Assembly (NCBI GenBank): GCA_034521815.1
Contig: JAXHLW010000013.1
Location: 1,120,001 to 1,184,000, forward strand
Source: Trueperaceae bacterium
GTDB lineage: Bacteria; Deinococcota; Deinococci; Deinococcales; Trueperaceae
Direction of reading: 5' to 3'
Length of the DNA: 64,000 nucleotides
Positions within the stretch are counted from its first letter, which is position 1; each line of letters opens with the position of its first letter. Below are positions 1-64,000 of the stretch, in pieces. A model generated the notes under the pieces. The model saw only the letters and a list, made by a program, of their open reading frames with translations, ran no database searches and had not been told where the DNA came from. The translations under genes and the position numbers were made by a program.

Positions 1-1
1 G

Positions 2-112
2 GACGCGCTGGCGGACGACGTCGCGCCGTTCACGCCGGACCAGATCGCTGCGGCACGGGGCGAGGGGCTGTCGGCCAGCGACGTGCTCGAGTCGAGGCCC
101 GAGCTGCCGTGA
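2..112 (+). CDS. 3' end of a CDS truncated by the window edge (unknown product)
   Basis: Open frame from base 2 (DALADDVAPFTPDQIAAARGEGLSASDVLESRPELP*) with GC-rich third positions, ending TGA at 110-112. Confidence 0.55.
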   Translation, partial: DALADDVAPFTPDQIAAARGEGLSASDVLESRPELP

Positions 113-172
113 GAGGTCGGCTCGCTGCGCGCGGCCGTCCGATTTGGACGGCCGCGCACCGTATCGTGGCGC

Positions 173-1177
173 ATGGGACTCATCGCGATCACCCGCCGCC
201 TTCCCGACGTCGCGACCGACCTGCTGAACGACGCGGGTCACGAGATCCGGCTCCACGACACCGATCTTCCGCCGTCCCGCGAGCAGCTGACGCGCCTCGT
301 GGCCGGCGCGGACGCCGTCGTCTCGCTCCTCTCCGATGCGATCGACGTCGACGTGCTGGACGCTGCCGGGCCCCAGCTGCGCGTCGTCGCGAACTACGCC
401 GTCGGCCTGGACAACGTGGACCTGGAGACGTGCCGGTCGCGCGGCATCGCGGTCGCGCACACCCCCGGCGTCCTGGACGAGGCCACGGCGGACCTGGCGT
501 GGACGCTGCTGCTCGCGGTGGCCCGCCGTGTCCTCGAGGGGCACCGTCTGGTGGCGTCCGAACGGTGGACGGGGTGGGCCCCCTTGCAGCTGCTGGGCAC
601 GGAGCTGCACGGCCGAAGGTTCGGGGTCGTGGGCCTCGGCCGCATCGGAACGGCCGCTGCGCGACGGGCTCGCGGTTTCGGGATGGAGGTCGTGTACCAC
701 GCCCGCTCGCGGCACGAGCGGGCGGAGGCGGAGCTGCCGGCTCGCAAGGCGAGTCTGGACGAGCTGCTCGCGACCAGCGACGTGGTCAGCCTGCACTGCC
801 CGTTGACCGAGGCGACACGTCACCTGATCGACGCACGCGCCCTCGCGACCATGAAGCCGTCCGCGATCCTCGTCAACACCGCGCGCGGAGAGGTGGTGGA
901 CGAGCAGGCGCTGGTCGAGGCGCTCGGCGAAGGCCGGATCGCGGGGGCCGGCTTGGACGTGTTCGAGCGCGAGCCGCGCATCCATCCTCGCCTGCCCGCC
1001 CTGCCCAACGTCGTTCTGGCTCCGCATCTCGGTTCGGCGACCGTGGCGACGCGCGAGGCGATGGCGCGGCTGGTGGCGGACGCCGTCATCGGCGTCCTGG
1101 CCGGCCGCGAGCCCGCGAACCTGGCGGTGCGCCCGGGTGTCGACACCGACGGAAGCGGACGTGCCTCCGGGCCGTAG
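173..1177 (+). CDS. D-2-hydroxyacid dehydrogenase (glyoxylate/hydroxypyruvate reductase, D-glycerate dehydrogenase family)
   Basis: VANYAVGLDNVD, GVVGLGRIG Rossmann motif, VSLHCPLT, LVNTARG, GLDVFEREP and catalytic PHLGSAT. Confidence 0.93.
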   Translation: MGLIAITRRLPDVATDLLNDAGHEIRLHDTDLPPSREQLTRLVAGADAVVSLLSDAIDVDVLDAAGPQLRVVANYAVGLDNVDLETCRSRGIAVAHTPGVLDEATADLAWTLLLAVARRVLEGHRLVASERWTGWAPLQLLGTELHGRRFGVVGLGRIGTAAARRARGFGMEVVYHARSRHERAEAELPARKASLDELLATSDVVSLHCPLTEATRHLIDARALATMKPSAILVNTARGEVVDEQALVEALGEGRIAGAGLDVFEREPRIHPRLPALPNVVLAPHLGSATVATREAMARLVADAVIGVLAGREPANLAVRPGVDTDGSGRASGP

Positions 1178-1267
1178 ACCCGGACGCTTTCCGGTCGACG
1201 GAAAGGAACACGTCGCTGGCGCCCCGCGGGGCGCCAGCGACGTGCAGGCGTTCGGCCTGTGACGCGC

Positions 1268-3412
<2,145 letters not shown>

Positions 3413-3443
3413 TCACGACGTGGGCCCCCGCTCGAACCCCTCG

Positions 3444-3473
3444 ATCATACCCCGAACGCGGCCGGGTCGTCAA
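3444..3473 (-). promoter_or_regulatory. Putative sigma70-type promoter of gyrB
   Basis: Minus strand reads TTGACG (3473-3468) - 18 nt - TATGAT (3449-3444), about 220 nt upstream of the start codon. Confidence 0.6.
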
Positions 3474-3540
3474 ACGATTCGTGCCGTCCTGGACGGGACA
3501 AACCTTGCGTACGAGCGAGCTCGGCAAGGGCGCGCCGCGG

Positions 3541-3611
3541 ACCGATCGGCGGATCGACGGACGCGCCGATCGCGCCACCGACCCGCCGATCGACACGCCG
3601 ATCGACACGCC
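3541..3611. repeat. Imperfect ~12-bp tandem repeat (CCGATCGACACG-like) right after the proA stop
   Basis: accgatcggcggatcgacggacgcgccgatcgcgccaccgacccgccgatcgacacgccgatcgacacgcc. Confidence 0.6.
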
Positions 3612-4868
3612 TCAGACGCGGACCTGGCCGTCGCCGTCGACGAGGTACTTGCGGGTGACGAGATGCTCGAGCCCCATCGGTCCACGAGCGTGCAGCTTCT
3701 GCGTGCTGATCCCGATCTCGGCACCGAAACCGAACACGAATCCGTCCGTGAACCGCGTCGAGGCGTTCACGTACACCGCCGCGGCGTCCACACCCTCCTG
3801 GAACGCGCGGGCCGCCGAGCGCGAGGCCGTCACGATCGCCTCGCTATGTCCGCTTCCCCACCGTCCGATGTGCTCGATCGCGTCGTCGACACCGTTCACG
3901 ACGCGCACCGCGAGAATCAGGTCCAGGTACTCCTCGGCCCAGTCCTGATCGGTCGCCGGCTCCATCGCCACCACCGCCCGGGCACGCTCGCACCCCACCA
4001 GGCGCACGCCGTCCGCCCGCAACGCCTCTGCGATGCGCGGCAGGAACGCGCCGGCCACCTCCTCGTCCACGAGCAAGGTCTCGGCCGCGTTGCACACGCC
4101 CGGCCGCTGGACCTTCGCGTTGCGTACGATCGCCGCCGCGGACGCGAGGTCCGCGTCGGCGTGCACGTACACGTGACAGTTGCCGACGCCCGTCTCGATC
4201 ACGGGAACCTTCGCCGTCTCCACCACGTGCGCGATCAGCGAGGCGCCGCCGCGAGGGATCACCAGGTCCACCCTGCCCCGCGCCGAGAGCAGCTCGGTCA
4301 CGTAGCCGCGGTCGGGGCTGTCGATCAGCTGGACCGCGTCGGCCGGCAGGCCGGCTCCGACCAGTCCACGGCGCATCGCGGCCACCAGCGCACGGTTGCT
4401 GCGAAGCGCCGAGGCGCTGCCGCGAAGCACCGCGGCGCTGCCGGCCTTGATCGCCAGCGCTGCGGCGTCGACCGTCACGTTGGGACGCGACTCGTAGATC
4501 ATGCCGATGACGCCGAACGGCACGGTCACCTCGCGCACGTCCACGCCCGCCTCGAGCCGCCAGCCACGCAGAACGCGGTGAAGCGGATCGGGAAGGGCGG
4601 CGACCTGCTCGCACGCGACCGCGACCTTGTCGAGTCGCTCCTCGTCGAGACGCAGCCGGTCCACCAACGAGGCCGCCGTACCGCGACGAACCTCCTCGTC
4701 GACGTCCAACGCATTGGCCTCCAGGATCGCCCGGGCGTCCTCGCGCAGGGCGGCCGCGACGGCGCCCAGACCCGCATCGCGCGGACCTGCAGGGAGCTGA
4801 CGCTGGGCGAGCCGCGCCCCATCGAGGAGCGCGACGAGATCGACGGAAGGAGGAGATACCGAGGTCAT
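3612..4868 (-). CDS. proA: Gamma-glutamyl phosphate reductase (glutamate-5-semialdehyde dehydrogenase)
   Basis: VPFGVIGMIYESRPNVT, VIPRGG, GVGNCHVYV, RPGVCNAAETLL, NASTRFTDG, GAEIGISTQKLHARGPMGL. Start taken at MTSVSPP. Confidence 0.95.
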   Translation of the reverse strand: MTSVSPPSVDLVALLDGARLAQRQLPAGPRDAGLGAVAAALREDARAILEANALDVDEEVRRGTAASLVDRLRLDEERLDKVAVACEQVAALPDPLHRVLRGWRLEAGVDVREVTVPFGVIGMIYESRPNVTVDAAALAIKAGSAAVLRGSASALRSNRALVAAMRRGLVGAGLPADAVQLIDSPDRGYVTELLSARGRVDLVIPRGGASLIAHVVETAKVPVIETGVGNCHVYVHADADLASAAAIVRNAKVQRPGVCNAAETLLVDEEVAGAFLPRIAEALRADGVRLVGCERARAVVAMEPATDQDWAEEYLDLILAVRVVNGVDDAIEHIGRWGSGHSEAIVTASRSAARAFQEGVDAAAVYVNASTRFTDGFVFGFGAEIGISTQKLHARGPMGLEHLVTRKYLVDGDGQVRV

Positions 4869-4941
4869 GTCGGCAAGGATAGCCCGGCGAACGTACGCGT
4901 TCGCGCTCCGAACGTAGACTCGCTCCCGACGGGAGGACGAC

Positions 4942-5676
4942 ATGACCGACGCCACGCGACAGAAGGGGCCCGGCTCCGACGACGCTTCCACGGCCGGCCG
5001 CGCTCCTCGCCACGCCGTGATCAGCGGCGCGGCCGGAGGGCTGGGCTCCGTTCTGGCCGCCACGTTCGAAGACCACGGATGCCGACTGGTGCTACCCGCC
5101 CGCTCCGGCCTGGACGAGCTGCGCGCAGCGCACCCAGGCGCCCGCGTCGTCGAGGCCGACCTGACCGATCCGGGCGACTGTCGCCGGGTCGCCGCCGACG
5201 CGCGCGAGGCGTTCGGCATCATCGACGCCGTCCTGAACGTCGCTGGAGGCTTCGCCACGACCTCGGCGCTGGAGCTGTCCGCCGCCGATCTGGAGAAGCA
5301 GCTCGACCTCAACCTGCGAACCGCGGTCCAGCTCACCAGCGCGTTCTTGCCAGCGATGGTCGAGCAGGGCGCCGGCAACGTGATGGCCGTCTCGGCGGGC
5401 GCGGCGCGCGGCGGGAACGGGCTCGGCGCCTACGCCGCCTCGAAGGCGGCGCTCGAGGGCTACATGCGCTCCGTGCGCGCCGAGGTCGAGCCGCACGGCG
5501 TCGCCGTCTCGCTGTTGATCCCCGAGGGGACGATCGACACGGACGCCAACCGGCGCGCGATGCCCGACGCCGACCGTTCGGCCTGGATCGCACCGGTCGC
5601 GCTGGCGGAGGCCGCCTGGTTCCTGGCGACCCGCAGAGCCGGCGGGCACGTCGGAGAGCTGCGCGTGAGCGCCTGA
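4942..5676 (+). CDS. Short-chain dehydrogenase/reductase
   Basis: ISGAAGGLG Rossmann motif, NVAGG, catalytic YAASK; GGAGG RBS. Confidence 0.9.
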   Translation: MTDATRQKGPGSDDASTAGRAPRHAVISGAAGGLGSVLAATFEDHGCRLVLPARSGLDELRAAHPGARVVEADLTDPGDCRRVAADAREAFGIIDAVLNVAGGFATTSALELSAADLEKQLDLNLRTAVQLTSAFLPAMVEQGAGNVMAVSAGAARGGNGLGAYAASKAALEGYMRSVRAEVEPHGVAVSLLIPEGTIDTDANRRAMPDADRSAWIAPVALAEAAWFLATRRAGGHVGELRVSA

Positions 5677-5705
5677 CGCACCGAGGACGCTGCGCCCGTC
5701 CGCGG

Positions 5706-7310
5706 TCAGCCCAGGTGCACGATTCGCCCCGCCACGACCGTCATTCGGACGCCGAGGCGGTCCAGCCGACCGGCGGTCGGGTCGTCGGACCAGGCCACCA
5801 GGTCGGCGTCCGCACCGGGGCGCAGCACGCCGGAGCGTCCTCCGCGACCGATCGCCGTCGCCGCGCCGCGGGTGTACGCAGCGACGGCGGTGGCAGCGTC
5901 GATCGCCTCGTCCGGCGCCACGATGCGGCCCCCCGCCCCGGTCCGATCGATCGCTGCCCGCAGGCTAGCGGCCGGGTCGGGCGGTGCGACCGGCGTGTCG
6001 CTGCCGAACGCGAGCACGGCGCCCGCAGCGCTCAGGCTGCGAATCGGGTAGGCCCTATCGTGACGGTCGCGCAGTCGCTCGTGAATCGTCGGCGCGTCGA
6101 AGGTGAGGTGCAGCGGCTGCATCGACGCCACGAGGCCCATCCGGCCCAGGCGCGCGACGTCGCCCGGATGGACGTGCTGCGCATGCTCGACGCGCGGACG
6201 CAGGCCGGCGGCGCGCCAGGCGGGCTCCGTGGCTTCGTACGCGTCCAGCAACGCCCGGACGGCCGCGTCGCCGATCGCGTGGCCCACCGGCGTCAGGCCG
6301 GCCGAGATCGCCAGCGCGACACGCTGGGCGAGCACGTCCGGAGGGGTCAACACCATCCCGACGTCGCTCCCGCCGTCGTACGGCTCCAGCATCCAGGCGG
6401 ACAAGCTGCCCAGGGCACCGTCGACGAAGAACTTCGCGCCCCCCAGCGTGAAGCGATCGCCCCCGATCCCTGTCGCCAAGCCGATCGACAGAGCGGACTC
6501 GATCTCCTCCTGCGGCAGGCAGGCCCAGACCCGCATGGGAAACGCGTCGTCGCTGGCCGCGAGGGCCAGGGCCCTGAAGTTGTCGGGCGGCTCGAACGCC
6601 ATCTGGTGAACGGTCGTGATGCCCAGGGCGTTCAACGAGCGCGCACCCGACGTGATCGCCTCGCGAAGCTCCGCGGGCGTGGCCGGGGTGACGGCGCGCG
6701 CGACGACGGCGACGGCGCCCTCGAGAAGATGTCCGCTGGGCGAGCCGTCCGCGCGTCGCTCGAACACGCCGCCCTCCGGATCGGACGTGCCCGCGTGCAC
6801 GCCGGCTCGCTCGAGGGCAGCGCCGTTCGCGAGACCGCTGTGGTGGTCCTGCGAACGGAGCAGCACGGGATGGGCAGGGAGCACCGCGTCCAACGCCTCC
6901 CGGTCGGGATGACGCAGACCCCAGCGCTGGAGGGCGAACCCGGTACCCAGCACCCACGTTCCCGCGGGGACCGACGCAGCCCGGACCCGAAGGCGCTCCA
7001 GCGCCTCGTCCAGCGAGGCCGTATCGCCCAGCTGCACCTGCGACAGCTCCTGGCCGTGGAACCCGAGGTGGACGTGCGAATCGTGGAACCCGGGCGTGAG
7101 GACGGCGCCCCCGACGTCGACGGTCTCGGCGCCGGGTGCCAGACGTGCGCGGACCTCCGCCTCGTCGCCGACGGCGAGCACGCGCCCTCCTCGGACGGCG
7201 ACGGCTTCGGCGACCGGTCGCTGGTCGTCGAGGGTGCGAACCGAGCCCCCGACGAACAGTCGGTCGCGGAGCGGGTCGAACGAGGAATCGGGGTCGGTCG
7301 CGTACGGCAC
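5706..7310 (-). CDS. Amidohydrolase family 3 (YtcJ-like)
   Basis: TPGFHDSHVH metal motif, KFFVDGALGS, HAIGDAA, RVEHAQ, FGSDTPV. GTG start at 7310 with AGGAG upstream. Confidence 0.9.
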   Translation of the reverse strand: MPYATDPDSSFDPLRDRLFVGGSVRTLDDQRPVAEAVAVRGGRVLAVGDEAEVRARLAPGAETVDVGGAVLTPGFHDSHVHLGFHGQELSQVQLGDTASLDEALERLRVRAASVPAGTWVLGTGFALQRWGLRHPDREALDAVLPAHPVLLRSQDHHSGLANGAALERAGVHAGTSDPEGGVFERRADGSPSGHLLEGAVAVVARAVTPATPAELREAITSGARSLNALGITTVHQMAFEPPDNFRALALAASDDAFPMRVWACLPQEEIESALSIGLATGIGGDRFTLGGAKFFVDGALGSLSAWMLEPYDGGSDVGMVLTPPDVLAQRVALAISAGLTPVGHAIGDAAVRALLDAYEATEPAWRAAGLRPRVEHAQHVHPGDVARLGRMGLVASMQPLHLTFDAPTIHERLRDRHDRAYPIRSLSAAGAVLAFGSDTPVAPPDPAASLRAAIDRTGAGGRIVAPDEAIDAATAVAAYTRGAATAIGRGGRSGVLRPGADADLVAWSDDPTAGRLDRLGVRMTVVAGRIVHLG

Positions 7311-7336
7311 GGGGTCGGTCTCCTGTCGGGGCGGCG

Positions 7337-7708
7337 TCAGCGACGCCGGCGGGGCTGGGCGGTCAGGGGCTGGGCGGTCAGGGGCTCGGCGGTCAGGGCG
7401 ATGATCCGGTCCAGGTCGTCGGGCTGGTGCGGATCGTCCAGGGCGGCGCGGTTGCGGCGCTCGGCTCCGCACGTTCGGCAGCGGGTGACGACGACCCAGC
7501 CCTTCTTCGCGCTGTGGTCGGCCCCGACCGGCTCGAGCTCGCCGCCGCAGTCCGAGGCGCGGTCGCCCGGATCCACGTCGACGTGCAGCGACCACAGGCA
7601 GGCTGGGCAGTGGTTGCGGACCGATCCGTTCGCCAGCGGCCGCACGTCGCAGCCGCAGTGGACGCACACGAACCCGACGTTGGTGCCCCTGACCGTGAAC
7701 CGTTTCAC
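7337..7708 (-). CDS. RNHCP domain protein (zinc-ribbon-like)
   Basis: FVCVHCG...RNHCPACLWSLHVD..PGDRASDCGG...RCRTCG signature; C-terminal (LTAQP)-type repeat. Confidence 0.88.
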   Translation of the reverse strand: MKRFTVRGTNVGFVCVHCGCDVRPLANGSVRNHCPACLWSLHVDVDPGDRASDCGGELEPVGADHSAKKGWVVVTRCRTCGAERRNRAALDDPHQPDDLDRIIALTAEPLTAQPLTAQPRRRR

Positions 7709-7719
7709 GGTCGTCGAGT

Positions 7720-9168
7720 CTACCCGTCTCGCCCCTCGGCCCGCGTCGCTTCGAATCGGTCGCGGTCGGCCTCGGCCTCCGCCTCCTCGAGCCTCTCGAC
7801 CTTGCCGACGTACGCGTCCGGATCGGCCTTCCGCCGCAGGCCGTTCGCGTTCATGTAGCGGACCTTGCCGTACACGGCGCGCTCGGCCCAGGCGCGGTCG
7901 TGCAGCCCGAAGCACCAAGCCACGCCCGCGTAGCTGTTCGGGTCGCGGCCGTCCAGGAACCAGCGATCGTTGAGGCGGCGAACACGGTCGAACGCCTCCT
8001 CGGGCTCGGCGCTCCACTCCAGGATCTTCTTGCCCCAGTACATCCGCATGTAGTTGTGCATGTAGCCCGTGGCCCGCATCTCGCGCATCGCCGCGTTCCA
8101 GTACGGATCGTGCGTCTCGGCGTTCTCGAACGTCGCATCGTCGTACACGTGATCGCGGGCGTCGTCGCGGTGATCGTTCAAGGTGGCGCGCGCCCACGAC
8201 GGCAGCGTCGCGTAGCGATCGTAGTCGTCCTCGGCGTGAAGCACGAAGTTCACCGCCAGCTCGCGGCGCACGATCAGCTCTTCCAGGAACGCGTCCAGCG
8301 TCCCGGCGTCGGGCGCCGCGTCGCGCGCCCGACGGGCGGCCACGACCGGCGACAGGTGCCCGAAGTGGAGCGATTTGGAGAGGTGGCTGACGTCGTCCGT
8401 CTGCGGCTGATCGCGATGGTCGGCGTAGTCGGCGAAGCGGTCGGTCAGGAACCGGTCGAACGCACGCTCGGCGGTCACCGCGCCGCCCTGGAAGCGTGCG
8501 ACCGGCTCGACGGAGCGATCGACGTCCAGCCGCGCGAGCGTCCCGGCCAGGTCGCGCGGATCGAAGGGGGGCAGGCCGTCTTCGGGGCTCATATCCGGAT
8601 CGCGGCGCCTGGGCTGCCTCGCCGGCGTCTCGACCATGAACCGCTCGACGTGGCGCCACAGCTTGGGTCGGATCGTCCGCGCGGCGTACTCGCGCTTGTC
8701 GCTAGCCAGATCGGCGGGCACGACGACGTCCCCCTCGACCTGCACGACGCGAACGCCCGCCTCGGCCGCGACCCGCCGTCGCCACGCCCGGTGGTGCCGA
8801 AGGTACCCCCGGTCGCACACCACCGACGCCGCGTCCGCCGCGAGGCGCAACGCCACGTCGGGGGGCGAACCGAGCCGCGGTGCGAACGCGACGCCTCTGT
8901 CCCGGAGCCCGTCCGCCACGTCGGACAGGCCTTCGACGAGGTACGCCATATGGCGGAGGTTCGCGCCCGGGTAGGTCTGGTCCAGGCCGAACGTCACCAG
9001 CAGCGGCAGGTCCGCATCGTTCGCCAGGTCGAGCGCGTGCTCCAACGCGGGATTGTCCGCCGTCCGCTGAGATCGCTGCATCCAGTAGAGGACGTAGCGA
9101 CCGTCGCTACGGGTGGGCGCCTCGTTCAGGTCGCGGACGCGGGCGGGATCGACCGGATGCTGAGCCAT
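7720..9168 (-). CDS. phr: Deoxyribodipyrimidine photolyase, class II type
   Basis: YVLYWMQRSQR.DNPAL, EYAARTIRPKL, FLEELIVRRELAVNF, MHNYMRMYWGKKILEWS, DGRDPNSYAGVAW. Start taken at MAQHPVDP. Confidence 0.92.
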   Translation of the reverse strand: MAQHPVDPARVRDLNEAPTRSDGRYVLYWMQRSQRTADNPALEHALDLANDADLPLLVTFGLDQTYPGANLRHMAYLVEGLSDVADGLRDRGVAFAPRLGSPPDVALRLAADAASVVCDRGYLRHHRAWRRRVAAEAGVRVVQVEGDVVVPADLASDKREYAARTIRPKLWRHVERFMVETPARQPRRRDPDMSPEDGLPPFDPRDLAGTLARLDVDRSVEPVARFQGGAVTAERAFDRFLTDRFADYADHRDQPQTDDVSHLSKSLHFGHLSPVVAARRARDAAPDAGTLDAFLEELIVRRELAVNFVLHAEDDYDRYATLPSWARATLNDHRDDARDHVYDDATFENAETHDPYWNAAMREMRATGYMHNYMRMYWGKKILEWSAEPEEAFDRVRRLNDRWFLDGRDPNSYAGVAWCFGLHDRAWAERAVYGKVRYMNANGLRRKADPDAYVGKVERLEEAEAEADRDRFEATRAEGRDG

Positions 9169-9258
9169 GCCCGACGGTACGGCACCGAGGCCGCCGCCAC
9201 CGTGGGCCAGGGCGCTCGCGCCTGACGCGGCGGCCGTGCGCCTGCGCGTATCCTGACC

Positions 9259-11573
9259 GTGGTGGAGGAGCTCGTTCGTCTGGACAGCGCACGCGTGCTC
9301 GTCGGCGATCGCGCCGTTCTGAGCGACGCGTCGTGGAGCGTTCGACGGGGCGAGCGTTGGGCGCTGTGGGGCCCGAACGGGGCCGGCAAGTCGACGCTGC
9401 TGGCGCTGCTGAGCGGGGCCCTCTGGCCCCACGACGGGACCGTCCGGCGGGCGCCGGGCCTGCGGGTGGCGCTCGTCGATCAGCGAGCGCGTCTGCCGCG
9501 CGGCGAGACGCTGGACGACGCGATCGAGGGTGGCCTGCGCGCCGTCCGCGACGCCGAGGCCGCGATGCGCGCCGAAGAGCGAAGGCTGGCCGACGGCGGT
9601 GGCGACCTGGCGCGCTATGCGGCGCTGCAGGAGGCGTTCGAGCGGACGGGGGGCTACCGAGCCGAGGCGCGGTTGCGCCGCGAGCTCGCGGGCCTTCTGC
9701 CCGGCCGTCCGGCGGAGACGCGGCTCGCCTCGCTGTCCAGCGGCGAGCGACGTCGTGCCGCGGTGGCGCTGGCGCTGGCGGAACGCCCCGAGCTTCTCCT
9801 TCTCGACGAGCCCACCAACGGCCTGGACGCGACCACCCGGCGCTGGCTGGCCGACCGCCTCGCCGGGCTCGCCGGCACCGTGGCCCTGGTCGTCGCGAGC
9901 CACGACCGAGAGCTGCTGGCGCGCGTCTCGAACGCCAGCGCATACGTGGGGGACGGTCGCCTGGAGGCGACCCGGCTGTCGTTCGACCGGGACCGCGAGC
10001 GGCGGGGCGTGCGCGACCGGAGCGAGGCGAAACGCCGGCGACTCCGGGCCCGCGAAGCCGCGCGGCTGGAGGCGGCGGCCGAGCAGGCGCGCCGGCACGG
10101 CTCGCCGGTGCGGACGGCGGCAGCGCGGGCGCTGAGCCGGCGGGCGGCCCGGACCGACGCCGCGGCCAGCAATGAGCACACCGAGCAGCCAGCCGACGCG
10201 CGAGCCCACGACGGCGCCCACCTCGCTGGCCCCGCGACCGCGCGCCGACCTGCGCCCGATTGGACCCTCACGCCGAAGGACGGACGGGCCGGGTCGATGC
10301 TGAGGGCGGAGGGGCTGGCGCGAGAGGGACTGTTCGACGACGTCGCGGTGCGCCTCGATGCCGGCGAGAAGCTCGTCCTGATGGGAGCCAACGGAAGCGG
10401 CAAGTCGACGCTGCTGGCGATGCTGGCGGCCGAGGTGCGGTCGGACCGGCCCGACGCCACGGTATGGCTGCGGCCCGGGGCGCGGGTGCACTGGTGGGAC
10501 GCCAAGAGGCGCGGTCTGGGGGCCGGCGACGTGGCGTCGCAGCTGGCGGCCTGGGTCACGAGCGCACGGGTCGCCTCGCTGTTGGCGCTGGTGCGGCTGC
10601 CCCGCGATCGCTGGACCGCGGAGCCGCACGAGCTGTCGGGGGGCGAGCGGGCGCGCGCCGCACTGGCGCTGCTGATCGCGTCCGAGCCCGACCTGGTGCT
10701 GCTCGACGAGCCCGAGACCGACCTGGATCTCCAGGCGATCGAGCTGTTGGAGCAGGCGCTCGTGGAGACCCGAACCACCGTCGTGCTGGCCACGCACGAC
10801 CTGCGCCTCGCAGGCGCCGTCGGCGACGACGTGCGCAGCCTGTCGGACGGCCACCTCGTCGCGTGGCGCGGCGGGGTCGACGGCTGGCGGAACGGGCGAC
10901 GGAGGCGCGACGGCGGTTCTGCACCGTCGCCGCCCCGGCCGGGTCCGCCTGCGGGGGGTACCCACCCGCCCAGCGTCGTCGAGCTCGAGGACGAGCAAGC
11001 CCAGATCGAGTCGCGCCTCGAGGACCCCACCCGACTCAGCGACCGCGAGCGCGAGCGCTTGGAGGCACGCTCGCGCGAGCTGGTGGCGGCCCGCATGACG
11101 GCGTACGACGCGACGCTGCCGCAGCCCTCACCGCGCTACCGCGCGATCGAGCCGCCGTTGACGCTTCACGCGGACGCCAGCGACGACGGGCTTTCGTTCA
11201 GCGCGACCGACTGGCCGTCGCTGCCCCGCATCCTCCGTTCGGGCGACGTCGTCCACGTGATGCTGCCCGACCCCGAGCGATCCGCCTGGCTACCGTGGGC
11301 GAGGTCGAAGGCGCTGCTGGCCGCCTTGGCGCTGATCTTCCCCGTGCTCGCCCCGACGGCGGTCCAGACGAGGGCCGGACGGGGGCCACCGCCCGCGCCG
11401 TTCGAGGCGCTGGACGACGACTGGTGGGTCGCGTCCCGATCGGCCTGGGAGCGGGCGCAACGCATCGGGACGAGCCGCACCGGACCGAGCGCACCGACGA
11501 CGCGCACGACGAGACGCGCGGGGACGCACCGGAGGGCGGTCCGCCGAAGGCCACCTCGGCGAGGTCGTCGTGA
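9259..11573 (+). CDS. ABC-F family ATPase with two ABC domains and a C-terminal extension; apparent frameshift near 11467-11469
   Basis: GPNGAGKST/LSSGE/LLLLDEPTN and GANGSGKST/LSGGE/VLLDEPET, with no TM segments. As sequenced, the frame runs on through the next gene; adding one G at GGG 11467-9 gives a tail ending at TGA 11571-3, which overlaps the next GTG start. Confidence 0.8.
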
Positions 11574-12553
11574 GGAGCTTCTCGCGTTTGGCGACCGTCG
11601 GCGTGGCCGTGGCCTTGGGCGTCACGGCCGTGGCGCTCCATCCCAGCGGACCTGCCGCCTGGTCGACGCGGGTCTACCCCGCCTGGAGCGCTGCGATCGT
11701 GCCTCTGACGGAGCGCGCCCCCTGGCCGTGGACGCCGGTCCTGGCGGCGGCGCTCCTCGTCCTCGTCCTGGTCTGGATCGTTCGCGAGCCGCGCCGGCTT
11801 CGCACCTGGACACGGCTGGTGGGCGCCTTGCTCCTCGTCGGCGCGGGATTCGAGGCGTCGTGGGGCTTGCACGCGCTGCGCCCACCTGTCGAGGCTCGCT
11901 TGGGGCTGACGGCGTGGACCGCTTCACCTGCGTCGCAGGACGACATGAGACGGGTCGCCCAGCGGCTCGCCGAGATCGTGAGCCGCGACGTTCCGACCGA
12001 CGCGTTCGACGCGTCCGCGGCCCACGCCTCGGTCGCGAGGTCGCTCGCGACGTTCGCGCCGGCCGTGCGCCTGCCAAGGTCGCCCAAGGTGATTCGTGCG
12101 GGGATCCTGGGTCCGTTGGGCGTCGCGGGCGTGGTGTCGCCTTGGACGCTCGAAGCGCACGTCGACGGTGCGCTTCCGCCCTGGGCGCAAGTGGCGACGG
12201 GCGCTCACGAGGCGGCGCACCTGGCCGGGTACGAGAGCGAGCCCGGCGCGGAGCTGGTCGGTCTGCTGGCCGGCATCCGCGCCGACCATCCGCACGCGCG
12301 CTACGCGTCCGCGCTTCGCGGCTGGGCGGCGATGCCGCTCGCTGCGCGGCGCGGCACGGCGCTCCCGCCGCGCGCCCACGCCGACCTCGGGGCGCTCCAG
12401 GCGGCCGTCGCGACGCGCTGGGAGGGACCCGCGCGACTGCTCTGGTCGACCTACGAGCGCTGGCTGGTGGTCCGCGGGCAGCCCGACGGACTGGCCGGCT
12501 ACGCGGCGGGGCCGCGGCTCCTGGCGTCCGCGGCCCAGGCGGGCTGGTGGTGA
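11570..12553 (+). CDS. Membrane-anchored zincin-like protein (DUF3810-like)
   Basis: N-terminal hydrophobic segments, GVVSPWTLEAHVD, HEAAHLAGYESE (HExxH). Confidence 0.75.
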   Translation: MRSFSRLATVGVAVALGVTAVALHPSGPAAWSTRVYPAWSAAIVPLTERAPWPWTPVLAAALLVLVLVWIVREPRRLRTWTRLVGALLLVGAGFEASWGLHALRPPVEARLGLTAWTASPASQDDMRRVAQRLAEIVSRDVPTDAFDASAAHASVARSLATFAPAVRLPRSPKVIRAGILGPLGVAGVVSPWTLEAHVDGALPPWAQVATGAHEAAHLAGYESEPGAELVGLLAGIRADHPHARYASALRGWAAMPLAARRGTALPPRAHADLGALQAAVATRWEGPARLLWSTYERWLVVRGQPDGLAGYAAGPRLLASAAQAGWW

Positions 12554-12563
12554 GCCTGCGGGC

Positions 12564-14615
12564 CTACCGTGCCGGCAAACCGAGATTGCGGGCCAGCAGC
12601 GCGCCGGGATCGGGATCGCGACCGAGGAACTCGCGAATCATCGTCTCGGGCGGTGCGGCGTTGCCGCGTGCGAGGATCGTGCGCCGGAACGCCTCGCCGA
12701 CATCGCGATCGTAGAGCCCCTCGTCGCGGAAGCGAGAGAACGCGTCGGCGTCCAGCATCTCGCTCCACAGGTACGAGTAGTAGCCGGCGGCGTAGCCACC
12801 GGCGAAGATGTGCGCGAAGGCGGGGAGGAAGCCGTCGGCCACGACGTCCGGACGCATCTGGAACGGCGCGAGCACCTCTCGGCCGAACCGGACGGGATCG
12901 CCGTCGCTGGCGGGATCGTAGTCCACGTGCAGGGCCAGGTCGACCGTTCCGAAGCTGAGCTGCCGCGCCATGTGGTGCGCGGCGCCGAAGGTGCGTGCCG
13001 CGCGCATGCGCGTGCGGACCTCCTCGGGGAGCGGCGTGCCGTCGTCGACGTGCCGCGCGATCCGAACCAGCGCCTCGTCCTCCCACAGCCAGTTCTCGAG
13101 GATCTGGCTGGGCAGCTCGACGAAGTCCCACGGTACGTTCGTGCCGCCCAGCGAGCGGATCTCCACCGTGGACAGCAGGTGGTGGAGCAGGTGTCCGAAC
13201 TCGTGGAACACGGTGCTGGCCTCGTCGTGGGTCAACAGCGCGGGGCGATCTCCATCCGGCGGCGTGAGGTTGCCCGAGATCGCACCGAGATGCGGCTCGA
13301 ACCCCGACGCGGTCGGGCCGCCACTCGCCAGCGGCATCATCCACGCTCCCCCGCGCTTGTCCTCGCGCGGGTACCAATCGGTGTAGAACGTCCCGATGTG
13401 CCGGCCGTCCGCGTCGACGACGTCGTACACCTCGACGTCCGGATGCCACGCCCCCTCGGCGCCGGTGCGCCGGATCTCGACGCCGAACAGCCGCTGGGCC
13501 ATCTCGAACAGGCCGGCTTGCACGCGGTCCATCGGGAACCACGGACGGAGCTCCTCGTCGTTCAAATCGAACCGTGCGACCCGCAGCCGCTCGAACGCGA
13601 AGCGGACGTCCCACGGCTCGAGACGATCGAGCCCCAGCTCGTCGCGCGCGAAGGTGGCGAGCTCCTCGATCTCATGCCGGAAGTGCGGACGCACCCGGCC
13701 CCACAGGTCGTGCTCGAACGCCTGCGCGGTCGCTCCCCTTCGCGCCATGCGAGGCTCGATCTGGAGATCGGCCCAGTCGGCGTAGCCCAGCAGCCGCGCC
13801 AGCTCGCGGCGAAGCTCGAGAATCCGTGGGATCACCTCGCGGTTGTCGCGTCCCTCGCCCATTCCGCGCGCCTGGAACGCGTCGTACATGGCCTTCCGCA
13901 CGTCGCGATCGGCGGCGTGGTCGGCGATCGCCAGGTACGACGGCTGATGCAACGTGAAACGCCACCCGTCGACGCCTGCCGCCTCGGCCGCCGCACGTGC
14001 GCGCCGCAACGCCGAGGCGGGAACGCCGTCGAGCCGTCCCTCGTCCTCGACGTCCAGCGCGAACGCGTTCGTCCCGTCGAGCACATTGTTCTGGAACGTG
14101 TTCGCGAGCGCGGCCAGCTCGCTCTGGATCGCCTCGGCTCGCTCGCGCGAGGCCCGGTCCAGTCCGGCCCCGGAGCGCCGCATGGCGTCGAGGGTGAGCT
14201 CGAGGAACCGGGCACGCTCAGGGGGCAGGCTCGTCGCCTCGTCCGTCTCGGCGTACGCCGTGAGGACGCGGTACACGGCGGGATCGCTTCGCTGCCGGGC
14301 CTCGAACGCGGCGAGCTCGGGCAGGATCGCGCTCCACGCTTCACGCACGTCTGGATCCTGGCGCACCGAGTTCAGGTGCGACACGATCGCGACCGCGCGC
14401 CCCATCCTCGCCTCGGCCCGATCGATCGCGCCCAACAGCTCGTCCCAGCGGTAGGGGGGCGACGCGCTTCCGACTCGGGCGAAGGTGGCCTCGGCGTCCT
14501 CCAGAGCGGCCCTCAGCCCTGGACCGACGTGCGCGGCGCGGATCTCGTCGAACGGAACGCGAACATCGTCGCGGAGGAGGGGATTGTCGTTCGCTGGAGA
14601 GCTTACGGACGGCAT
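12564..14615 (-). CDS. prlC: M3 family oligopeptidase A
   Basis: NPLL N-terminus, KRGGAWM, TVFHEFGHLLH, WDFVELPSQILENW, FAHIFAGGYAAGYYSYLW. Confidence 0.93.
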   Translation of the reverse strand: MPSVSSPANDNPLLRDDVRVPFDEIRAAHVGPGLRAALEDAEATFARVGSASPPYRWDELLGAIDRAEARMGRAVAIVSHLNSVRQDPDVREAWSAILPELAAFEARQRSDPAVYRVLTAYAETDEATSLPPERARFLELTLDAMRRSGAGLDRASRERAEAIQSELAALANTFQNNVLDGTNAFALDVEDEGRLDGVPASALRRARAAAEAAGVDGWRFTLHQPSYLAIADHAADRDVRKAMYDAFQARGMGEGRDNREVIPRILELRRELARLLGYADWADLQIEPRMARRGATAQAFEHDLWGRVRPHFRHEIEELATFARDELGLDRLEPWDVRFAFERLRVARFDLNDEELRPWFPMDRVQAGLFEMAQRLFGVEIRRTGAEGAWHPDVEVYDVVDADGRHIGTFYTDWYPREDKRGGAWMMPLASGGPTASGFEPHLGAISGNLTPPDGDRPALLTHDEASTVFHEFGHLLHHLLSTVEIRSLGGTNVPWDFVELPSQILENWLWEDEALVRIARHVDDGTPLPEEVRTRMRAARTFGAAHHMARQLSFGTVDLALHVDYDPASDGDPVRFGREVLAPFQMRPDVVADGFLPAFAHIFAGGYAAGYYSYLWSEMLDADAFSRFRDEGLYDRDVGEAFRRTILARGNAAPPETMIREFLGRDPDPGALLARNLGLPAR

Positions 14616-14678
14616 GGAACGGATCGTACCCGTCGCACCGCCGTAGGGGCGTGGCGCGCGCTTCCGGTCCGGCGACCC

Positions 14679-16811
14679 TCAGTCGGCGGACAGCGGCATC
14701 TGGAGCGCGTAGTCGGCGGGGACCGCGTGACCGTACAGGAACCCCTGGACCTCGTCGCAGTTCAGGTCGCGAAGCGCGTCGCGCTGCTCGTCGGTCTCGA
14801 CGCCCTCGGCGACGACGGTGAGGCCCAGCCCACGGCCGATCGCCACGATCGCTCGCACCATCTCCCGATCGCCGCGCGTCCCCTCGACCAGGCGATCCAC
14901 GAAGCGCTTGTCGATCTTCAGCCCGTCCAGCGGCAGCTTCTGGAGCTGCGCCAAGGACGCGTGCATCACGCCGAAGTCGTCCAGGCTGATCCGGACGCCC
15001 CTCGACCTGAGCTCGCTCAGCACCGAGGCGTGACGCTCGAACACCTCCATCGGGGTGCCCTCCGTCAGCTCGATCTCCAGGAGCGCGGGGTTCAGATCGA
15101 GCCGCTCGAGCTCCTCGCGGACCCAGCGGCCGAAGTCGGGATGCTCCAGCGTCTGTCGGCCCACGTTCACGGCGACGCGGCACGGTCGCCCCGCCAACCG
15201 CCACGTCGCGGCCTGCGTCATGGCCCTGCGCAACACCCACCGGAACAGGTCGGGATCGAGCCGCGCGATCTCGAGCGAGGGAAGGAACGACTTCGGCTTG
15301 AGCAACCCGTCCCTGGGGTGCAGCCAGCGGACCAGCGCTTCGACGCCGGTCAGCGCCCCGCTGCGAAGGTCGACGCGTGGCTGGTAGTGCAACACCAGCT
15401 CGTCTCGCGCCAGGGCGGACCGGATCTCCTGCTCGCTGTCGCGCCGAGTCCAGAAGCGAGCGTCGTCGCCGGCACCCGCGAAGCTGGCGTCGCCGGGCCG
15501 CTCGAGCTTGCTCCGCTCGAGCGCGCGCTCGGCGTCCGCGATCCACCGTTCGACGCCCTCGGCAGGATGGACCGAGACGACCTCGGGGGCCGCTTCGTCG
15601 CCGCCGACCCGGGCCAGCCCGGCGCTGACGGAGAGACGCATCTCGCCGCCGGCCCACGCGACCGGCTCGGCCAGTCGATCCTGCACCGTGCGCAGCAGCG
15701 GCACGACCTCCTCGGGCGTGTTCACGTGGGACCAGGCGATGCCGAAGCGATCCCCTTCGAGCCGCGCCAGCACGTCCCCGCTGGACGTCAGTCGACGCAA
15801 GCGGTTCGCGACCTCCTGCAGGAGCCGATCGCCCTGCGTGCGACCGATGGTCTCGTTCACGAACGTGAAGGCGTCGAGGTCGAACAGCGCCAGGACCGTT
15901 CCCGCCCCGTCACCGCGGGCGCGCTCGACCGCCTGTTCGAGGCGGTCGCGGAACCGTCGCTCGTTGGGGAGACCCGTCAAGGCGTCCACATGCTCGACCT
16001 GCCAGAGCTCGGAGCGAGAGCGCCGCTCGGAGGTGACGTCACGAACCAGGGCGTGAACGGCCACGGCGTGGGCCTCGGCGTTGCTCCAGCTCCGCTGCCC
16101 ATGGTCCTCGACCCAGCGCACCCGCCCGTCACGGGTCACCAGGCGGTAGCGCACGCGGTGGCTCCGCTCGGAGCGCCTGAGGATCTGCGCCTCGCGGAAC
16201 GCATCGCGGTCGTCCGGATGGACCCACGAGCCCGCCCCCTCGTCGAGGAGCTCGGGCGCCTGGAATCCGCTCAGGTGCACCACCGCGTCGCCGACCCAGA
16301 GCAGCTGAGGCTCGCGGTCGGGTCTGAGCAGCACGCTGTAGCCGAAGAACCCGCCGTGTCCGCTGCGTCCGATGCGGTCGCCGGCGTCGACGACGCCCAG
16401 GGCGTGCATGCGGTCGCTCACGTCGCGCTGCACGCTCACGAGGTGGGTGACCCGTCCCTGCTCGTCGCGGAGAGGGTAGTGACGCTGCTCGTTGAAGAAC
16501 AGGCTGCCGTCGCTGCGGTAGTTGCGCACCACGACGGTGCACGGACGCCCTTCCGCGATCGCGGCGCGCATCTGCGCGAGCCCGTCCTGATCGCTGTCGT
16601 CGCGCTGCATGAAGGCCAGGCTCCGGCCCCGGACCTCGTCGGCGCTGTAGCCGGAGAACCGTGCGAACGCCTCGCTGGCATGAACGATCGGCTGTCCGAC
16701 CTCGCGAAGATCGGACAGCGTGTAGCACTCGTCCCCGAACAGGTTCGTGACGAGGCCCAACACACCGTCGTGCGGCGCTCGCTGAAGGCGTCCGTTCGCC
16801 TTGCTCATCAT
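14679..16811 (-). CDS. LOV-like PAS + PAS + degenerate GGDEF + EAL c-di-GMP signalling protein
   Basis: PIVHASEAF..SGYSADEVRGRSLAFMQ...NYRSDGSLFFN...VQRDV; DALTGLPN; ARLEGDRF; HYQP, EALVRW, DDFG, KIDKRFV, VAEGVET. Start uncertain (MMSKAN chosen). Confidence 0.88.
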   Translation of the reverse strand: MMSKANGRLQRAPHDGVLGLVTNLFGDECYTLSDLREVGQPIVHASEAFARFSGYSADEVRGRSLAFMQRDDSDQDGLAQMRAAIAEGRPCTVVVRNYRSDGSLFFNEQRHYPLRDEQGRVTHLVSVQRDVSDRMHALGVVDAGDRIGRSGHGGFFGYSVLLRPDREPQLLWVGDAVVHLSGFQAPELLDEGAGSWVHPDDRDAFREAQILRRSERSHRVRYRLVTRDGRVRWVEDHGQRSWSNAEAHAVAVHALVRDVTSERRSRSELWQVEHVDALTGLPNERRFRDRLEQAVERARGDGAGTVLALFDLDAFTFVNETIGRTQGDRLLQEVANRLRRLTSSGDVLARLEGDRFGIAWSHVNTPEEVVPLLRTVQDRLAEPVAWAGGEMRLSVSAGLARVGGDEAAPEVVSVHPAEGVERWIADAERALERSKLERPGDASFAGAGDDARFWTRRDSEQEIRSALARDELVLHYQPRVDLRSGALTGVEALVRWLHPRDGLLKPKSFLPSLEIARLDPDLFRWVLRRAMTQAATWRLAGRPCRVAVNVGRQTLEHPDFGRWVREELERLDLNPALLEIELTEGTPMEVFERHASVLSELRSRGVRISLDDFGVMHASLAQLQKLPLDGLKIDKRFVDRLVEGTRGDREMVRAIVAIGRGLGLTVVAEGVETDEQRDALRDLNCDEVQGFLYGHAVPADYALQMPLSAD

Positions 16812-17036
16812 CGTCGTGCGCAGGCGGAGGTCGTCCGCGGGCGCCCGGCCTCCCAACCGGAGAACGCGCCCGCGACGGTCCGAACCTCGCTCCCCACGTC
16901 CCTTCCTGGCATGAGGATAGGACGCGACGCATGAAGCGCACGTGAGATGTTTCCTATGGGAACGACGGTCGTCCCACGCGACGGGCGATCGTCGCGCAGG
17001 TACGAGGAGCATGTCACGGGATTCGTCACGAAATTC

Positions 17037-17921
17037 TTACGCGGACGCCGGCCCGGCGGCGGCACGGTCCAGAGCGTGCGCAGCGAGCCACGCCGTGCGG
17101 TGCCGTTCGAACGCCTCCGCGGCCCGACGTGCCAGCGGACCGGGGCGGCCGCTGCCGACCGTGTCGTCGCCCACCCGAACGACCGGCATCACGCCCTTGG
17201 TGGTGCTGGTCAGGAACGCCTCGGGGGCGTGCTTCAGCTCGTCCAGGCTCACGTCGCGCGTCGCGACGGCGATCTCGCCGTCGAGCGCCTCGAGCAGGTG
17301 CATGCGCGTGATCCCCTCGAGGACCCCGTCGGCGGGCGTGACCAGGGCGCCTTCGTCGGTCGCGACGAACAGGTTGCAGCGCGTGGTCTCGAGAACCAGG
17401 CGGCCGTCGTGGTAGAGGACGTCGGCCGCCCCGGCGGCCCGCAGCTCGCGGGCGTGCCGGACGGCCGTGAAGTAGTTCGTGGTCTTCGCTTCGGGCAGGT
17501 CGCGCTCGAAGCGGAGGGGCAGCAGCGCGACGCCGTCGCGGTAGTAGGCGTCGGGATAGACGGGCAGGTCGACGACGAGCACCAGCGTGCGCGGCGTCCC
17601 GGGATGGAACCCGTCCAGCGGATCGCCGCCCGTGAAGAAGAGCTGAAGACCGAACGTCCCGTGCTGGTTCGCGGCGATCACCTCGCCGACGTGCTTCGCG
17701 ACCCTGTCGGAGGACGGTCTGGGCGTCAGGCCGAGGAGCTCGGCGGTGCGCTCGAAGCGCGCGAGATGGTCGCCCAAGAACAGCGGTACGCCCTCCACCA
17801 CGCGCAGGAAGTCGAACGCTCCGTAGCCGCGGCGGATCGTCAGGTCCGTCAGCGGCAACGCCGCCTGCGAAGCGGGCACGAGCTCGAGATCGAAACCGAA
17901 GATGCGTTCGGGACGGCTCAT
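17037..17921 (-). CDS. Class IV PLP aminotransferase (D-amino acid/branched-chain/PabC-like)
   Basis: RGYGAFDFLR, HLARF, AKTTNY, ETTRCNLF, LEGITR, EAFLTSTTKGVMPV. Confidence 0.9.
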   Translation of the reverse strand: MSRPERIFGFDLELVPASQAALPLTDLTIRRGYGAFDFLRVVEGVPLFLGDHLARFERTAELLGLTPRPSSDRVAKHVGEVIAANQHGTFGLQLFFTGGDPLDGFHPGTPRTLVLVVDLPVYPDAYYRDGVALLPLRFERDLPEAKTTNYFTAVRHARELRAAGAADVLYHDGRLVLETTRCNLFVATDEGALVTPADGVLEGITRMHLLEALDGEIAVATRDVSLDELKHAPEAFLTSTTKGVMPVVRVGDDTVGSGRPGPLARRAAEAFERHRTAWLAAHALDRAAAGPASA

Positions 17922-18074
17922 GCGTGCATGCTACCCGTCGAACCTATCCGTCGAACGTAGGCGAACGCCCGACCTTTCGAGACGCGACCGGCTCGATACC
18001 CCCACCCGGTATCCGATTTGACGTAGCGGAGGTGCGGACCGGTGCTAGCATGCGCAGCAGTCGAAGGAGGCTTC

Positions 18075-19046
18075 ATGGCACGCAAGACGGTCACGACGGA
18101 CGTAGCGATCATCGGCGGAGGACCCGCGGGTCTGACCGCAGGCATCTACGCAGGACGCGGACAGCTCGACACCGTCATCCTCGAGAAGGGTCTGCCCGGT
18201 GGGCAGATCGCCCAGACCGAGGAGGTCGAGAACTACCCCGGCTTCGACGAGGCCGTCCCTGGCCCGGAGCTGTCCCAACGCATGGTCAAGCAGGCCGAGA
18301 AGTTCGGCGCGCGCATCGTGATGGACGAGGTCGAAGGTCTGTCCGGCGACGCCGAGCACGGCTTCGTCGTGAAGGGCTACGAGGCCGACTACCGGGCTCG
18401 CGCGGTCATTCTGGCGACGGGCGCCAACCCGCGGCGCCTGGGCGTCCCGGGCGAGGACGCCTTCTACGGACGCGGCGTCTCGACCTGCGCCACCTGCGAC
18501 GGCTTCTTCTACCGAGGCAAGAAGGTCGTGGTGGTCGGCGGCGGCGACGCTGCGGTCGAGGAAGGCATGTTCCTCACGAAGTTCGCGGACGAGGTCGTGG
18601 TGATTCACCGTCGCGACGAGCTCAGGGCGAACAAGGCGGCGCAAGAACGGGCGTTCGCGAACCCGAAGATGCGTTGGGTGTGGAACACCGTCGTCGACGA
18701 GATCATCGGCGAAGACGACCTGGTCAGCGCCGTGAGAGCGCGCGACGTGACCGACGGCACCGAGACGATCGTTCCCACCGACGGCGTCTTCGTCTACATC
18801 GGCCACACCCCGAACACGGAGTTCCTGCGGGGCGTCGTGGACCTGCGCGAGAGCGGGTACGTCGAGGTCCACGACGAGATCTTCACGTCGGCCGAAGGCA
18901 TCTTCGCCGCGGGAGACGTCGCGGACGAGGTCTATCGCCAGCTCGGCACCTCGGTCGGCGCGGGCACGCGCGCGGCGATGACGGCCGAGCGTTGGCTGGC
19001 CGAGCGCGAGCCGGCCCAGCCGGTCGCCGTCGGCGTGAGCGACTGA
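18075..19046 (+). CDS. trxB: Thioredoxin-disulfide reductase
   Basis: [56 protein letters not shown] before ATG 18075. Confidence 0.96.
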
Positions 19047-19061
19047 GCCTTCCGAAGGCGA

Positions 19062-20120
19062 TCAGCGCTGCGCGAGCCGAACCAGCTCGAACCCGCCGTC
19101 GACCCGAAGCACCAGCAGATTCTCGTACCCGCCCCGTGGCGCGCCGACCAAGGCGCGCCACGACGTTCCTTCGACCTCGAGCACCGTCCAGTCGCCGACC
19201 GCACGAGCCGTCCACGCCCGGCCCTGCACCACGTCGCCCTCCGTGGGCTCGGCAGCGCCTCCGGCCGCGCCTGGGCTCACCTTGAGAAGGACCTCGTTGG
19301 CCGCCGGGGGCACGCCGCCCAGCCAATCGGCCTCGGCCCGCGAGGTCGGCTGGGCGCCAGCCCGCGCCACGCCGGACACGGCAGGCTCGGCGCCGGTGTC
19401 CGCGCCGGTCGTGCGCCACACGACCAGTCGTCGGCTCCCCCGCTCGCCCCGGACCGCCTCCTGCTCGAGCACGGTCGGATCCAGGCCACTCCGGTCGGCG
19501 ACGAGCCGAATCCGTTGGCGGAACAGCGCGTCCTGCACCGAGGGATCGTCGCCCTGATCGTCGTCTCCGTCCAGCGGTAGCGCGACGACCTCCTCGCGCC
19601 GGCCGTTCGCGAGCGGGCGCGCCCACCAGGCCTCGAACGACGCGCCGTCGCGGGGCGTCAGGTGGTAGCGAGCCATGCCGTCCGCAGGACCGACGCGCAC
19701 CGCCACCTCCGTCTCGCCCCACGCCACCACGACCGCCCGTTCGTTCTCGGCGATCCGCACCCAGCGCGTCGGCGCCAAGGGAAGGATCCCCGCGGGGATC
19801 GCCTCGGCCAACGCGGGGCGAGGCTCGCCGCCCACGCTCTCGCTCATCGCCCTGGCGTAGCGGTCCGCGCTGGCCCGATCGCCGAAGGCCGCGACGCGGA
19901 CACGGAACACCGATCCGGCCGCGCCCTCCGCCCGGACCACGTAGGCGGGGAAGCCGTCGCGCAGCAGCCGGCCCGACAGCTCGATCGCCGCTTCGGCGTC
20001 GCTCAGGGCGGCGACCTGCACGGTGTAGGGAACCAGCGCCCCCTGGGCCAGCCCGGCGGCCCAGCCGAGCGCGATCATCGCCACCATCACGGTGCGCGAC
20101 ACCCGTCCGAGCGACCCCAT
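19062..20120 (-). CDS. Exported SPOR-domain protein
   Basis: Signal-peptide-like N-terminus, then YTVQVAALSD..A......L...GFPAYV....FRVRVAAF.DRASA (SPOR pattern). Confidence 0.75.
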   Translation of the reverse strand: MGSLGRVSRTVMVAMIALGWAAGLAQGALVPYTVQVAALSDAEAAIELSGRLLRDGFPAYVVRAEGAAGSVFRVRVAAFGDRASADRYARAMSESVGGEPRPALAEAIPAGILPLAPTRWVRIAENERAVVVAWGETEVAVRVGPADGMARYHLTPRDGASFEAWWARPLANGRREEVVALPLDGDDDQGDDPSVQDALFRQRIRLVADRSGLDPTVLEQEAVRGERGSRRLVVWRTTGADTGAEPAVSGVARAGAQPTSRAEADWLGGVPPAANEVLLKVSPGAAGGAAEPTEGDVVQGRAWTARAVGDWTVLEVEGTSWRALVGAPRGGYENLLVLRVDGGFELVRLAQR

Positions 20121-20894
20121 TCAGAAGTCCTTGCGCTCGAACAGCACGACGGCGGCGGCCGCGAACGCGGCGGAGTACAGCGCGATCAGGGTCACCACCC
20201 AGCCGACGCTGGCCACCGGATCGGTGTAGGCGGACAGGTGCCGCGTGAGCAGGAACGGCTCGAGCGAGGGGAACACGACCAGCAGCTGCATCACGATCAG
20301 GACCGCCAGCGTGGCCAGCGCACCGCTGGCCGCGTTCATCGTCACGACCGTCGCCAGGACCGAGAGGAGCGCCACGGGGATGAGCGCGACCGCCGCCAGC
20401 AGGTACGCCCCGAGCAGCTCCCAGGCGGCGTCCCCGGGCGACATCGTGCCCTGGCCGATCAGGCCCCCCTCGCCCAGCCCCGTGCCGCCCACGAACGCGT
20501 CGAACCCGTACGGCGCGCCCGCCGCCAGCGACGCGATCAGAAAGTACGCCATCGCCAGGAACGGCAGCACGCTGAGAACCAGCAGCTTCGCGAGCAGCCA
20601 CGACGAGCGGGTCACCGGCCGGAGCAGCACCGTCGGCAAGGTCCCGTGCACCGACTCCATGCCGACGAGCTCCGCGGCGATGATCGCCACCAGCAGCGGC
20701 ATCAGGAACTCCATCGACGAGAGCAGGCTCAGCGCCGGCACCTGGAACCCGGAGACGAGGAAAAAGCCGTACACCTCGAAGATGCCGGGCGCGTACGCCC
20801 ACAGCAACGGAAACACCAGCAGCAGCACCAGCGCGGCCCGCACGCTGGACAGGCGGAACAGCTTGCCCCATTCCATGCGTAGCAAAGCGGTCAC
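20121..20894 (-). CDS. ABC-2 type transporter permease
   Basis: Multiple TM segments, ESVHGTLPTVLLRPVTR..LLAK, ends FERKDF; GTG start overlaps the ATPase stop (GTGA). Confidence 0.85.
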   Translation of the reverse strand: MTALLRMEWGKLFRLSSVRAALVLLLVFPLLWAYAPGIFEVYGFFLVSGFQVPALSLLSSMEFLMPLLVAIIAAELVGMESVHGTLPTVLLRPVTRSSWLLAKLLVLSVLPFLAMAYFLIASLAAGAPYGFDAFVGGTGLGEGGLIGQGTMSPGDAAWELLGAYLLAAVALIPVALLSVLATVVTMNAASGALATLAVLIVMQLLVVFPSLEPFLLTRHLSAYTDPVASVGWVVTLIALYSAAFAAAAVVLFERKDF

Positions 20895-21955
20895 GACGGG
20901 GCCCCCTCGCCCTGAGCGTCCTCGCCCTGAGCGTCCTCGCCCTGAGCCTGGCCGCGCGACGAGCCGGGCCGTCCGATCTCCGGGCCGGCGCCAGCGGTCC
21001 CGCCACCGGTCCCGCCAGCGGTGCGCTTCAGGCGCTCGGCGGACACGCGCTCTCGGTAGTAGGCGCGGAGGTCGAACACGTCGGCCGTCAGCTCCTGGAG
21101 GCCCACACCGTGCTCCACCAGCAGCGGTGCGACCCGGGTCAGCGCCCCTGGCTCGGTGAGGTGAAAGATCACCTGGCCGGCACGAAGGAACGTCTCGAGA
21201 ATCCACGGCTGCGCTTGCAGCGCGCTCCGCGCCGCTTGCGGATCGTCGACACGCGCACGGTACCGATCGCGCCGCCGGTCGAGGTCGACCTCGTCGATCA
21301 ACGCTCCCTCCTCCATGATCCCCACGCGGTTGCAGTACGCCGCGACCTCGTCGAGGTGGTGGGTGGAGAGCAGCACCGCCGAGCCCCGCCCCGCAGCGTT
21401 CCTCAGCACCCGGTGGACCAGGTGGAGCGACAACGGATCCATGCCGCTGGCCGGCTCGTCCAGGATCAGCACGTCCGGTCGCGTCAGCAAGGCGCCGGCC
21501 ACGCCCAGCCGCTGGCGCATGCCCAGGCTGTACACCCCGACCTTGCGATCGGCTGCCGGTCCGAGCTCCATGAGCTCGAGCAGCTCCTCGATCCGCTCGT
21601 CGGCCACGCCGCCCGCCAGCCGGGCGTGCAGCCGCAGGTTGGCGCGGCCGCTCAGGTAGGGATAGAACGCCGCCGGCGCCTCGACCACGGCCCCCAGGCG
21701 GCGACGGATCTCGGGGTGCTGCTGCGGATCCTTGCCGAGCATCGTGACGGTCCCCTCGGTCGGAAACGCCAATCCCGACACCAAGCGGATCACCGTCGTC
21801 TTGCCGGCGCCGTTGGGGCCCACCAAGGCGTACACCTCGCCGGGCGAGACGTGGAACGTCAGATCACGAACGATCGGCCGGCGACCGTAGCGCTTGCCCA
21901 GCCCTTCGGTCCGGATCGCAGGCGCAGCGGCCCTTTCCGCGGGCGCTTGGGTCAT
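20891..21955 (-). CDS. ABC transporter ATP-binding protein
   Basis: GPNGAGKTT, YSLGMRQRL, LILDEPASG, STHHL. Confidence 0.92.
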   Translation of the reverse strand: MTQAPAERAAAPAIRTEGLGKRYGRRPIVRDLTFHVSPGEVYALVGPNGAGKTTVIRLVSGLAFPTEGTVTMLGKDPQQHPEIRRRLGAVVEAPAAFYPYLSGRANLRLHARLAGGVADERIEELLELMELGPAADRKVGVYSLGMRQRLGVAGALLTRPDVLILDEPASGMDPLSLHLVHRVLRNAAGRGSAVLLSTHHLDEVAAYCNRVGIMEEGALIDEVDLDRRRDRYRARVDDPQAARSALQAQPWILETFLRAGQVIFHLTEPGALTRVAPLLVEHGVGLQELTADVFDLRAYYRERVSAERLKRTAGGTGGGTAGAGPEIGRPGSSRGQAQGEDAQGEDAQGEGAPS

Positions 21956-22029
21956 GGCTCTCCTCCTGCGGCAGTCTACGCGCGGCGCACGACCCAGGTC
22001 ATGGCATTCTCCATAGGCCAGGCGTCGGT

Positions 22030-23505
22030 TCAGGACGCCCCGTCCGCCGAGCCGGACGTCGCCGCCGCGCGCTCTTCGCGCTCGCTGTACGCCAGAACCG
22101 CCTCGAGCACGTGCTCGACGGCACGGTCCACGGCGTCGTCCAGGTCGGTCACGTCCACCACCGGCGCCCCCGCGGCGTGCGCGCGACGGACCAGCCAGCC
22201 TTGCAACAGTCGGATCTCCTCGAAGTGCTCCAGGTAGCCCTCCTTCGGACGACGCGCGTTCGTGCGGCCCTCGCGCGTGGCGAACCGGCTGCGATGGACC
22301 TCCTCGTCCTCGACCGCCAGCATCAGCTCGACCACGATCGCGCCCTCCACGCGGGCCGGACTCACCCCCGGCACGACGTGGATCCCCTCGAGCAGCACCG
22401 ACGTTCCCTCCGTCACGCTCCGGTCCGCGATCGCCTCGAGCGCCGTGCCCAGCTGGAGGACTTGCGCCTGAAAGCCGCGGATCACGCGCTTGCGCTTCGG
22501 TTTCGCGCGCGCACGCTCGGCCGGGAGCAGCTCCGCCATCCAGGCCGTGTAGCTCGACGCGTGCAGGACGGGCGCCAGGTCGGGTCCGATCAGCGAGCGC
22601 AGCGCCTGCCGAACGGCGTCGCTGGACACCACGCGGACGACGCCCAGGCGGTACGCCAGCTCGGCCGCGAGCTCGGACTTGCCGACGCCCGCCGTCCCGC
22701 CCACCATCACGACGATCGGCTGTTCGGGCTGGCGCACCACCCGCATCAGGTCGTACCGGCGCGCGAACTCCTCGCCGGCCTCCTCCACCAACAGCCGGTG
22801 CACGGTCCGCCGCACGACCGACCGCGCCACGGTCCCGCCCCCCTGACGCCAGAGCGCCTCCTCGACACGCTTGGCGAGATGGTGGGCGAGGTCGGGCGCC
22901 AACCCGATCGAGGTGAGCGAACGTGCCAGGATCCCCCGAGAGTAGGGCGTTTCCAGGCCGTCGGGCTCGACGACCATCAGGTCCGAAGGACGCCCCAGCG
23001 TCGCTTCGTAGCGAATCCGCTTCTCCCGCCCGTAGCGAGCCTCGAGCGCCAAGGCCACGCGCTGCGGAAGCTCTCCCTCGCCGATGCGGTCGAGACCCTC
23101 CGCCCGGATCCCCTGCTCGACCTGCTGCGCCAGCGACCAGGCTTCCTTGAAGTCCAGGCCCAGCGTCTCGAGCGATCCGGCCAGCGTGCGCCGCGAGAAC
23201 GGCGCCGGCTCCCCGCTGAGGCGCTCCAGCACGATCGGAACGAACGGCGGCGTCTGCGTCGACCAGTGATTCGCGACCTCCTCGCCGATCGTCTCGCGAG
23301 CCCGATCGGCCACGAGCTCGCGCAGCTCCTCGAGGGGCACGATCGACCGTCCACCCTCGTGAAGCTCTCGCTCGACGTCGCGGGCCACGGCCAGCGCATC
23401 GTCGGTGAGCGCCCCCGCCGCTTGCAGGCCGTCGACGATCTGCCCCGGCGAGAAGCGGAGCTTCTTGCGGTCGACGGCGACCCTGAGGTCACGCCCCTTC
23501 ACCAT
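22030..23505 (-). CDS. ATP-cone-containing 2-phosphoglycerate kinase-like protein
   Basis: Three ATP-cone-like repeats (FSPGQIV, PFSRRTLAGSL, PYSRGILARSL) before P-loop GGTAGVGKS, SSDAVRQ, LHASSY, EGIHVVPG. Confidence 0.8.
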   Translation of the reverse strand: MVKGRDLRVAVDRKKLRFSPGQIVDGLQAAGALTDDALAVARDVERELHEGGRSIVPLEELRELVADRARETIGEEVANHWSTQTPPFVPIVLERLSGEPAPFSRRTLAGSLETLGLDFKEAWSLAQQVEQGIRAEGLDRIGEGELPQRVALALEARYGREKRIRYEATLGRPSDLMVVEPDGLETPYSRGILARSLTSIGLAPDLAHHLAKRVEEALWRQGGGTVARSVVRRTVHRLLVEEAGEEFARRYDLMRVVRQPEQPIVVMVGGTAGVGKSELAAELAYRLGVVRVVSSDAVRQALRSLIGPDLAPVLHASSYTAWMAELLPAERARAKPKRKRVIRGFQAQVLQLGTALEAIADRSVTEGTSVLLEGIHVVPGVSPARVEGAIVVELMLAVEDEEVHRSRFATREGRTNARRPKEGYLEHFEEIRLLQGWLVRRAHAAGAPVVDVTDLDDAVDRAVEHVLEAVLAYSEREERAAATSGSADGAS

Positions 23506-24092
23506 CGGCGATCCTCCTCGCCCGGCTCTCCGAGCATCTCGAGGAGCTCGCGCACCACGTTGCCGGTGAACCCCCAGATGTCACGCTCGCCCCACACGTA
23601 GCGGTGGAGCGTCCGGGGAGCTCCGCGGAAGGAGCGGACCTCCGTCGTCGGCGGCGTCGACCGCAGATCGCGGAGCGGGACCGTGAACGCCTCCTCGACC
23701 TCGCCGGGATCGATCCGCAACCTCCGTGGCGACGGCAGGACCGCGACGACGGGCGTCGCGACGTAGCCCGCCGGGGACGGCAGGTCGCTGAGCCTGCCCA
23801 CCAGCGCGTCCTCGGGCACCTCGAGCCCCACCTCTTCGAACGCCTCCCGTCGCGCCGCCTGTTCGGGACTCTCGTTCGCTTCCACGCCGCCACCCGGGAA
23901 CGAGATCTGGCCCGCATGATGCGGCAGCGCGCGGCTCCGCACGGTGAAGAGAAGCTCCGCGCCTCCGGCGCTCGTCAAGATCGGCACCAGCACGGCAGCT
24001 CGACGAAAGCCGACGAGCTGCGCCGTAAGCGCGTCCTCGCCCGGCCTCCGCCCGAGCCGCCAGCGAAGCCGGACGAGGCTCGCGTCGCTCAT
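23499..24092 (-). CDS. Nudix CoA pyrophosphatase
   Basis: AAVLVP, LLFTVRS..LPHHAGQISFPGG, Nudix box ARREAFEEVG, IWGFTG. Confidence 0.9.
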   Translation of the reverse strand: MSDASLVRLRWRLGRRPGEDALTAQLVGFRRAAVLVPILTSAGGAELLFTVRSRALPHHAGQISFPGGGVEANESPEQAARREAFEEVGLEVPEDALVGRLSDLPSPAGYVATPVVAVLPSPRRLRIDPGEVEEAFTVPLRDLRSTPPTTEVRSFRGAPRTLHRYVWGERDIWGFTGNVVRELLEMLGEPGEEDRRW

Positions 24093-24742
24093 GCAGGCTC
24101 CGCCCCGGACCCGCCCGGTGGCGTCGCTCGCGCACCGAGACGCGACGCCAACGCGTCGCGCAGCAGAAGCTCGGGCGACCGGCCTGCGCGTGCCGCCCGG
24201 ATCGCCAAGGCCAGCATGGCGTCCGCCAGGATCTCTGCGTCGTCGTCGCTGTCGTGTCCGTCGGAGAGGCGCTGCAGCGCCCCCTCCGGCTCCGACCAGC
24301 CGAGCGCCTCGGCCAGCGCCGCTGCCCGGGCCAGGGCGGGAAGGCCGCGAGGCACGCGGCCTGCAGGATCGCGCGTCTCGGTTCCGCGCTCGGACGCCTT
24401 GACGCGCGCCCAGGTGGCCTCGACCTCGGCCGCGTCCTCGGCCCGCTCGTCGCCGAACACGTGCGGATGACGGCGAACGAGCTTCTCGACCAGCGCCCGC
24501 TCGATGTCGGGGTACGCCCAGCGCCCGTCCTCTTCGGCGATCACGGCGTGGAAACCGACGTGAAGCAGCACGTCGCCGAGCTCCTCGACCATGTCGGCCT
24601 CGACGCCCCCGGCGAGCGCGTCCACCGCCTCGGCGGCCTCCTCGAGCAGGTGCGGCCGCAAGCTCTCGTGCGTCTGTTCCCGGTCCCACGGACAGCCGTC
24701 CGGCGCCCTGAGGGCCCGAAGCGTGGCGAGCAAGCGTTCCAT
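24089..24742 (-). CDS. mazG: MazG family nucleoside triphosphate pyrophosphohydrolase (one clear domain)
   Basis: LRAPDGCPWDREQTHESL, EEAAE, EELGDVLL, KLVRRHPHVFG. Confidence 0.88.
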   Translation of the reverse strand: MERLLATLRALRAPDGCPWDREQTHESLRPHLLEEAAEAVDALAGGVEADMVEELGDVLLHVGFHAVIAEEDGRWAYPDIERALVEKLVRRHPHVFGDERAEDAAEVEATWARVKASERGTETRDPAGRVPRGLPALARAAALAEALGWSEPEGALQRLSDGHDSDDDAEILADAMLALAIRAARAGRSPELLLRDALASRLGARATPPGGSGAEPA

Positions 24743-24789
24743 CGTGCGAGCGTACCAGGGGGCGCCGAGAAGCCGCGTCGACCTGCCCG

Positions 24790-25554
24790 CTACCGTGGAG
24801 GCCGCAGCAGCGCCCAGTGGCGCCCCGTCGAGCCGCGATCGCGACGGTGCGAGAAGAACCGACGCGCGTCCGAGGCCGTGCACCAGCCACCGTCCGCGAC
24901 GTGCCCCGGCCGGACGCCGCAACGGGCCAGAGCGACGCGCACCGCCGCGTCCACCGACAGCAGGAACCGGCCCGACGCGTCGGGATCGGGGCGAGCGACA
25001 CCGTCTGGAAATCCGGCGTCCATGAACGCCTCGACGACCTCGGGGCCCACCTGGTAGCGCGGTCCGGAGATGTGCGGTCCGATCGCGACGCGCATTCGAT
25101 CCGGCCGCGATCCGAAGCGCCCCGCGAGCGCCTCGACCCCGGCGTCGACGATCCCCGCCACGACGCCGCGCCAGCCGGCGTGAAGCGCGGCGACCGCACC
25201 GTGCGCAGGATCGACCAGCAGCACCGGAGCGCAATCCGCCACCGATATCGCCAACGTCCATGCCGGGTCGTCGGTCACGATCCCGTCCGCACGCACCTCG
25301 GGACCGGCCTCGTGAGCCTCGACCACCTCCGCGCCGTGCACCTGGTGAATCGTCGCCGTGCGTTCCGGGTCGGCACCGAACGCCTCCAGGACGAGGCGGC
25401 GATTCTCGTTCACGGCGTCCGGATCGTCGTCCACCGAGCGGCCCAGGTTCAGCTCCGCGTACGGTCCCTCGCTGACGCCACCACTCTTCGTGGTGAACGC
25501 GTGCGGCGCAGGGAACGAGTCGAGCCGGAGAAGCTCGATCGGCGCGCCCTCCAC
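24790..25554 (-). CDS. pgeF: Peptidoglycan editing factor / polyphenol oxidase family (YfiH/PgeF)
   Basis: FTTKSGGVS, LNLG, QVHGA, ADCAPVLL, HAGWRG, IGPHI, FFSHRR. Confidence 0.9.
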   Translation of the reverse strand: MEGAPIELLRLDSFPAPHAFTTKSGGVSEGPYAELNLGRSVDDDPDAVNENRRLVLEAFGADPERTATIHQVHGAEVVEAHEAGPEVRADGIVTDDPAWTLAISVADCAPVLLVDPAHGAVAALHAGWRGVVAGIVDAGVEALAGRFGSRPDRMRVAIGPHISGPRYQVGPEVVEAFMDAGFPDGVARPDPDASGRFLLSVDAAVRVALARCGVRPGHVADGGWCTASDARRFFSHRRDRGSTGRHWALLRPPR

Positions 25555-25556
25555 GC

Positions 25557-26633
25557 TCAGTAGTTCCGCGCGTCGACGGTCACCGACGCACTCGACTCGA
25601 GCCACTCGGTGACGGCGTGCACGGCGCCGCGGACGGCGGGCGTGATGATCGGATCCCCGAACGACTCGAGCCGCACGATCCAGGCGTCGCCCTCGCGACG
25701 CTGCACCACGACGAGCAGCTGCTGGACCAGGTCGGGCTCGTCCACGGTGGCACGCACCACCAGTCGGTCGCGTCCGCGATCGCCGCCCAGGCTGCGCATC
25801 GCCTCGTGAAGCACGACGTGGCCACCGGCGTAAGGAAGCACGATCTTGTCGAACGGGACCTCGGCGGGCGGGGCGCCGCGGAGAAGGGCGTGAGGCATGA
25901 TCGCTGGCCTTTCGATGGGAGGCGTGGACGGGGCGGCGACGTCGTTCCGGACGAACACGAGGTAGTGCAGCGGCTTGCCCTGATCGCGCCACTTCACGGC
26001 GTACTTCGTCTCGAACACCGCCGCTGGCGGCTCACGGACCTCGAGATCGAACAAGCCGCTGCGGCGCGCCTCGTCGCAGCTGAACGCCAGGTAGTCGGGG
26101 TGGTCGGTGGCCAGCCGGATCTCGCCACGCGGTCCGAGGCGCTCCGCGAGCAGCGTGAGGAACGGCACGCGAAGCAAGCGATTCTCGGCGTGACGTCCCT
26201 TGGGCCACGGGTCGGGGAAGTTGACCGTGACGGAGTCCAGCGACGCGGGGGCGAACAGCTGGCGTACCGCCATCTGGGCCCCTCCCTTGACCAGACGCAC
26301 GTTGCTCAGATCCTCCTTGCGGAGCTTGGACAGCGCACGGCGGACGCTGACGCCCGACACCTCGACACCGACGAAACGCGCCCCAGGATCGTCGATCGCG
26401 CGACGCACCGTGTAGCGACCGTCGCCGAAGCCGATCTCCAGGTGGAGAGGCCCCTCGGAGCCGAACCAGGCGTCCCAGGGCGCGGGGAACGGCGCGCGGC
26501 GCCACGGAACGAGCCGCCGGACGCCCGCATCGCCGTCCACCGGCACGGCCAGACCGTCCGGCCCGGACGGACCTCGCGGCGCGGCCAGATCGTCCGATGC
26601 AACGAGGTGAGCCGTTCGGCTGTCCGGCGTCAT
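25557..26633 (-). CDS. trmB: tRNA (guanine-N7)-methyltransferase with C-terminal extension
   Basis: LEIGFGDG, VNFPDPWPKGRH..NRL, LATDHPDY, TKYAVKW. Confidence 0.9.
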   Translation of the reverse strand: MTPDSRTAHLVASDDLAAPRGPSGPDGLAVPVDGDAGVRRLVPWRRAPFPAPWDAWFGSEGPLHLEIGFGDGRYTVRRAIDDPGARFVGVEVSGVSVRRALSKLRKEDLSNVRLVKGGAQMAVRQLFAPASLDSVTVNFPDPWPKGRHAENRLLRVPFLTLLAERLGPRGEIRLATDHPDYLAFSCDEARRSGLFDLEVREPPAAVFETKYAVKWRDQGKPLHYLVFVRNDVAAPSTPPIERPAIMPHALLRGAPPAEVPFDKIVLPYAGGHVVLHEAMRSLGGDRGRDRLVVRATVDEPDLVQQLLVVVQRREGDAWIVRLESFGDPIITPAVRGAVHAVTEWLESSASVTVDARNY

Positions 26634-27448
26634 GCGCCGTCCTCCGCCGGGCGTACCAGCAGCGGCTCGTCGGCCATCAGCCCCGTACGCATCAACGTGG
26701 CGTGCCCCAGAAGGAGGAACGGGCCGGTGCCTTGGCCCGCGACGAGGCGGAACCGCTCGACGGTCCCGTTCTCGCGGCGTCCCAGCACCTCGTCCGGCCG
26801 CTCGCCAAGGGCTCGCGTCCAAGCCTCGACGATGCCGGCGTCCACCATGGCCGCACCGGGAGCCAACGTCACGCTGGCGGCACGCACCACCAGCCTCGCG
26901 GTCCTCGGGCGCCGTTTGCGAACCACGATCACGCTGCCGGCGACCAGCCGACCGGCGATCCGAGACACGTCCACGAACGGGCGGCCGACGAGCTCGGCGA
27001 TCCGCTGCAGGCTCCGTCGGCCGTCGATCCGAGCCAAGACGTCGCGCTCCGGACCCCCGAGATCGACCTGCTCGCCGTCGCCGTCGCCACTGCGTTCCGG
27101 CACCATGTCGGGCTCGTACGGGATCACGTCGTCGTCGGCGTCGCGGCGAGCCTCGTCCAGGCGCCGAACCGCCTCGAGCACGAGGTTCCTCGTTCCCAGG
27201 CTCACCGTCCGACGCGGCGCCGGCAATCCGGTCGAGAAGGCGAACGTTCCACGCTCGTCCGCGAACAACGCGTACACGGCCTCCTCGCCCTCCGCGCCAT
27301 CGAAGGCGGCGTGGGTCACGTCGCCCTTCTCGAAGTAGATCCGGGCGTCCCCGCGCGGATGCTCCACGACGAGCCGTCCGGTGCGCGAGGCGCCGGCCAG
27401 GAGCTGGAACAGATCGACGAGCGAGAACAGGCCAAGCGTGCCGGTCAT
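26630..27448 (-). CDS. DUF4388-domain protein
   Basis: MTGTLGLFSLVDLFQLL....RTGRL....IYFEKGDVTHA...GEEAVYAL....GTFAF...LVLEAVRRLDE. Confidence 0.8.
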   Translation of the reverse strand: MTGTLGLFSLVDLFQLLAGASRTGRLVVEHPRGDARIYFEKGDVTHAAFDGAEGEEAVYALFADERGTFAFSTGLPAPRRTVSLGTRNLVLEAVRRLDEARRDADDDVIPYEPDMVPERSGDGDGEQVDLGGPERDVLARIDGRRSLQRIAELVGRPFVDVSRIAGRLVAGSVIVVRKRRPRTARLVVRAASVTLAPGAAMVDAGIVEAWTRALGERPDEVLGRRENGTVERFRLVAGQGTGPFLLLGHATLMRTGLMADEPLLVRPAEDGA

Positions 27449-27659
27449 GACGGACTCCGAGCATACCCGAGGGTGTCGCCTGCCGACGTCAGCACGGCGC
27501 GTCGTCGAGCTCCGAGGTCCAGGCTCGGTACCGCTCCGCCGAACGGTACCGATCGGGATCGAGAGCAGCCTGCACGGCGACCAGGGCGACGTCCGCGCAG
27601 CTACGATACCGGCGCCAGGAGCGGCTTGGGCGGTGCTGGCCCTCTGCTATGCTCCTTCA

Positions 27660-28721
27660 GTGCCGATCCGCCTCGCACGCGCCCTGCTCGGAGAGACGAC
27701 CGGCCTGTTCCTGCTCGGCGTGGCAGGCGTGTCCCTGCTGCTCTCGATCGATCTGCTGAGCGTGCTGGCCCGGTTCCTGATCGAGCAGGAAGCCAGCCTC
27801 GCGACCGTGGGCCGGCTTCTGACCGCGAAGACGCCGTGGTTCTTGCACCTGGCCATGCCGGTCGCCGCGACGTTCGCCGTGCTGGTGACCGGTGGCCGCA
27901 TGGCGCGCGACTCGGAGCTCAAGGCGGCGCAGGCGGGCGGCATCGCGCCACGCTCGCTGATCGTGCCCCTGGTCGCCTGGGGGGTGCTGGTGAGCGGCCT
28001 CGGGGTCGTCGTGAACGGCGTGATCGAGCCTCGGTCCGAACGCGTCTACCAGCGCATCATCGACGACTTCCTGTACGGTCGGCCACCGGCCGCGTCGGAG
28101 CGCGACGTGTCGTACCTGGTGAACGACACGATCTTTCACGCGTCGCGCATCCGAGCCGATCGTGACGATCCCCGCCAGGCCGAGCTCGACGGGGTGATGG
28201 TCCGCTTGCCCGACGGCACGCTGCTGACCGCCCGCTCCGGACGGTGGCGGTCGCAGGAGGGCGTCTGGGACCTGGACGAGGGCTGGCGCCTGCCGCGGGA
28301 CGGCGACCCCGTGCCTCGGGGGCCCGAGACGCTGCCCTTCCCCCTCGAGGTCGATCCGAGCACCTCGCTGGCGCGCGGCGACACGCTGCCGCTGGGCGAG
28401 CTTCGCGAGCGGATCGCCGAGCGTCGCGCTGCCGGCACCGACGCGAGCGAGCTGCGCTTCGACCTTCACCGCCGTCTGGCCGACGCGACCAGCGCCGCGG
28501 TGTTCGTCCTCGTCGCGGCCGCGCTGGCGCTGCGCCTGCGCGGCCGGGCCGCCGGCGTCGCGTGGACGATCGTGCTGGTGGCGGGCTTCTGGGCGGCATG
28601 GACCTTGTCGGCCGGCCTGTTCGATCGCGGCGTGCTGGGGCCCGTCGTCGCGGCCTGGGCGACACCGGCCGCGGTCGCGACGACGGGCGTCGTGCTGGCG
28701 TTGCGGAGCGACGCGCCGTGA
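27660..28721 (+). CDS. LptF/LptG family permease
   Basis: TM-periplasmic-TM layout, RMARDSELKAAQAGG signature, LHRRLA. GTG start chosen. Confidence 0.85.
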   Translation: MPIRLARALLGETTGLFLLGVAGVSLLLSIDLLSVLARFLIEQEASLATVGRLLTAKTPWFLHLAMPVAATFAVLVTGGRMARDSELKAAQAGGIAPRSLIVPLVAWGVLVSGLGVVVNGVIEPRSERVYQRIIDDFLYGRPPAASERDVSYLVNDTIFHASRIRADRDDPRQAELDGVMVRLPDGTLLTARSGRWRSQEGVWDLDEGWRLPRDGDPVPRGPETLPFPLEVDPSTSLARGDTLPLGELRERIAERRAAGTDASELRFDLHRRLADATSAAVFVLVAAALALRLRGRAAGVAWTIVLVAGFWAAWTLSAGLFDRGVLGPVVAAWATPAAVATTGVVLALRSDAP

Positions 28722-29782
28722 AGCGGTTCGGACGGTCGTTGCTGGCCGAGATCGCGCCGCTCTACCTCGCGGGCCTGGCCGTGCTGCTCCTGCTCTTGCT
28801 GGTCAGCTTCCTCCTCGACGTCCTGGCCGACGCGCTGGCCCGCGGCGTGCCGGTCGGCCTGGTGGCCCGGTACCTGCTGTTCAAGGTGCCGGCGGCCGCC
28901 TCGTCCGGGCTCACCTTGGCGCTGCTGTTCGCCGCGCTGCTGGCCTTGGCGCGAATGGTGGGCGACCGTGAGCTGCGGGCCGCGCTGGCACTGGGTCTCT
29001 CCCCCGCCGCCCTGCTTCGGCCGTTGCTGGCCGCCGGTCTCGGGGTGGCCCTGATCGCGGCGGCGAACAACGAGATCGTCGTGCCGTGGGCGGAGGCACG
29101 GGCGCTCGAGGTGCAGAAGGAGATCCTGCTCGAGGCGCCCTCGACGTTGCTTCAGGAGGGAGCGTTCCTCACCGACGCCCGGGGCCGGAGCCTGTTCCTG
29201 GGCGAGCTCCGTCCCGGCGGGGAGGCTCGGGACGTCGTCATCCTGACGCCGGGCGGCTTGGCGGGCCCCCGCGAGGTGATCGAGGCCAGGCGCGGACGGC
29301 TGGACGAAGAGGCCGGCGTGTGGCGTCTCGAGGACCTCAGGATCCGCGTGCTGGACGGTCAGCGGCCGTCGCTCGACATGGTGGCGGAGACCGGGACGGT
29401 GCCGGTCCGCGACCTGGCCGCCGCGTCGACCAGCCGATCCGACCTGGTGACGCTGCCGTTGCCGGATCTGCTGGCCAGGCTCCGAGCCGAACGGAGCGAT
29501 CCCGCCGCCTGGACCGCGTTGCACCGCAAGATCGCAGAGCCCCTGGCCGCCGTCGCCTTCGCGGTCTTCGCCCTGGCCATCGGGCTCGCGGGCGTCCGGC
29601 GCGACGCGCCGATGGGGATGGTGTCGGTGCTCCTGCTGACGTTCCTCTACTACGCCACCTGGAGCGTCGCGAAGCTGCTGGGCGCCCAGGGCGCGATCCC
29701 GGCGTGGACCGCCGGATGGGCGCCGGTCGCCCTCTACCTCGCCGCCGGGACGGGGCTCCTGACGCTCGCGTGGCGGCGATGA
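28718..29782 (+). CDS. LptF/LptG family permease
   Basis: RMVGDRELRAALALGLS, LHRKIAEPLA, AGWAP; start overlaps the upstream stop (GTGA). Confidence 0.85.
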   Translation: MKRFGRSLLAEIAPLYLAGLAVLLLLLLVSFLLDVLADALARGVPVGLVARYLLFKVPAAASSGLTLALLFAALLALARMVGDRELRAALALGLSPAALLRPLLAAGLGVALIAAANNEIVVPWAEARALEVQKEILLEAPSTLLQEGAFLTDARGRSLFLGELRPGGEARDVVILTPGGLAGPREVIEARRGRLDEEAGVWRLEDLRIRVLDGQRPSLDMVAETGTVPVRDLAAASTSRSDLVTLPLPDLLARLRAERSDPAAWTALHRKIAEPLAAVAFAVFALAIGLAGVRRDAPMGMVSVLLLTFLYYATWSVAKLLGAQGAIPAWTAGWAPVALYLAAGTGLLTLAWRR

Positions 29783-32769
29783 GCCGGCGACGACATCGCC
29801 CGCCCGGAGGCCGAGCCGACGGCCGCTCCCCGACGGTCCAGCGCATCGTCCGCGTCGCGACCGTGCTCGCTGTCGTGCTCGCGTGCGCCGGCATCGCGGC
29901 GGCCGAGACGGTCCAGATCGACACGGGCGGCGACCCCGAAGCGCGGCTGGAGCTTCGCACCGTCGTGTTGCCGGGCGGCGAGCAGCGCGAGCTCTACGTG
30001 GTGTCGGCCGAGCGGGTCGTCGTGACGCGAGGCGACCTGGTGCTGATCGCCTCCCGACTCGAGTTCGATCCCGACGCCGGCGTGGTTCGCATCGTCGGTC
30101 GCGGGCGCGTCGAACGCCCGGGCGACGTGCTGGTCGGCGACGATCTGGTCGTTCAGCTCGACGACGGTCGCCTGGACGGCGGCGACGTGCTCGTCATCAC
30201 CGACAGGGTCGACGTCCGGGGCGAGCGCGCCCAGCGGGTCGAGGGGCGCATTCACCTGCTCGAGGGGCGATTCAGCCCGTGCGGCCGCTGTGGGCAGGAG
30301 ATCGAGGACTACGCGTTCGTGGCCGACCGGATCGAGATCCTGCCGGGCGATCGCCTGATCGCGTGGCAGGTCGTGGTCCTGATCCGGGACGCGCCGTTCG
30401 TGGCGCTCCCCCTGCTGGTTCTACCGTTGGCCGAGCCGGCCCGGATCCCTCGCCTCGAGATCGTGCGCGGCGGCGAAGACGCGCAGGCGGAGATCGCCGT
30501 CGACTGGCCGTACGTCTCCGGGCCGAACGCGTTCGGCACCTTCCGTGCCCGGCTGATCATCGACGTGGAGCCCGACCAGGGCGGTCCGGTCGGCGACCGT
30601 CTCCTCGGGGGACGGCCCGAACGGGCGTACCTGGCGGGAGGATTCGACCATCGCTTCTACGACGAGCGGGGGGCCGGCCGCATCGAAGTCGACTACCGGC
30701 CCCGGTTCGCGTCGGAGCGTTCCGACGACCCGGCGACCACCGACCCGGAGCTCAGGTTCGAGGCCCGCTACGACTCCGACGCGGCCGCGGGCGATCCGGT
30801 CGTTTCGGTACGCCTGGCCCGCGACGACGACGCCCGCCCGAACCTCGTCGAGGCCGAGGCCAGCGTCGCCGCCCACGCCGGCGGTTTCCGGACCGAGGCG
30901 TCCAGTCGCGTCGCCATCCCGTTGGAGGCCGGCGTCACGACGCGCCCCAGCTGGGACGGCTCGCGAACGCCGCGAACGGCTCCCGTCCGCCTCCGCGCCG
31001 AGGGCGAGGAGGCGTTCCCGTTCCGTGCCGGCGCGCTGACGCTCGACCGGCTTTCCGTCGACGTCGGCGTGTTCGAGGACGCTCCCGACCCGACGAACCG
31101 GAGTGCCGTGGCCCTGGGGCGGCCGTTCGTCACGGCCGGACGGGCGGAGCTCGCTCACGGGCTCACGCTGGCCCCGGTCGACGTGGCGGGCGTCGAGCTC
31201 AGCGGGCGCACCTCGTTCGTGGGCCGGTACTACGACACCGGCGAGCGACAGATCGACTGGGACAGCGAGCTCAGGGCTCGGCGTTCGCTCGGCGATCTGG
31301 GCTCGGTCGAGCTCCGTCTTCGCCGGGACGCGGCCGAAGGCGAGACGCCGTTCGCATTCGACCGGATTCCGCTCCGCTCGCGAAGCGACCTGGTCGCCTC
31401 GCTCTCTCTCCGCCCGCTCCCGGGAACGCGGCTGTCGGCGGAGGGCGGCTGGCTGCTCGAGGACGACCGCGCACCGGACGAGGTGGGCCTGTTGCCGACC
31501 ACCGTCCGCCTCGAAGCGTTCACGAACGTGAGGGCCATCGACCTGTCGCTGGTGCACGAGGCCGACCCCGCGGAAGGAGACCTCGGCACCGCTCGGCTAC
31601 GGCTCGACGTCCGCGTACCCTCGAGCGCTTGGACGGCGCGCCTGGAGGCGGACGCGCTGCTCGACCTGGACCCCGCCAAGTCGCCGGGCCGGTTCGACGA
31701 CGCGCCACGCGACACCTCGCGCGCCGAGGCGACGGCGTCCCTCGGCGCGACCGATCTCCTCGTCGCGAAGGCTTCGGGCGGTTTCGAGGTCGAGCCGGTC
31801 CGAAACCCGGAAAGCTTCTGGACGCCGCTCGAGCTGTCGGCGACGCTGGGCACGTTGGCCGCCGACGACGCACGGCCGGGGCTCGAGGCGTTCTGGACGT
31901 TCGATCCCGACGACGGCGAGACCGAGGAGGCCGGATACCGGTTCGCGGTCGATCTCGGTCCCGTCCGCGGCGAGATCGAGCAGCGCTTCGGCCCGCCGGG
32001 AGGCGCTCCGGGCCGCCACAGCTTCGCGGTCGTCTGGCGCGATCTCGGCCGCGTCACGGTGGACGGCGTCGAGCTGGTGCCTGCGTCATGGCTGGGGCTC
32101 GAGCCCGACCCGGCCGCGATCCGGCGGCTGTCGGTCCGCGTGGAGGACACGGGATCGGTCCCAGGGGCGCGCTTTCGCGCGGAGTACCGCACCAGCCTCG
32201 TGCCCCGCGGCGACGAGGTCGTTCGGCAGGGCACGAGGTTCGAGGCCACGCTCCGCCTGAGCGAGCGTCGCTTCGCGTCGGGCCTCGTCCGCGCCGCCGT
32301 GGATGCCTTCGTCGACGTCCCGCTCCCGGACGACGGACAACCGACCGCCTATCTGCGGCGCGCCAACCTCCAGCTGGGCCTCGACGTCGCCGGCCGCGTC
32401 GGCCTGCAGGGCACGTTCGGCTACCGTGGCAGCTACGACGTGACCACGGAATCGGTTCGGAGCGGTCGGCTGTCGTTCGAGGAGGTGTCGCTGGTCGTGC
32501 GAGCGACGAACGAGCTGTACCTCGGCGCCACCCTCGACGACGTCTGGGAGATCGTCGACGACGATCCCGCCAGCGACCTGGCCCTGGACCCGAGGCCCAC
32601 GCTGTTCGCGACCTGGGACCGCTGCTGCTGGGCGCTGTACACGAGCTGGGATACCCGCTCCGGCGAGGTCGTGCTCACCCTCGGCGCGCCAGGTAGGAGC
32701 GAAGGACCCCAGTTCACGCTCGATCAGGGGCCCTCCATCCCCTGGGGCGAGGAAGGAGCGGCTCCATGA
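29779..32769 (+). CDS. Large outer-membrane protein, LptD-like
   Basis: Signal peptide, N-terminal beta-jellyroll-like region with FSPCGRC, long beta-rich C-terminus ending DRCCWA; follows two LptF/G genes. Confidence 0.7.
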   Translation: MSRRRHRPPGGRADGRSPTVQRIVRVATVLAVVLACAGIAAAETVQIDTGGDPEARLELRTVVLPGGEQRELYVVSAERVVVTRGDLVLIASRLEFDPDAGVVRIVGRGRVERPGDVLVGDDLVVQLDDGRLDGGDVLVITDRVDVRGERAQRVEGRIHLLEGRFSPCGRCGQEIEDYAFVADRIEILPGDRLIAWQVVVLIRDAPFVALPLLVLPLAEPARIPRLEIVRGGEDAQAEIAVDWPYVSGPNAFGTFRARLIIDVEPDQGGPVGDRLLGGRPERAYLAGGFDHRFYDERGAGRIEVDYRPRFASERSDDPATTDPELRFEARYDSDAAAGDPVVSVRLARDDDARPNLVEAEASVAAHAGGFRTEASSRVAIPLEAGVTTRPSWDGSRTPRTAPVRLRAEGEEAFPFRAGALTLDRLSVDVGVFEDAPDPTNRSAVALGRPFVTAGRAELAHGLTLAPVDVAGVELSGRTSFVGRYYDTGERQIDWDSELRARRSLGDLGSVELRLRRDAAEGETPFAFDRIPLRSRSDLVASLSLRPLPGTRLSAEGGWLLEDDRAPDEVGLLPTTVRLEAFTNVRAIDLSLVHEADPAEGDLGTARLRLDVRVPSSAWTARLEADALLDLDPAKSPGRFDDAPRDTSRAEATASLGATDLLVAKASGGFEVEPVRNPESFWTPLELSATLGTLAADDARPGLEAFWTFDPDDGETEEAGYRFAVDLGPVRGEIEQRFGPPGGAPGRHSFAVVWRDLGRVTVDGVELVPASWLGLEPDPAAIRRLSVRVEDTGSVPGARFRAEYRTSLVPRGDEVVRQGTRFEATLRLSERRFASGLVRAAVDAFVDVPLPDDGQPTAYLRRANLQLGLDVAGRVGLQGTFGYRGSYDVTTESVRSGRLSFEEVSLVVRATNELYLGATLDDVWEIVDDDPASDLALDPRPTLFATWDRCCWALYTSWDTRSGEVVLTLGAPGRSEGPQFTLDQGPSIPWGEEGAAP

Positions 32770-34010
32770 CGGGACGACCGCGGGCGCGTGCGAGCTCCGT
32801 TCGGGCGCTTTCCTCGGCGCTGTGGCTGGCGCTGGGGCTGGGGCTGTGGCTGGCGCTGGGCGTCGGCTGCACCGGCACGCAGGAGAGCACCACCCCGGTC
32901 GCCCTGGTCGTGGCGGGCAACGACGCCGACAGCGGCGAGGCGGTCGTGGGGCTGGTCGCGACCGGGCTTCCGCCCGATCCGACCGCCGACGATCCTCCTC
33001 TGACCTGGCTGCCGAGCTTCCGCCGCACGGTTCCGGGGACGATCATCGACGTCGCGGTCGCACGGGACGACCCGGAACGGCTGTACGTGCTGCACCGCGA
33101 CGGCAGCGACCTCTTGACGGTATTCGACGTCTCCGCGCTGGACGTGGACGACGCGACGACCTTCGAGGCGACGCGCACGATCGATCTCGGGGCGCGCGTG
33201 GAGGCCGCCGGCGTCGCGGACCTTCCGGACGCGAACAGCCTGTGCTCGCGAGGCGTCGTGGTAGCCGGCGACGGTCGCTGGGCTGGCGTCGTGCACGAAG
33301 CCGACGCCTGCGGAGCCGTCGACGACGCGCCCGCGGTGCTGTTGATCGAGCTCGAGCCCGACCCCGGCTCGCAAGCGCGCGTGTTCCCCGACGTCCCCTC
33401 CACCAACGACGCGCCCGGCACCCCCGTCATCGCTCCACGGGGCGGCGAGACGGTCCTGGCGTGGCCCACCCGTGGCGGCGCGGTGCTCGCTCGGGACCTC
33501 TCCGATCCCGGAGGCCCGCCCGACGAGCTCGCGTTCACGGACGGCCTCTCGGACGTGCTGTCGCTGGGACGAGGCGGCCAAGGACTCGTCCTCCTGAACG
33601 AGGACGCCCTGCTCGGCGTGTCGGTCGAGGACGACACCTCCACGCCGCTCTGGGAAGCCCCGGAAGGCACGACGCTGATCCGCGTCGTGGACGCGCACCT
33701 GCTGCCGGGCACGCCTGCGCTGGCGCTGGCCACGGACGGCCTCGTCGTCGTCGCGGACGTGGACGCGGACGTGGACGCGGACCCCGATAGCGTACCGCCC
33801 GTCCTGGCCCCGGTCGCCAGCCCTTCGGGCGCCGTCGTCGGCCCGTACGGCTACGCGTTCGTGACGGCGCAGGGGTCGGTGACGGTGGTCGACCTGCTCA
33901 CGTTCCTGGCCGATCCCGGCACGTCGATCCGGGGGGAAGCGGCCACGAGCCTGGAGGCCCTCAGCGACCCGGTCGCCGTCGACTGGCTGTTCGTCTCGCC
34001 CGCACCGTAA
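32766..34010 (+). CDS. Putative acidic lipoprotein (beta-propeller-like, unknown function)
   Basis: Hydrophobic signal ending LGVGC (lipobox-like), Asp-rich beta segments; ATGA overlap with the LptD-like gene. Confidence 0.65.
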   Translation: MTGRPRARASSVRALSSALWLALGLGLWLALGVGCTGTQESTTPVALVVAGNDADSGEAVVGLVATGLPPDPTADDPPLTWLPSFRRTVPGTIIDVAVARDDPERLYVLHRDGSDLLTVFDVSALDVDDATTFEATRTIDLGARVEAAGVADLPDANSLCSRGVVVAGDGRWAGVVHEADACGAVDDAPAVLLIELEPDPGSQARVFPDVPSTNDAPGTPVIAPRGGETVLAWPTRGGAVLARDLSDPGGPPDELAFTDGLSDVLSLGRGGQGLVLLNEDALLGVSVEDDTSTPLWEAPEGTTLIRVVDAHLLPGTPALALATDGLVVVADVDADVDADPDSVPPVLAPVASPSGAVVGPYGYAFVTAQGSVTVVDLLTFLADPGTSIRGEAATSLEALSDPVAVDWLFVSPAP

Positions 34011-34031
34011 GCAGCCCCGGACGCGGACGCC

Positions 34032-35042
34032 TCAGGCCGAGCTCGCGGTGTCCTCGGCCAGCGTCGCGAGCTCGGTCGCGAGGCGGGGCACGAGCTCGTC
34101 TCGGACCGAGGCGTGCGCGAAGCGCAACGCGTTCCGGACCGCGCGCTGGTCGCTGCTGCCATGCCCGATGAACGCGGGCGCACCGACGCCCAGCAACGGC
34201 TGCGCACCGTAGGTCGAGGGGTCCAGCCGGTCGGCCACGCTGCGGAGCGCGGGACGCGCCAGCAGGCCTCCCACGCGACTGCGCAGGTTCGCCCCGAGCG
34301 CGTCGCGGATCCAGCCGAACAACACTCTCGCCTCCCCTTCGGCGAGCTTGAGAACGACGTTGCCCGTGAAGCCGTCGGTCACCACGACGTCGGTCGTGCC
34401 CATCAGCAGGTCGCGTCCTTCCACGTTGCCGTGGAAGCGGATCCCGGGCGTGGCCGCGAGCAGCGGATACGCGTCACGGACCAGCTCGTTGCCCTTCCCG
34501 GGCTCCTCGCCGATCGAGAGCAGACCGACGGAAGGATCGTCGATGCCGTGCACCAGGCGAGCGTAGACGCTGCCCATCACCGCGAACTGCTGCAGCATGC
34601 GGGGCCGGCAGTCGGCGTTCGCGCCGACGTCGAGAAGGGTGACCACCCCCGTCTTAGCAGGAATGTTCGCGACGATCGCCGGTCGCTCGACGCCGTCCAG
34701 GCGACCGAACCCCAGCAGGGCCGCTGCCATCGTCGCCCCGGAGTGCCCCATCGACACCAGGGCGGAGGCGTCGCCCTCCTTCACGAGACGAGCGGCGACG
34801 GTGACGCTGGCGTCGCTTCGCCGACGCACTTCGGCCGCCGCTTCGTGCATGCCGATGACGTCGCTGGCGTGCACGATGTCGAGCTCGGCTCCGCGGTCGT
34901 CCAACGCGGCCCTCAGGGTCGGCTCGTCGCCGACGAGGACGACCTCGACACCTTCCGCGACTGCCGCCAGGGCGCCGTCGATGGCGGCGTCCGGCATGCG
35001 GTCGCCTCCCATGGCGTCGAGTGCGATTCCAGGCTTCGTCAC
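34032..35042 (-). CDS. plsX: Phosphate acyltransferase
   Basis: IALDAMGGD, ERPAI, LDVGANADC, LLSIGEEPGKG, NVEGRD, VTDGFTGNVVLK, GHGSS. Confidence 0.96.
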   Translation of the reverse strand: MTKPGIALDAMGGDRMPDAAIDGALAAVAEGVEVVLVGDEPTLRAALDDRGAELDIVHASDVIGMHEAAAEVRRRSDASVTVAARLVKEGDASALVSMGHSGATMAAALLGFGRLDGVERPAIVANIPAKTGVVTLLDVGANADCRPRMLQQFAVMGSVYARLVHGIDDPSVGLLSIGEEPGKGNELVRDAYPLLAATPGIRFHGNVEGRDLLMGTTDVVVTDGFTGNVVLKLAEGEARVLFGWIRDALGANLRSRVGGLLARPALRSVADRLDPSTYGAQPLLGVGAPAFIGHGSSDQRAVRNALRFAHASVRDELVPRLATELATLAEDTASSA

Positions 35043-35098
35043 GGCGAGAGTATAGCCCTACGATCCGGGGGTGACGAGCGTCGGCTAGACTCTGGCGC

Positions 35099-36037
<939 letters not shown>

Positions 36038-36080
36038 TCGGGCTGAGTTCCCGTACCGCTCCGCGAAGGTAGGTTGAGCC

Positions 36081-36719
36081 ATGTCTCCCGTTTGGCTGAT
36101 CGTCGTTCTGCTCGTCGTGATCGCTGCGCTGCTGGCCGCGTCCGCGGTCTCGGCGTTCCGCCGCCGGGCGGCCGCCAGCGGAAGCGTGGGGCTCCTCGTC
36201 GCGGTCCTGGTGCTCGCACTGGCCGGTGCGACCGGGGCGGCCGCGTGGTCGCTGGTGCGCTACGAGGCCTTGACGCGCGAGACGCTCGCGGCCGTGATTC
36301 GGGTCGAGCCGGCTGGTCCTGCCCGGTTCGTTGCGGAGCTGGAGGTTCCCGGCGGCGAGGTCCGTCGCTACGAGCTCAGGGGCGAGCAGATCTGGATCGA
36401 CGCGCAGATCGTCAAGTGGCATCCGTGGGCGAACGTGATCGGCCTTCACACCGCCTACCGCCTCGAACGGATCGGCGGCCGGTATCGCTCGGTCGACGAC
36501 GAGCGCACGCTGCCGCGGAGCGTCGAAGCGCTTCACGACGCCGACGACGGCTTCGGATCGGGCCTGTACGATTGGGTCGGTCGCCAGCCTTGGCTCCACG
36601 CGCTGGTCGACGCGCAGTACGGCTCTGGGAGCTTCGTCGCTGCCGACGCGCCCGCCACGATCGAGGTACGCGTGTCCAGCACGGGCCTGCTGATGCGCGA
36701 AGCCCCAGCCGCCCGTTGA
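36081..36719 (+). CDS. Hypothetical membrane protein
   Basis: Two N-terminal TM helices, then LRGEQIWIDAQIVKW...YRLERIGGRY...VDAQYGSGSF; high-GC codon usage. Confidence 0.75.
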   Translation: MSPVWLIVVLLVVIAALLAASAVSAFRRRAAASGSVGLLVAVLVLALAGATGAAAWSLVRYEALTRETLAAVIRVEPAGPARFVAELEVPGGEVRRYELRGEQIWIDAQIVKWHPWANVIGLHTAYRLERIGGRYRSVDDERTLPRSVEALHDADDGFGSGLYDWVGRQPWLHALVDAQYGSGSFVAADAPATIEVRVSSTGLLMREAPAAR

Positions 36720-36744
36720 CAGGCGCGGACTCCAGGAGGTCTCG

Positions 36745-38262
36745 ATGAGCCAGCTCGTTCTCGGTCTCGCACGCGCTCTGTGCGTGCTTCTGCCCGTCGC
36801 GCTGGGTTTGGCCAGCGCACAAGACGCACCGCCCCCGAGCCACGGTGGCGAGGTCGTCGTCGCGATCGCCGCCGATCCGCCGGGATGGGATCCGACCGTG
36901 TCCACGTCTCAGGAGATCCCGCGCGTCGTCTACCACAACGTGTTCGAGGGCCTCGTCCGGTTCGACCGGAACGGCGAGATCGTGCCCGCGCTGGCCGAGT
37001 CGTGGACGCTTTCAGGTGATGCCCTCTCGCTCACGTTTCACGTCCGTCGGGGCGTGCGTTTCCACGACGGGCGTCCGTTGACGCTGAACGACATCGTGGC
37101 GAAGTTCGACCGGGCGCGAGATCCGGACTCGGGTCATACCAACGCCGCCTACTACGAGACGATCGACGCCCTCGTCGTGGACGAGGAGGCGCACACGGTC
37201 ACGTTCCTCCTGTCCAGGCCCACGCGAAGCCTGCTCTACGACCTGGCCCGGCCCGACTCGGTCGTCTACCCCGCCGGCACCGAGACCAGCCAGCGAGGTC
37301 GGCCCGTAGGCACGGGCCCGTTCCGGTTCGTGGAGTATCGCGAGGGCTCGGAGGTGCGGCTGGAGCGGTTCGAGGACTACTATCTGGACGGCGTTCCGTA
37401 TCTCGACGCCGTCCGGTTCAGGATCATCGGCGATCCCAACACCCGCTACGCGGCGCTGCGTGCTGGGGACGTGGACCTGATCGGCACGTCGCTCGCGCCC
37501 GAGCAGTTCCTGCAAGCTCGGCAGGATCCTTCGCTCGTCGCCACGGAAGGCACCGCCACGACGGAGATCACGCTGGCGATGAACAACGCGCGTGCGCCGT
37601 TCGACGACGTTCGCGTTCGACAGGCGATCACGCACGCGATCGACAAGCGCGCCATCGTCGAGGGCGCCATGTTCGGGCTGGGGACCGTCATCGGGACCCA
37701 CATGAGCCCGGCCGAGCCGTACTACCTGGATCTGACGGACACCTACCCGTACGATCCCGATCGCGCCCGAGAGCTGTTGGCCGAGGCCGGCTACCCGGAT
37801 GGGTTCGACGTCGCCTTCGAGCTGCCCGAGCCGTACGCGCTCGAGCGCCGCAGCGGCCAGGTGATCGCCCAGCAGCTCGCCGAGGTGGGGATCGACGTGG
37901 AGCTGAGCGTGGTCGAGTGGGGGACGTGGATCCAGCGCATCTTCCTCGGCGCCGACTACGACATGACGATCATCGGTCATTCCGAGCCGCGGGACATCGA
38001 CGTCTACGCCGACCCGGAGTACTACTTCCAGTACGAGAACCCACGGGTCGCCACCCTCGTGACCGAGGCGGAGTCGGCCTCGACCCGAGAGGCCGAGATC
38101 GCCGCCTACCGCGAGATCGCTCGCATCATCGCCGACGATGCCGTCGCCGTCTGGGTCTTCAGCCCTCCGTACCTGGTCGCCGCGCGCGAGGACGTGCACG
38201 GCTTCTGGACCGACCAGCCGACACCGGCGATCGACATGACCGAGGTCCATCGGGGGCCCTGA
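36745..38262 (+). CDS. Peptide/nickel ABC transporter substrate-binding protein (family 5)
   Basis: Signal peptide, NVFEGLV, PALAESW, RRGVRFHDG, VGTGPFRF, PFDDVRVRQAI, YDPDRARELLAEAG; AGGAGG RBS. Confidence 0.93.
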   Translation: MSQLVLGLARALCVLLPVALGLASAQDAPPPSHGGEVVVAIAADPPGWDPTVSTSQEIPRVVYHNVFEGLVRFDRNGEIVPALAESWTLSGDALSLTFHVRRGVRFHDGRPLTLNDIVAKFDRARDPDSGHTNAAYYETIDALVVDEEAHTVTFLLSRPTRSLLYDLARPDSVVYPAGTETSQRGRPVGTGPFRFVEYREGSEVRLERFEDYYLDGVPYLDAVRFRIIGDPNTRYAALRAGDVDLIGTSLAPEQFLQARQDPSLVATEGTATTEITLAMNNARAPFDDVRVRQAITHAIDKRAIVEGAMFGLGTVIGTHMSPAEPYYLDLTDTYPYDPDRARELLAEAGYPDGFDVAFELPEPYALERRSGQVIAQQLAEVGIDVELSVVEWGTWIQRIFLGADYDMTIIGHSEPRDIDVYADPEYYFQYENPRVATLVTEAESASTREAEIAAYREIARIIADDAVAVWVFSPPYLVAAREDVHGFWTDQPTPAIDMTEVHRGP

Positions 38263-38314
38263 CCCGGTCCACGCGAGCGCCGGGTCGTTCCAGCGCCGCT
38301 CCCGCATCCCGCTC

Positions 38315-39262
38315 ATGCTTCTCTACCTCGTCCGTCGCGCCCTGACCGCAGTGGTGAGCGTCGTGCTCGCGTCGCTGGTGGTGTTCTCGGCTCTGCTGGC
38401 GATCCCGGGCGATCCTGCCGAGATCATCCTCGGGCTGGACGCCTCGCCCGAGGCACGGACGGCGCTTCGAGACCAGCTCGGGCTGAACCGGCCCGCCCCC
38501 GTCAGGTATCTGACGTGGGTGGCCGGCGCGTTGCGGGGCGACCTGGGCGAGTCGATCGTCTACCAGCGCCCCGTGCGTGCCCTGATCGCGGATCGGCTGG
38601 GCGTTTCGGTTCCGCTGGCCTTGGGGGCCGCCCTGATCGCCGGCCTGATCGCGCTGCCGCTGGGCCTGCTCGCGGCGCTTCGTCGGGGCACCTGGGTCGA
38701 TCCCGTCGTGACCTCGGTCGCGCAGCTGGGAGCTGCCGTACCGTCGTTCTGGCTGGGCTTGCTGTTCGTCCTGCTGTTCGCCGTCGAGCTCGGGTGGCTG
38801 CCGGCTGGAGGCTTCTCGCCCTGGGCTCGCGATCCGGTCGCCAGCATGCGGAGTCTCGTTCTGCCGATGCTGGCGCTGGGCCTCGGCCAAGCAGCGGTCA
38901 TGACGCGCATGACGCGGTCGTCCATGATCGAAGCGTTGGCGCAGGATTACGTCCGGACGGCACGCGCCAAGGGGCTTCCACCGGCTCGCGTCACCTTCGG
39001 CCACGCGCTCCGGAACGCCCTGGTCACGCTGGTCACGATCCTCGGGCTGAGCCTCACCAACGTGTTCATCGGTTCGATCGTGATCGAACAGGTCTTCGCC
39101 CTTCCTGGGCTCGGGCAGCTGGCGCTCACGGCGATCGGCACGCGCGATCTGCCTCTCGTCCAGGGGGAGATTCTGCTCTACGCCACGACCATCATCGTGT
39201 TGAGCTTCCTGGTGGATGCGTCGTACGCGCTGCTCGACCCGCGGATTCGGTACGAGGCATGA
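38315..39262 (+). CDS. Peptide ABC transporter permease (DppB/OppB-like)
   Basis: PGDPA, GDLGES, PSFWLG, QDYVRTARAKGL (EAA loop), HALRNAL, LDPRIR. Confidence 0.93.
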   Translation: MLLYLVRRALTAVVSVVLASLVVFSALLAIPGDPAEIILGLDASPEARTALRDQLGLNRPAPVRYLTWVAGALRGDLGESIVYQRPVRALIADRLGVSVPLALGAALIAGLIALPLGLLAALRRGTWVDPVVTSVAQLGAAVPSFWLGLLFVLLFAVELGWLPAGGFSPWARDPVASMRSLVLPMLALGLGQAAVMTRMTRSSMIEALAQDYVRTARAKGLPPARVTFGHALRNALVTLVTILGLSLTNVFIGSIVIEQVFALPGLGQLALTAIGTRDLPLVQGEILLYATTIIVLSFLVDASYALLDPRIRYEA

Positions 39263-40107
39263 GCACCACCTGGAGGTCGTCTTCGGCTGGGCGGCTGCTG
39301 CGGCGAGCGGGGCCGAGCTTCTGGATCGGGGGCGCCCTCATCGTCGTCGTCGTCGCCGCAGCGCTGGTCAGCTTCGTGTGGACGCCGTACCCGCCCAACG
39401 CTCTCGACTTCTCCGTGCAGCTGCAAGGTCCTAGCTGGAGCCATCCGCTGGGCACCGACCATTTCGGGCGCGACCTGCTCAGTCGCGTGCTGGTCGGGGC
39501 GCGCTCGACGCTGTACGTCGGGGTTCTGGCCGTCGGGCTCGCATTGGGCCTCGGCAGCACCGTCGGTCTCGTGTCGGGCTGGGTGGGCGGATGGGTCGAC
39601 GACGCCGTCATGAGGCTCGTGGACGTGCTTTACGCGTTTCCTGCGATTCTGATGGCGCTGCTCCTCGCCGCGGTGTACCGCCCTGGCACGTTTACGGCGA
39701 TGACGGCCATCGGCCTCGCGACCGTCCCGATCTTCGCCCGTATCGCGCGATCGTCGGCGTTGACTCTTCGTTCGGCACCGCACGTCGAGGCGGGTCGCGC
39801 CTTGGGGGCACGACCTCGCGAGGTGCTGCTGCGTCACGTCGTTCCTGGCGCGCTGTCTCCTCTCGTGATCCAGGCCAGCCTGAGCCTGTCGGTCGCCGTG
39901 CTGGCCGAGGCGGCCCTGAGCTTCCTGGGCCTGGGCACCCCGCCGGACGTGCCTAGCTGGGGCAACATGCTGCGCGAGGCTCAAGGGTTTCTCGCCATGA
40001 GTCCGTATCCGGCGCTCGTCCCCGGGTTGGCGATCGTCGCGACCGTGCTGGGATGGAGCCTTCTCGGTGACGGCCTCCGCGACCTGTTGGACCCTCGGCT
40101 CCGCTGA
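39259..40107 (+). CDS. Peptide ABC transporter permease (DppC/OppC-like)
   Basis: HPLGTDHFGRDLLSR, VEAGRALGA, EAALSFLGLG, PSWGNML, GDGLRDLLDPR; ATGA overlap with dppB. Confidence 0.93.
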   Translation: MSTTWRSSSAGRLLRRAGPSFWIGGALIVVVVAAALVSFVWTPYPPNALDFSVQLQGPSWSHPLGTDHFGRDLLSRVLVGARSTLYVGVLAVGLALGLGSTVGLVSGWVGGWVDDAVMRLVDVLYAFPAILMALLLAAVYRPGTFTAMTAIGLATVPIFARIARSSALTLRSAPHVEAGRALGARPREVLLRHVVPGALSPLVIQASLSLSVAVLAEAALSFLGLGTPPDVPSWGNMLREAQGFLAMSPYPALVPGLAIVATVLGWSLLGDGLRDLLDPRLR

Positions 40108-40134
40108 CCTGTCCATCTGCGTCGTGGACGGGTC
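40106..40134 (+). terminator. Hairpin immediately after the peptide ABC operon
   Basis: GACCTGTCCA-tctgcgtcg-TGGACGGGTC; no U-tract, so terminator function is uncertain. Confidence 0.45.
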
Positions 40135-40223
40135 GGCAACAACGCTTGCGTACGGCAACCGGGATGCAACCCTCCTCGGACAACACTCCTCTTAGGCGGG
40201 AAACCAACCGGAGGAGGTTGTCG

Positions 40224-40778
40224 ATGTCGCAAAGCACGTTAGGCGTCCACGTCCACTCGTCGCATCCAGCGTTCCTGAGTCTGATCCAGGAGGTGATGGA
40301 GCGACCGGACGTGGAGCCCCACGGAACGGGAGAGTCGGGCGTCGCGCACGTCTTGCTCGACTTCCCGCTCACGTGGACTCTTTATCAGCTCGAGCGTCTC
40401 GATAGCATCGATCGTGCTCGCACCCTCATCGTCACGCAAGCGACGCATCCTGCCTACCTCGATTGCCTCGCGAGCTACCACGTCAGCGGCGTCGCGACGA
40501 CCACGGACTCTCACGGCATCATCGCCGGTCTCTACGCAGCGGCGTCAGCGCAGCGCAGCTACCATTACCGCTCACCGTTGACGTTCATGGAGCTCCGTGT
40601 GGTCCGCCTGCTTCTGATGGGGTACGACACGCAGCGCGCAGCGAAGGATCTGGGCGTCTCGTACAAGACGGTGAACGCGCACGTCTCGAACGCGCTCTGC
40701 AAGCTGGGTTACGACAACCGAGCCCAGCTCGTCGTCCACCTGATGGGCGTCGATCCCGACTCCGACATCTTCGGCTGA
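40224..40778 (+). CDS. LuxR/NarL-type HTH regulator with an atypical (pseudo-)receiver N-terminus
   Basis: C-terminal LTFMELRVVRLLLMGYDTQRAAKDLGVSYKTVNAHVSNALCKLGYDNRAQL is a LuxR HTH; VLLDFP resembles a receiver beta3-Asp; GGAGGAGG RBS. Confidence 0.85.
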   Translation: MSQSTLGVHVHSSHPAFLSLIQEVMERPDVEPHGTGESGVAHVLLDFPLTWTLYQLERLDSIDRARTLIVTQATHPAYLDCLASYHVSGVATTTDSHGIIAGLYAAASAQRSYHYRSPLTFMELRVVRLLLMGYDTQRAAKDLGVSYKTVNAHVSNALCKLGYDNRAQLVVHLMGVDPDSDIFG

Positions 40779-40779
40779 G

Positions 40780-43266
40780 TCAGAGCCCCCACTCTCCGCG
40801 AATCCGGCGTACACGAGCTCGAATGAGCGGGTACGCCGGATCATCTTTGGGCGTGAGGTCCTTGGCCGCTTCCCACAGCTCGAGGTCCTCCGGGAACTTC
40901 CGGGCCAAGCGCACCGCCAGGTCCGCCTCGCCCGCGTGCATCACAGCCTGTCGAACGGCTTCGTCGATACGCTCGCGCGCTCGAATCACACCCGGCGCCT
41001 CCGACTCGGGTAGCAACGGTCCCTTGTACAACTCCAGTGCCTGGCGGGTATCCCCCGCGGCAAGGCAGGTTTCGAGGTCGACGGCGTCAACGTAGGGAGC
41101 CACGGCAAACCTATAAGGAATTGACTGAATATCGATGATCTGTCGAGCCCGCGAGACTGTCGCCTTTAGGGTACTCATTTGGCCCATCTCACCGTAAAGC
41201 TCGTACAGGAGTGCCTCGCCATTCAACCCCTCTGGATGCATTGCCAGGATGACGAATAGCTCGGCAAATCGCAAACTCAACCTGCGGCGGTTTCCTTGCT
41301 CCTCGAGGAGGCGGCTTCCGAAAACATTCAGGCGCACACGGTGCCCTGAACCTGACCCCACTAGTCGTTGAAGGCGGTCTACGTCGGCGTCCGGAGGCGC
41401 GAGGAGCACCCAACCGCTCCGCCCTAGACCAATAAGCACCTCAGAGTGCCCCAGCAGAAGACTATGTGCCAGACGTTCATTGCCACTTCGGAGCTCGTTC
41501 GCTGCAGCAGCGATCGTCAACTCCGCACGGAGTACAGCATCCGAAGCCACGAGTTGCTCCGAGAGCAACTCGCTCACGACCCTACGGTCCAGAGAGCCTC
41601 GCGCGGCTTTGATGAGTACGTCGGCTGCTCGAAGCCCAATCTTCTCGCTTTCATCCGAATGCCCAGCTAGTTCCTCTGCCACGGCCAGAGCAGTCGCCGC
41701 CTCGTCGAAGCGCCTCTGATGCAACAAGCCACGGACGAAATGCCGAGCCGCATAGCCTGGTAGTTGCGAAGAAAACTGACGGTAGAGCGACTCGTAATAG
41801 CGAGTTGCTTCCGCCGGACGTCCATTGACTAGCGCGTAGTCACCAAAGGTCGATACCAGGCCCTCGAGGGTTGGGGGCAGACCCACATCAACGCTGATCT
41901 GCACCCGTTTCAGTTGCTCTTCGCCAGCCTCGATATCGCCCACGAGCAACTGTGCGTAGGTCAGAAGATTGATGCTGGACAGGCGAAGCAGTTCCTCGCG
42001 AATGTCCCACTTCCTCAAGTCTTCGAGACTCTTCCTCGCCCAAAGTATTGCTCGGCGATACTCACCCAATTGAACATAGACCGATCCGATGCTGTTTGAG
42101 AGCTGGATGGATCGATGGTGCCTTCGCGCTTTGCGATACCCGTCAAAAGCCTCCTTGAACAGCGAGATGCCTTGAGTCAGATCACCCATCACAACATTCA
42201 AAAATCCGACGGCCGCAACAGTCTCGGGTGTTCGCGCGACGCTCATCGCGCGTTGCGCAATGGACATCGCCTCTTTGGGCCGAACGACTGACGCATATGC
42301 GGCTGAAAGGGCTGGGGCTTCTCGAGCGTACTTTTCAAGATACGCAGCCACCTGGTCTTGGATTTCGCTCTGTTCACCGAGACCGGCGTACGCTTGGAAC
42401 CACCAGTATCTGGCAACGGGATGCCTTGGAAAATCAATAACAAGCCGCGTTAGGAGATGCTTGAATCTTAAGACCTGTCCCTGTGCGAAGTACGCTTCTC
42501 CCACGTCATCAAGCATCTCAAGCGATTGGCTGTTGCTGAGACGAACCGCATCCTCGAACGCATTCGTAAGCTCGGCTTGGGACAAAACCGGAGGTACGTC
42601 TTCGACCCGTCGGCGGGAAGACAATCGAGCTGCACGAGCATTTTCCGATTGACCGCGTAGGGACGAAAGGTTCATGCCGTCTGAGTGTGATTGTAAGAAA
42701 TGCTCGTATGGCACGCCTGCGACCGCCGCGTTGTCGCCCAAGAGCTGTTGATTAACCCCTTCGTCAGCACCTGTCATTTCACGAACCTCAGCTGGCGTGA
42801 CCTCAAGGTCTTTCTCGGTCATTACGTCACCTGAGAAATCAGCAACGAGGCTACGCCATTCCTTTGTCTCGCCTGACCCGGCGACTGCAACCTTCAATCT
42901 GAATCGAGATCTTATCGACGTGACAACGGCGGCTCGGCAAAAAGCTGCGTTGTGGTCGCCATCGTTTACAAGAAGGAATAGAGGCCCCAGTTCTTCTGAA
43001 AGGCCCACGAGGTAGTTCAGTGCATACGAGTAAGGCATGCCGGTGCCGAACAAGGTCGCGCCCACAGACTCACGGACGGCACGGCTCAACTTGTTGCCGA
43101 TGGCGACTGAATCATCGCCCGCTTCAAGGGTGATCCAGATGAACGACGTAGATGCACCAGCAATTTCCTCAAAGACATACGACAGACCAAACTCCGGACG
43201 AGCATCGACAATCGTTGACGTCGATCGGAACACAATGGCTTTCGTCTGTCTTTCAAACCAGCCCAA
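40780..43266 (-). CDS. Large TPR-containing transcriptional regulator (degenerate MalT-like N-terminus, TPR core, C-terminal winged HTH + BTAD-like region)
   Basis: Long ORF in a low-GC block. Helical TPR-like repeats (NSIGSVYVQLGEYRRAILWARKSLE; TFGDYALVNGRPAEATRYYE). C-terminal LSLRFAELFVILAMHPEGLNGEALLYELYG..TLKATVSRAR..PYRF and ALELYKGPLLPESEAPGV. Start set at TTG 43266 (GGGAG 7 nt upstream); the ORF is open to 43323. Confidence 0.8.
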   Translation of the reverse strand: MGWFERQTKAIVFRSTSTIVDARPEFGLSYVFEEIAGASTSFIWITLEAGDDSVAIGNKLSRAVRESVGATLFGTGMPYSYALNYLVGLSEELGPLFLLVNDGDHNAAFCRAAVVTSIRSRFRLKVAVAGSGETKEWRSLVADFSGDVMTEKDLEVTPAEVREMTGADEGVNQQLLGDNAAVAGVPYEHFLQSHSDGMNLSSLRGQSENARAARLSSRRRVEDVPPVLSQAELTNAFEDAVRLSNSQSLEMLDDVGEAYFAQGQVLRFKHLLTRLVIDFPRHPVARYWWFQAYAGLGEQSEIQDQVAAYLEKYAREAPALSAAYASVVRPKEAMSIAQRAMSVARTPETVAAVGFLNVVMGDLTQGISLFKEAFDGYRKARRHHRSIQLSNSIGSVYVQLGEYRRAILWARKSLEDLRKWDIREELLRLSSINLLTYAQLLVGDIEAGEEQLKRVQISVDVGLPPTLEGLVSTFGDYALVNGRPAEATRYYESLYRQFSSQLPGYAARHFVRGLLHQRRFDEAATALAVAEELAGHSDESEKIGLRAADVLIKAARGSLDRRVVSELLSEQLVASDAVLRAELTIAAAANELRSGNERLAHSLLLGHSEVLIGLGRSGWVLLAPPDADVDRLQRLVGSGSGHRVRLNVFGSRLLEEQGNRRRLSLRFAELFVILAMHPEGLNGEALLYELYGEMGQMSTLKATVSRARQIIDIQSIPYRFAVAPYVDAVDLETCLAAGDTRQALELYKGPLLPESEAPGVIRARERIDEAVRQAVMHAGEADLAVRLARKFPEDLELWEAAKDLTPKDDPAYPLIRARVRRIRGEWGL

Positions 43267-43373
43267 TGCGATTCTCCCGTGTTGTCGGTGACACGAAGAG
43301 CCGGTCCACGTGGCCGACGGCAACTAGGATGTCGGCTACACATACGCCGGTTTCGTTCGACATGCTCGCCTTA

Positions 43374-43392
43374 AGTATATTTGCCAGCAAAT
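43374..43392 (-). promoter_or_regulatory. Putative -10 box (TATACT) abutted by palindrome ATTTGC-N2-GCAAAT upstream of the TPR regulator
   Basis: Plus strand agtata (43374-79) and atttgccagcaaat (43379-92). Confidence 0.45.
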
Positions 43393-43586
43393 GCAGGGTG
43401 AGCCACTCTAATGATTTGCCGACATGTTGTGCGATATGAACCCCGTGTCTCGAACACTGGCGCCGGCGAAAAACTTCATAATCGATCACATGGTCGCTGT
43501 GGAGCACCCATCTCGTACATCGAGCGTCAGACTGGGACAGATTGAAGCCTTCGTACAATGGGGTTCCGACACTCATGCTCACACAA

Positions 43587-43620
43587 TTAAGCGGGCCCGC
43601 AATCAATGCGGACCCGCTCA
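43587..43620 (-). terminator. Strong hairpin downstream of the small peptide gene
   Basis: Minus strand UGAGCGGGUCCGCA-uugau-UGCGGGCCCGCUUA followed by AUUGUGU. G-U pairs fit minus-strand transcription; starts 17 nt after the peptide stop. Confidence 0.7.
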
Positions 43621-43637
43621 GTCAGTTTGCCGGAGAG

Positions 43638-43739
43638 TTAGCGCTGCGAAAGATGAACGCCCGCGAGAACCATCAACGGAACGTTAACAACAGCAACGAA
43701 GAGTGCAGTAGCGAAGATGCGCTTTCCAGTGTTCTTCAT
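43638..43739 (-). CDS. Small secreted pro-peptide, 33 aa: MKNTGKRIFATALFVAVVNVPLMVLA-GVHLSQR
   Basis: Translated by hand (below the ORF-track cutoff): ATG 43739 to TAA 43638, AGAGGA/GGGA upstream. Basic n-region, hydrophobic h-region, VLA|G cleavage-like site, followed by a terminator-like hairpin. Confidence 0.75.
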   Translation of the reverse strand: MKNTGKRIFATALFVAVVNVPLMVLAGVHLSQR

Positions 43740-43783
43740 TTTGTCCCATCCTCTTCTTGCACCCAGTACAGGTGCACAAGCAC

Positions 43784-43993
43784 CGTCCCAGGCCTCCCAA
43801 CCTGTTCTCGGACGATGTTGTTGGGGTCTCCCAACCCCAACGCTCTGGGTGATTAAACACCCACTTCTGACCGGTTTTGCTTAGGTTGTGGCTATCGAAC
43901 CTCTCCCAAGCTCCCGATCTCTTCCGAATACGGCGGTGACAACCACCGTTACGTTGGGGGCCTCCCAACCCTTGTTCCAACGTGATCGGAAAG
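43784..43993 (+). ncRNA. Putative structured non-coding element with repeated YCUCCCAA-loop hairpins
   Basis: CTCCCAA at 43794, 43828, 43903 and 43962, at least three of them enclosed by stems; G-U pairs favour the + strand. Confidence 0.5.
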
Positions 43994-44153
43994 TAGCACG
44001 CGATGCTTGAAAGCGTCAAGAGAAAAAGCGAACAGGCTCAAGGCCGCCATTTTCTCCGCACCGAACCCGAGTCAACTCCGTTGACGTATCGTGTGCGGCA
44101 TGGCGGAGGACAGCCACATCAGAAGTCGCGTTGAAGAAGTTCACCCTGGAGCC

Positions 44154-45326
44154 ATGCTTGAAAGCGTCGTCCAAGGGTGGGTATACCTCGAAGACTTCGA
44201 TAGAGGTATTGAAGCCTATCGCCACATTGAAACGCCGACAGCCGACGACGATCGATGGCTTGGCGTCTGTCATTTCCAACGCGTTGAAGATGCTCTTGCA
44301 CAGCAAGCATTCGAAAGAGCGATTACAAAAGGGCAGCAGGCGGCCAGAGTCAACCTCGCGCATCTGCTTAGAATGTCAGATCGTGCCGATCGCGCGACCG
44401 ATGAACTTCAGAATGTGGATTTCGCCCGGTTGACCCCATACGATCAGGTCTTTTTCCTTCGCGTGAAGAGTATCCACGAAGAGACAAACGGGAACCTTCG
44501 CGAAGCACTTCGCTTCTCTGAAGAGGCGTGGCGAAGGCTTCAAGGCATTCCAGAGTTCTCGATCCTCGCGCCATCCATTCTGTCTCAACTGGGAATTCTT
44601 CACGGGCGTATAGGTCGTGCCCAACGGGCCATATGGTTTCTCGAGCGAGGCATTCAACTGACCTCTGGCCTCCAACAACTCAAGGCTCGCATTCGTTGGG
44701 CAACGGTCTTGGTAGCGCAAGGTCGAACCGCTGATGCCACTGAGGCGCTGGCCAACGTAGATCCATCCATGATTCCGGAACCAATGACAGTCGAAGTCGA
44801 GTGGCTTAAGGCTGAAATCGCTTGGTTACTTGGAAACAGCGAAGACGCCCTGCAGCGCTACGCCGTCGCCATCGCCGTCGCTCAGCGCCATAATGTGGTC
44901 TACGAAGAGTTCCTTTGTCAGTTAGCCCTTTCAACCATCTTTGCGTTCCGGGGTGAAGATGCTTTGGCAACCGAGCACCTACAAAGAGCACAAGGGCTTG
45001 TAAGTGATCGCTCTGACCAACTGACGTATCGGTTTCGCGAGATACTCATCTTCTCGGCAATTGGGCTGTACAGAGACGATCATGCCATCCGAGAGTTGCT
45101 TGAGACCTCAGAAGCCTTTGGCGATATGGGCTTACTTCAAGAACAAGGATTCGTTCGCTTTCACATATGCCATCTCAAGAAACGAAGTGGCGACAGTTCC
45201 TATACAGAGGAGCTTGACGCTATATATCTACTCGCTAAGAGTCTTCAGAACCCAGCTTTTCTTGAACGTGAGCTTCGGCTCGTTCCCACGATGAAAGATG
45301 TCATCGAAATGGAGCTCCCAGCCTAG
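44154..45326 (+). CDS. TPR-only protein (~390 aa, no DNA-binding domain evident)
   Basis: Repeated TPR-like helices (ILSQLGILHGRIGRAQRAIWFLERGIQL; WLKAEIAWLLGNSEDALQRYAVAIAVA). Start uncertain (44091, 44100 or 44154). Confidence 0.8.
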   Translation: MLESVVQGWVYLEDFDRGIEAYRHIETPTADDDRWLGVCHFQRVEDALAQQAFERAITKGQQAARVNLAHLLRMSDRADRATDELQNVDFARLTPYDQVFFLRVKSIHEETNGNLREALRFSEEAWRRLQGIPEFSILAPSILSQLGILHGRIGRAQRAIWFLERGIQLTSGLQQLKARIRWATVLVAQGRTADATEALANVDPSMIPEPMTVEVEWLKAEIAWLLGNSEDALQRYAVAIAVAQRHNVVYEEFLCQLALSTIFAFRGEDALATEHLQRAQGLVSDRSDQLTYRFREILIFSAIGLYRDDHAIRELLETSEAFGDMGLLQEQGFVRFHICHLKKRSGDSSYTEELDAIYLLAKSLQNPAFLERELRLVPTMKDVIEMELPA

Positions 45327-45395
45327 CTCCGGTAGCACTACCCGTTACGTGGTCAGGGTAAGAACTTTGTAAGACCCCATCGATACACTCAAGTC

Positions 45396-45492
45396 GTGGA
45401 TTCGAGGTGACTCTCCCCTTGTCATCGCCTCGCTCCCATTCTCTTCCGAACGGCGGACCCCGTACCTCCCATACGGGGTTCGCGCCTTTTGT
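45396..45492 (+). ncRNA. Putative ~95-nt sRNA with C-rich loops ending in an intrinsic terminator
   Basis: TACACT (45384-89) just upstream; hairpin CGAGGTGAC-tctcccctt-GTCATCGCCTCG; hairpin GGACCCCGTA-cctccca-TACGGGGTTC followed by GCGCCTTTTGT. Confidence 0.5.
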
Positions 45493-45579
45493 GCCACAGA
45501 CATGATTCTCGTGCCCGCCAGGTGTCGACGGGCCGCGCCGAGCCCAGGCTGGCCCTCGTCCGCCTCTCGGCCGCGTTCC

Positions 45580-45609
45580 TTGCGGTCGGGTCGCGATTTG
45601 TGGTTTAAT
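45580..45609 (+). promoter_or_regulatory. Putative rpsA promoter
   Basis: TTGCGG - 18 nt - TTTAAT with TG extension (TGGTTTAAT). Confidence 0.5.
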
Positions 45610-45652
45610 CGATATTTGCGTAAGCATCCCACGCTAGGAGGACCCCCTTTTC

Positions 45653-47872
<2,220 letters not shown>

Positions 47873-48033
47873 GGCTCCTCGGGGCTTCCGAGCTCCCGTC
47901 GCAGCGAGGCTGACGGCCTCCGAGGCGACATCGCACGACCCGCACCGCAACGACCCGCACCGCAATGATGCGTCCCGCCGAAAGAATCGGCGGGACGCGT
48001 CGTTCACTCCATCGAGGGTCCGTGCGGCTCGCA

Positions 48034-48984
48034 TCACATCCGGCGCAAGCGATCGATCCTCTCCTGAATCGGTGGATGCGTCGACCACCACCCCGTGGCG
48101 TTCAAGCGAGCGATGGGATTGACGATGAACATGTGTCGTACGCCCTCGCTGGCCTGCAGCGGTGCGCCACCGTAGTCGCGGAGCTTCGTGAGCGCCCGCG
48201 CCAAACCTTCGGGATTCCGAGTGATGTAGGCGCCGGTCGCGTCGGCGAGGTACTCGCGTCGCCTGCTGACGGCGAAATGCAGCAGGGTCGCCATGATCGG
48301 CGCGACGACCATCAACACCAGGACGGCGATCATCGCGAACACCTGTCCACGTCCCCCTCCCGACGAACGCCGGCGACCGAAGCGCATCCAGCGCCAGACC
48401 AGGTCACGGAGAACCACGATCGCGCCGACGGTGGCCGCCAACAACGACATGAAGCGAATATCGTAGTTCCTGACGTGGGCCATCTCATGCGCCACCACGC
48501 CTTCGAGCTCCTGTCGATCCAACAGGTCGAGCAAACCCGTCGTCACAGCGATCGCAGCCTTCGAAGGATTCCGCCCGGTCGCGAACGCGTTCGGTGCCGG
48601 ATCGTCGATCACGAACACGCGGGGCGTCGGGACGCCCGCGCCGATCGCGACCGCCTCCGCGACGTTCACCAGGTAGCGCTGCTCCTCACGGCTCGCACGG
48701 CGCGCCCCGGCCGCCGCCAAGGCGATTCGGTCGCTGTACGCCCACGCCACGGCGCTTTGAACCCCCGCCACGCCCACGGCCACCGCCACGAACACGCCGG
48801 CCCCCGCCGGATCGAACGCGAGGGCCAGCAACCACCCGATCAGTGCGAGGATCGCCGCGAGCGCCAGGAACAGCAGCCACGATGCCCTCTGGTTCGCGGT
48901 CCGCGTCGCGTACAGGTCGATGCGACGCCCGGTCACGTGATCGGTGATCACGTCCGGGACGCGCGACGCTCCGGGCTTGGTCAC
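48034..48984 (-). CDS. htpX: M48 family membrane zinc protease
   Basis: PNAFATGR, ELEGVVAHEMAHV, SRRREYLADA, STHPPIQERI. Confidence 0.92.
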   Translation of the reverse strand: MTKPGASRVPDVITDHVTGRRIDLYATRTANQRASWLLFLALAAILALIGWLLALAFDPAGAGVFVAVAVGVAGVQSAVAWAYSDRIALAAAGARRASREEQRYLVNVAEAVAIGAGVPTPRVFVIDDPAPNAFATGRNPSKAAIAVTTGLLDLLDRQELEGVVAHEMAHVRNYDIRFMSLLAATVGAIVVLRDLVWRWMRFGRRRSSGGGRGQVFAMIAVLVLMVVAPIMATLLHFAVSRRREYLADATGAYITRNPEGLARALTKLRDYGGAPLQASEGVRHMFIVNPIARLNATGWWSTHPPIQERIDRLRRM

Positions 48985-48992
48985 GGCTCAGC

Positions 48993-49544
48993 TCAAGCGA
49001 ACGAGACCTGGGGCGTCTCGCGGTCGCCTTCGGCGATCTCCAGAAAGACGTGCTCCTTCTTGCCCATCGGACCCGCGATGAACACGCCGGGCACCGTCTC
49101 GATCGCATTGTTGAACTGAAGCACCGCGTCGTTGTAGAACTGCCTGGCGTACGCGATCTTGTTCTCCACCGCCGACAGCTCTTCCTGCAACAGCTTGAAG
49201 TTCTCGTTGGCCTTGAGATCCGGGTACGCCTCGCTGATCGCGAACAGCCGACCCAACGCCTGGCTCATCATGTTCGCCGCTTCGGCGCCCTCGTCGGGCG
49301 TCTGGGCGTTCATCATCGCTTGGCGCGAGCGCGCGACCTGCTCGAACACGCCTTTCTCGTGCGACGCGTAGCCTTTGACCGTCTCGACCAGGTTCGGAAC
49401 GAGGTCCGCCCGACGCTTGAGCTGGACGTCGATCTGGCTCCACGCGTTCTCGAACCGATTCTCCAGCGTGATGATTCGGTTGTAGATGGCGACGATGAAC
49501 GCGACGATCGCCGCCAGCACGACCAGTGTGATCAAGAATCCCAT
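48993..49544 (-). CDS. lemA: LemA family protein
   Basis: NAWSQIDVQLKRRADLVPNLVETVKGYASHE, EAYPDLKANENF..LQEEL...ENKIAYARQFYN. Confidence 0.95.
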   Translation of the reverse strand: MGFLITLVVLAAIVAFIVAIYNRIITLENRFENAWSQIDVQLKRRADLVPNLVETVKGYASHEKGVFEQVARSRQAMMNAQTPDEGAEAANMMSQALGRLFAISEAYPDLKANENFKLLQEELSAVENKIAYARQFYNDAVLQFNNAIETVPGVFIAGPMGKKEHVFLEIAEGDRETPQVSFA

Positions 49545-49646
49545 GACGACCTCCTGACCGACAGTCTATGACGTCGAGAGTCGACGCGGCTGTATGGATT
49601 CCTGCGCGAGCGAGCTCCGTCGGCAACGAGCTCCGTCAAGGGCGTC

Positions 49647-50780
49647 CTAGCGCGAGCGGTCCCGGATGACGCCGCCACCCAGGAGACGATCTCCGTCGTA
49701 GAGAACCAGCGACTGACCGATCGTGACCGCGAACTGCGGTGCGTCGAAGCGGACGGAAAGCGTGTCGCCCGCGAGCTCCAGCTCCGCCGGAACGGGGGCC
49801 TGCCGGTAGCGCACCTGCGCCATGACCCGCGTCGGCAGCTCGTCCGGATCGCACAGCAGGTTCACACGGTCAGCGCTCAAGGTCGACCAGGCGCACATCT
49901 CCCGGGGGCCGACGACGACCGTGTTCGTGTCCGGCTCGAGGTCGATCACGAAGCGTGGCTCGTGCGACTTGAACAGCCCCAAGCCGCGCTTCTGGCCGAT
50001 CGTATAGAACTGGACGCCGTCGTGACGCCCGACGACCTCGTTGTCGCGCGACGCGTCGACCACCGGTCCCGGTCTCGCTTCGCTGTTGCGCTGAAGGTGG
50101 TCCTGGACCGAGTCCGCGACGAAGCACAGTCCCGAAGAGCTCTTCTTGTACGCGGTAGCGAAGCCGCGCTCGGCCGCCATCCGACGGACCGCGGGCTTCG
50201 TCATCTCCCCCAGCGGAAAGAGCAGGTAGGGCAGCACCTCGCGCGGCAGCGCCCACAAGAAGTAGGTCTGATCCTTGTCGTCGTCCAGGCCGCGGTGCAG
50301 CTCCACGCCCCGGGCGCCGTCGACCCGGCGGACGAAATGGCCGGTCGCCAGGAACGACGCACCAAGCGCCTGCGCGCGAGCCGCCAGCCGACCGAACTTG
50401 ATCTCGCGGTTGCACCAGACGCACGGATTGGGCGTCTCGCCCGCCTCGTAGCTGGGTACGAACGGCTCGACGACCACCTTCTCGAACGTCTCGCGCGCGT
50501 CGAGCATGTAGAACGGGACGTCCAGACCGTCGGCGATGCGCCGCGCGTCGTACGCGGCTTGCGGACTGCAGCACAGGTCGTACGCACCCGCCTCGCGGTC
50601 GTCCGGCCAGAACCGCAGCATCGAGCCCACCACCTCGAACCCCTGGTCGTGCAGCAACGACGCCGCGACGGACGAGTCCACGCCTCCCGACATGGCGACG
50701 AGCACCTTCGGGCGGTCGGACGCGTCGGCCGACGAGGCGGAGCGTGAGGAGGCGGGGTCGGTGGGCACGTCGATCATCAC
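49647..50780 (-). CDS. mnmA: tRNA 2-thiouridine(34) synthase
   Basis: VAMSGGVDSSV, TPNPCVWCN, ATGH, KDQTYFL, YTIGQKRGLG, VRYRQ. Confidence 0.95.
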   Translation of the reverse strand: MMIDVPTDPASSRSASSADASDRPKVLVAMSGGVDSSVAASLLHDQGFEVVGSMLRFWPDDREAGAYDLCCSPQAAYDARRIADGLDVPFYMLDARETFEKVVVEPFVPSYEAGETPNPCVWCNREIKFGRLAARAQALGASFLATGHFVRRVDGARGVELHRGLDDDKDQTYFLWALPREVLPYLLFPLGEMTKPAVRRMAAERGFATAYKKSSSGLCFVADSVQDHLQRNSEARPGPVVDASRDNEVVGRHDGVQFYTIGQKRGLGLFKSHEPRFVIDLEPDTNTVVVGPREMCAWSTLSADRVNLLCDPDELPTRVMAQVRYRQAPVPAELELAGDTLSVRFDAPQFAVTIGQSLVLYDGDRLLGGGVIRDRSR

Positions 50781-50871
50781 GGCCGCTCATGGTAGCCGAC
50801 ATGGCCCGGCGGTACGGGCGACGCAGGCGACGATGGCGACGAGGTTGGTATCCTCGCAGCGGAGGTCGAGC

Positions 50872-51249
50872 GTGAGGATCGTACGCATCGTTCAGATCGT
50901 GATCCTGATCATCGCCGTCGTGTACGTCGCGGTCGTGCAGAACGCCAATCCCGACGGGCTGTCGCTGCCGGGCTTGTTGCCGCTTCCGGTATGGCTCGTC
51001 GTAAGCCTGACCGCCATCGTCGCGTTCCTGGCCGGCTGGCTCCCCGCGACCGTGCGCGCATGGAGGCTCGGGCGGGACGTGAGCCGGCTCGAACGCCGGG
51101 TCGCCGATCTCGAGTCGCACGTCCCCAGCTACGATCGCGTGCGAAGCGCGCCCGTCATCCCGGATCGTGCCCCGCCGGCCATGACGGACGAAAGCGAAGG
51201 CCAGCGGAGAACCACGGACCCCGACGACGCCGAGCGTACGGACGGGTGA
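50872..51249 (+). CDS. LapA/DUF1049-like small membrane protein
   Basis: TM-QN-TM followed by a coiled coil (VSRLERRVADLE); GGAGG RBS; stop overlaps the recJ start. Confidence 0.7.
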   Translation: MRIVRIVQIVILIIAVVYVAVVQNANPDGLSLPGLLPLPVWLVVSLTAIVAFLAGWLPATVRAWRLGRDVSRLERRVADLESHVPSYDRVRSAPVIPDRAPPAMTDESEGQRRTTDPDDAERTDG

Positions 51250-53481
51250 CGGCCGACGTCATCGGCGTTTCGCCGGCGGAGGTCGCTCATGAGACGCCGG
51301 ACCGGCCGCACGTTCGTTGGAGCGCACGCCCGGCGGCGCCCCCGGCCGACGTCGAGCGGATCGTCACCCGTTTGGGCGTCCCACCGCTGCTCGCCTCGGT
51401 GCTGTGGGCCCGCGGCCTCGCGGGGGACGAGGCGCAACGAGCGCTCGATGCTCCTCTCGCCCCGTCACGGATTCCGACGCTCGACGCCGCCGCCGATCGG
51501 CTGGCCCAGGCGCTCGAGCAGGGCGAGCGCGTCCTGGTGCACGGCGACTACGACGCCGACGGCATCACGGGCACCGCGATCCTGGTGCTCGGCTTGCGCG
51601 CGCTGGGTGGCCGCGTCGAGCCGTTCTTACCGAACCGTCTGACCCACGGCTACGGCGTCCATCCCGACCTCGTGGACCGTCACGCCCAACGGTGCGATCT
51701 GTTCATGACCGTCGACTGCGGCATCACCAACGTCGCCGAGGTCGCGCGTCTCGCCTCGAGCGCCACGGACGTGATCGTGACCGATCATCACACGCCCGGC
51801 GACCGACTCCCGGACGCCCTGATCGTTCATCCGCGACTATCTGCGGACGGCCGCGCCGGCCCGGCCACCGGCCCGGGCGAGCCGACCGGCGCCGGCGTCG
51901 CGTTTCACCTGTTGTGGCGGCTGCACACCCGCTTGGGGCTCGAGGACCCGCTGGCGTACGTGGATCTCGCCACGATCGGCACGGTGGCCGATGTGGCGCC
52001 GCTGCTGGGCGAAAACCGTGCTCTGGTGCGTGAAGGCCTGGCGCGGATGGAGGCGTCCGCGTGGCCGGGCGTTCGAGCGATGATGAAGCAATCCAAGGTG
52101 AAGGGGGCGCCGACCGCGCGAGACGTCGCGTTCACGCTCGCGCCCCGGCTGAACGCGGCAGGCCGACTGGGCGAGCCCGAACGCGGCCTGGAGCTTCTGA
52201 TCAGCGGTAGCGAACGAAAGGCGCGCGAGCTGGCCGTCTACCTCGACGCGCGCAACGACGAGCGCAGACGGATCCAGGACGAGATGTTCGAAGCGGCCCT
52301 TCGGCAGGTGGACGTCGCCGCTCCGGCGATCGTCGTGGCCGACGACGCGTGGCACCCCGGCGTGATGGGCATCGTCGCCAGCAAGCTGCTCGAGCGCTTC
52401 TACCGGCCGACGTTCATCATGGCGCGGGGGCAGGGCAGCGTGCGCAGCACGCCGGGCATCTCGGCCGTCGAAGCGCTGCGGTCGACCGCCGGCGAGCTCG
52501 TGCGCTACGGCGGTCACGAGGCCGCGGCCGGCTTCGCGATCCAGGCCGAGCGGATCTCGGCGTTTCGCGATGGAATCTACACGTTCGTCGCCGCCCATCC
52601 CCAGCCGACTCCGGAGATCACGGCAGACGCGCTTCTCAGCCCGCAGCAGGTCGACGAGGACCTGTGGCGGGCCGTTCAGCAGCTCGAGCCGTTCGGAGAG
52701 GGCCACCCCGCGCCACGCTTCGCGCTGTGCGACGTGCTCGAGGCCTCGCGGGCCGTGGGTCGCGACGGCCGCCACCTGCAGCTGCGGGTGCGCGACGTCA
52801 AAGGCGTGGCGTGGAACCTCGGCGACCGCGCGGCGGCGCTCCGACCCGGCATCGCGGTGCAAGCGGCCGCGACGCTGAGCGAGAACGTGTGGAACGATCG
52901 ACGCTCGATCGAGTTCGTTGCGGAGGACGTGCGCAGCGCAGCTCCGCTGCGTCTCACCGTCGGGCCGGGCGCGGCGCGTCAGCTGCAGCCGCCTGCCGGC
53001 CGGACGCATCGGATCGCACGGGGACGACCGGACGTGGCTGGCGCGGGCAAGGTGCTGTCGCGCCTGCCGCTGGGCGACGATCCGCTGCGGGCGCACGAGC
53101 CGCTCGCGCGGCTGCTGGCGGACGAGGCGCCCATCTGGTTCGATCTGGACGCCGACGCCCAAGCGGCGGTCGTGCGTGCCGCCCGTCGCTACCCGACCGT
53201 GCACGACGTCCGGCGTGCCTGGCTCGCGATTCGGGCCGGGCGGCCCCCCGGTCTCGGACCGTGACGCGACGGCTCTGGCGCAGCGGATCCTGAACGAGCT
53301 CGATCTGCTCGACGAGCGCGGCCGTGCCCGCGCGGGCGCTCGCCGCGATCCGTACGGCTCCAGCACACTGGTCGCGGGTCTGCTCCAGCGGTACCGGCTC
53401 GAGACCGTGCTGAACGCCTACCGTCACCTGGACGATGTGGGCTTCGCGCGGACGGTGACGACGCTCTACACGTCCTCCTGA
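51246..53481 (+). CDS. recJ: Single-stranded-DNA exonuclease RecJ; apparent frameshift at the C6 run 53244-53249
   Basis: HGDYDADG, TVDCG, TDHH, GTVADV, APRLNAAGR, GGHEAAAG, LEPFG. The frame stops at 53264, but removing one C joins it to the 52918-53481 frame (RDPYGSSTL...). Confidence 0.9.
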
Positions 53482-53540
53482 CGACGCCGGCTCCTGGCGA
53501 CGCCTGCCGTGACGCTGAAACGCCGTGGCATACTGCCGCC

Positions 53541-56500
53541 ATGAACGCGAACGCTCGGACGTCACGGGATCCTTCGTCCCCTCTCGACGACGCTGCCTTG
53601 GCGGCCCTCGAGCGCGACCTGCGCGCCGAGGTTCGTGGCGAGGTGCGGTTCGACGACCGGGCACGGGCGCTGTACGCGACCGACGCCAGCCCGTACGAGA
53701 TCGCGCCGTTCGGGGTGGTGGTTCCTCTCGACCGCGACGACGTGATCGCCTGCGTGCGCGTCTGCGCGCGTCACCACGCGCCGGTGCTGCCCCGGGGCGG
53801 GGGCACGAGCCTGGCCGGGCAGGCGGTGGGTCGCGCCGTCGTGATCGACGTGAGCAAGCACCTCACCGGCATTCTCGAGGTGGACCCGGACGGCCGGACG
53901 GCGACGGTGGAGCCGGGCGTGATCCGCGACGCGCTGAACGACGCCGTGGCGGTGAACGGGCTGCAGTTCACCCCGGACGTGAGCACCACGAACCGCGCGG
54001 CGGTCGGCGGCATGGTCGCGAACAACTCCGCGGGCACGCGCTCGATCAAGTACGGCAAGTCGGTCGACCAGACGCTGGCGATGACCGTGGTGCTCGCCGA
54101 CGGCAGCGTCGTTCGGCTGGCCGAGCTGGACGACGCCAGCCTGGACGCGAAGTGCGCGCAGGACGATCTCGAGGGCGAGATCCACCGGACCGTGCGCCGG
54201 ATCGTGCGCGACCACGAGGACGAGATCCGCGCGCGCTACCCGAAGGTGATGCGGCGGGTGGGCGGATACAACCTCGACGAGTTCACCGCCGGACGGCCGT
54301 TCAACCTCGCGAAGCTGGTCGCAGGGTCGGAAGGCACGCTGGCCGTGATCCTGGACGTCACCGTCAAGCTCGATCCGGTGCCCAAGCGCCGGATGCTGGC
54401 GATGCTGCACTTCGCGAGCTTGAAGGCGTCGCTCGAAGCGGTTCCGTTCATCAATCGCCACGGGCCGTCGGCCGTGGAGCTCCTCGATCGCGGCCTGTTC
54501 GAGCTCGGTGGGCGGAACCCGTCGCTGAAGCCTCTGCTGGGGTGGCTCCAAGGCATGCCGGAAGCCGTGCTGATGGTCGAGTTCGACGGGGCGGACGAGG
54601 CCGAGGTGCGTCGCGGCCTCGAAGCGCTCCGCGCCGATCCCGAGATCGACCGGCGCGTCTACCACGTCCACGAAGCGTGGAGCGAGCCGGAACAGAAGCA
54701 GATCCTGCAGTTCCGCAAGGACGGCCTCGGGATCTACGCGACGGTGGAAGGTCGGCACAAGCCCACCCCGTTCATCGAGGACGCGGCCATCCCGCCAGAG
54801 CACCTCGCCGAGTACATCCCCGCCGTGCAGGCGCTCTGTCGCGATCTGGGGGTGGACACCGTGTTCTACGGGCACGCCTCGGTCGGCGTGATCCACACCC
54901 GTCCGCTCCTCGACCTCAAGACGGCGGAAGGGCTCGAGCTGTACGAACGGATCTCGGACGGCGCGTTCGCCCTGGTGCAACGGTACGGCGGCTCGTGGTC
55001 GGGGGAGCACGGCGACGGCCTGATCCGTAGTCAGAAGAACCGCGAGCTGTTCGGCGACCGGCTGTACGAGGCGTTCCGCGAGCTCAAGGCGGCGTTCGAT
55101 CCGCACGGGATCATGAACCCGGGCAAGATCACCGACGCGGCGCCGATGACGGAGAACCTGCGCTACGGCGCGGACTATCCGGCGGTGGCGCTCGACACCG
55201 TGTTCGACTTCGGCGAGGACGGTTTCCTGGGCGCCGTCGAGGCGTGCACCGGCGTCGGCGCCTGCCGCAAGGTGGACGTCGGCACGATGTGTCCGAGCTA
55301 CATGGCGACGCGGGACGAAGACCACTCGACCCGCGGCCGCGCGAACGTCCTGCGCGAGGCGCTGAACGGTCGGCTGCCCGGCGGGCTCACCTCGAAACAG
55401 GTGTACGACACCCTCGACCTCTGCCTCGAGTGCAAGGCGTGCAAGGCCGAGTGTCCCAGCAGCGTCGACATGGCGAAGCTGAAGTACGAGTTCCTGCAAC
55501 AGCACCACGACGTGCACGGCGTGCCGCTCGGGACGCTCGCGATCGCGAACGTCGCGCGCGTGGCTCCGGTCGGCCGAGCCCTCGCCCCGCTGGCCAACGC
55601 GCTGCTTCCCATGCCCGCCGTGCGCTGGATGATCGAGAAGGTCGTCGGTGTGGATCGTCGCCGCGAGCTGCCGGCGTACGCCGACGAGAGCCTGACGAGC
55701 TGGTTCCGTCGCCGAGGCGGCACGGCTTCGGCCCGGGGCGGCCGACGGAGCGACGACCCGGTCGCGGGCGACGGCCCGCGGCGGGTCGCGCTTTTCGCCG
55801 ACACGTGGACGATGTTCAACGACACCGGGCCGGGACGCGCCGCCGTCCGCGTGCTCGAAGCGCTGGGCTATCAGGTCGAGCTGGTGCCGTACGGCTGCTG
55901 TGGCCGACCCCAGATCAGCAAGGGGCTGTTGCGCGACGCGAAGCGCGCGGCCACCCGGAACGTGGAGCGTCTCGCGCCCTACGTCCGTGCAGGCGTTCCG
56001 GTCGTCGGACTCGAGCCGTCGTGCGTGACCGCCTTCACCGACGACTACCGCGACCTTCTGCCTGGCGACGACACGAACGCCGTCGCCGACCACGTCCGCA
56101 TGATCGACGTGTTCCTCGCCGGCGAGTGGACGCGCGGCCGCATCGACCCGGAGCAGGTGTTCCAGAAGTCCGACACCTCGCTGCTGTTCCACGGGCACTG
56201 TCAACAGAAGGCCGTCATGGGAACGGCTGCGGGGCGCGCCCTGCTGGGGTGGATCTCCGACGACGTCGAGGAGCTCGACGCAGGGTGTTGCGGCATGGCC
56301 GGAAGCTTCGGCTACGGCCACTACGACGTGTCGATGAAGATCGGGGAGCGACGGTTGTTCCCGGCCGTGCGCGAGCACGACGGCGAAACGGCGGCCAGTG
56401 GGTTCAGCTGCCGGCACCAGATCCACGACGGAGCGAACGTCCGGGCGCGTCACCTGATCGAGCTCTTGGCGGATGCGCTGATCGTGCCGGACCGACGCCC

Positions 56501-56594
56501 GCAGGCGGCGTCCGACGGGCACGGGCGGCGGTCAGGGGACCGGCAGGGCCTCAGCGCACCGGCGTCCGGGGGATCGCCGCCGGCAGTCGACTGA
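53541..56594 (+). CDS. FAD-linked oxidase fused to Fe-S/CCG domains (YdiJ/GlcD-F-like 2-hydroxyacid dehydrogenase)
   Basis: PRGGGTSLAGQ, GSEGTL, GEHGDG, CTGVGAC, CLECKACKAECP, CCG motifs. Confidence 0.9.
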   Translation: MNANARTSRDPSSPLDDAALAALERDLRAEVRGEVRFDDRARALYATDASPYEIAPFGVVVPLDRDDVIACVRVCARHHAPVLPRGGGTSLAGQAVGRAVVIDVSKHLTGILEVDPDGRTATVEPGVIRDALNDAVAVNGLQFTPDVSTTNRAAVGGMVANNSAGTRSIKYGKSVDQTLAMTVVLADGSVVRLAELDDASLDAKCAQDDLEGEIHRTVRRIVRDHEDEIRARYPKVMRRVGGYNLDEFTAGRPFNLAKLVAGSEGTLAVILDVTVKLDPVPKRRMLAMLHFASLKASLEAVPFINRHGPSAVELLDRGLFELGGRNPSLKPLLGWLQGMPEAVLMVEFDGADEAEVRRGLEALRADPEIDRRVYHVHEAWSEPEQKQILQFRKDGLGIYATVEGRHKPTPFIEDAAIPPEHLAEYIPAVQALCRDLGVDTVFYGHASVGVIHTRPLLDLKTAEGLELYERISDGAFALVQRYGGSWSGEHGDGLIRSQKNRELFGDRLYEAFRELKAAFDPHGIMNPGKITDAAPMTENLRYGADYPAVALDTVFDFGEDGFLGAVEACTGVGACRKVDVGTMCPSYMATRDEDHSTRGRANVLREALNGRLPGGLTSKQVYDTLDLCLECKACKAECPSSVDMAKLKYEFLQQHHDVHGVPLGTLAIANVARVAPVGRALAPLANALLPMPAVRWMIEKVVGVDRRRELPAYADESLTSWFRRRGGTASARGGRRSDDPVAGDGPRRVALFADTWTMFNDTGPGRAAVRVLEALGYQVELVPYGCCGRPQISKGLLRDAKRAATRNVERLAPYVRAGVPVVGLEPSCVTAFTDDYRDLLPGDDTNAVADHVRMIDVFLAGEWTRGRIDPEQVFQKSDTSLLFHGHCQQKAVMGTAAGRALLGWISDDVEELDAGCCGMAGSFGYGHYDVSMKIGERRLFPAVREHDGETAASGFSCRHQIHDGANVRARHLIELLADALIVPDRRPQAASDGHGRRSGDRQGLSAPASGGSPPAVD

Positions 56595-57738
56595 CGAACT
56601 CGTTGTTCAGGGCGCTCGAGAACTCGGCGAACGACGCGACCGAGATGGCGTTGCGCTTCTGGCGTCCGACGAGCACCACCTCGTCGCCCACGTCCACGCC
56701 GGGAATGCCGGTCACGTCCACCATCGTGACGTTCATGTTCACGAGGCCCACGACGCGCGCCTTGCGTCCGCGGATCAGCACGTGGCCACGGTTGGACAGC
56801 GACCTGGGGTAGCCGTCGGAGTAGCCGACAGGCAGAACGGCGACGACGGTGTCGCGCGGCGCCTGGTAGGCGGTGCCGTAGCCGACGAACTCGCCGGCTG
56901 CGACGTGCTTCAGGTCCATCACGTCGGTCTTCCAGGTGAGCACCCGCTTGAGCGGGTTGTCGCGTTCCCTGCCGATCTGCGCCAGGTGCATGTTGTAGAC
57001 GTCGGGGCTGGGCCAGAACCCGTACAGGGCCGTCCCGACTCGAACCAGGTCGTACACCGTCTCCGGAAACCCCAGCGCTGCGGCCGAGCAGGCCGCGTGG
57101 CGCAGCTTCGGCTCGAGGCCCGCCGCCCTCGCTCGACGCTCGAACGCCTCGAAGCTCCGCTGCTGTCGCACGATCCGGAACTGATTCGCGAGCGACTCGA
57201 TGCCGGCGAAGTGGGTGGCGAGACCCTCGAACGACAAGGCGTCCGGATTCTCGCGGAGCAGGCGCACGGCCTGGTCGAACGGCTGGTCGGTCAGGCCGGT
57301 GCGATGGCCTCCCGTCTCGACCTCGAGGTGGACGCGGGCACGCTTTCCGACGGTCCGCGCGACGGCGAGCGCCTTGCGAAGCCGGCCTACGTCGAACACG
57401 TAGAAGTCGATCTCGTGACCGATCACCCACGGAAGGTCCTCGGGGTAGAGGATCCCCATGATCATGATTCGGCTCTCGTGCCCGCGCGCCTTCACGACCT
57501 CGAGCGCCTCCTTGCTGGAGGCCACCGAGAAGTGTCGAAGGCCGGCGCGCTCGGCCATCGGGACGAACACCGCGATGCCGTGGCCGAAGGCGTTCGCCTT
57601 CACGACCGAGCTGATGATGGGCGAGGGACCGATCTTGCGCCGAAGAAACCGGACGTTGGCGGCCAGCGCCGACTGGCTGAGCGTGATTCTGGACGAGTGG
57701 CGGGGAGCGGACGTCACGCCCACGTCGACCGGATCCAT
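56551..57738 (-). CDS. alr: Alanine racemase
   Basis: VVKANAFGHG (PLP Lys), HLEVETGGHRTG, ATHFA, VRVGTALYG, VGYGTAY, PVGYSDG, VNMN. Start uncertain. Confidence 0.9.
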   Translation of the reverse strand: MDPVDVGVTSAPRHSSRITLSQSALAANVRFLRRKIGPSPIISSVVKANAFGHGIAVFVPMAERAGLRHFSVASSKEALEVVKARGHESRIMIMGILYPEDLPWVIGHEIDFYVFDVGRLRKALAVARTVGKRARVHLEVETGGHRTGLTDQPFDQAVRLLRENPDALSFEGLATHFAGIESLANQFRIVRQQRSFEAFERRARAAGLEPKLRHAACSAAALGFPETVYDLVRVGTALYGFWPSPDVYNMHLAQIGRERDNPLKRVLTWKTDVMDLKHVAAGEFVGYGTAYQAPRDTVVAVLPVGYSDGYPRSLSNRGHVLIRGRKARVVGLVNMNVTMVDVTGIPGVDVGDEVVLVGRQKRNAISVASFAEFSSALNNEFVSRLPAAIPRTPVR

Positions 57739-57758
57739 GCGCTGCAGGCTAGCACCGC

Positions 57759-59063
57759 TCACGTGCGTGCCAGGGGGACCGGTGCCGCGGGGCCGAGCAC
57801 CGCAAGCGTCTCGCCGGCGGCCCTGGCGGCGGCCAGCGCGGCGTCGCTGACGCGGAGCTCGGCCAGGTCGCCGGTATCGCGGATCCAGGCGACGCGCGCG
57901 CGCTTCGGATCGACGCCGCAGGTCGCGAGGGCGAGGCGCACGCAGGAAGCGGCGTCGGGCATGACGACGGGAAGGCGGGCCGAGGCCAGCGAGGTGCTGG
58001 TGATAGCGTTCGTCCAGGTGGCGACCGGGTCGATCGCGTCGGCGAACGAGCGGGGCACGACGTCGGCGTGACCCATGCCGATCGCGTTGCCCTCGCTCGC
58101 GTCGGTCAAGGAAAGCAGCGCGATCCGTGTGGGATCGGGCGGCTCGTGCAGGCCGGACGGATGGCGACCGGTGACGTTGGGGTCCATGCCCAGCCCGCTC
58201 ACGTCCTTGCCGGCGCGCTCGACGACGAGGAGGTCCAGCTTCTCGAACGGGAGGCGCGGCATGCGGCGCTTGGCGTCGCGGAGAAGCTCCGGCTCGCGCT
58301 CCGCGACCCACGCGCCGGGCACGGCCTCGATCCGGGCGGGTCGCCCCGAGGCGTCCTCGACCACGGCGACGCCGATCACGGGCGGATACGCGCGCAACAG
58401 CGCGTCACGCGCCTGCTCGAGCCGCGACGCGAACCCCTCGTACCCCTTCGCATGCAGCGCCGCGGCGCCGGGGCGCTTGCCGAGCCCGACGACCAGCATC
58501 TTCGTCAGCCCGGACTCGATTCGGCCTCGGAAGCCGGTGTGCGACTTCACCCGGTTCAGAACGACGATCGCGTCGGCCGAGAGCGCGACCTGCGAGGCGT
58601 GCAGCGCGGTTCCGTCCTCGAGTCGACCGATCACGGTCGTGGCGTCGTCGGCGTCGACGGTCGTCCCGGGCCGGACCAGCCCGTAATCGGTCAGGACGCG
58701 TGTCTGCCCTTCCGGCGTGCCGCCGCCGTGGCTGCCCATGGCGGGCATCAAGAACGGCGCCGCCCCCGCCGCGCGCAACGCCGAGAGGACGCCCGCCACC
58801 AGCTCCGGGTACGCTCCCAGGCCTCGACTTCCCAGCGCGACCGCCACGCGCGCGCCTGCGTCGAGGACCGTGTCCCTCAGCGCGTCGGCGACAGCGTTCG
58901 CTGCCGCCATCCCGGGATCGTGGAGCTCGGTGGGCACGACCGGCAGCCGCACGGGCGTCAGGTCGGGAACGTCGAGGTCGCGAATCGCGGCCGGAAGCAG
59001 GTCGTCAGGAACGACGACCTCGATGCGGCTGCGTCGGGGCGTCGCGGTCTCGTCAGCCGTCAT
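57759..59063 (-). CDS. DUF362/LarA-like (lactate racemase N-terminal domain) protein
   Basis: GSRG, PAMGSHGGGT, NRVKSHT.F, ESGLTKM..GLGK..GA..LH, GKDVSGLGMDPNVTGR, GNAIGMG.AD. Confidence 0.75.
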   Translation of the reverse strand: MTADETATPRRSRIEVVVPDDLLPAAIRDLDVPDLTPVRLPVVPTELHDPGMAAANAVADALRDTVLDAGARVAVALGSRGLGAYPELVAGVLSALRAAGAAPFLMPAMGSHGGGTPEGQTRVLTDYGLVRPGTTVDADDATTVIGRLEDGTALHASQVALSADAIVVLNRVKSHTGFRGRIESGLTKMLVVGLGKRPGAAALHAKGYEGFASRLEQARDALLRAYPPVIGVAVVEDASGRPARIEAVPGAWVAEREPELLRDAKRRMPRLPFEKLDLLVVERAGKDVSGLGMDPNVTGRHPSGLHEPPDPTRIALLSLTDASEGNAIGMGHADVVPRSFADAIDPVATWTNAITSTSLASARLPVVMPDAASCVRLALATCGVDPKRARVAWIRDTGDLAELRVSDAALAAARAAGETLAVLGPAAPVPLART

Positions 59064-59111
59064 GGCGGAAGCAAGACACGACACGCTCGGCCGTGTCAAG
59101 CGCAGCGCCGC

Positions 59112-60950
59112 TCACATCGCATCCGGCGCCTCGACGCCCAACAGGTCGAGGGTCGCTGCCAGCGTCCTTCGCACGGCGCCCACCAGCGCCAGTCGGGCCT
59201 CGCGCAGGCCGGGCGCCGCCCGGAGCACCGGGGTGTCGGGCCTGCCGTCGGGACCGCGGTGGTTGTAGTAGCCGTTCCAGGCGGTCGCCAGGTCCAGGGC
59301 GTACTGCGCGACCAGGTGCGGAGCGAGCTCGCGCGCGGCCTGCGCGCGCACCGCGGGGAGGCGCGCGATCTGACGGGCCAGGCGAAGCTCCAGCGGGCCC
59401 AGCTGCGAGAAGTCGGCCGCCGCCGCGTCCAGCTCGGCCTCGTCCGCCGCGCGGAGGATGCTGGCGGCACGAGCGTGCGCGTACTGGACGTAGGGGGCGC
59501 TGTCGCCCTGCAGATTGAGCGCCTGTTCCCAACGGAAGTCGATCACGCGCTTGGCCTCGCTCTTGAGCATCGCGAAGCGCAGCGCGCCCAGGCCGACCTG
59601 GCGCGCGATCTCGTCGGCCTCGTCGAGCTCGGGGTTCTTCTCGGCCATCACCGCACGCGCCCGGCGGGCGGCTTCGACGATGACCTCGTCGATCGCCAGC
59701 GTGATGCCCTTGCGGCCGCTCATCGGCCGTCCCTCGAGCGTGACGACCTCGTAGGCGAGATGCTTGCTGTTGCTGAACGCCTCCGCGCCTTCGGGCGTTC
59801 CGGACAGCGCCAACGCGGTCCGCACCAGCGTCTGGGGATGGCTCTGGCGCACGTCGATGACGTTGACGATCTCCTGGGCGTGGGCGAACGAGCGACCTGC
59901 GGGCCGAGGGTCGCCGCCTGGAGCGCTGGTCCAGAGGCGGTGACCGCTGGGCTGCTGGGCGAACTCGGCGTAGCCGAGTCCCTCGAAGATGCCCGCCTTC
60001 CAGAACTGGTAGCCGATGTCCTTCGCGACGTACATCGCGTTGCCGTCGCTGCGGACCAGCACGACCTGCGGCTCTTCGAGTCCCGGAATGAACTCGCCGA
60101 CGTCCATCACGAGCGCCCCGGCGAACTTCCCGTCGCTGGGGCGGTCGGTGTACGGACTGTTCTCCAACACCTCGAGTCCGCGTGCGAGGAAGCCGGCGGC
60201 GACGACGTCGGACTCCCAGACGAGCACGTCGTACTCGGCGCCGAGGCGCCAGAACGTCTGCAGCTGGGCGTGCACGATGGCGGACACGTCGTGACGCAGC
60301 TCACCGCGCTCGAGCCGGTGCATGGTCTCGCGCACGCCGGCCTCGATCTCCTCGGCGTTCTCTTCCTTGGCGTCCCCCAGCCGGACGTAGAGGCGGCCGT
60401 ACCAGTGGTCGAGCTTCTCCTCGCCGTTCCACGCCTCGCCGAAGTAGCGGGCCGCGAACAGGCTTTCGGCGGCTTGGCGGCCGGTGTCGTCGATGTAGTT
60501 CTGGACCTCGACGTCGTAGCCGTCGGCGCGCAGGATCCGGGCGACGGCGTCGCCGAGGACGATGTTGCGCAGGTGCCCGACGTGCGCCTCTTTGTTGGGA
60601 TTGACGCTGGTGTGCTCGACGACGACCTTGAGGTCGCGGCTCGGCGCGACCTGCCTGTCGGCGACGAGGTCGCGCACGAACGACGCGGGGTCGAGGAACA
60701 CGTTGATGTACGGGCCGACCGCTTCGGCGCGCAGCACGCCTGCGGGAGGCTCGAAGGCGGCGACGACGTCCTGGGCGATCTCGGCGGGCGACCTGCGAAG
60801 GATGCGCGCCAACGCGAACGCGATCGGCGTGCCGTAGTCGCCCGGCTTGTCGTCGGGGACCTCTTGGATCGGGACCTCCGGCGGCTCGCTGCCGAGGCGT
60901 CGGACGGCGGCCGCGAAGGCGGTAGCGAGGGCGTCTTGGACGTCGTTCAT
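59112..60950 (-). CDS. argS: Arginine--tRNA ligase
   Basis: EHTSVNPNKEAHVGHLRN (HIGH), NYIDDTG, MSGRKG, GDSAPYVQYAHAR, LGVEAPDAM. Confidence 0.95.
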   Translation of the reverse strand: MNDVQDALATAFAAAVRRLGSEPPEVPIQEVPDDKPGDYGTPIAFALARILRRSPAEIAQDVVAAFEPPAGVLRAEAVGPYINVFLDPASFVRDLVADRQVAPSRDLKVVVEHTSVNPNKEAHVGHLRNIVLGDAVARILRADGYDVEVQNYIDDTGRQAAESLFAARYFGEAWNGEEKLDHWYGRLYVRLGDAKEENAEEIEAGVRETMHRLERGELRHDVSAIVHAQLQTFWRLGAEYDVLVWESDVVAAGFLARGLEVLENSPYTDRPSDGKFAGALVMDVGEFIPGLEEPQVVLVRSDGNAMYVAKDIGYQFWKAGIFEGLGYAEFAQQPSGHRLWTSAPGGDPRPAGRSFAHAQEIVNVIDVRQSHPQTLVRTALALSGTPEGAEAFSNSKHLAYEVVTLEGRPMSGRKGITLAIDEVIVEAARRARAVMAEKNPELDEADEIARQVGLGALRFAMLKSEAKRVIDFRWEQALNLQGDSAPYVQYAHARAASILRAADEAELDAAAADFSQLGPLELRLARQIARLPAVRAQAARELAPHLVAQYALDLATAWNGYYNHRGPDGRPDTPVLRAAPGLREARLALVGAVRRTLAATLDLLGVEAPDAM

Positions 60951-61104
60951 CGCCGCGAAGGGTAGCACGGGGGCGTCGCGGCGACGGCGGTGCGACCGGC
61001 ATCGGACGTCTATACTGTCCGGACGAGTCGGAGGCTCCCGCCCGCGTCGCGCCGTGGGCGCATGTGGTCCAGCTTCCGGCACCGAGGACGCACGGCCGTG
61101 TACA

Positions 61105-61125
61105 CTTGATACGTGCTGACTCAGA
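61105..61125 (+). promoter_or_regulatory. HAIR-like (HspR) operator upstream of lon
   Basis: CTTGATA-N7-ACTCAGA versus consensus CTTGAGT-N7-ACTCAAG; overlaps a TACACT -10-like box at 61101-61106. Confidence 0.6.
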
Positions 61126-61200
61126 TTTGTCGCAACGACACACTCACAGCGGTTCGGCCACACCTCACCGGTCCGCCTTGCCCGAACGAAGGAGCCCACC

Positions 61201-63666
61201 ATGCCTGACGCCCCGATCGAACAACGCTTCGACGCGCCGGTCCCGGTGTGCCCGGTCCGCGGCTCGGTTCTCTACCCCAGCATGGTCATGCCGATCGACG
61301 CCGGCCGCGCGATCAGCATCCGAGCGATCAACACCGCGCTGGATCGTGACCGCACCATCGTCATCGTGAGCCAGAAGGATCGCGAGACCGAGGAGCCCAC
61401 GCCGGCCGACCTGTTCGAGGTCGGGACCGTCTGCACGATCATGCGGATGAAGAAGAATCCCGACGGCAGCATCCAGATGCTGGTCCGGGCCATCGGACGG
61501 GTGCGCATCGACGCGTACCACGCCTCGGAGGGCCTGATCGAAGCGGACCTCTCGCCGTTCGAGGTCGACGACGGCGACGATACCGTCGTCGCCGCCAGCT
61601 TCCGCGAGCTCAAGGAGAAGTTCTCCGAGCTGCTCGAAACCGGCAGCCGCGGAATCCAGTCCGAAGTCGCCCAGTTCATCTTGAACCTCGAGGACCCCGG
61701 CCAGTTCGCCGACTACGTCGCCTACCACCTCGACTTCCGCCTCGACGACAAGCAGACGGTCCTCGAAGCGACCAGCATCGCCGAGCGGCTCCGCAAGGTG
61801 CTGGTCCTGATCGACACCGAGATCGAGCTCCAGGAGACGCAGCGGCGCCTCCAGCGCGAGGTCAAGGAGGAGATCGACCGGAACCAGCGCGAGTACTTCC
61901 TGCGCGAGCAGATCAAGGCGCTGCAGAAGGAGCTGTCCGGCAGCGACGAGGAAGAGGACGAGGTCGAGGGGTTCCGCGAGAAGCTCGAGGCGGCCGGCCT
62001 GCCGGACGACGTGATGAAGGAAGCGCAGCGCGAGCTGAACCGGCTCTCGCGGATGCATCCCGACAGCGCCGAGGCGTCGGTCATCCGGACCTACCTCACC
62101 ACCCTCGCCGAGCTGCCGTGGAACGTCCGCTCCGAAGACGAGCTGAACGTCGCCCGCGCCGGAGAGGTGCTGGAAGAGGACCACTACGGGCTCGAGAAGG
62201 TCAAGGACCGCGTGCTCGAGTACCTCGCCGTCCGCAACCTCAAGGCCCGCAAGGCGCAGGACGGGAAGCTGGACGAAAGCGAGGTCAACAAGGGCCCGAT
62301 CCTGCTCTTCGTCGGCCCTCCCGGCGTCGGCAAGACCTCGATCGCCCAGTCCGTCGCCAAGGCGCTGGGGCGTGAGTACGTCCGCATCAGCCTCGGAGGC
62401 GCTCGCGACGAGTCCGACATCCGCGGTCACCGCCGGACCTACATCGGCTCCATGCCCGGCCGCATCATCCAAGGAATCCGCACCGCAGGCACCAAGAACC
62501 CGGTGTTCCTGCTCGACGAGGTCGACAAGCTGGGCGCTTCCTACCAGGGCGACCCGTCCTCGGCGCTGCTCGAGGTTCTCGACCCCGCCCAGAATCAGAA
62601 CTTCGTCGACCACTACCTCGGCGTGCCGTTCGATCTCTCCGAGGTGCTGTTCGTCGCGACCGCGAACTACGCGCAGCAGATTCCCGAGGCGCTCATGGAC
62701 CGCATGGAGACGATCGAGTTCTCCAGCTACATCGAGCAGGAGAAGCTCGAGATCGGCAAGCGCTACCTGCTGCCGCGGCAGCTGCGCGAGAACGGCCTGG
62801 AGCCCAAGCAGCTCACGATCAGCGACAGCGCCGTCTCCAAGGTCATCTCGAGCTACACCCGCGAGGCCGGCGTCCGCACGCTCGAGCGCACGCTGGGCAC
62901 GCTGGCGCGCAAGGCCGCGCGGCGCATCGCCGAAGGCGACGCCAAGCGCGTCCGCATCACCGAGAGGAGCCTCGAGGGCTACCTCGGCGCGGAACGCTAC
63001 ACGCCCGAGTCGGAAGCCGAAGAGGACCTCGTGGGCGTGGCGACCGGCATGTACTTCACGCCCGTCGGCGGCGACATCCTCTTCGTCGAGACCAGCATCA
63101 CCCCCGGCAAGGGCGGTCTGGTCCTCACCGGTCAGCTCGGCGACGTGATGAAGGAGTCCGCCCGCGCCGCGTTGACGTACGCGAAGAGCAACGCCGCGCG
63201 CTTCGGGCTGGAGCCCAACGAGCTCGACGAGCACGAGATCCACATCCACGTTCCGGCCGGCGCCACCCCCAAGGAGGGACCGTCCGCAGGCGTCGCCCTC
63301 GCGACCAGCCTGATCAGCGCGGTCACCGGCGTGCCGGTGCGCAAGGACGTCTCGATGACCGGCGAGATCACGCTCCGCGGCCGGGTCCTCCCGATCGGCG
63401 GGCTGAAGGAGAAGATCCTGGGCGCCAAGCGAGCCGGAATCCAGCACGTGATCTATCCCGAGAAGAACGAGGCGGACGTCAAGGACATCGGCAGCCACCT
63501 GACGCGCGGAATCCGCATGCACCCCGCCGCGTCGCTGGACGACGTGCTCGAGCACGCGCTGGTCGGGGGCATCGCGGCCCTCGAGAGCCAGGGCGGAGGC
63601 CCGAGCCGAAAGAACGAGCGTCGGCCCCGAACGCCGAAGGCCGAGGTGCCGACGGCCCACGCCTGA
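61201..63666 (+). CDS. lon: ATP-dependent Lon protease
   Basis: [52 protein letters not shown]. Confidence 0.97.
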
Positions 63667-63700
63667 GAGCTGGCGTCCACCGACAGCTCGACGCACCTGC

Positions 63701-63728
63701 AGGGCGGTCCATCTGGACCGCCCTTTTG
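63701..63728 (+). terminator. Intrinsic terminator after lon
   Basis: AGGGCGGTCCA-tc-TGGACCGCCCT-TTTG. Confidence 0.8.
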
Positions 63729-63766
63729 CGTACGGAGGTCCTGAATCGCTGCGGTATCGTTGGAGC

Positions 63767-64000
63767 ATGCGTAGACCTTTGATCGCAGGAAACTGGAAGA
63801 TGCACAAGACGCCTACCGAAGCGCTCGAGTGGATCGGTGCGTTCCTCGCCGGGCTCGAGACGACGCCACACGCTGGCGTGGACGTCCTCCTGGGCGTGCC
63901 CGCCACCCACCTCCCCGCACTGGCCGCACGCGCCCGAGGCAGCGACGTCGCGCTGGCCGGGCAGGACCTCTCGGCGCACGACGAGGGCGCGTACACCGGC
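63767..64000 (+). CDS. tpiA: Triosephosphate isomerase (5' part, truncated by the window edge)
   Basis: MRRPLIAGNWKMHKT ... AGQDLSAHDEGAYTG. Confidence 0.93.
   Translation, partial: MRRPLIAGNWKMHKTPTEALEWIGAFLAGLETTPHAGVDVLLGVPATHLPALAARARGSDVALAGQDLSAHDEGAYTG

Follow-up and report, generated by a model that had tools for sequence, protein, structure and literature searches.

A candidate RRNPP-like peptide-signalling cassette in a Trueperaceae genome

We analysed a 64,000-nt stretch of DNA from a Trueperaceae bacterium (contig JAXHLW010000013.1; hereafter the window) and, with moderate confidence, read the block at 40224-45326 as an RRNPP-like peptide-signalling cassette, as in Bacillota quorum sensing. 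Its gene content, conservation and hypervariability are established, as are the signal-peptide anatomy of a 33-residue product, the predicted fold of a divergent tetratricopeptide repeat (TPR) protein and the structure of a leader RNA. An initial annotation had interpreted this region as a peptide export and re-import circuit; two of the three computational checks it proposed were positive, and its overall interpretation is partly supported. Every gene that it listed was recovered by Pfam and ORF analysis (an importer binding protein with two permeases, a LuxR-family regulator, an 828-aa regulator, the 33-aa ORF and the TPR protein), and its "Deinococcota-type" label fits the record titles of the 44 related loci.

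The peptide gene and its product

The 33-codon pre-peptide gene (43638..43739, minus strand) was recognised as an ORF with an RBS-like AGAGGATGGGA. The same ORF occurs in 44 other species-level genomes, labelled mostly Trueperaceae or Deinococci, with 33 codons every time; it is present in 44 of 46 pattern hits, and it or a close variant lies at 9 of 10 loci of TPR-protein orthologues found without the pattern. Residues 1-9 of the product form a positively charged n-region (Lys2, Lys6 and Arg7) and residues 10-20 a hydrophobic core, followed by Pro21, Val24-x-Ala26 and a predicted released tail, GVHLSQR (residues 27-33). Across 40 aligned pre-peptides, Pro21, six places before Ala26, is kept in 30, position 24 is always a small residue (Val, Ala or Gly), and Ala26 is invariant while using all four Ala codons. 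Gly27 is found in 37/40, positions 28-30 are hypervariable with at least 7 residue types, and the tail ends in Ser31 (35/40), Gln32 (32/40) and Arg33 (40/40), the last coded by CGN and AGG and followed by any of the three stop codons. Because synonymous codons vary at invariant residues, all three stops are used and length is fixed, the ORF is under protein-level selection, and it is a real gene. Its product reads as a Sec-type, type I signal peptide with a predicted 7-residue tail.

Two properties count against an RRNPP-like reading: at 33 residues the product would be very short for one exported by Sec, and the first nine residues are nearly invariant across orthologous loci, unlike ordinary Sec n-regions, which could mean a cytoplasmic or membrane role of the uncleaved peptide. 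The product would then be a small protein that spans the membrane once, with its N-terminus in the cytoplasm and its 7-residue tail outside; the TPR protein and the 828-aa regulator would bind the invariant N-terminus, and the peptide would tether or modulate these regulators, or an HD-GYP enzyme, at the membrane. Short linear termini are common ligands of TPR domains, and the near-invariance of these residues while the TPR protein is only 42-64% identical, together with the shortness of the product, fits such a role. However, Ala26, the small residue 24 and Pro21 suit a cleavage site and have no easy alternative explanation, and the three hypervariable positions sit in what would be the external tail; we consider the membrane protein unlikely, albeit with a real chance of being correct.

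At two loci (L043 and L071) the hydrophobic cores differ, yet the 7-residue tail is identical to that of the window, which favours the RRNPP-like reading. Tail similarity follows the identity of the TPR protein or the 828-aa regulator no better than hydrophobic core similarity does, so specific co-variation is not supported.

The divergent TPR protein and neighbouring regulators

The TPR protein (44100..45326, plus strand) is a cytoplasmic, all-helical protein of 408 aa with only TPR matches in Pfam; its ORF in the window spans 44091-45326, and databases hold 408 aa from 44100. Foldseek of its AF2 model (pLDDT 95) ranked peptide-bound Rap proteins first and second, RapJ-CSF (4gyo) on top. VIA gave Z 28.2-29.0 for six Rap entries (RapF-PhrF 29.0, phi3T Rap 28.4-28.5, RapJ-CSF 28.2), 27.7 and 25.9 for NprR, 27.7 for the sugar sensor MalT domain III and 26.6 for APC subunits. 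The fold comparison proposed by the initial annotation thus placed the model best against Rap-Phr and NprR, in a tie with MalT domain III; given this tie and the close APC subunits, the fold alone does not mean "peptide receptor". Searches of Pfam and NCBIfam revealed no sequence-level homology of the cassette to any RRNPP family. We regard the TPR protein as a candidate peptide receptor with a Rap/NprR-like predicted fold.

This protein, and not the 828-aa regulator with which the peptide gene had initially been paired, is the constant partner of the peptide gene. It lies beside the peptide gene in 38/44 loci, the remaining 6 having at most 444 nt on that side, whereas the 828-aa regulator is present in 23/44 and absent from 7 loci with at least 4 kb of flank. 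At least 25 orthologues of the TPR protein carry an extra C-terminal domain of ~150 aa, which outside the window's clade is a winged helix-turn-helix (wHTH); the window holds no remnant of it, and the wHTH has been lost in this clade, leaving the protein without a DNA-binding domain. The earlier placement of the effector DNA-binding domain at the C-terminus therefore holds, and extends to the TPR protein's family.

The ~828-aa regulator (40780..43266, minus strand), characterised by Pfam, AF2 and Foldseek, begins with a STAND-like alpha/beta domain, continues with a TPR region and ends in a SARP-type module made of a winged helix and BTAD. Its ORF spans 40780-43323; the start is probably 43266, as first annotated, since relatives begin beside the invariant Trp22 and pLDDT stays below 50 over residues 1-18. 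Pfam matched TPR_12, while BTAD scored 21.7 bits, just under the 22.1 required. The AF2 model (pLDDT 84.8) resolves domains at residues 20-185, 250-655, 663-740 and 746-846; its top Foldseek match is the STAND-TPR protein 6mfv, with Avs3 also matched, and the alpha/beta domain has no recognisable P-loop, nor a Walker A in the alignment. Aligning the TPR protein with this regulator by hhalign (probability 93.7%, E 2e-7) indicates at the sequence level that the two are paralogues.

Convergent with it lies an orphan GerE/LuxR-family regulator (40224..40778, plus strand; Pfam GerE, E 1.6e-11; ORF 40146-40778, HTH at residues 144-198), whose start is probably the ATG at 40224, as homologues align only from residue ~21-27 on. 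Of the initial description as a pseudo-receiver LuxR protein, the HTH is confirmed; a pseudo-receiver is not supported, with no Response_reg match in Pfam, NCBIfam matches spanning the HTH only, and atlas neighbours that are GerE-only clusters. The gene occurs in 17/44 loci and is retained in same-genus genomes without the cassette.

Conservation and context of the cassette

A hypervariable low-GC block (41080..45357; GC 0.53-0.59 versus 0.65-0.73 in the flanks) contains the whole 828-aa regulator gene but for the final ~100 codons, together with the peptide gene, the leader in front of it and the TPR gene. DNA homology to three same-genus genomes ends at 41040-41078 and restarts at 45358-45396; inside, only 43638-43928 aligns in all three, and part of the TPR gene (44160-44919, 69%) aligns with one of them alone (G005). 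Same-genus protein identities are 80-94% for the LuxR-family protein and 70-90% for the binding protein, against 32-44% for the 828-aa regulator and 42-64% for the TPR protein. This resembles the sharply bounded hypervariable blocks between conserved flanks at pherotype loci.

The cassette is flanked by near-core genes, with RluD or the importer on one side and an rpsA-like S1 gene on the other, and genes of the 828-aa regulator's family often occur elsewhere without a peptide gene, up to 5 per genome; both would fit neighbours kept together by conserved synteny only. This is very improbable in our judgement, because the peptide gene, leader and TPR gene occur together in 38/44 loci, including rearranged ones such as L071, are lost jointly in same-genus genomes and diverge as one block. 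The arrangement goes far beyond chance: dozens of genomes have the small ORF beside these same neighbours, and when 1000 single-strand segments of 1600 nt were drawn at random from this genome, a strict filter for small signal-peptide ORFs matched only 8 of them.

Upstream, an SBP_bac_5 binding protein (36745-38262, E 3.8e-90) and two BPD_transp_1 permeases (38315-39262 and about 39259-40107) were identified by Pfam as a peptide/nickel-type importer (36745..40107, plus strand), a block without ATPase genes. The nearest NCBIfam models (GsiB, NikA and DppA) are all far under cut-off. The importer adjoins the LuxR-family gene in 12/16 loci with visible flank, and is a single-copy orthologue in 103/128 family genomes, with or without the TPR protein (binding protein in about 48/61 positive versus about 54/66 negative genomes). 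No phyletic association with the cassette was found among the family genomes; being near-core, the importer shows nothing by its linkage, which the initial annotation had allowed to be coincidental.

In other lineages, a membrane HD-GYP gene lies directly downstream of the peptide gene in 13 loci and another TM protein gene in 3, so that such genes separate the peptide gene from the 828-aa regulator in 16 loci. These neighbours favour the uncleaved membrane protein, and an HD-GYP gene in this position would also suit membrane sensing of a released peptide: the peptide would be perceived outside the cytoplasm, for example by the HD-GYP enzyme, and the TPR regulators would only control its production, with neither re-import nor direct TPR-peptide binding. 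The importer's missing phyletic link and the diderm envelope, presumably an added barrier to re-import, point the same way. Within the window's clade, however, the cassette lacks membrane genes of this kind, and the one constant partner is the TPR protein with its Rap-like closed fold; we give external sensing a low probability, below that of the membrane protein.

The leader RNA

The peptide mRNA has a structured 5' leader of ~245 nt (43740..43985, minus strand) with GGGA-loop hairpins and a conserved RBS block. What had been described as C-rich hairpins do exist, but on the minus strand as G-rich GGGA loops (near 43964, 43831 and 43797). Conserved blocks are shared across 41 aligned leaders, which contain on average 3.3 GGGA-loop hairpins versus 0.77 in shuffles, and GGGAG 3.8 times on the sense strand versus 0.1 on the antisense. 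One hairpin covaries (83.5% paired versus 64.7% in shuffles; score 0.61 versus 0.25, slid controls at most 0.27), the fold z-score is -4.7, and three of the 7 occurrences of GTTGGGAGRC in the 2.63-Mb genome are at the peptide locus. A candidate promoter (43990..44019, minus strand; TTGACG, 18 nt, TGC-TACTTT), whose TTGAC and TG-n-TA keep their place in aligned loci, was not called by a consensus promoter scanner (0 promoters). Directly 3' of the ORF, folding revealed a terminator-like 12-bp GC-rich hairpin (43595..43622, minus strand), which a strict terminator scan did not call; its U tail is weak here, and many relatives have an equivalent hairpin followed by T runs. Metatranscriptome contigs from two runs of one study, picked for holding this stretch, cover only 43659-43946 (peptide ORF and leader), whereas a DNA contig runs through the entire stretch, a weak hint of peptide-gene expression.

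Like CsrB/RsmZ RNAs and the flg-Rhizobiales motif, the leader has several hairpins each showing a purine-rich GGA-containing loop, and the RBS of the peptide gene resembles this loop motif. It differs in that the GGGA loop is closed by an invariant U.G pair, that the RNA precedes a coding sequence as its leader, and that a search of this genome (83.5% complete) yielded no CsrA-family protein. The leader is below Rfam gathering for every family, the flg-Rhizobiales match being weak (cmscan E 0.066). Could the RNA be the main product, titrating a protein, otherwise regulatory or acting in cis on downstream genes, with the small ORF secondary? The 3-5 covarying GGGA-loop hairpins with their locus-specific motif, the flg-Rhizobiales resemblance, the coverage by RNA-library contigs, and an orthologous locus (G027) that retains the leader with an ORF of only 12 codons and without a signal peptide would fit; this locus also counts against the RRNPP-like reading. 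The strong protein-level constraint and fixed length of the ORF, and the lack of a CsrA hit in this 83.5%-complete genome, argue against it, as do paralogue systems with a small ORF and no room for a long leader; we rate it slightly less probable than external sensing.

Distant paralogues

Among TPR-wHTH-BTAD paralogues of the TPR protein from Deinococcus and another family, 14/22 have a divergent small signal-peptide ORF, compared with 1/22 co-directional and 1-2/22 downstream in controls. The proposed search of regulator flanks was thus positive: small signal-peptide ORFs do lie next to homologous regulators. The divergent pairs have no membrane gene between them, most with starts 1-110 nt apart, and this recurrent pairing of a cytoplasmic TPR-DNA-binding protein with a secreted-peptide gene speaks against sensing outside the cytoplasm. 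The associated ORFs have ordinary, non-conserved n-regions, and some contain tandem units (3x AASSGTFPP and 2x ASGATAFGGG; 2x AGLEHR at a locus of an orthologue), suggesting that the functional unit is a short peptide that is released; both observations weigh against a membrane anchor. Deinococcus paralogues are named "SARP family" by NCBI, with BTAD above the Pfam cut-off in two.

Discussion

One close parallel is Rap-Phr of Bacillus and its phages, from the RRNPP family. Rap proteins, the best structural matches of the TPR protein described here, are like it cytoplasmic, about 380-410 aa long and built of TPRs with no DNA-binding domain. Next to them is encoded a small Sec-type pro-peptide that carries the signal in its last 5-7 residues; the TPR gene here likewise adjoins such a gene, and the neighbouring LuxR-family regulator is a possible target, like ComA, the NarL/LuxR-family target of Rap. 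The differences are the lack of sequence homology, a peptide gene that is read divergently, from a candidate promoter of its own and behind a leader, rather than downstream in an operon, a wHTH that in this family is C-terminal instead of an N-terminal HTH, and a diderm host; a phosphatase function is not implied.

Long-form orthologues, like NprR-NprX and PlcR-PapR, unite TPR peptide sensor and DNA-binding domain in one protein, although with a C-terminal OmpR-type winged helix and (partial) BTAD in place of an N-terminal Xre-type HTH. Rap probably arose when an NprR-like ancestor lost its HTH, a history paralleled by the loss in the window's clade. In streptococcal Rgg-SHP, a very short hydrophobic peptide gene is divergent from that of the cytoplasmic receptor, as here; SHPs leave the cell via a dedicated ABC transporter and are cleaved by Eep, whereas this peptide has signal peptidase I substrate anatomy by sequence, and receptor fold and DNA-binding domain also differ. 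The winged helix and BTAD common to the 828-aa regulator and the paralogues, together with the structural matches to a STAND-TPR protein and MalT domain III, recall SARP/AfsR and MalT-type STAND regulators; the SARP module is C-terminal here, behind the TPR sensor, not N-terminal, and the alpha/beta domain departs from STAND in its missing Walker A. We know of no SARP/AfsR/MalT-type family member paired with secreted-peptide genes.

For the RRNPP-like reading, we infer export, cleavage, import, binding, partner and regulon as follows. The peptide gene would be transcribed from its own promoter with the long structured leader and translated into the 33-residue pre-peptide, which Sec would export and signal peptidase I would cut after Ala26 to release the heptapeptide GVHLSQR. 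At high density an oligopeptide ABC importer, whether the neighbouring one or a different one, would take it up again, and in the cytoplasm it would bind in the TPR groove of the Rap/NprR-like protein. In most Trueperaceae this protein has its own C-terminal winged helix and would itself act on DNA; in the window's clade it would work in a Rap-like manner via a partner, for example the paralogous TPR-SARP regulator or the orphan LuxR-family protein. If true, this would represent Gram-positive-type peptide quorum sensing in the Deinococcus phylum.

A 33-codon gene encodes a predicted exported pre-peptide

The protein genes listed in the initial annotation of this region are all present, each with Pfam support, as is a 33-codon open reading frame (ORF; 43638-43739, minus strand). 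A large TPR regulator encoded nearby, c1, has its four closest homologues in the same genus; they are only 32-44% identical to it, and each has a 33-codon ORF approximately 260-320 nt upstream; the first nine residues are identical in these four ORFs and that of the window. A degenerate DNA pattern for the nine N-terminal residues was run against 185,579 species, each represented by a single genome, and matched at 46 places, 44 of which carry the ORF: 43 complete and exactly 33 codons long, and one cut by the locus end. The remaining two, in an archaeon and a Prevotella, were discarded as chance matches. As this search fixes the N-terminus by construction, we started a second one from the neighbouring TPR-only protein, c0, and recovered the ORF under a strict filter at eight of 10 loci where other genomes carry a c0 orthologue; position 4 is altered in some of these, which had therefore been missed by the nine-residue pattern. 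One of the other two loci carries a 35-codon variant, and the last (L093, G027:C37) a mere 12-codon ORF lacking a signal peptide, behind the same GGGA-hairpin leader and ribosome-binding site (RBS) block. This genome, 98% complete, also has no orthologue of the binding protein (SBP) of the ABC importer that adjoins the cassette in the window.

Among 40 distinct genes, Ala26 is invariant and uses all four codons, Arg33 is invariant and uses CGN as well as AGG codons, and the stop is always codon 34, with all three stop codons occurring. Judging from these 40 sequences, residues outside the search pattern are held by selection at the protein level. The n-region of the product carries positive charges at Lys2, Lys6 and Arg7, and is followed by a stretch whose sequence is free to vary whilst its hydrophobicity is kept. 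At position 21, Pro is found in 30/40; position 24 admits Val, Ala or Gly alone (40/40), and in 37/40 the invariant Ala26 is followed by Gly27. Each of positions 28-30 accepts at least seven residue types, before a conserved end of Ser31 (35/40), Gln32 (32/40) and Arg33. By a rule-based reading of these position counts, all features of a Sec substrate of signal peptidase I are present (positive n-region, hydrophobic h-region, small residues at -3/-1 and a helix breaker near -6), and the product is predicted to be laid out as such. Cleavage after Ala26 would free a heptapeptide, GVHLSQR in the window.

At two loci the tail is identical to that of the window despite widely differing hydrophobic cores. 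Tail identity correlates with c0 identity (r 0.49) and c1 identity (r 0.50), but core identity does so just as well (r 0.50 and 0.64, respectively); we therefore dropped co-variation of tail and receptor as evidence, the correlation reflecting only shared descent. Complex prediction of c0 (60-row alignment) with the full 33-residue pre-peptide (44-row alignment) gave scores of 0.15 and 0.04, below the mark of 0.32; these uncontrolled scores carry no verdict.

The divergent TPR protein c0 has an RRNPP-type predicted fold

The constant partner of the peptide gene is c0 (44091-45326, plus strand; the database form of 408 residues starts at 44100), recognised by Pfam as a TPR protein. In tblastn searches with the proteins of the window, 38 of the 44 loci have c0 in divergent orientation to the small ORF; in the six where it was not seen, the sequence available on that flank is no longer than 444 nt. 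Its 227 database relatives are, without exception, unnamed or called 'TPR repeat protein'. By sequence, no RRNPP family homology was found, Pfam and NCBIfam returning generic TPR models only, and the PDB sequences matched by a c0 profile are all TPR proteins of designed or generic type, with a best E of 0.0016.

The initial annotation had likened the cytoplasmic TPR proteins of this block to RRNPP receptors. The AF2 model of c0 (pLDDT 95) retrieves RapJ-CSF first in Foldseek (E 8e-7, TM 0.74-0.77 by target), and seven of the top eight VIA rows are Rap, phage Rap or NprR entries, with Z of 27.7-29.0 and 328-336 residues aligned at an rmsd of 3.6-4.1. Individual VIA scores are 29.0 for RapF-PhrF, 28.4-28.5 for four phi3T Rap-pheromone entries, 28.2 for RapJ, 27.7 and 25.9 for NprR, and approximately 22 for AimR. 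However, MalT domain III (27.7) and APC subunits (26.6) are tied with RRNPP within 2 Z units. The likeness thus stands insofar as the fold is of the RRNPP sensor type, but the model does not set c0 apart from the sugar-sensing TPR domain of MalT. In its predicted fold, the c0 sensor corresponds to a TPR domain of the Rap/NprR/PlcR type.

In at least 25 loci, c0 occurs in a long form (~550-570 residues) with an extra C-terminal domain of approximately 150 residues. Profile-profile alignment of c0 with c1 runs from the TPR region through the winged helix to the start of the BTAD domain (probability 93.7%, E 2e-7); since it spans the extra domain, we identify the latter as a winged helix plus the start of a BTAD. 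The clade of the window (five loci) lacks this domain in c0, and no remnant of it was found in the window.

Associated regulators carry their predicted DNA-binding module at the C-terminus

c1 (40780-43323, minus strand, start probably at 43266) was seen in 23 of the 44 loci by tblastn and is missing from seven where the flank is 4 kb or longer; c1-family genes are common in relatives, occurring in 41/61 genomes as multi-copy genes, up to five per genome. Its AF2 model (pLDDT 84.8) has four parts: an alpha/beta domain (residues 20-185), TPR helices (250-655), a winged helix forming a strand-helix unit (663-740) and a helical BTAD-like domain (746-846), whose Pfam match is near-threshold (21.7 bits against a cut-off of 22.1). 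Foldseek with the whole model places the STAND-TPR protein 6mfv best and Avs3 next, and no Walker A motif (GxxxxGK[ST]) is conserved in an alignment of 17 c1 sequences.

As anticipated from the initial reading, the effector module is C-terminal: a predicted winged helix and BTAD-like domain end c1, long-form c0 and the c0-like paralogues described below, whilst c0 of the window has none. An N-terminal effector, either the HTH of PlcR, NprR, Rgg, PrgX and AimR or the three-helix bundle of Rap, was accordingly not found in these proteins. The arrangement also differs from SARP regulators, in which the DNA-binding module is N-terminal.

The GerE/LuxR protein (40146-40778, start probably at 40224), assigned by Pfam, was found in 17 of the 44 loci. 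The pseudo-receiver initially ascribed to its unassigned N-terminal domain is putative: no Response_reg match appears at E up to 0.01, NCBIfam covers the HTH only, and its atlas neighbours are GerE-only clusters.

The peptide gene follows a conserved multi-hairpin leader

A candidate promoter (TTGAC-n17/18-TG-n-TA; 44019-43990, minus strand) was named from cross-locus conservation, and a conserved leader of ~245 nt (43740-43985, minus strand) separates this promoter-like element from the ATG. Across 41 leaders we counted a mean of 3.3 GGGA-loop hairpins against 0.77 in shuffles, and GGGAG occurs 3.8 times per leader on the leader strand against 0.1 on the opposite strand. In the hairpin near -90, aligned across 34 loci, 83.5% of cells pair compared to 64.7% in shuffles, and the covariation score is 0.61 compared to 0.25 in shuffles and at most 0.27 in slid controls. 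As hairpins were chosen by requiring four inner pairs, an unbiased test is confined to the outer six, at which CG, GC, UA, AU and GU occur as alternatives. The U.G pair that closes the loop does not vary. The motif GTTGGGAGRC occurs seven times in the genome, three of them in the leader. No Rfam family reaches its gathering threshold in the cassette, and the leader is a candidate new class of cis-regulatory RNA.

Leaders also hold a conserved GGAAGAG-n-GGGAG block, and the RBS block resembles the loop motif. At L040-L085 the leader lies at the same place with three to five GGGA-loop hairpins. CsrA was considered as a reader of the hairpins and rejected, PF02599 not being found in the window's own genome (83.5% complete). 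Consensus scans of 43300-44200 returned neither promoters nor terminators; the candidate promoter and terminator that we name come from cross-locus conservation and folding only. Elsewhere in the window, an 'L31-Actinobacteria' ribosomal-protein leader matches above gathering at 30696-30738 on the plus strand (38.7 bits, cut-off 35), in an otherwise Trueperaceae-like genome.

Contigs from two metatranscriptome runs of one study cover only 43659-43946, taking in the ORF and the greater part of its leader, whilst a DNA contig from another study covers the full 1.3 kb. This gives a weak hint that ORF and leader are expressed. The contigs show neither strand nor level, part of the cover stems from relatives 90-95% alike, and the runs were found using the same stretch; the lack of RNA contigs outside 43659-43946 is no evidence of silence.

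The cassette is a hypervariable block within conserved surroundings

Between 41000 and 45500, GC content drops from ~0.70 to 0.54. DNA homology to three same-genus genomes is unbroken from ~34050 up to a point at 41040-41078 that falls within the 3' end of c1, and returns at 45358-45396, just beyond c0. Within the block, alignment to all three is limited to the beginning of the small ORF and a section of the leader; G005, and neither of the others, also matches over part of c0 (44160-44919, 69%). Protein identities to the same three genomes are 80-94% for LuxR and 70-90% for SBP, compared to 32-44% for c1 and 42-64% for c0, and the neighbouring S1 ribosomal-protein homologue is 75% identical (G005 only). 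Compared with its G007 counterpart, c1 hardly differs over the final ~70 residues but is 34% identical elsewhere. The block (41080-45357) thus has sharp edges, with one breakpoint within the 3' end of the c1 gene. Low GC in the block recurs in G005 and G019, as it does in other genera, and is therefore a property of the cassette rather than the sign of one recent import. Only four of 11 genomes of the genus have c0; in four same-genus genomes without it, RluD directly adjoins LuxR.

The adjoining S1 homologue (45653-47872, plus strand) has 739 residues, at least five S1 domains and long acidic low-complexity extensions at both termini. Six contigs with the cassette (L040, L041, L060, L067, L071 and L085) are titled as Hyphomonadaceae, Thiopseudomonas, Rhodothermales, Ferruginibacter, Bacteroidales and Actinomycetota MAGs. 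As their flanking S1, LuxR and permease genes are 64-92% identical to those of the window, mis-binning seems likelier than transfer.

Importer and HD-GYP neighbours

The adjoining importer consists of an SBP_bac_5 binding protein (36745-38262) and two permeases (38315-39262 and ~39259-40107), all assigned by Pfam. It adjoins LuxR in 12 of the 16 loci with visible flank, other genera included, and importer, peptide gene and c0 are all absent from four same-genus genomes (G001, G003, G009 and G010). Across the family, however, 103 of 128 genomes carry the SBP orthologue as a single copy (one unpublished genome, G342, on which no conclusion depends, is included), and at similar rates with and without c0: ~48/61 c0-positive and ~54/66 c0-negative genomes, two of the negatives being inferred from genus tallies. 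We therefore no longer count linkage to the importer, part of the circuit as initially annotated, as evidence, and regard the SBP gene as near-core and in conserved synteny, with no phyletic link to the cassette. The importer may take up the peptide, but nothing in its position argues for this role.

In L058 (4595-5695) and 12 other loci, the gene immediately after the peptide gene encodes a membrane HD-GYP protein (PF13487), and in three loci an unassigned transmembrane protein of ~235 residues stands there instead; the cassette of the window has neither. The HD-GYP neighbours suggest a link to c-di-GMP.

Paralogues in other Deinococcota families are often paired with small genes for predicted exported propeptides

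Of 364 genomes sampled across the phylum, 129 have c0-profile matches: 61/127 in the window's own family (f1), 44/125 in f2 (Deinococcus by NCBI names), 18/19 in f5, 5/68 in f4, 0/23 in f3 and 0/1 in f6. A single searched genome has up to six paralogues, and cultured Deinococcus species are among the carriers, with NCBI names such as Deinococcus sp. HMF7604, D. aluminii, D. metallilatus, D. petrolearius and D. rubellus. The c0-like paralogues of f2 and f5 have ~640-660 residues, and the two that we tested end in a BTAD domain above the Pfam cut-off (25.0 and 27.7 bits).

The expectation that homologous regulators would have adjacent small ORFs with signal peptides was borne out. For 22 paralogue genes, 1000 nt or more of upstream sequence could be searched; in 14 of them a small ORF reads divergently and encodes a canonical signal peptide followed by 12-25 tail residues, the two starts lying mostly 1-110 nt apart; this set overlaps with, and is not independent of, our locus set of c0 orthologues and paralogues. 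The same filter was passed on the co-directional strand in 1/22, on the two downstream strands in 1/22 and 2/22, and in 8/1000 random stretches of the genome that holds the window. The tails form conserved families, one of which ends in C-x-x-C.

In this last family (L124, L126, L128 and L130, all f5), ORFs of 36-39 codons share the end P-P-x-x-C-x-x-C, and the peptide may be disulfide-cyclised or metal-binding. A further group of five ends in G-I-T/A-x-K/R(-P). At L091 (G013), L135 (G060) and L136 (G056), a unit of 6-10 residues is repeated in tandem, in two or three copies, after the signal peptide; passages on RRNPPA propeptides likewise describe tandem pheromone units (PMC11343458; PMC9765709).

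Discussion

An RRNPP-like circuit is, in our judgement, somewhat favoured as the most economical account of the cassette. By sequence the cassette is not a member of RRNPP; it works like one, if the proposed function holds. The parallel with Rap and NprR is that of a DNA-binding receptor family with one clade devoid of the DNA-binding domain, the c0 clade having lost a SARP-type domain from the C-terminus. Such a circuit does not account for the leader RNA, the HD-GYP gene at 13 loci or the near-invariant n-region, and these keep rival accounts alive.

A wider proposal, which we put forward tentatively and at slightly less than even chances, is that the diderm Deinococcota hold a large, diversifying family of peptide quorum-sensing systems, of an origin independent of, or very far from, RRNPP of Bacillota. 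Its cytoplasmic TPR receptors would carry a C-terminal SARP-type module, each with a divergent gene for a Sec-exported mini-propeptide, to which the Trueperaceae branch would add a pherotype-like hypervariable cassette, a Rap-like receptor minus its DNA-binding domain, and a new multi-hairpin leader controlling pheromone production.

In passages of RRNPP papers, peptide quorum sensing through cytoplasmic TPR receptors is framed as a hallmark of Bacillota and phages, and terms for Deinococcota or other phyla have no match in those passages (PMC10075063, PMC9765709, PMC12700828). Passages on Deinococcus SARPs in PMC3564903 concern a different, REC-SARP protein. We found no description of such a system in Deinococcota or Trueperaceae in the searchable literature, subscription journals and supplementary files being outside its reach. 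As paralogous pairs occur in cultured Deinococcus species, the question is directly testable. If true, peptide signalling through TPR receptors would have evolved or spread well beyond monoderm bacteria, proteins now annotated as 'SARP family' and 'hypothetical TPR' would be assigned a class of ligand, and the radiation- and desiccation-tolerant Deinococcus and Trueperaceae would possess an unsuspected layer of cell-cell signalling.

Follow-up and report, generated by a model that had tools for sequence, protein, structure and literature searches.

The hairpin array at 43784-43993 is part of a ~245-nt 5' leader that belongs to the mRNA of a small peptide and is read from the minus strand. The leader hairpins likely act as docking sites for a ~95-nt trans-encoded sRNA that would control the peptide mRNA, a reading to which we assign a probability of about 0.62. 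The sRNA gene lies on the plus strand, 1.5 kb from the array and beyond the neighboring gene for a TPR protein. Leader and sRNA are both structurally conserved among relatives in the Trueperaceae, and they are complementary in segments that co-vary. On the strength of their sequences, it is probable that the two RNAs work as a control pair. Pairing in the cell, the sign of its effect and the identity of an activator of the sRNA are what we infer from this arrangement.

The preliminary description started from four copies of CTCCCAA on the plus strand, and these are present (43794, 43828, 43903 and 43962) at irregular spacings of 34, 75 and 59 nt. The cluster is unique in the genome and above chance. 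TTGGGAG occurs 62 times on both strands of 2.63 Mb, and this is the only site with at least three copies within 300 nt. The count of the motif in the window (the whole 64,000-nt stretch analyzed) does not exceed chance, with five copies against 3.93 expected and five or more in 35 of 100 shuffles. A hairpin at window position 16850 was considered as a further site and, lying among long overlapping open reading frames, was taken as chance. The four copies had been described as enclosed by different stems. Three of them cap hairpins (43983-43951, 43841-43820 and 43814-43784), whereas the copy at 43903 is not in a loop but is paired in a long-range helix, of which it makes up one strand. The fold also recovered the hairpin GGCGGTG/CACCGTT (43948-43931) as well as the TTCCGA/TCGGAA stem around it.

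The strand had been misread, however. G-U pairs had been thought to favor the plus strand, and the loops to be of an anti-Shine-Dalgarno type (YCUCCCAA). The conserved wobbles are instead U.G pairs on the minus strand, closing P1 in 38/38 sequences and P5 in 28/29, and would become C-A mismatches if read on the plus strand. The minus strand folds at -114.1 kcal/mol (z -4.97), compared with -87.1 kcal/mol (z -2.93) for the plus strand. Promoter, open reading frame, U.G pairs and fold energy all point to the minus strand, and the loops are therefore G-rich and Shine-Dalgarno-like (UUGGGAGR) rather than anti-Shine-Dalgarno.

In the leader, the motif reads UUGGGAG(R) and forms a GGGA tetraloop with weak U.G pairs at its base. 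All 40 leaders carry two to five copies of TGGGAG within 330 nt upstream of the open reading frame. GGGAG caps stems of at least 4 bp in 89 of 160 copies, compared with 3.2% of 2000 random positions. Selection on the motif at the RNA level, as originally proposed, is borne out by invariant loops on differing stems and by compensatory changes in relatives. For P1, 49 cells changed on both sides among 38 sequences, against 17.0 +/- 3.5 after shuffling (reached in 0/500 shuffles). For P5, both sides changed in 8 of 9 pairs among 29 sequences, with 40 cells against 17.9 +/- 3.4 (0/500); this test left out the 5 of 34 long leaders without GGGAG at that position. When the 34 long leaders were aligned globally with MAFFT (excluding the short leaders L018, L021, L028, L030, L037 and L048), RNAalifold recovered only P1 and P5, and the other helices rest on per-sequence folds. 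The coordinates of all features are given in the table.

Features of the peptide locus and of the partner sRNA (window positions).
Feature	Position	Strand	Description
847-aa protein	40780..43323	-	TPR repeats, BTAD-like C-terminal region; downstream of peptide gene
Terminator-like hairpin	43590..43618	-	3' of ORF; U-poor tail; assigned by inspection
33-aa ORF	43638..43739	-	MKNTGKRIFATALFVAVVNVPLMVLAGVHLSQR; pattern MKNTGKRIF...AG-xxx-SQR
P7 hairpin and ribosome-binding box	43743..43778	-	P7 at 43778-43759, then box AGAAGAGGAUGGGAC at 43757-43743
P6 hairpin	43784..43814	-	CGUCC..CAGGUU[GGGA]GGCCUG..GGACG; third G-loop (+ strand 43794)
P5 hairpin	43820..43841	-	GUUGGGGUU[GGGA]GACCCCAAC; second G-loop (+ strand 43828)
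P4 hairpin	43847..43864	-	UGGGUG[UUUAAU]CACCCA; hairpin predicted here in most relatives
Mid-domain long-range helix	43869..43919	-	GAUCGG/CCGGUC + GCUUGGG/CCUAAGC; motif 43903 paired
box1	43910..43928	-	UUCGGAAGAGAUCGGGAGC; best predicted site for sRNA linker
P2 hairpin	43931..43948	-	CGGUGG[UUGU]CACCGCCG in window
P1 hairpin	43951..43983	-	ACGUUGG...GGGUU[GGGA]GGCCC...CCAACGU; first UUGGGAGG loop (+ strand CTCCCAA 43962)
-10 hexamer of peptide promoter	43995-43990	-	within extended -10 TGCTACTTT
Peptide-transcript promoter	43990..44019	-	-35 TTGACG (44019-44014), 18-nt spacer, extended -10 TGCTACTTT
TPR protein, 411 aa	44091..45326	+	divergent from peptide gene; Rap-like by fold
sRNA promoter	45358..45389	+	GTAAGAA (45358-64), GTAAGAC (45369-75), 11-bp period, 8-bp gap, -10 TACACT (45384-89)
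sRNA	45395..45491	+	unannotated, ~95 nt; 5' CGUGGA, two hairpins, linker, U-tract
sRNA hairpin 1	45403-32	+	loop CUCUCCCC in window; CUCUCCCA in most relatives
sRNA linker/seed	45433-51	+	CUCCCAUUCUCUUCCGAAC; single-stranded CCCAUUCUCUUCCGAA
sRNA terminator hairpin	45457-79	+	loop CCUCCCA 45465-71, then U-tract

The peptide gene has its own promoter, with a predicted transcript start near 43983. A strict pattern (TTGnnn-N13-16-TGnTAnnnT) matches 22 of the 40 leaders, and visibly similar elements are found in the rest. A promoter and terminator scan of 43400-44300 gave no calls, and the promoter was then assigned by conservation and the hairpin behind the open reading frame by inspection. Individual folds place a hairpin of -6 kcal/mol or lower at the P2 position in 30 of the 34 long leaders, with stems of unrelated sequence, and the P2 loop is GGGA in 12 of 34 relatives. 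None of the 34 long leaders lacks box1, the purine box UUCGGAAGAG-N-GGGAG. In the fold, the 5' half of box1 stays single-stranded while the GGGAG half opens the mid-domain helix, and a helix from box1 to CUCC recurs in relatives on different sequences. The loop at the P6 position reads UUGGGAG, AUGGGAG or CUGGGA in many leaders but not in all. The ribosome-binding box GGAAG(A)GGAUGGGA is conserved across leaders and is a near-copy of box1. Minimum-energy folds leave it neither consistently free nor consistently paired, and therefore no switch is evident.

At the gathering threshold, Rfam matches only an L31 leader in the whole window (30696-30738). The best permissive match to the peptide leader is flg-Rhizobiales (RF01736; 43746-43841 on the minus strand, 21.6 bits, E 0.042, gathering 55). 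A model of the P1 hairpin (R2) is low in information, its best matches reaching 18-27 bits (E 0.001-0.6), and two of them led to the locus of genus g4 discussed below. Within 43300-44500, the RNA contigs of a metatranscriptome study (two runs) are confined to 43659-43946, whereas a DNA contig spans the entire region. The RNA contigs do not give a strand, and DNA carry-over is possible. RNA contigs were absent over 43300-43627 and 43956-44500, though missing contig cover proves nothing alone.

The product of the open reading frame resembles a pro-peptide or a small membrane peptide. Behind a charged N-terminus come a hydrophobic core and an invariant Ala-Gly, and the short tail varies; in 40 sequences the positions M1, K2, N3, G5, K6, R7, I8, F9, A26 and R33 are invariant. 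A six-frame profile search found the peptide in 45 of 102 Trueperaceae genomes and in none of 198 genomes of four other families. Of 42 related Trueperaceae loci with upstream DNA, 41 have both peptide and leader, and synteny with the Rap-like receptor gene is likewise kept in 41 of 42. Genus g4 has another peptide in its place, which carries a signal sequence and a hexapeptide in tandem repeats.

The ~95-nt plus-strand RNA appears from its conservation to be a previously undescribed sRNA. Nineteen aligned copies share the promoter, the structure and the terminator, and 95.7% of cells count as paired in the structure. Seven of the ten pairs of the terminator stem changed on both sides, with G.U pairs on the plus strand. 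The terminator loop is CCUCCC(A/U) in 18/19 copies and CUCCCA in the remaining one (L030), and hairpin 1 carries CUCCC in 18/19, the loop differing in L057. With the sRNA model (R1), matches were obtained in 90 of 128 Trueperaceae genomes, from 27 of 36 genera, with one to six copies per genome that are unlinked from the peptide gene in some. By comparison of the genome lists, the sRNA is found in 40 of the 44 genomes with a strong peptide match (our own included); three of the other four are fragmented assemblies (79-89% complete) and one is not in the sRNA list. In at least 15 genomes, the sRNA lies ~2.2-2.5 kb from the peptide gene, and the TPR gene separates the two by 1.2-1.7 kb among loci. 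On the same strand, rpsA follows the sRNA after ~160 nt, and the sRNA could on that account also be read as an rpsA attenuator.

SARP repeats stand 8 bp from the -10 element. The sRNA promoter has the direct repeat GTAAGAA-N4-GTAAGA in 16/19 copies and a -10-like TAnnnT 5 nt before CGUGG in 18/19. Heptamer direct repeats with an 11-bp period are the rule for SARP promoters as outlined in one source (PMC10972967), and such repeats lie over the -35 region here. The sRNA promoter looks activator-dependent.

The sRNA loop CCUCCCA is the exact complement of UGGGAGG. Scanning a 24-nt sRNA linker along the leader identified box1 as the best duplex site in 14 of 17 cognate pairs (-29 to -41 kcal/mol), with the ribosome-binding box second-best (-22 to -29 kcal/mol) and itself the best site in the two short-leader genomes. 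For 16 of 17 pairs, none of 30 shuffled linkers came up to the best energy. The linker would accordingly pair ~180 nt upstream of the start codon as well as at the ribosome-binding site. In genus g4, which has the different peptide and unlinked sRNA copies, box1 (GAGAGAAAUGGGAG) and linker (CAUCCCAUUUCUCUCCC) both differ from those elsewhere and yet remain matched (-31 to -38 kcal/mol). The linker scan replaced whole-RNA duplexfold runs of leader against sRNA, which produced unrealistic giant duplexes and weak z-scores.

We suggest the following mechanism. The leader would offer three UUGGGAG(R) loops, box1 with its UUCGGAAGAG-N-GGGAG and the near-copy at the ribosome-binding site. The sRNA loops (CUCUCCCC, or CUCUCCCA in most relatives, and CCUCCCA) would kiss the leader G-loops, while the linker CCCAUUCUCUUCCGAA would zip onto box1 and the ribosome-binding box. 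The upstream loops and box1 might provide fast, high-affinity capture of the sRNA. The sRNA would then block ribosome entry, with lower peptide synthesis as the most likely outcome. Given a Rap/Phr-like locus and an activator-dependent-looking sRNA promoter, the sRNA might be the feedback arm on pro-peptide production. A GGGA tetraloop exposes four bases, and a 7-bp kissing interaction would hence need the closing U.G pairs to open. The sRNA is also a same-strand sequence relative of the P2-box1 segment of the leader, so that complementarity follows automatically from opposite-strand transcription. Part of the complementarity could thus come from duplication or gene conversion rather than from selection for pairing. 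The sRNA is commoner than the peptide and has one to six copies per genome. Its main target may lie elsewhere than in the leader, or the leader may instead be what acts on the sRNA.

The leader, as part of an abundant peptide mRNA, might instead be a sponge for the C-loop sRNA, in which case induction of the peptide gene would de-repress an sRNA regulon held through Shine-Dalgarno sequences. This would suit an sRNA that is multi-copy, unlinked in some genomes and more widespread than the peptide (90/128 against 45/102 genomes), as well as a leader whose three to five G-rich loops and two boxes offer more sites than one sRNA molecule occupies. CCUCC is the anti-Shine-Dalgarno core of 16S rRNA, and the terminator loop CCUCC(CA) could pair with any strong ribosome-binding site. 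We consider the sponge unlikely, though, because the long, specific and co-varying match of linker and box1 suggests a dedicated pair, even if a sponge would need such a match too. No other sRNA targets were identified either, and TGGGAG hairpins show no genome-wide enrichment that would indicate a regulon (29/745, compared with 1.2-3.3% for control motifs). The G-loops could also bind a protein other than CsrA in the way that GGA loops bind CsrA, possibly the TPR neighbor, or load 30S subunits as standby sites that boost translation of the tiny open reading frame. The same loops on varied stems together with a copy at the ribosome-binding site make up the classic layout of CsrA targets, and the best sub-threshold Rfam match is a candidate cis-regulatory motif with two GGGA-loop hairpins. 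GGGAGG can presumably pair with the 3' end of 16S rRNA. The preliminary description had listed protein-binding sites in the peptide mRNA leader as an alternative; it was right on the location, but CsrA (PF02599), the protein implied, was found in none of the 61 genomes searched (our own, 83.5% complete, and 60 relatives), while E. coli, B. subtilis and T. maritima all matched as controls. A CsrA-regulated leader or sponge was dropped for this reason. The TPR protein has the fold of a peptide receptor and no RNA-binding domain was seen in it. A protein-only model would moreover leave the complementary, co-varying RNA partner unexplained, and we regard protein sites or 30S loading as quite improbable.

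A type I toxin-antitoxin system would make the 33-aa product a membrane toxin, box1 a standby site and the sRNA an antitoxin that blocks it, much as IstR-1 blocks the ribosome standby site of tisB. The open reading frame is small and hydrophobic, its leader is long and structured, and the sRNA is complementary to its mRNA, with pairing predicted ~180 nt before the start codon as well as at the ribosome-binding site. The peptide, however, has a single copy and is strongly conserved, including an invariant N-terminus and an A-G...SQR tail, and it keeps company with the receptor gene in nearly all loci (41/42). The signal sequence and repeated hexapeptide in g4 are the pattern of a pro-peptide and not of a toxin. 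The sRNA does not abut the open reading frame (a gene of 1.2-1.7 kb lies between them, and the two are unlinked in g4) and is also found without it. A toxin-antitoxin system is therefore highly improbable. Barely plausible is a plus-strand RNA over 43784-43993 with anti-Shine-Dalgarno YCUCCCAA loops, or a set of TTGGGAG DNA boxes for the neighboring regulators. The plus strand does fold better than its shuffles and regulator genes do flank the site. Read on the plus strand, though, the conserved U.G pairs would be lost to C-A, and the scan of 43400-44300 gave neither a promoter nor a terminator on the plus strand, whereas a promoter and an open reading frame lie on the minus strand. DNA boxes, an alternative of the preliminary description, are disfavored because the motifs lie past the predicted transcription start, inside the transcribed leader, and require complementary flanking arms that include G.U pairs. 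The spacing is irregular and the arms covary as RNA stems.

Docking of the sRNA on the leader, the reading we prefer, finds its closest parallel in RNAIII of S. aureus, whose C-rich loops H7, H13 and H14 meet G-rich loops of the rot and coa mRNAs in a quorum-sensing setting, as far as one account describes it (PMC2837412). In the features given there, both systems have an sRNA with C-rich apical loops and an mRNA with G-rich, Shine-Dalgarno-like loops in the 5'UTR and at the ribosome-binding site; both also combine at least two loop-loop contacts with occlusion of the ribosome-binding site, which is predicted in our case. The sRNA C-rich loops are conserved, and UUGGGAG loops occur in 40/40 leaders in addition to the ribosome-binding box. 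The comparison with C-rich-loop sRNAs such as RNAIII had been drawn for the array itself. It fits the separate plus-strand sRNA at ~45395-45491, whereas the array is likely the rot-like target, the reverse of the role first guessed. Unlike RNAIII and rot, the pair belongs to the Deinococcota and has no sequence homology to them, and its pairing is a matter of predicted energies and co-variation. The ~95-nt sRNA does not itself encode the peptide while its likely target mRNA does, and there is an extra linear seed of 17-24 nt with two alternative sites.

6C RNA acts through C-rich loops on G-rich targets. Like the 6C RNA of Actinobacteria (RF01066), the sRNA is small and has two hairpins with C-rich loops. 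No Rfam family matches the sRNA at threshold, and 6C is the best permissive match (21.1 bits, E 1.3, 45447-45488 on the plus strand). As this falls short of the gathering cut-off of 47 and aligns by the terminator hairpin only, the sRNA is not a 6C member. The flg-Rhizobiales motif, listed as a candidate cis-regulatory RNA of Rhizobiales in the pertinent part of its source (PMC2864571), resembles the leader in having two adjacent hairpins with (U)UGGGAG(A/G) loops in the Rfam alignment, but the match is far below gathering, and taxon, downstream gene and architecture differ. Targets of CsrA/RsmA and the sponges CsrB and RsmZ share repeated GGA-containing loops, with a copy overlapping the Shine-Dalgarno sequence, yet the motif here is UUGGGAG rather than A(N)GGA and CsrA itself was found in none of the 61 genomes searched. 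With the leader, a structured G-loop RNA, and the sRNA with its C-loops, Deinococcota gain two RNA families that Rfam 15 lacks. A literature search on sRNAs of Trueperaceae and Truepera found no relevant paper. As the pairing is predictable from sequence and can be checked by co-variation, the pair makes a clean test case for multi-site kissing-loop regulation. If the preferred reading is true, regulation by C-rich against G-rich loops, as in Staphylococcus and Actinobacteria, had a separate origin in a further phylum, Deinococcota, where it was wired into cell-cell signaling.

The locus looks like a peptide-signaling module of the Rap/Phr type, and the context suggests such signaling outside Firmicutes. 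The model of the TPR protein (pLDDT 93.1; syntenic in 45 loci) has the N-terminal helical bundle and TPR superhelix of the Rap fold. Over its full length, the model is matched best in the PDB by Phr-bound Rap proteins, at TM 0.64-0.74 (Foldseek TMq and TMt of 0.64-0.66 and 0.72-0.74 for 4gyo, 0.66 and 0.71 for 4i9c, and 0.64-0.66 and 0.70-0.72 for 8rtc, 8rsv and 8rst), compared with a TMq of 0.30-0.56 for other TPR proteins. The predicted complex of peptide and receptor lends weak support to binding, with a score of 0.54 against 0.01 for the best of three controls. The mark used was reached by 116/157 solved complexes and 2/215 mismatched pairs, but the score lies in a range (at most 0.60) that holds only 18 of the 157 solved complexes plus both passing mismatches; since Rap-Phr complexes are already solved, the pass may reflect likeness to them. 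Runs share at least 45% of contacts, with a partner pLDDT of at least 39. As in Rap-Phr and other RRNPP systems of Firmicutes, the receptor model matches Phr-bound Rap and a small open reading frame is adjacent, its sequence pattern would fit, and one lineage has a tail of tandem hexapeptides. The setting differs in being Deinococcota and in lacking a sequence-level family match, the TPR protein having only sub-cut-off TPR matches in Pfam. A literature search for RRNPP and Deinococcota matched only an unrelated Bacillus study, and we know of no dedicated sRNA/leader pair for Rap-Phr.

A broader reading, which we hold tentatively and think doubtful, is a complete Rap/Phr-like quorum-sensing system outside Firmicutes, with RNA carrying both its output and its feedback. 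An activator-driven C-loop sRNA would capture the pro-peptide mRNA through kissing loops and a linear seed and would act as a wider anti-Shine-Dalgarno regulator, the mRNA being both target and sponge. Compared with the RNAIII circuit, two roles would be split between two RNAs. Apart from this broader reading, the 847-aa protein is a candidate activator of the sRNA promoter. Pfam gives its BTAD region 21.7 bits against a cut-off of 22.1, TPR matches below their cut-offs and no winged-helix match. BLASTP found no similarity of this protein to the 411-aa TPR protein or to the C-terminal extension of long TPR homologs. In 20 loci, homologs of the 847-aa protein are encoded downstream of the peptide, and in 15 loci this position is taken by an HD-GYP-type protein instead.

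Along the plus strand, CTCCCAA lies at 43794, 43828, 43903 and 43962, with a fifth copy in the window at 16850. The total is at chance level (5 observed versus 3.93 expected in 64 kb), unlike the clustering, which exceeds chance. TTGGGAG occurs 62 times on both strands of the 2.63-Mb genome and the array is the sole place with at least three within 300 nt. The preliminary description had all four clustered copies enclosed by stems. Three do cap hairpins, but the copy at 43903 forms one strand of a helix. The minus strand folds at -114.1 kcal/mol (z -4.97) versus -87.1 kcal/mol (z -2.93) for the plus strand. As minus-strand RNA, the motif is UUGGGAG(R), in which a U.G pair, followed by U.G or U-A, closes a GGGA tetraloop. 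The closing wobble is kept in 38/38 sequences of the leader hairpin P1 and in 28/29 of P5. These pairs become C-A mismatches on the plus strand, so the claim that G-U pairs favor the plus strand has to be reversed. A lone GGUUGGGAGGCC hairpin with a 7-bp stem at 16833-16872 (minus strand; 23.4 bits by the P1 model) lies within long overlapping ORFs and is probably due to chance. No genome-wide enrichment of TGGGAG hairpins was found.

Read on the minus strand, the array is the 5' leader of a gene for a 33-aa peptide. The promoter predicts a start near 43983 and therefore a leader of about 245 nt. RNA contigs from two metatranscriptome runs of one study, which show neither strand nor ends, cover only 43659-43946, and one DNA-run contig spans all of 43300-44500. 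The RNA cover hints weakly at a transcript that is short and abundant.

Features of the peptide transcript and its probable partner small RNA (sRNA), in window coordinates
Feature	Strand	Position	Sequence or occurrence
Promoter (by sequence)	minus	upstream of leader	TTGACG-18-TGCTACTTT
P1	minus	5'-most leader element	CAAUCGA..GGGUUGGGAGRCCC..UCGAUUCG
P2	minus	after P1	hairpin in 30/34 long leaders; GGGA loop in 12
box1	minus	after P2	UUCGGAAGAG-N-GGGAG; 34/34; GGGAG half starts long-range helix
Variable hairpin	minus	between box1 and P5	
P5	minus		GGGUUGGGAGACCC; 29/34 long leaders
P6	minus	after P5	loop often (U)UGGGAG
P7	minus	after P6, before ribosome-binding box	
Ribosome-binding box (purine-rich)	minus	3' of P7, before ORF	UUCGGAAGGAUGGGA
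Peptide ORF, then hairpin	minus	43739-43638, directly downstream of motif array	33 codons
TPR protein gene	plus	44091-45326	411 aa
sRNA	plus	45395-45491	~95 nt
sRNA promoter direct repeats	plus		GTAAGAA-N4-GTAAGA; 16/19 copies
sRNA -10-like element	plus	fixed distance	TAnnnT; 18/19 copies
sRNA 5' end	plus		CGUGGA
sRNA hairpin 1	plus		loop CUCUCCCA; window CUCUCCCC
sRNA unpaired linker	plus		CCCAUCUCUUCCGAA; window CCCAUUCUCUUCCGAA
sRNA GC-rich hairpin, then U-tract	plus		loop CCUCCCA

The peptide and its leader are conserved together. A DNA search matched the region in 12/60 relatives, of which 11 loci were retained (L014, a 23-nt match, was left out). All 11 share the 33-aa peptide and have (U)UGGGAG motifs preceding its ORF on the coding strand, and 10 keep the divergent TPR gene. 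Alignment of the TPR protein extended this to 45 loci in species-representative genomes, mostly titled Trueperaceae MAGs. Three lack DNA upstream of the TPR gene; among the remaining 42, the peptide was found in 39 by regular expression, two carry a variant (MKNNGRKIF...) and L052 has neither. All 40 leaders (the window and 39 loci) contain 2-5 TGGGAG within 330 nt upstream of the ORF, and GGGAG sits on stems of at least 4 bp in 89/160 copies versus 3.2% of random positions. A profile search recovered the peptide in 45/102 Trueperaceae genomes (four as weak matches, E 3e-5 to 0.009) and in 0/198 genomes from the four further families of the phylum that were sampled. Along the peptide, an invariant N-terminus leads into a hydrophobic core, then Ala26 (invariant) and Gly27 (nearly so), followed by three positions that vary and a conserved terminal SQR.

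Covariation is consistent with selection on leader structure. Both sides changed in 49 cells of P1 (38 sequences; the mis-picked L028 and truncated L030 were left out) versus 17.0 +/- 3.5 after shuffling, and in 40 cells of P5 (29 sequences; five without the loop left out) versus 17.9 +/- 3.4. None of 500 shuffles was as high in either case, and both counts are well above slid controls. Five of the six short leaders (~130 nt) apparently retain just two G-loop hairpins, one more hairpin and the ribosome-binding box; in the sixth, L030, the upstream DNA is cut off. The leader layout also raised a CsrA-type target, which was set aside as CsrA was found in 0/61 genomes.

A scan for motif clusters identified three TGGGAG at 45320-45471 (minus strand), in the interval from the TPR stop codon to rpsA, within an element kept in at least 17 related loci besides the window. 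By its sequence features, the plus strand of this element appears to be a complete small gene. The sRNA structure fits 95.7% of cells, both sides changed in 7/10 pairs of the terminator stem, and G.U pairs fall on the plus strand. A covariance model detected the sRNA in 90/128 Trueperaceae genomes (including G261, flagged as unpublished) and 27/36 genera, with 1-6 copies each. Tandem duplicates ~190-260 nt apart occur in L032 (4774-5047), L044 (4761-5106), G020 and G199, and G013 has up to six dispersed copies. The leader and the sRNA are both outside Rfam families; the nearest family to the sRNA is 6C RNA (21.1 bits versus a threshold of 47). The promoter repeats have the layout, heptamers with an 11-bp period, that PMC10972967 gives for SARP activators. 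Just one further direct repeat of the exact form GTAAGA-N5-GTAAGA exists genome-wide, at C13:606660 (plus strand, outside the window), and it could mark another promoter under the same putative activator. In 25 loci, rpsA comes after the TPR gene. In the window, its start codon lies ~160 nt past the sRNA terminator, and a link between the sRNA and rpsA is possible. The ribosomal protein S1 encoded in the window (45653-47872, plus strand) has a long acidic, Ala/Glu-rich C-terminal tail.

We suggest that the array is likely an mRNA target of the sRNA. The sRNA loop CCUCCCA exactly complements UGGGAGG. For the 24-nt linker region, box1 is the best pairing site in 14/17 cognate pairs (-29 to -41 kcal/mol), followed by the ribosome-binding box (-22 to -29 kcal/mol), which is the best site in the two short-leader genomes. 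The best linker pairing is stronger than that of all 30 shuffled linkers in 16/17 pairs, and a comparison of genome lists places the sRNA in 40/44 genomes with strong peptide matches. The complementarity could alternatively be a by-product of duplication, because the sRNA is a same-strand relative of the P2-box1 segment. Two genomes of a divergent genus (G013, G211) count against this, as box1 (GAGAGAAAUGGGAG) and the linker (CAUCCCAUUUCUCUCCC) are both altered there and still match. In these genomes a leader built in the same way precedes a different pro-peptide, and the sRNA copies are unlinked. A sponge reading of the leader-sRNA pair is a further rival to the target reading. By analogy, the closest known mechanism to a targeted leader would be that of RNAIII, which uses C-rich loops, contacts between loops and occlusion of the ribosome-binding site to act on the rot and coa mRNAs (PMC2837412), with the array here in the mRNA-target role. 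Searches of an open-access library turned up no paper on sRNAs of Trueperaceae or on Deinococcota RRNPP systems.

The model of the TPR protein (pLDDT 93.1) has Rap proteins with bound Phr peptides as best full-length PDB matches. The predicted TPR-peptide complex gave weak support for binding, scoring 0.54 versus 0.01 for the best of three controls, with at least 45% contact agreement among runs and partner pLDDT of at least 39. The score mark was passed by 116/157 solved complexes and 2/215 mismatched pairs; passing scores up to 0.60 include only 18 of the 157 and both passing mismatches. That the prediction passed may come from its resemblance to Rap-Phr complexes already solved. In most genera (L017, L024 and most other loci) the TPR protein is ~545 aa long, and its additional ~140 aa at the C-terminus give a borderline NNH6 match (27.6 bits versus a cut-off of 27); in the window's genus it is short, at 411 aa. 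Downstream of the peptide gene, 20 loci encode an 847-aa TPR/BTAD-like protein and 15 an HD-GYP-type protein instead. In the divergent genus, a second system type (L102 of G211 and L107 of G013; minus strand, near locus position 1540) lies divergently to a TPR411 homolog. Four UGGGAG and the ribosome-binding box GGAAGAGAAAGGGAG mark its leader. In the 43-aa pro-peptide (MKRIARFAVSA...FA), two repeats of a hexapeptide (SGAERR..SGAERR or AGLEHR..AGLEHR) come after an N-terminus that resembles a signal sequence.

In the window, the LuxR-type, TPR/BTAD-like, peptide, TPR and sRNA genes share a low-GC island (40100-45600; 54-62% versus ~70-73% elsewhere). The 210-aa product of the LuxR-type gene (40146-40778, plus strand) ends in a GerE/LuxR helix-turn-helix (44.1 bits), and its N-terminal half has no domain assignment. 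A homolog with 77% identity lies directly upstream of the peptide gene in L012 of the same genus, and the protein may partner the Rap-like protein in the manner of ComA. A peptide-type ABC importer with SBP_bac_5 (303 bits) and two permeases (36745-40107) immediately precedes the island. RRNPP peptides of Firmicutes are re-imported by oligopeptide permeases; the importer's location here may be a coincidence. Further upstream, at 30696-30738 (plus strand), this Deinococcota genome has a match to the L31-Actinobacteria ribosomal-protein leader (RF03158, 38.7 bits versus a gathering threshold of 35).
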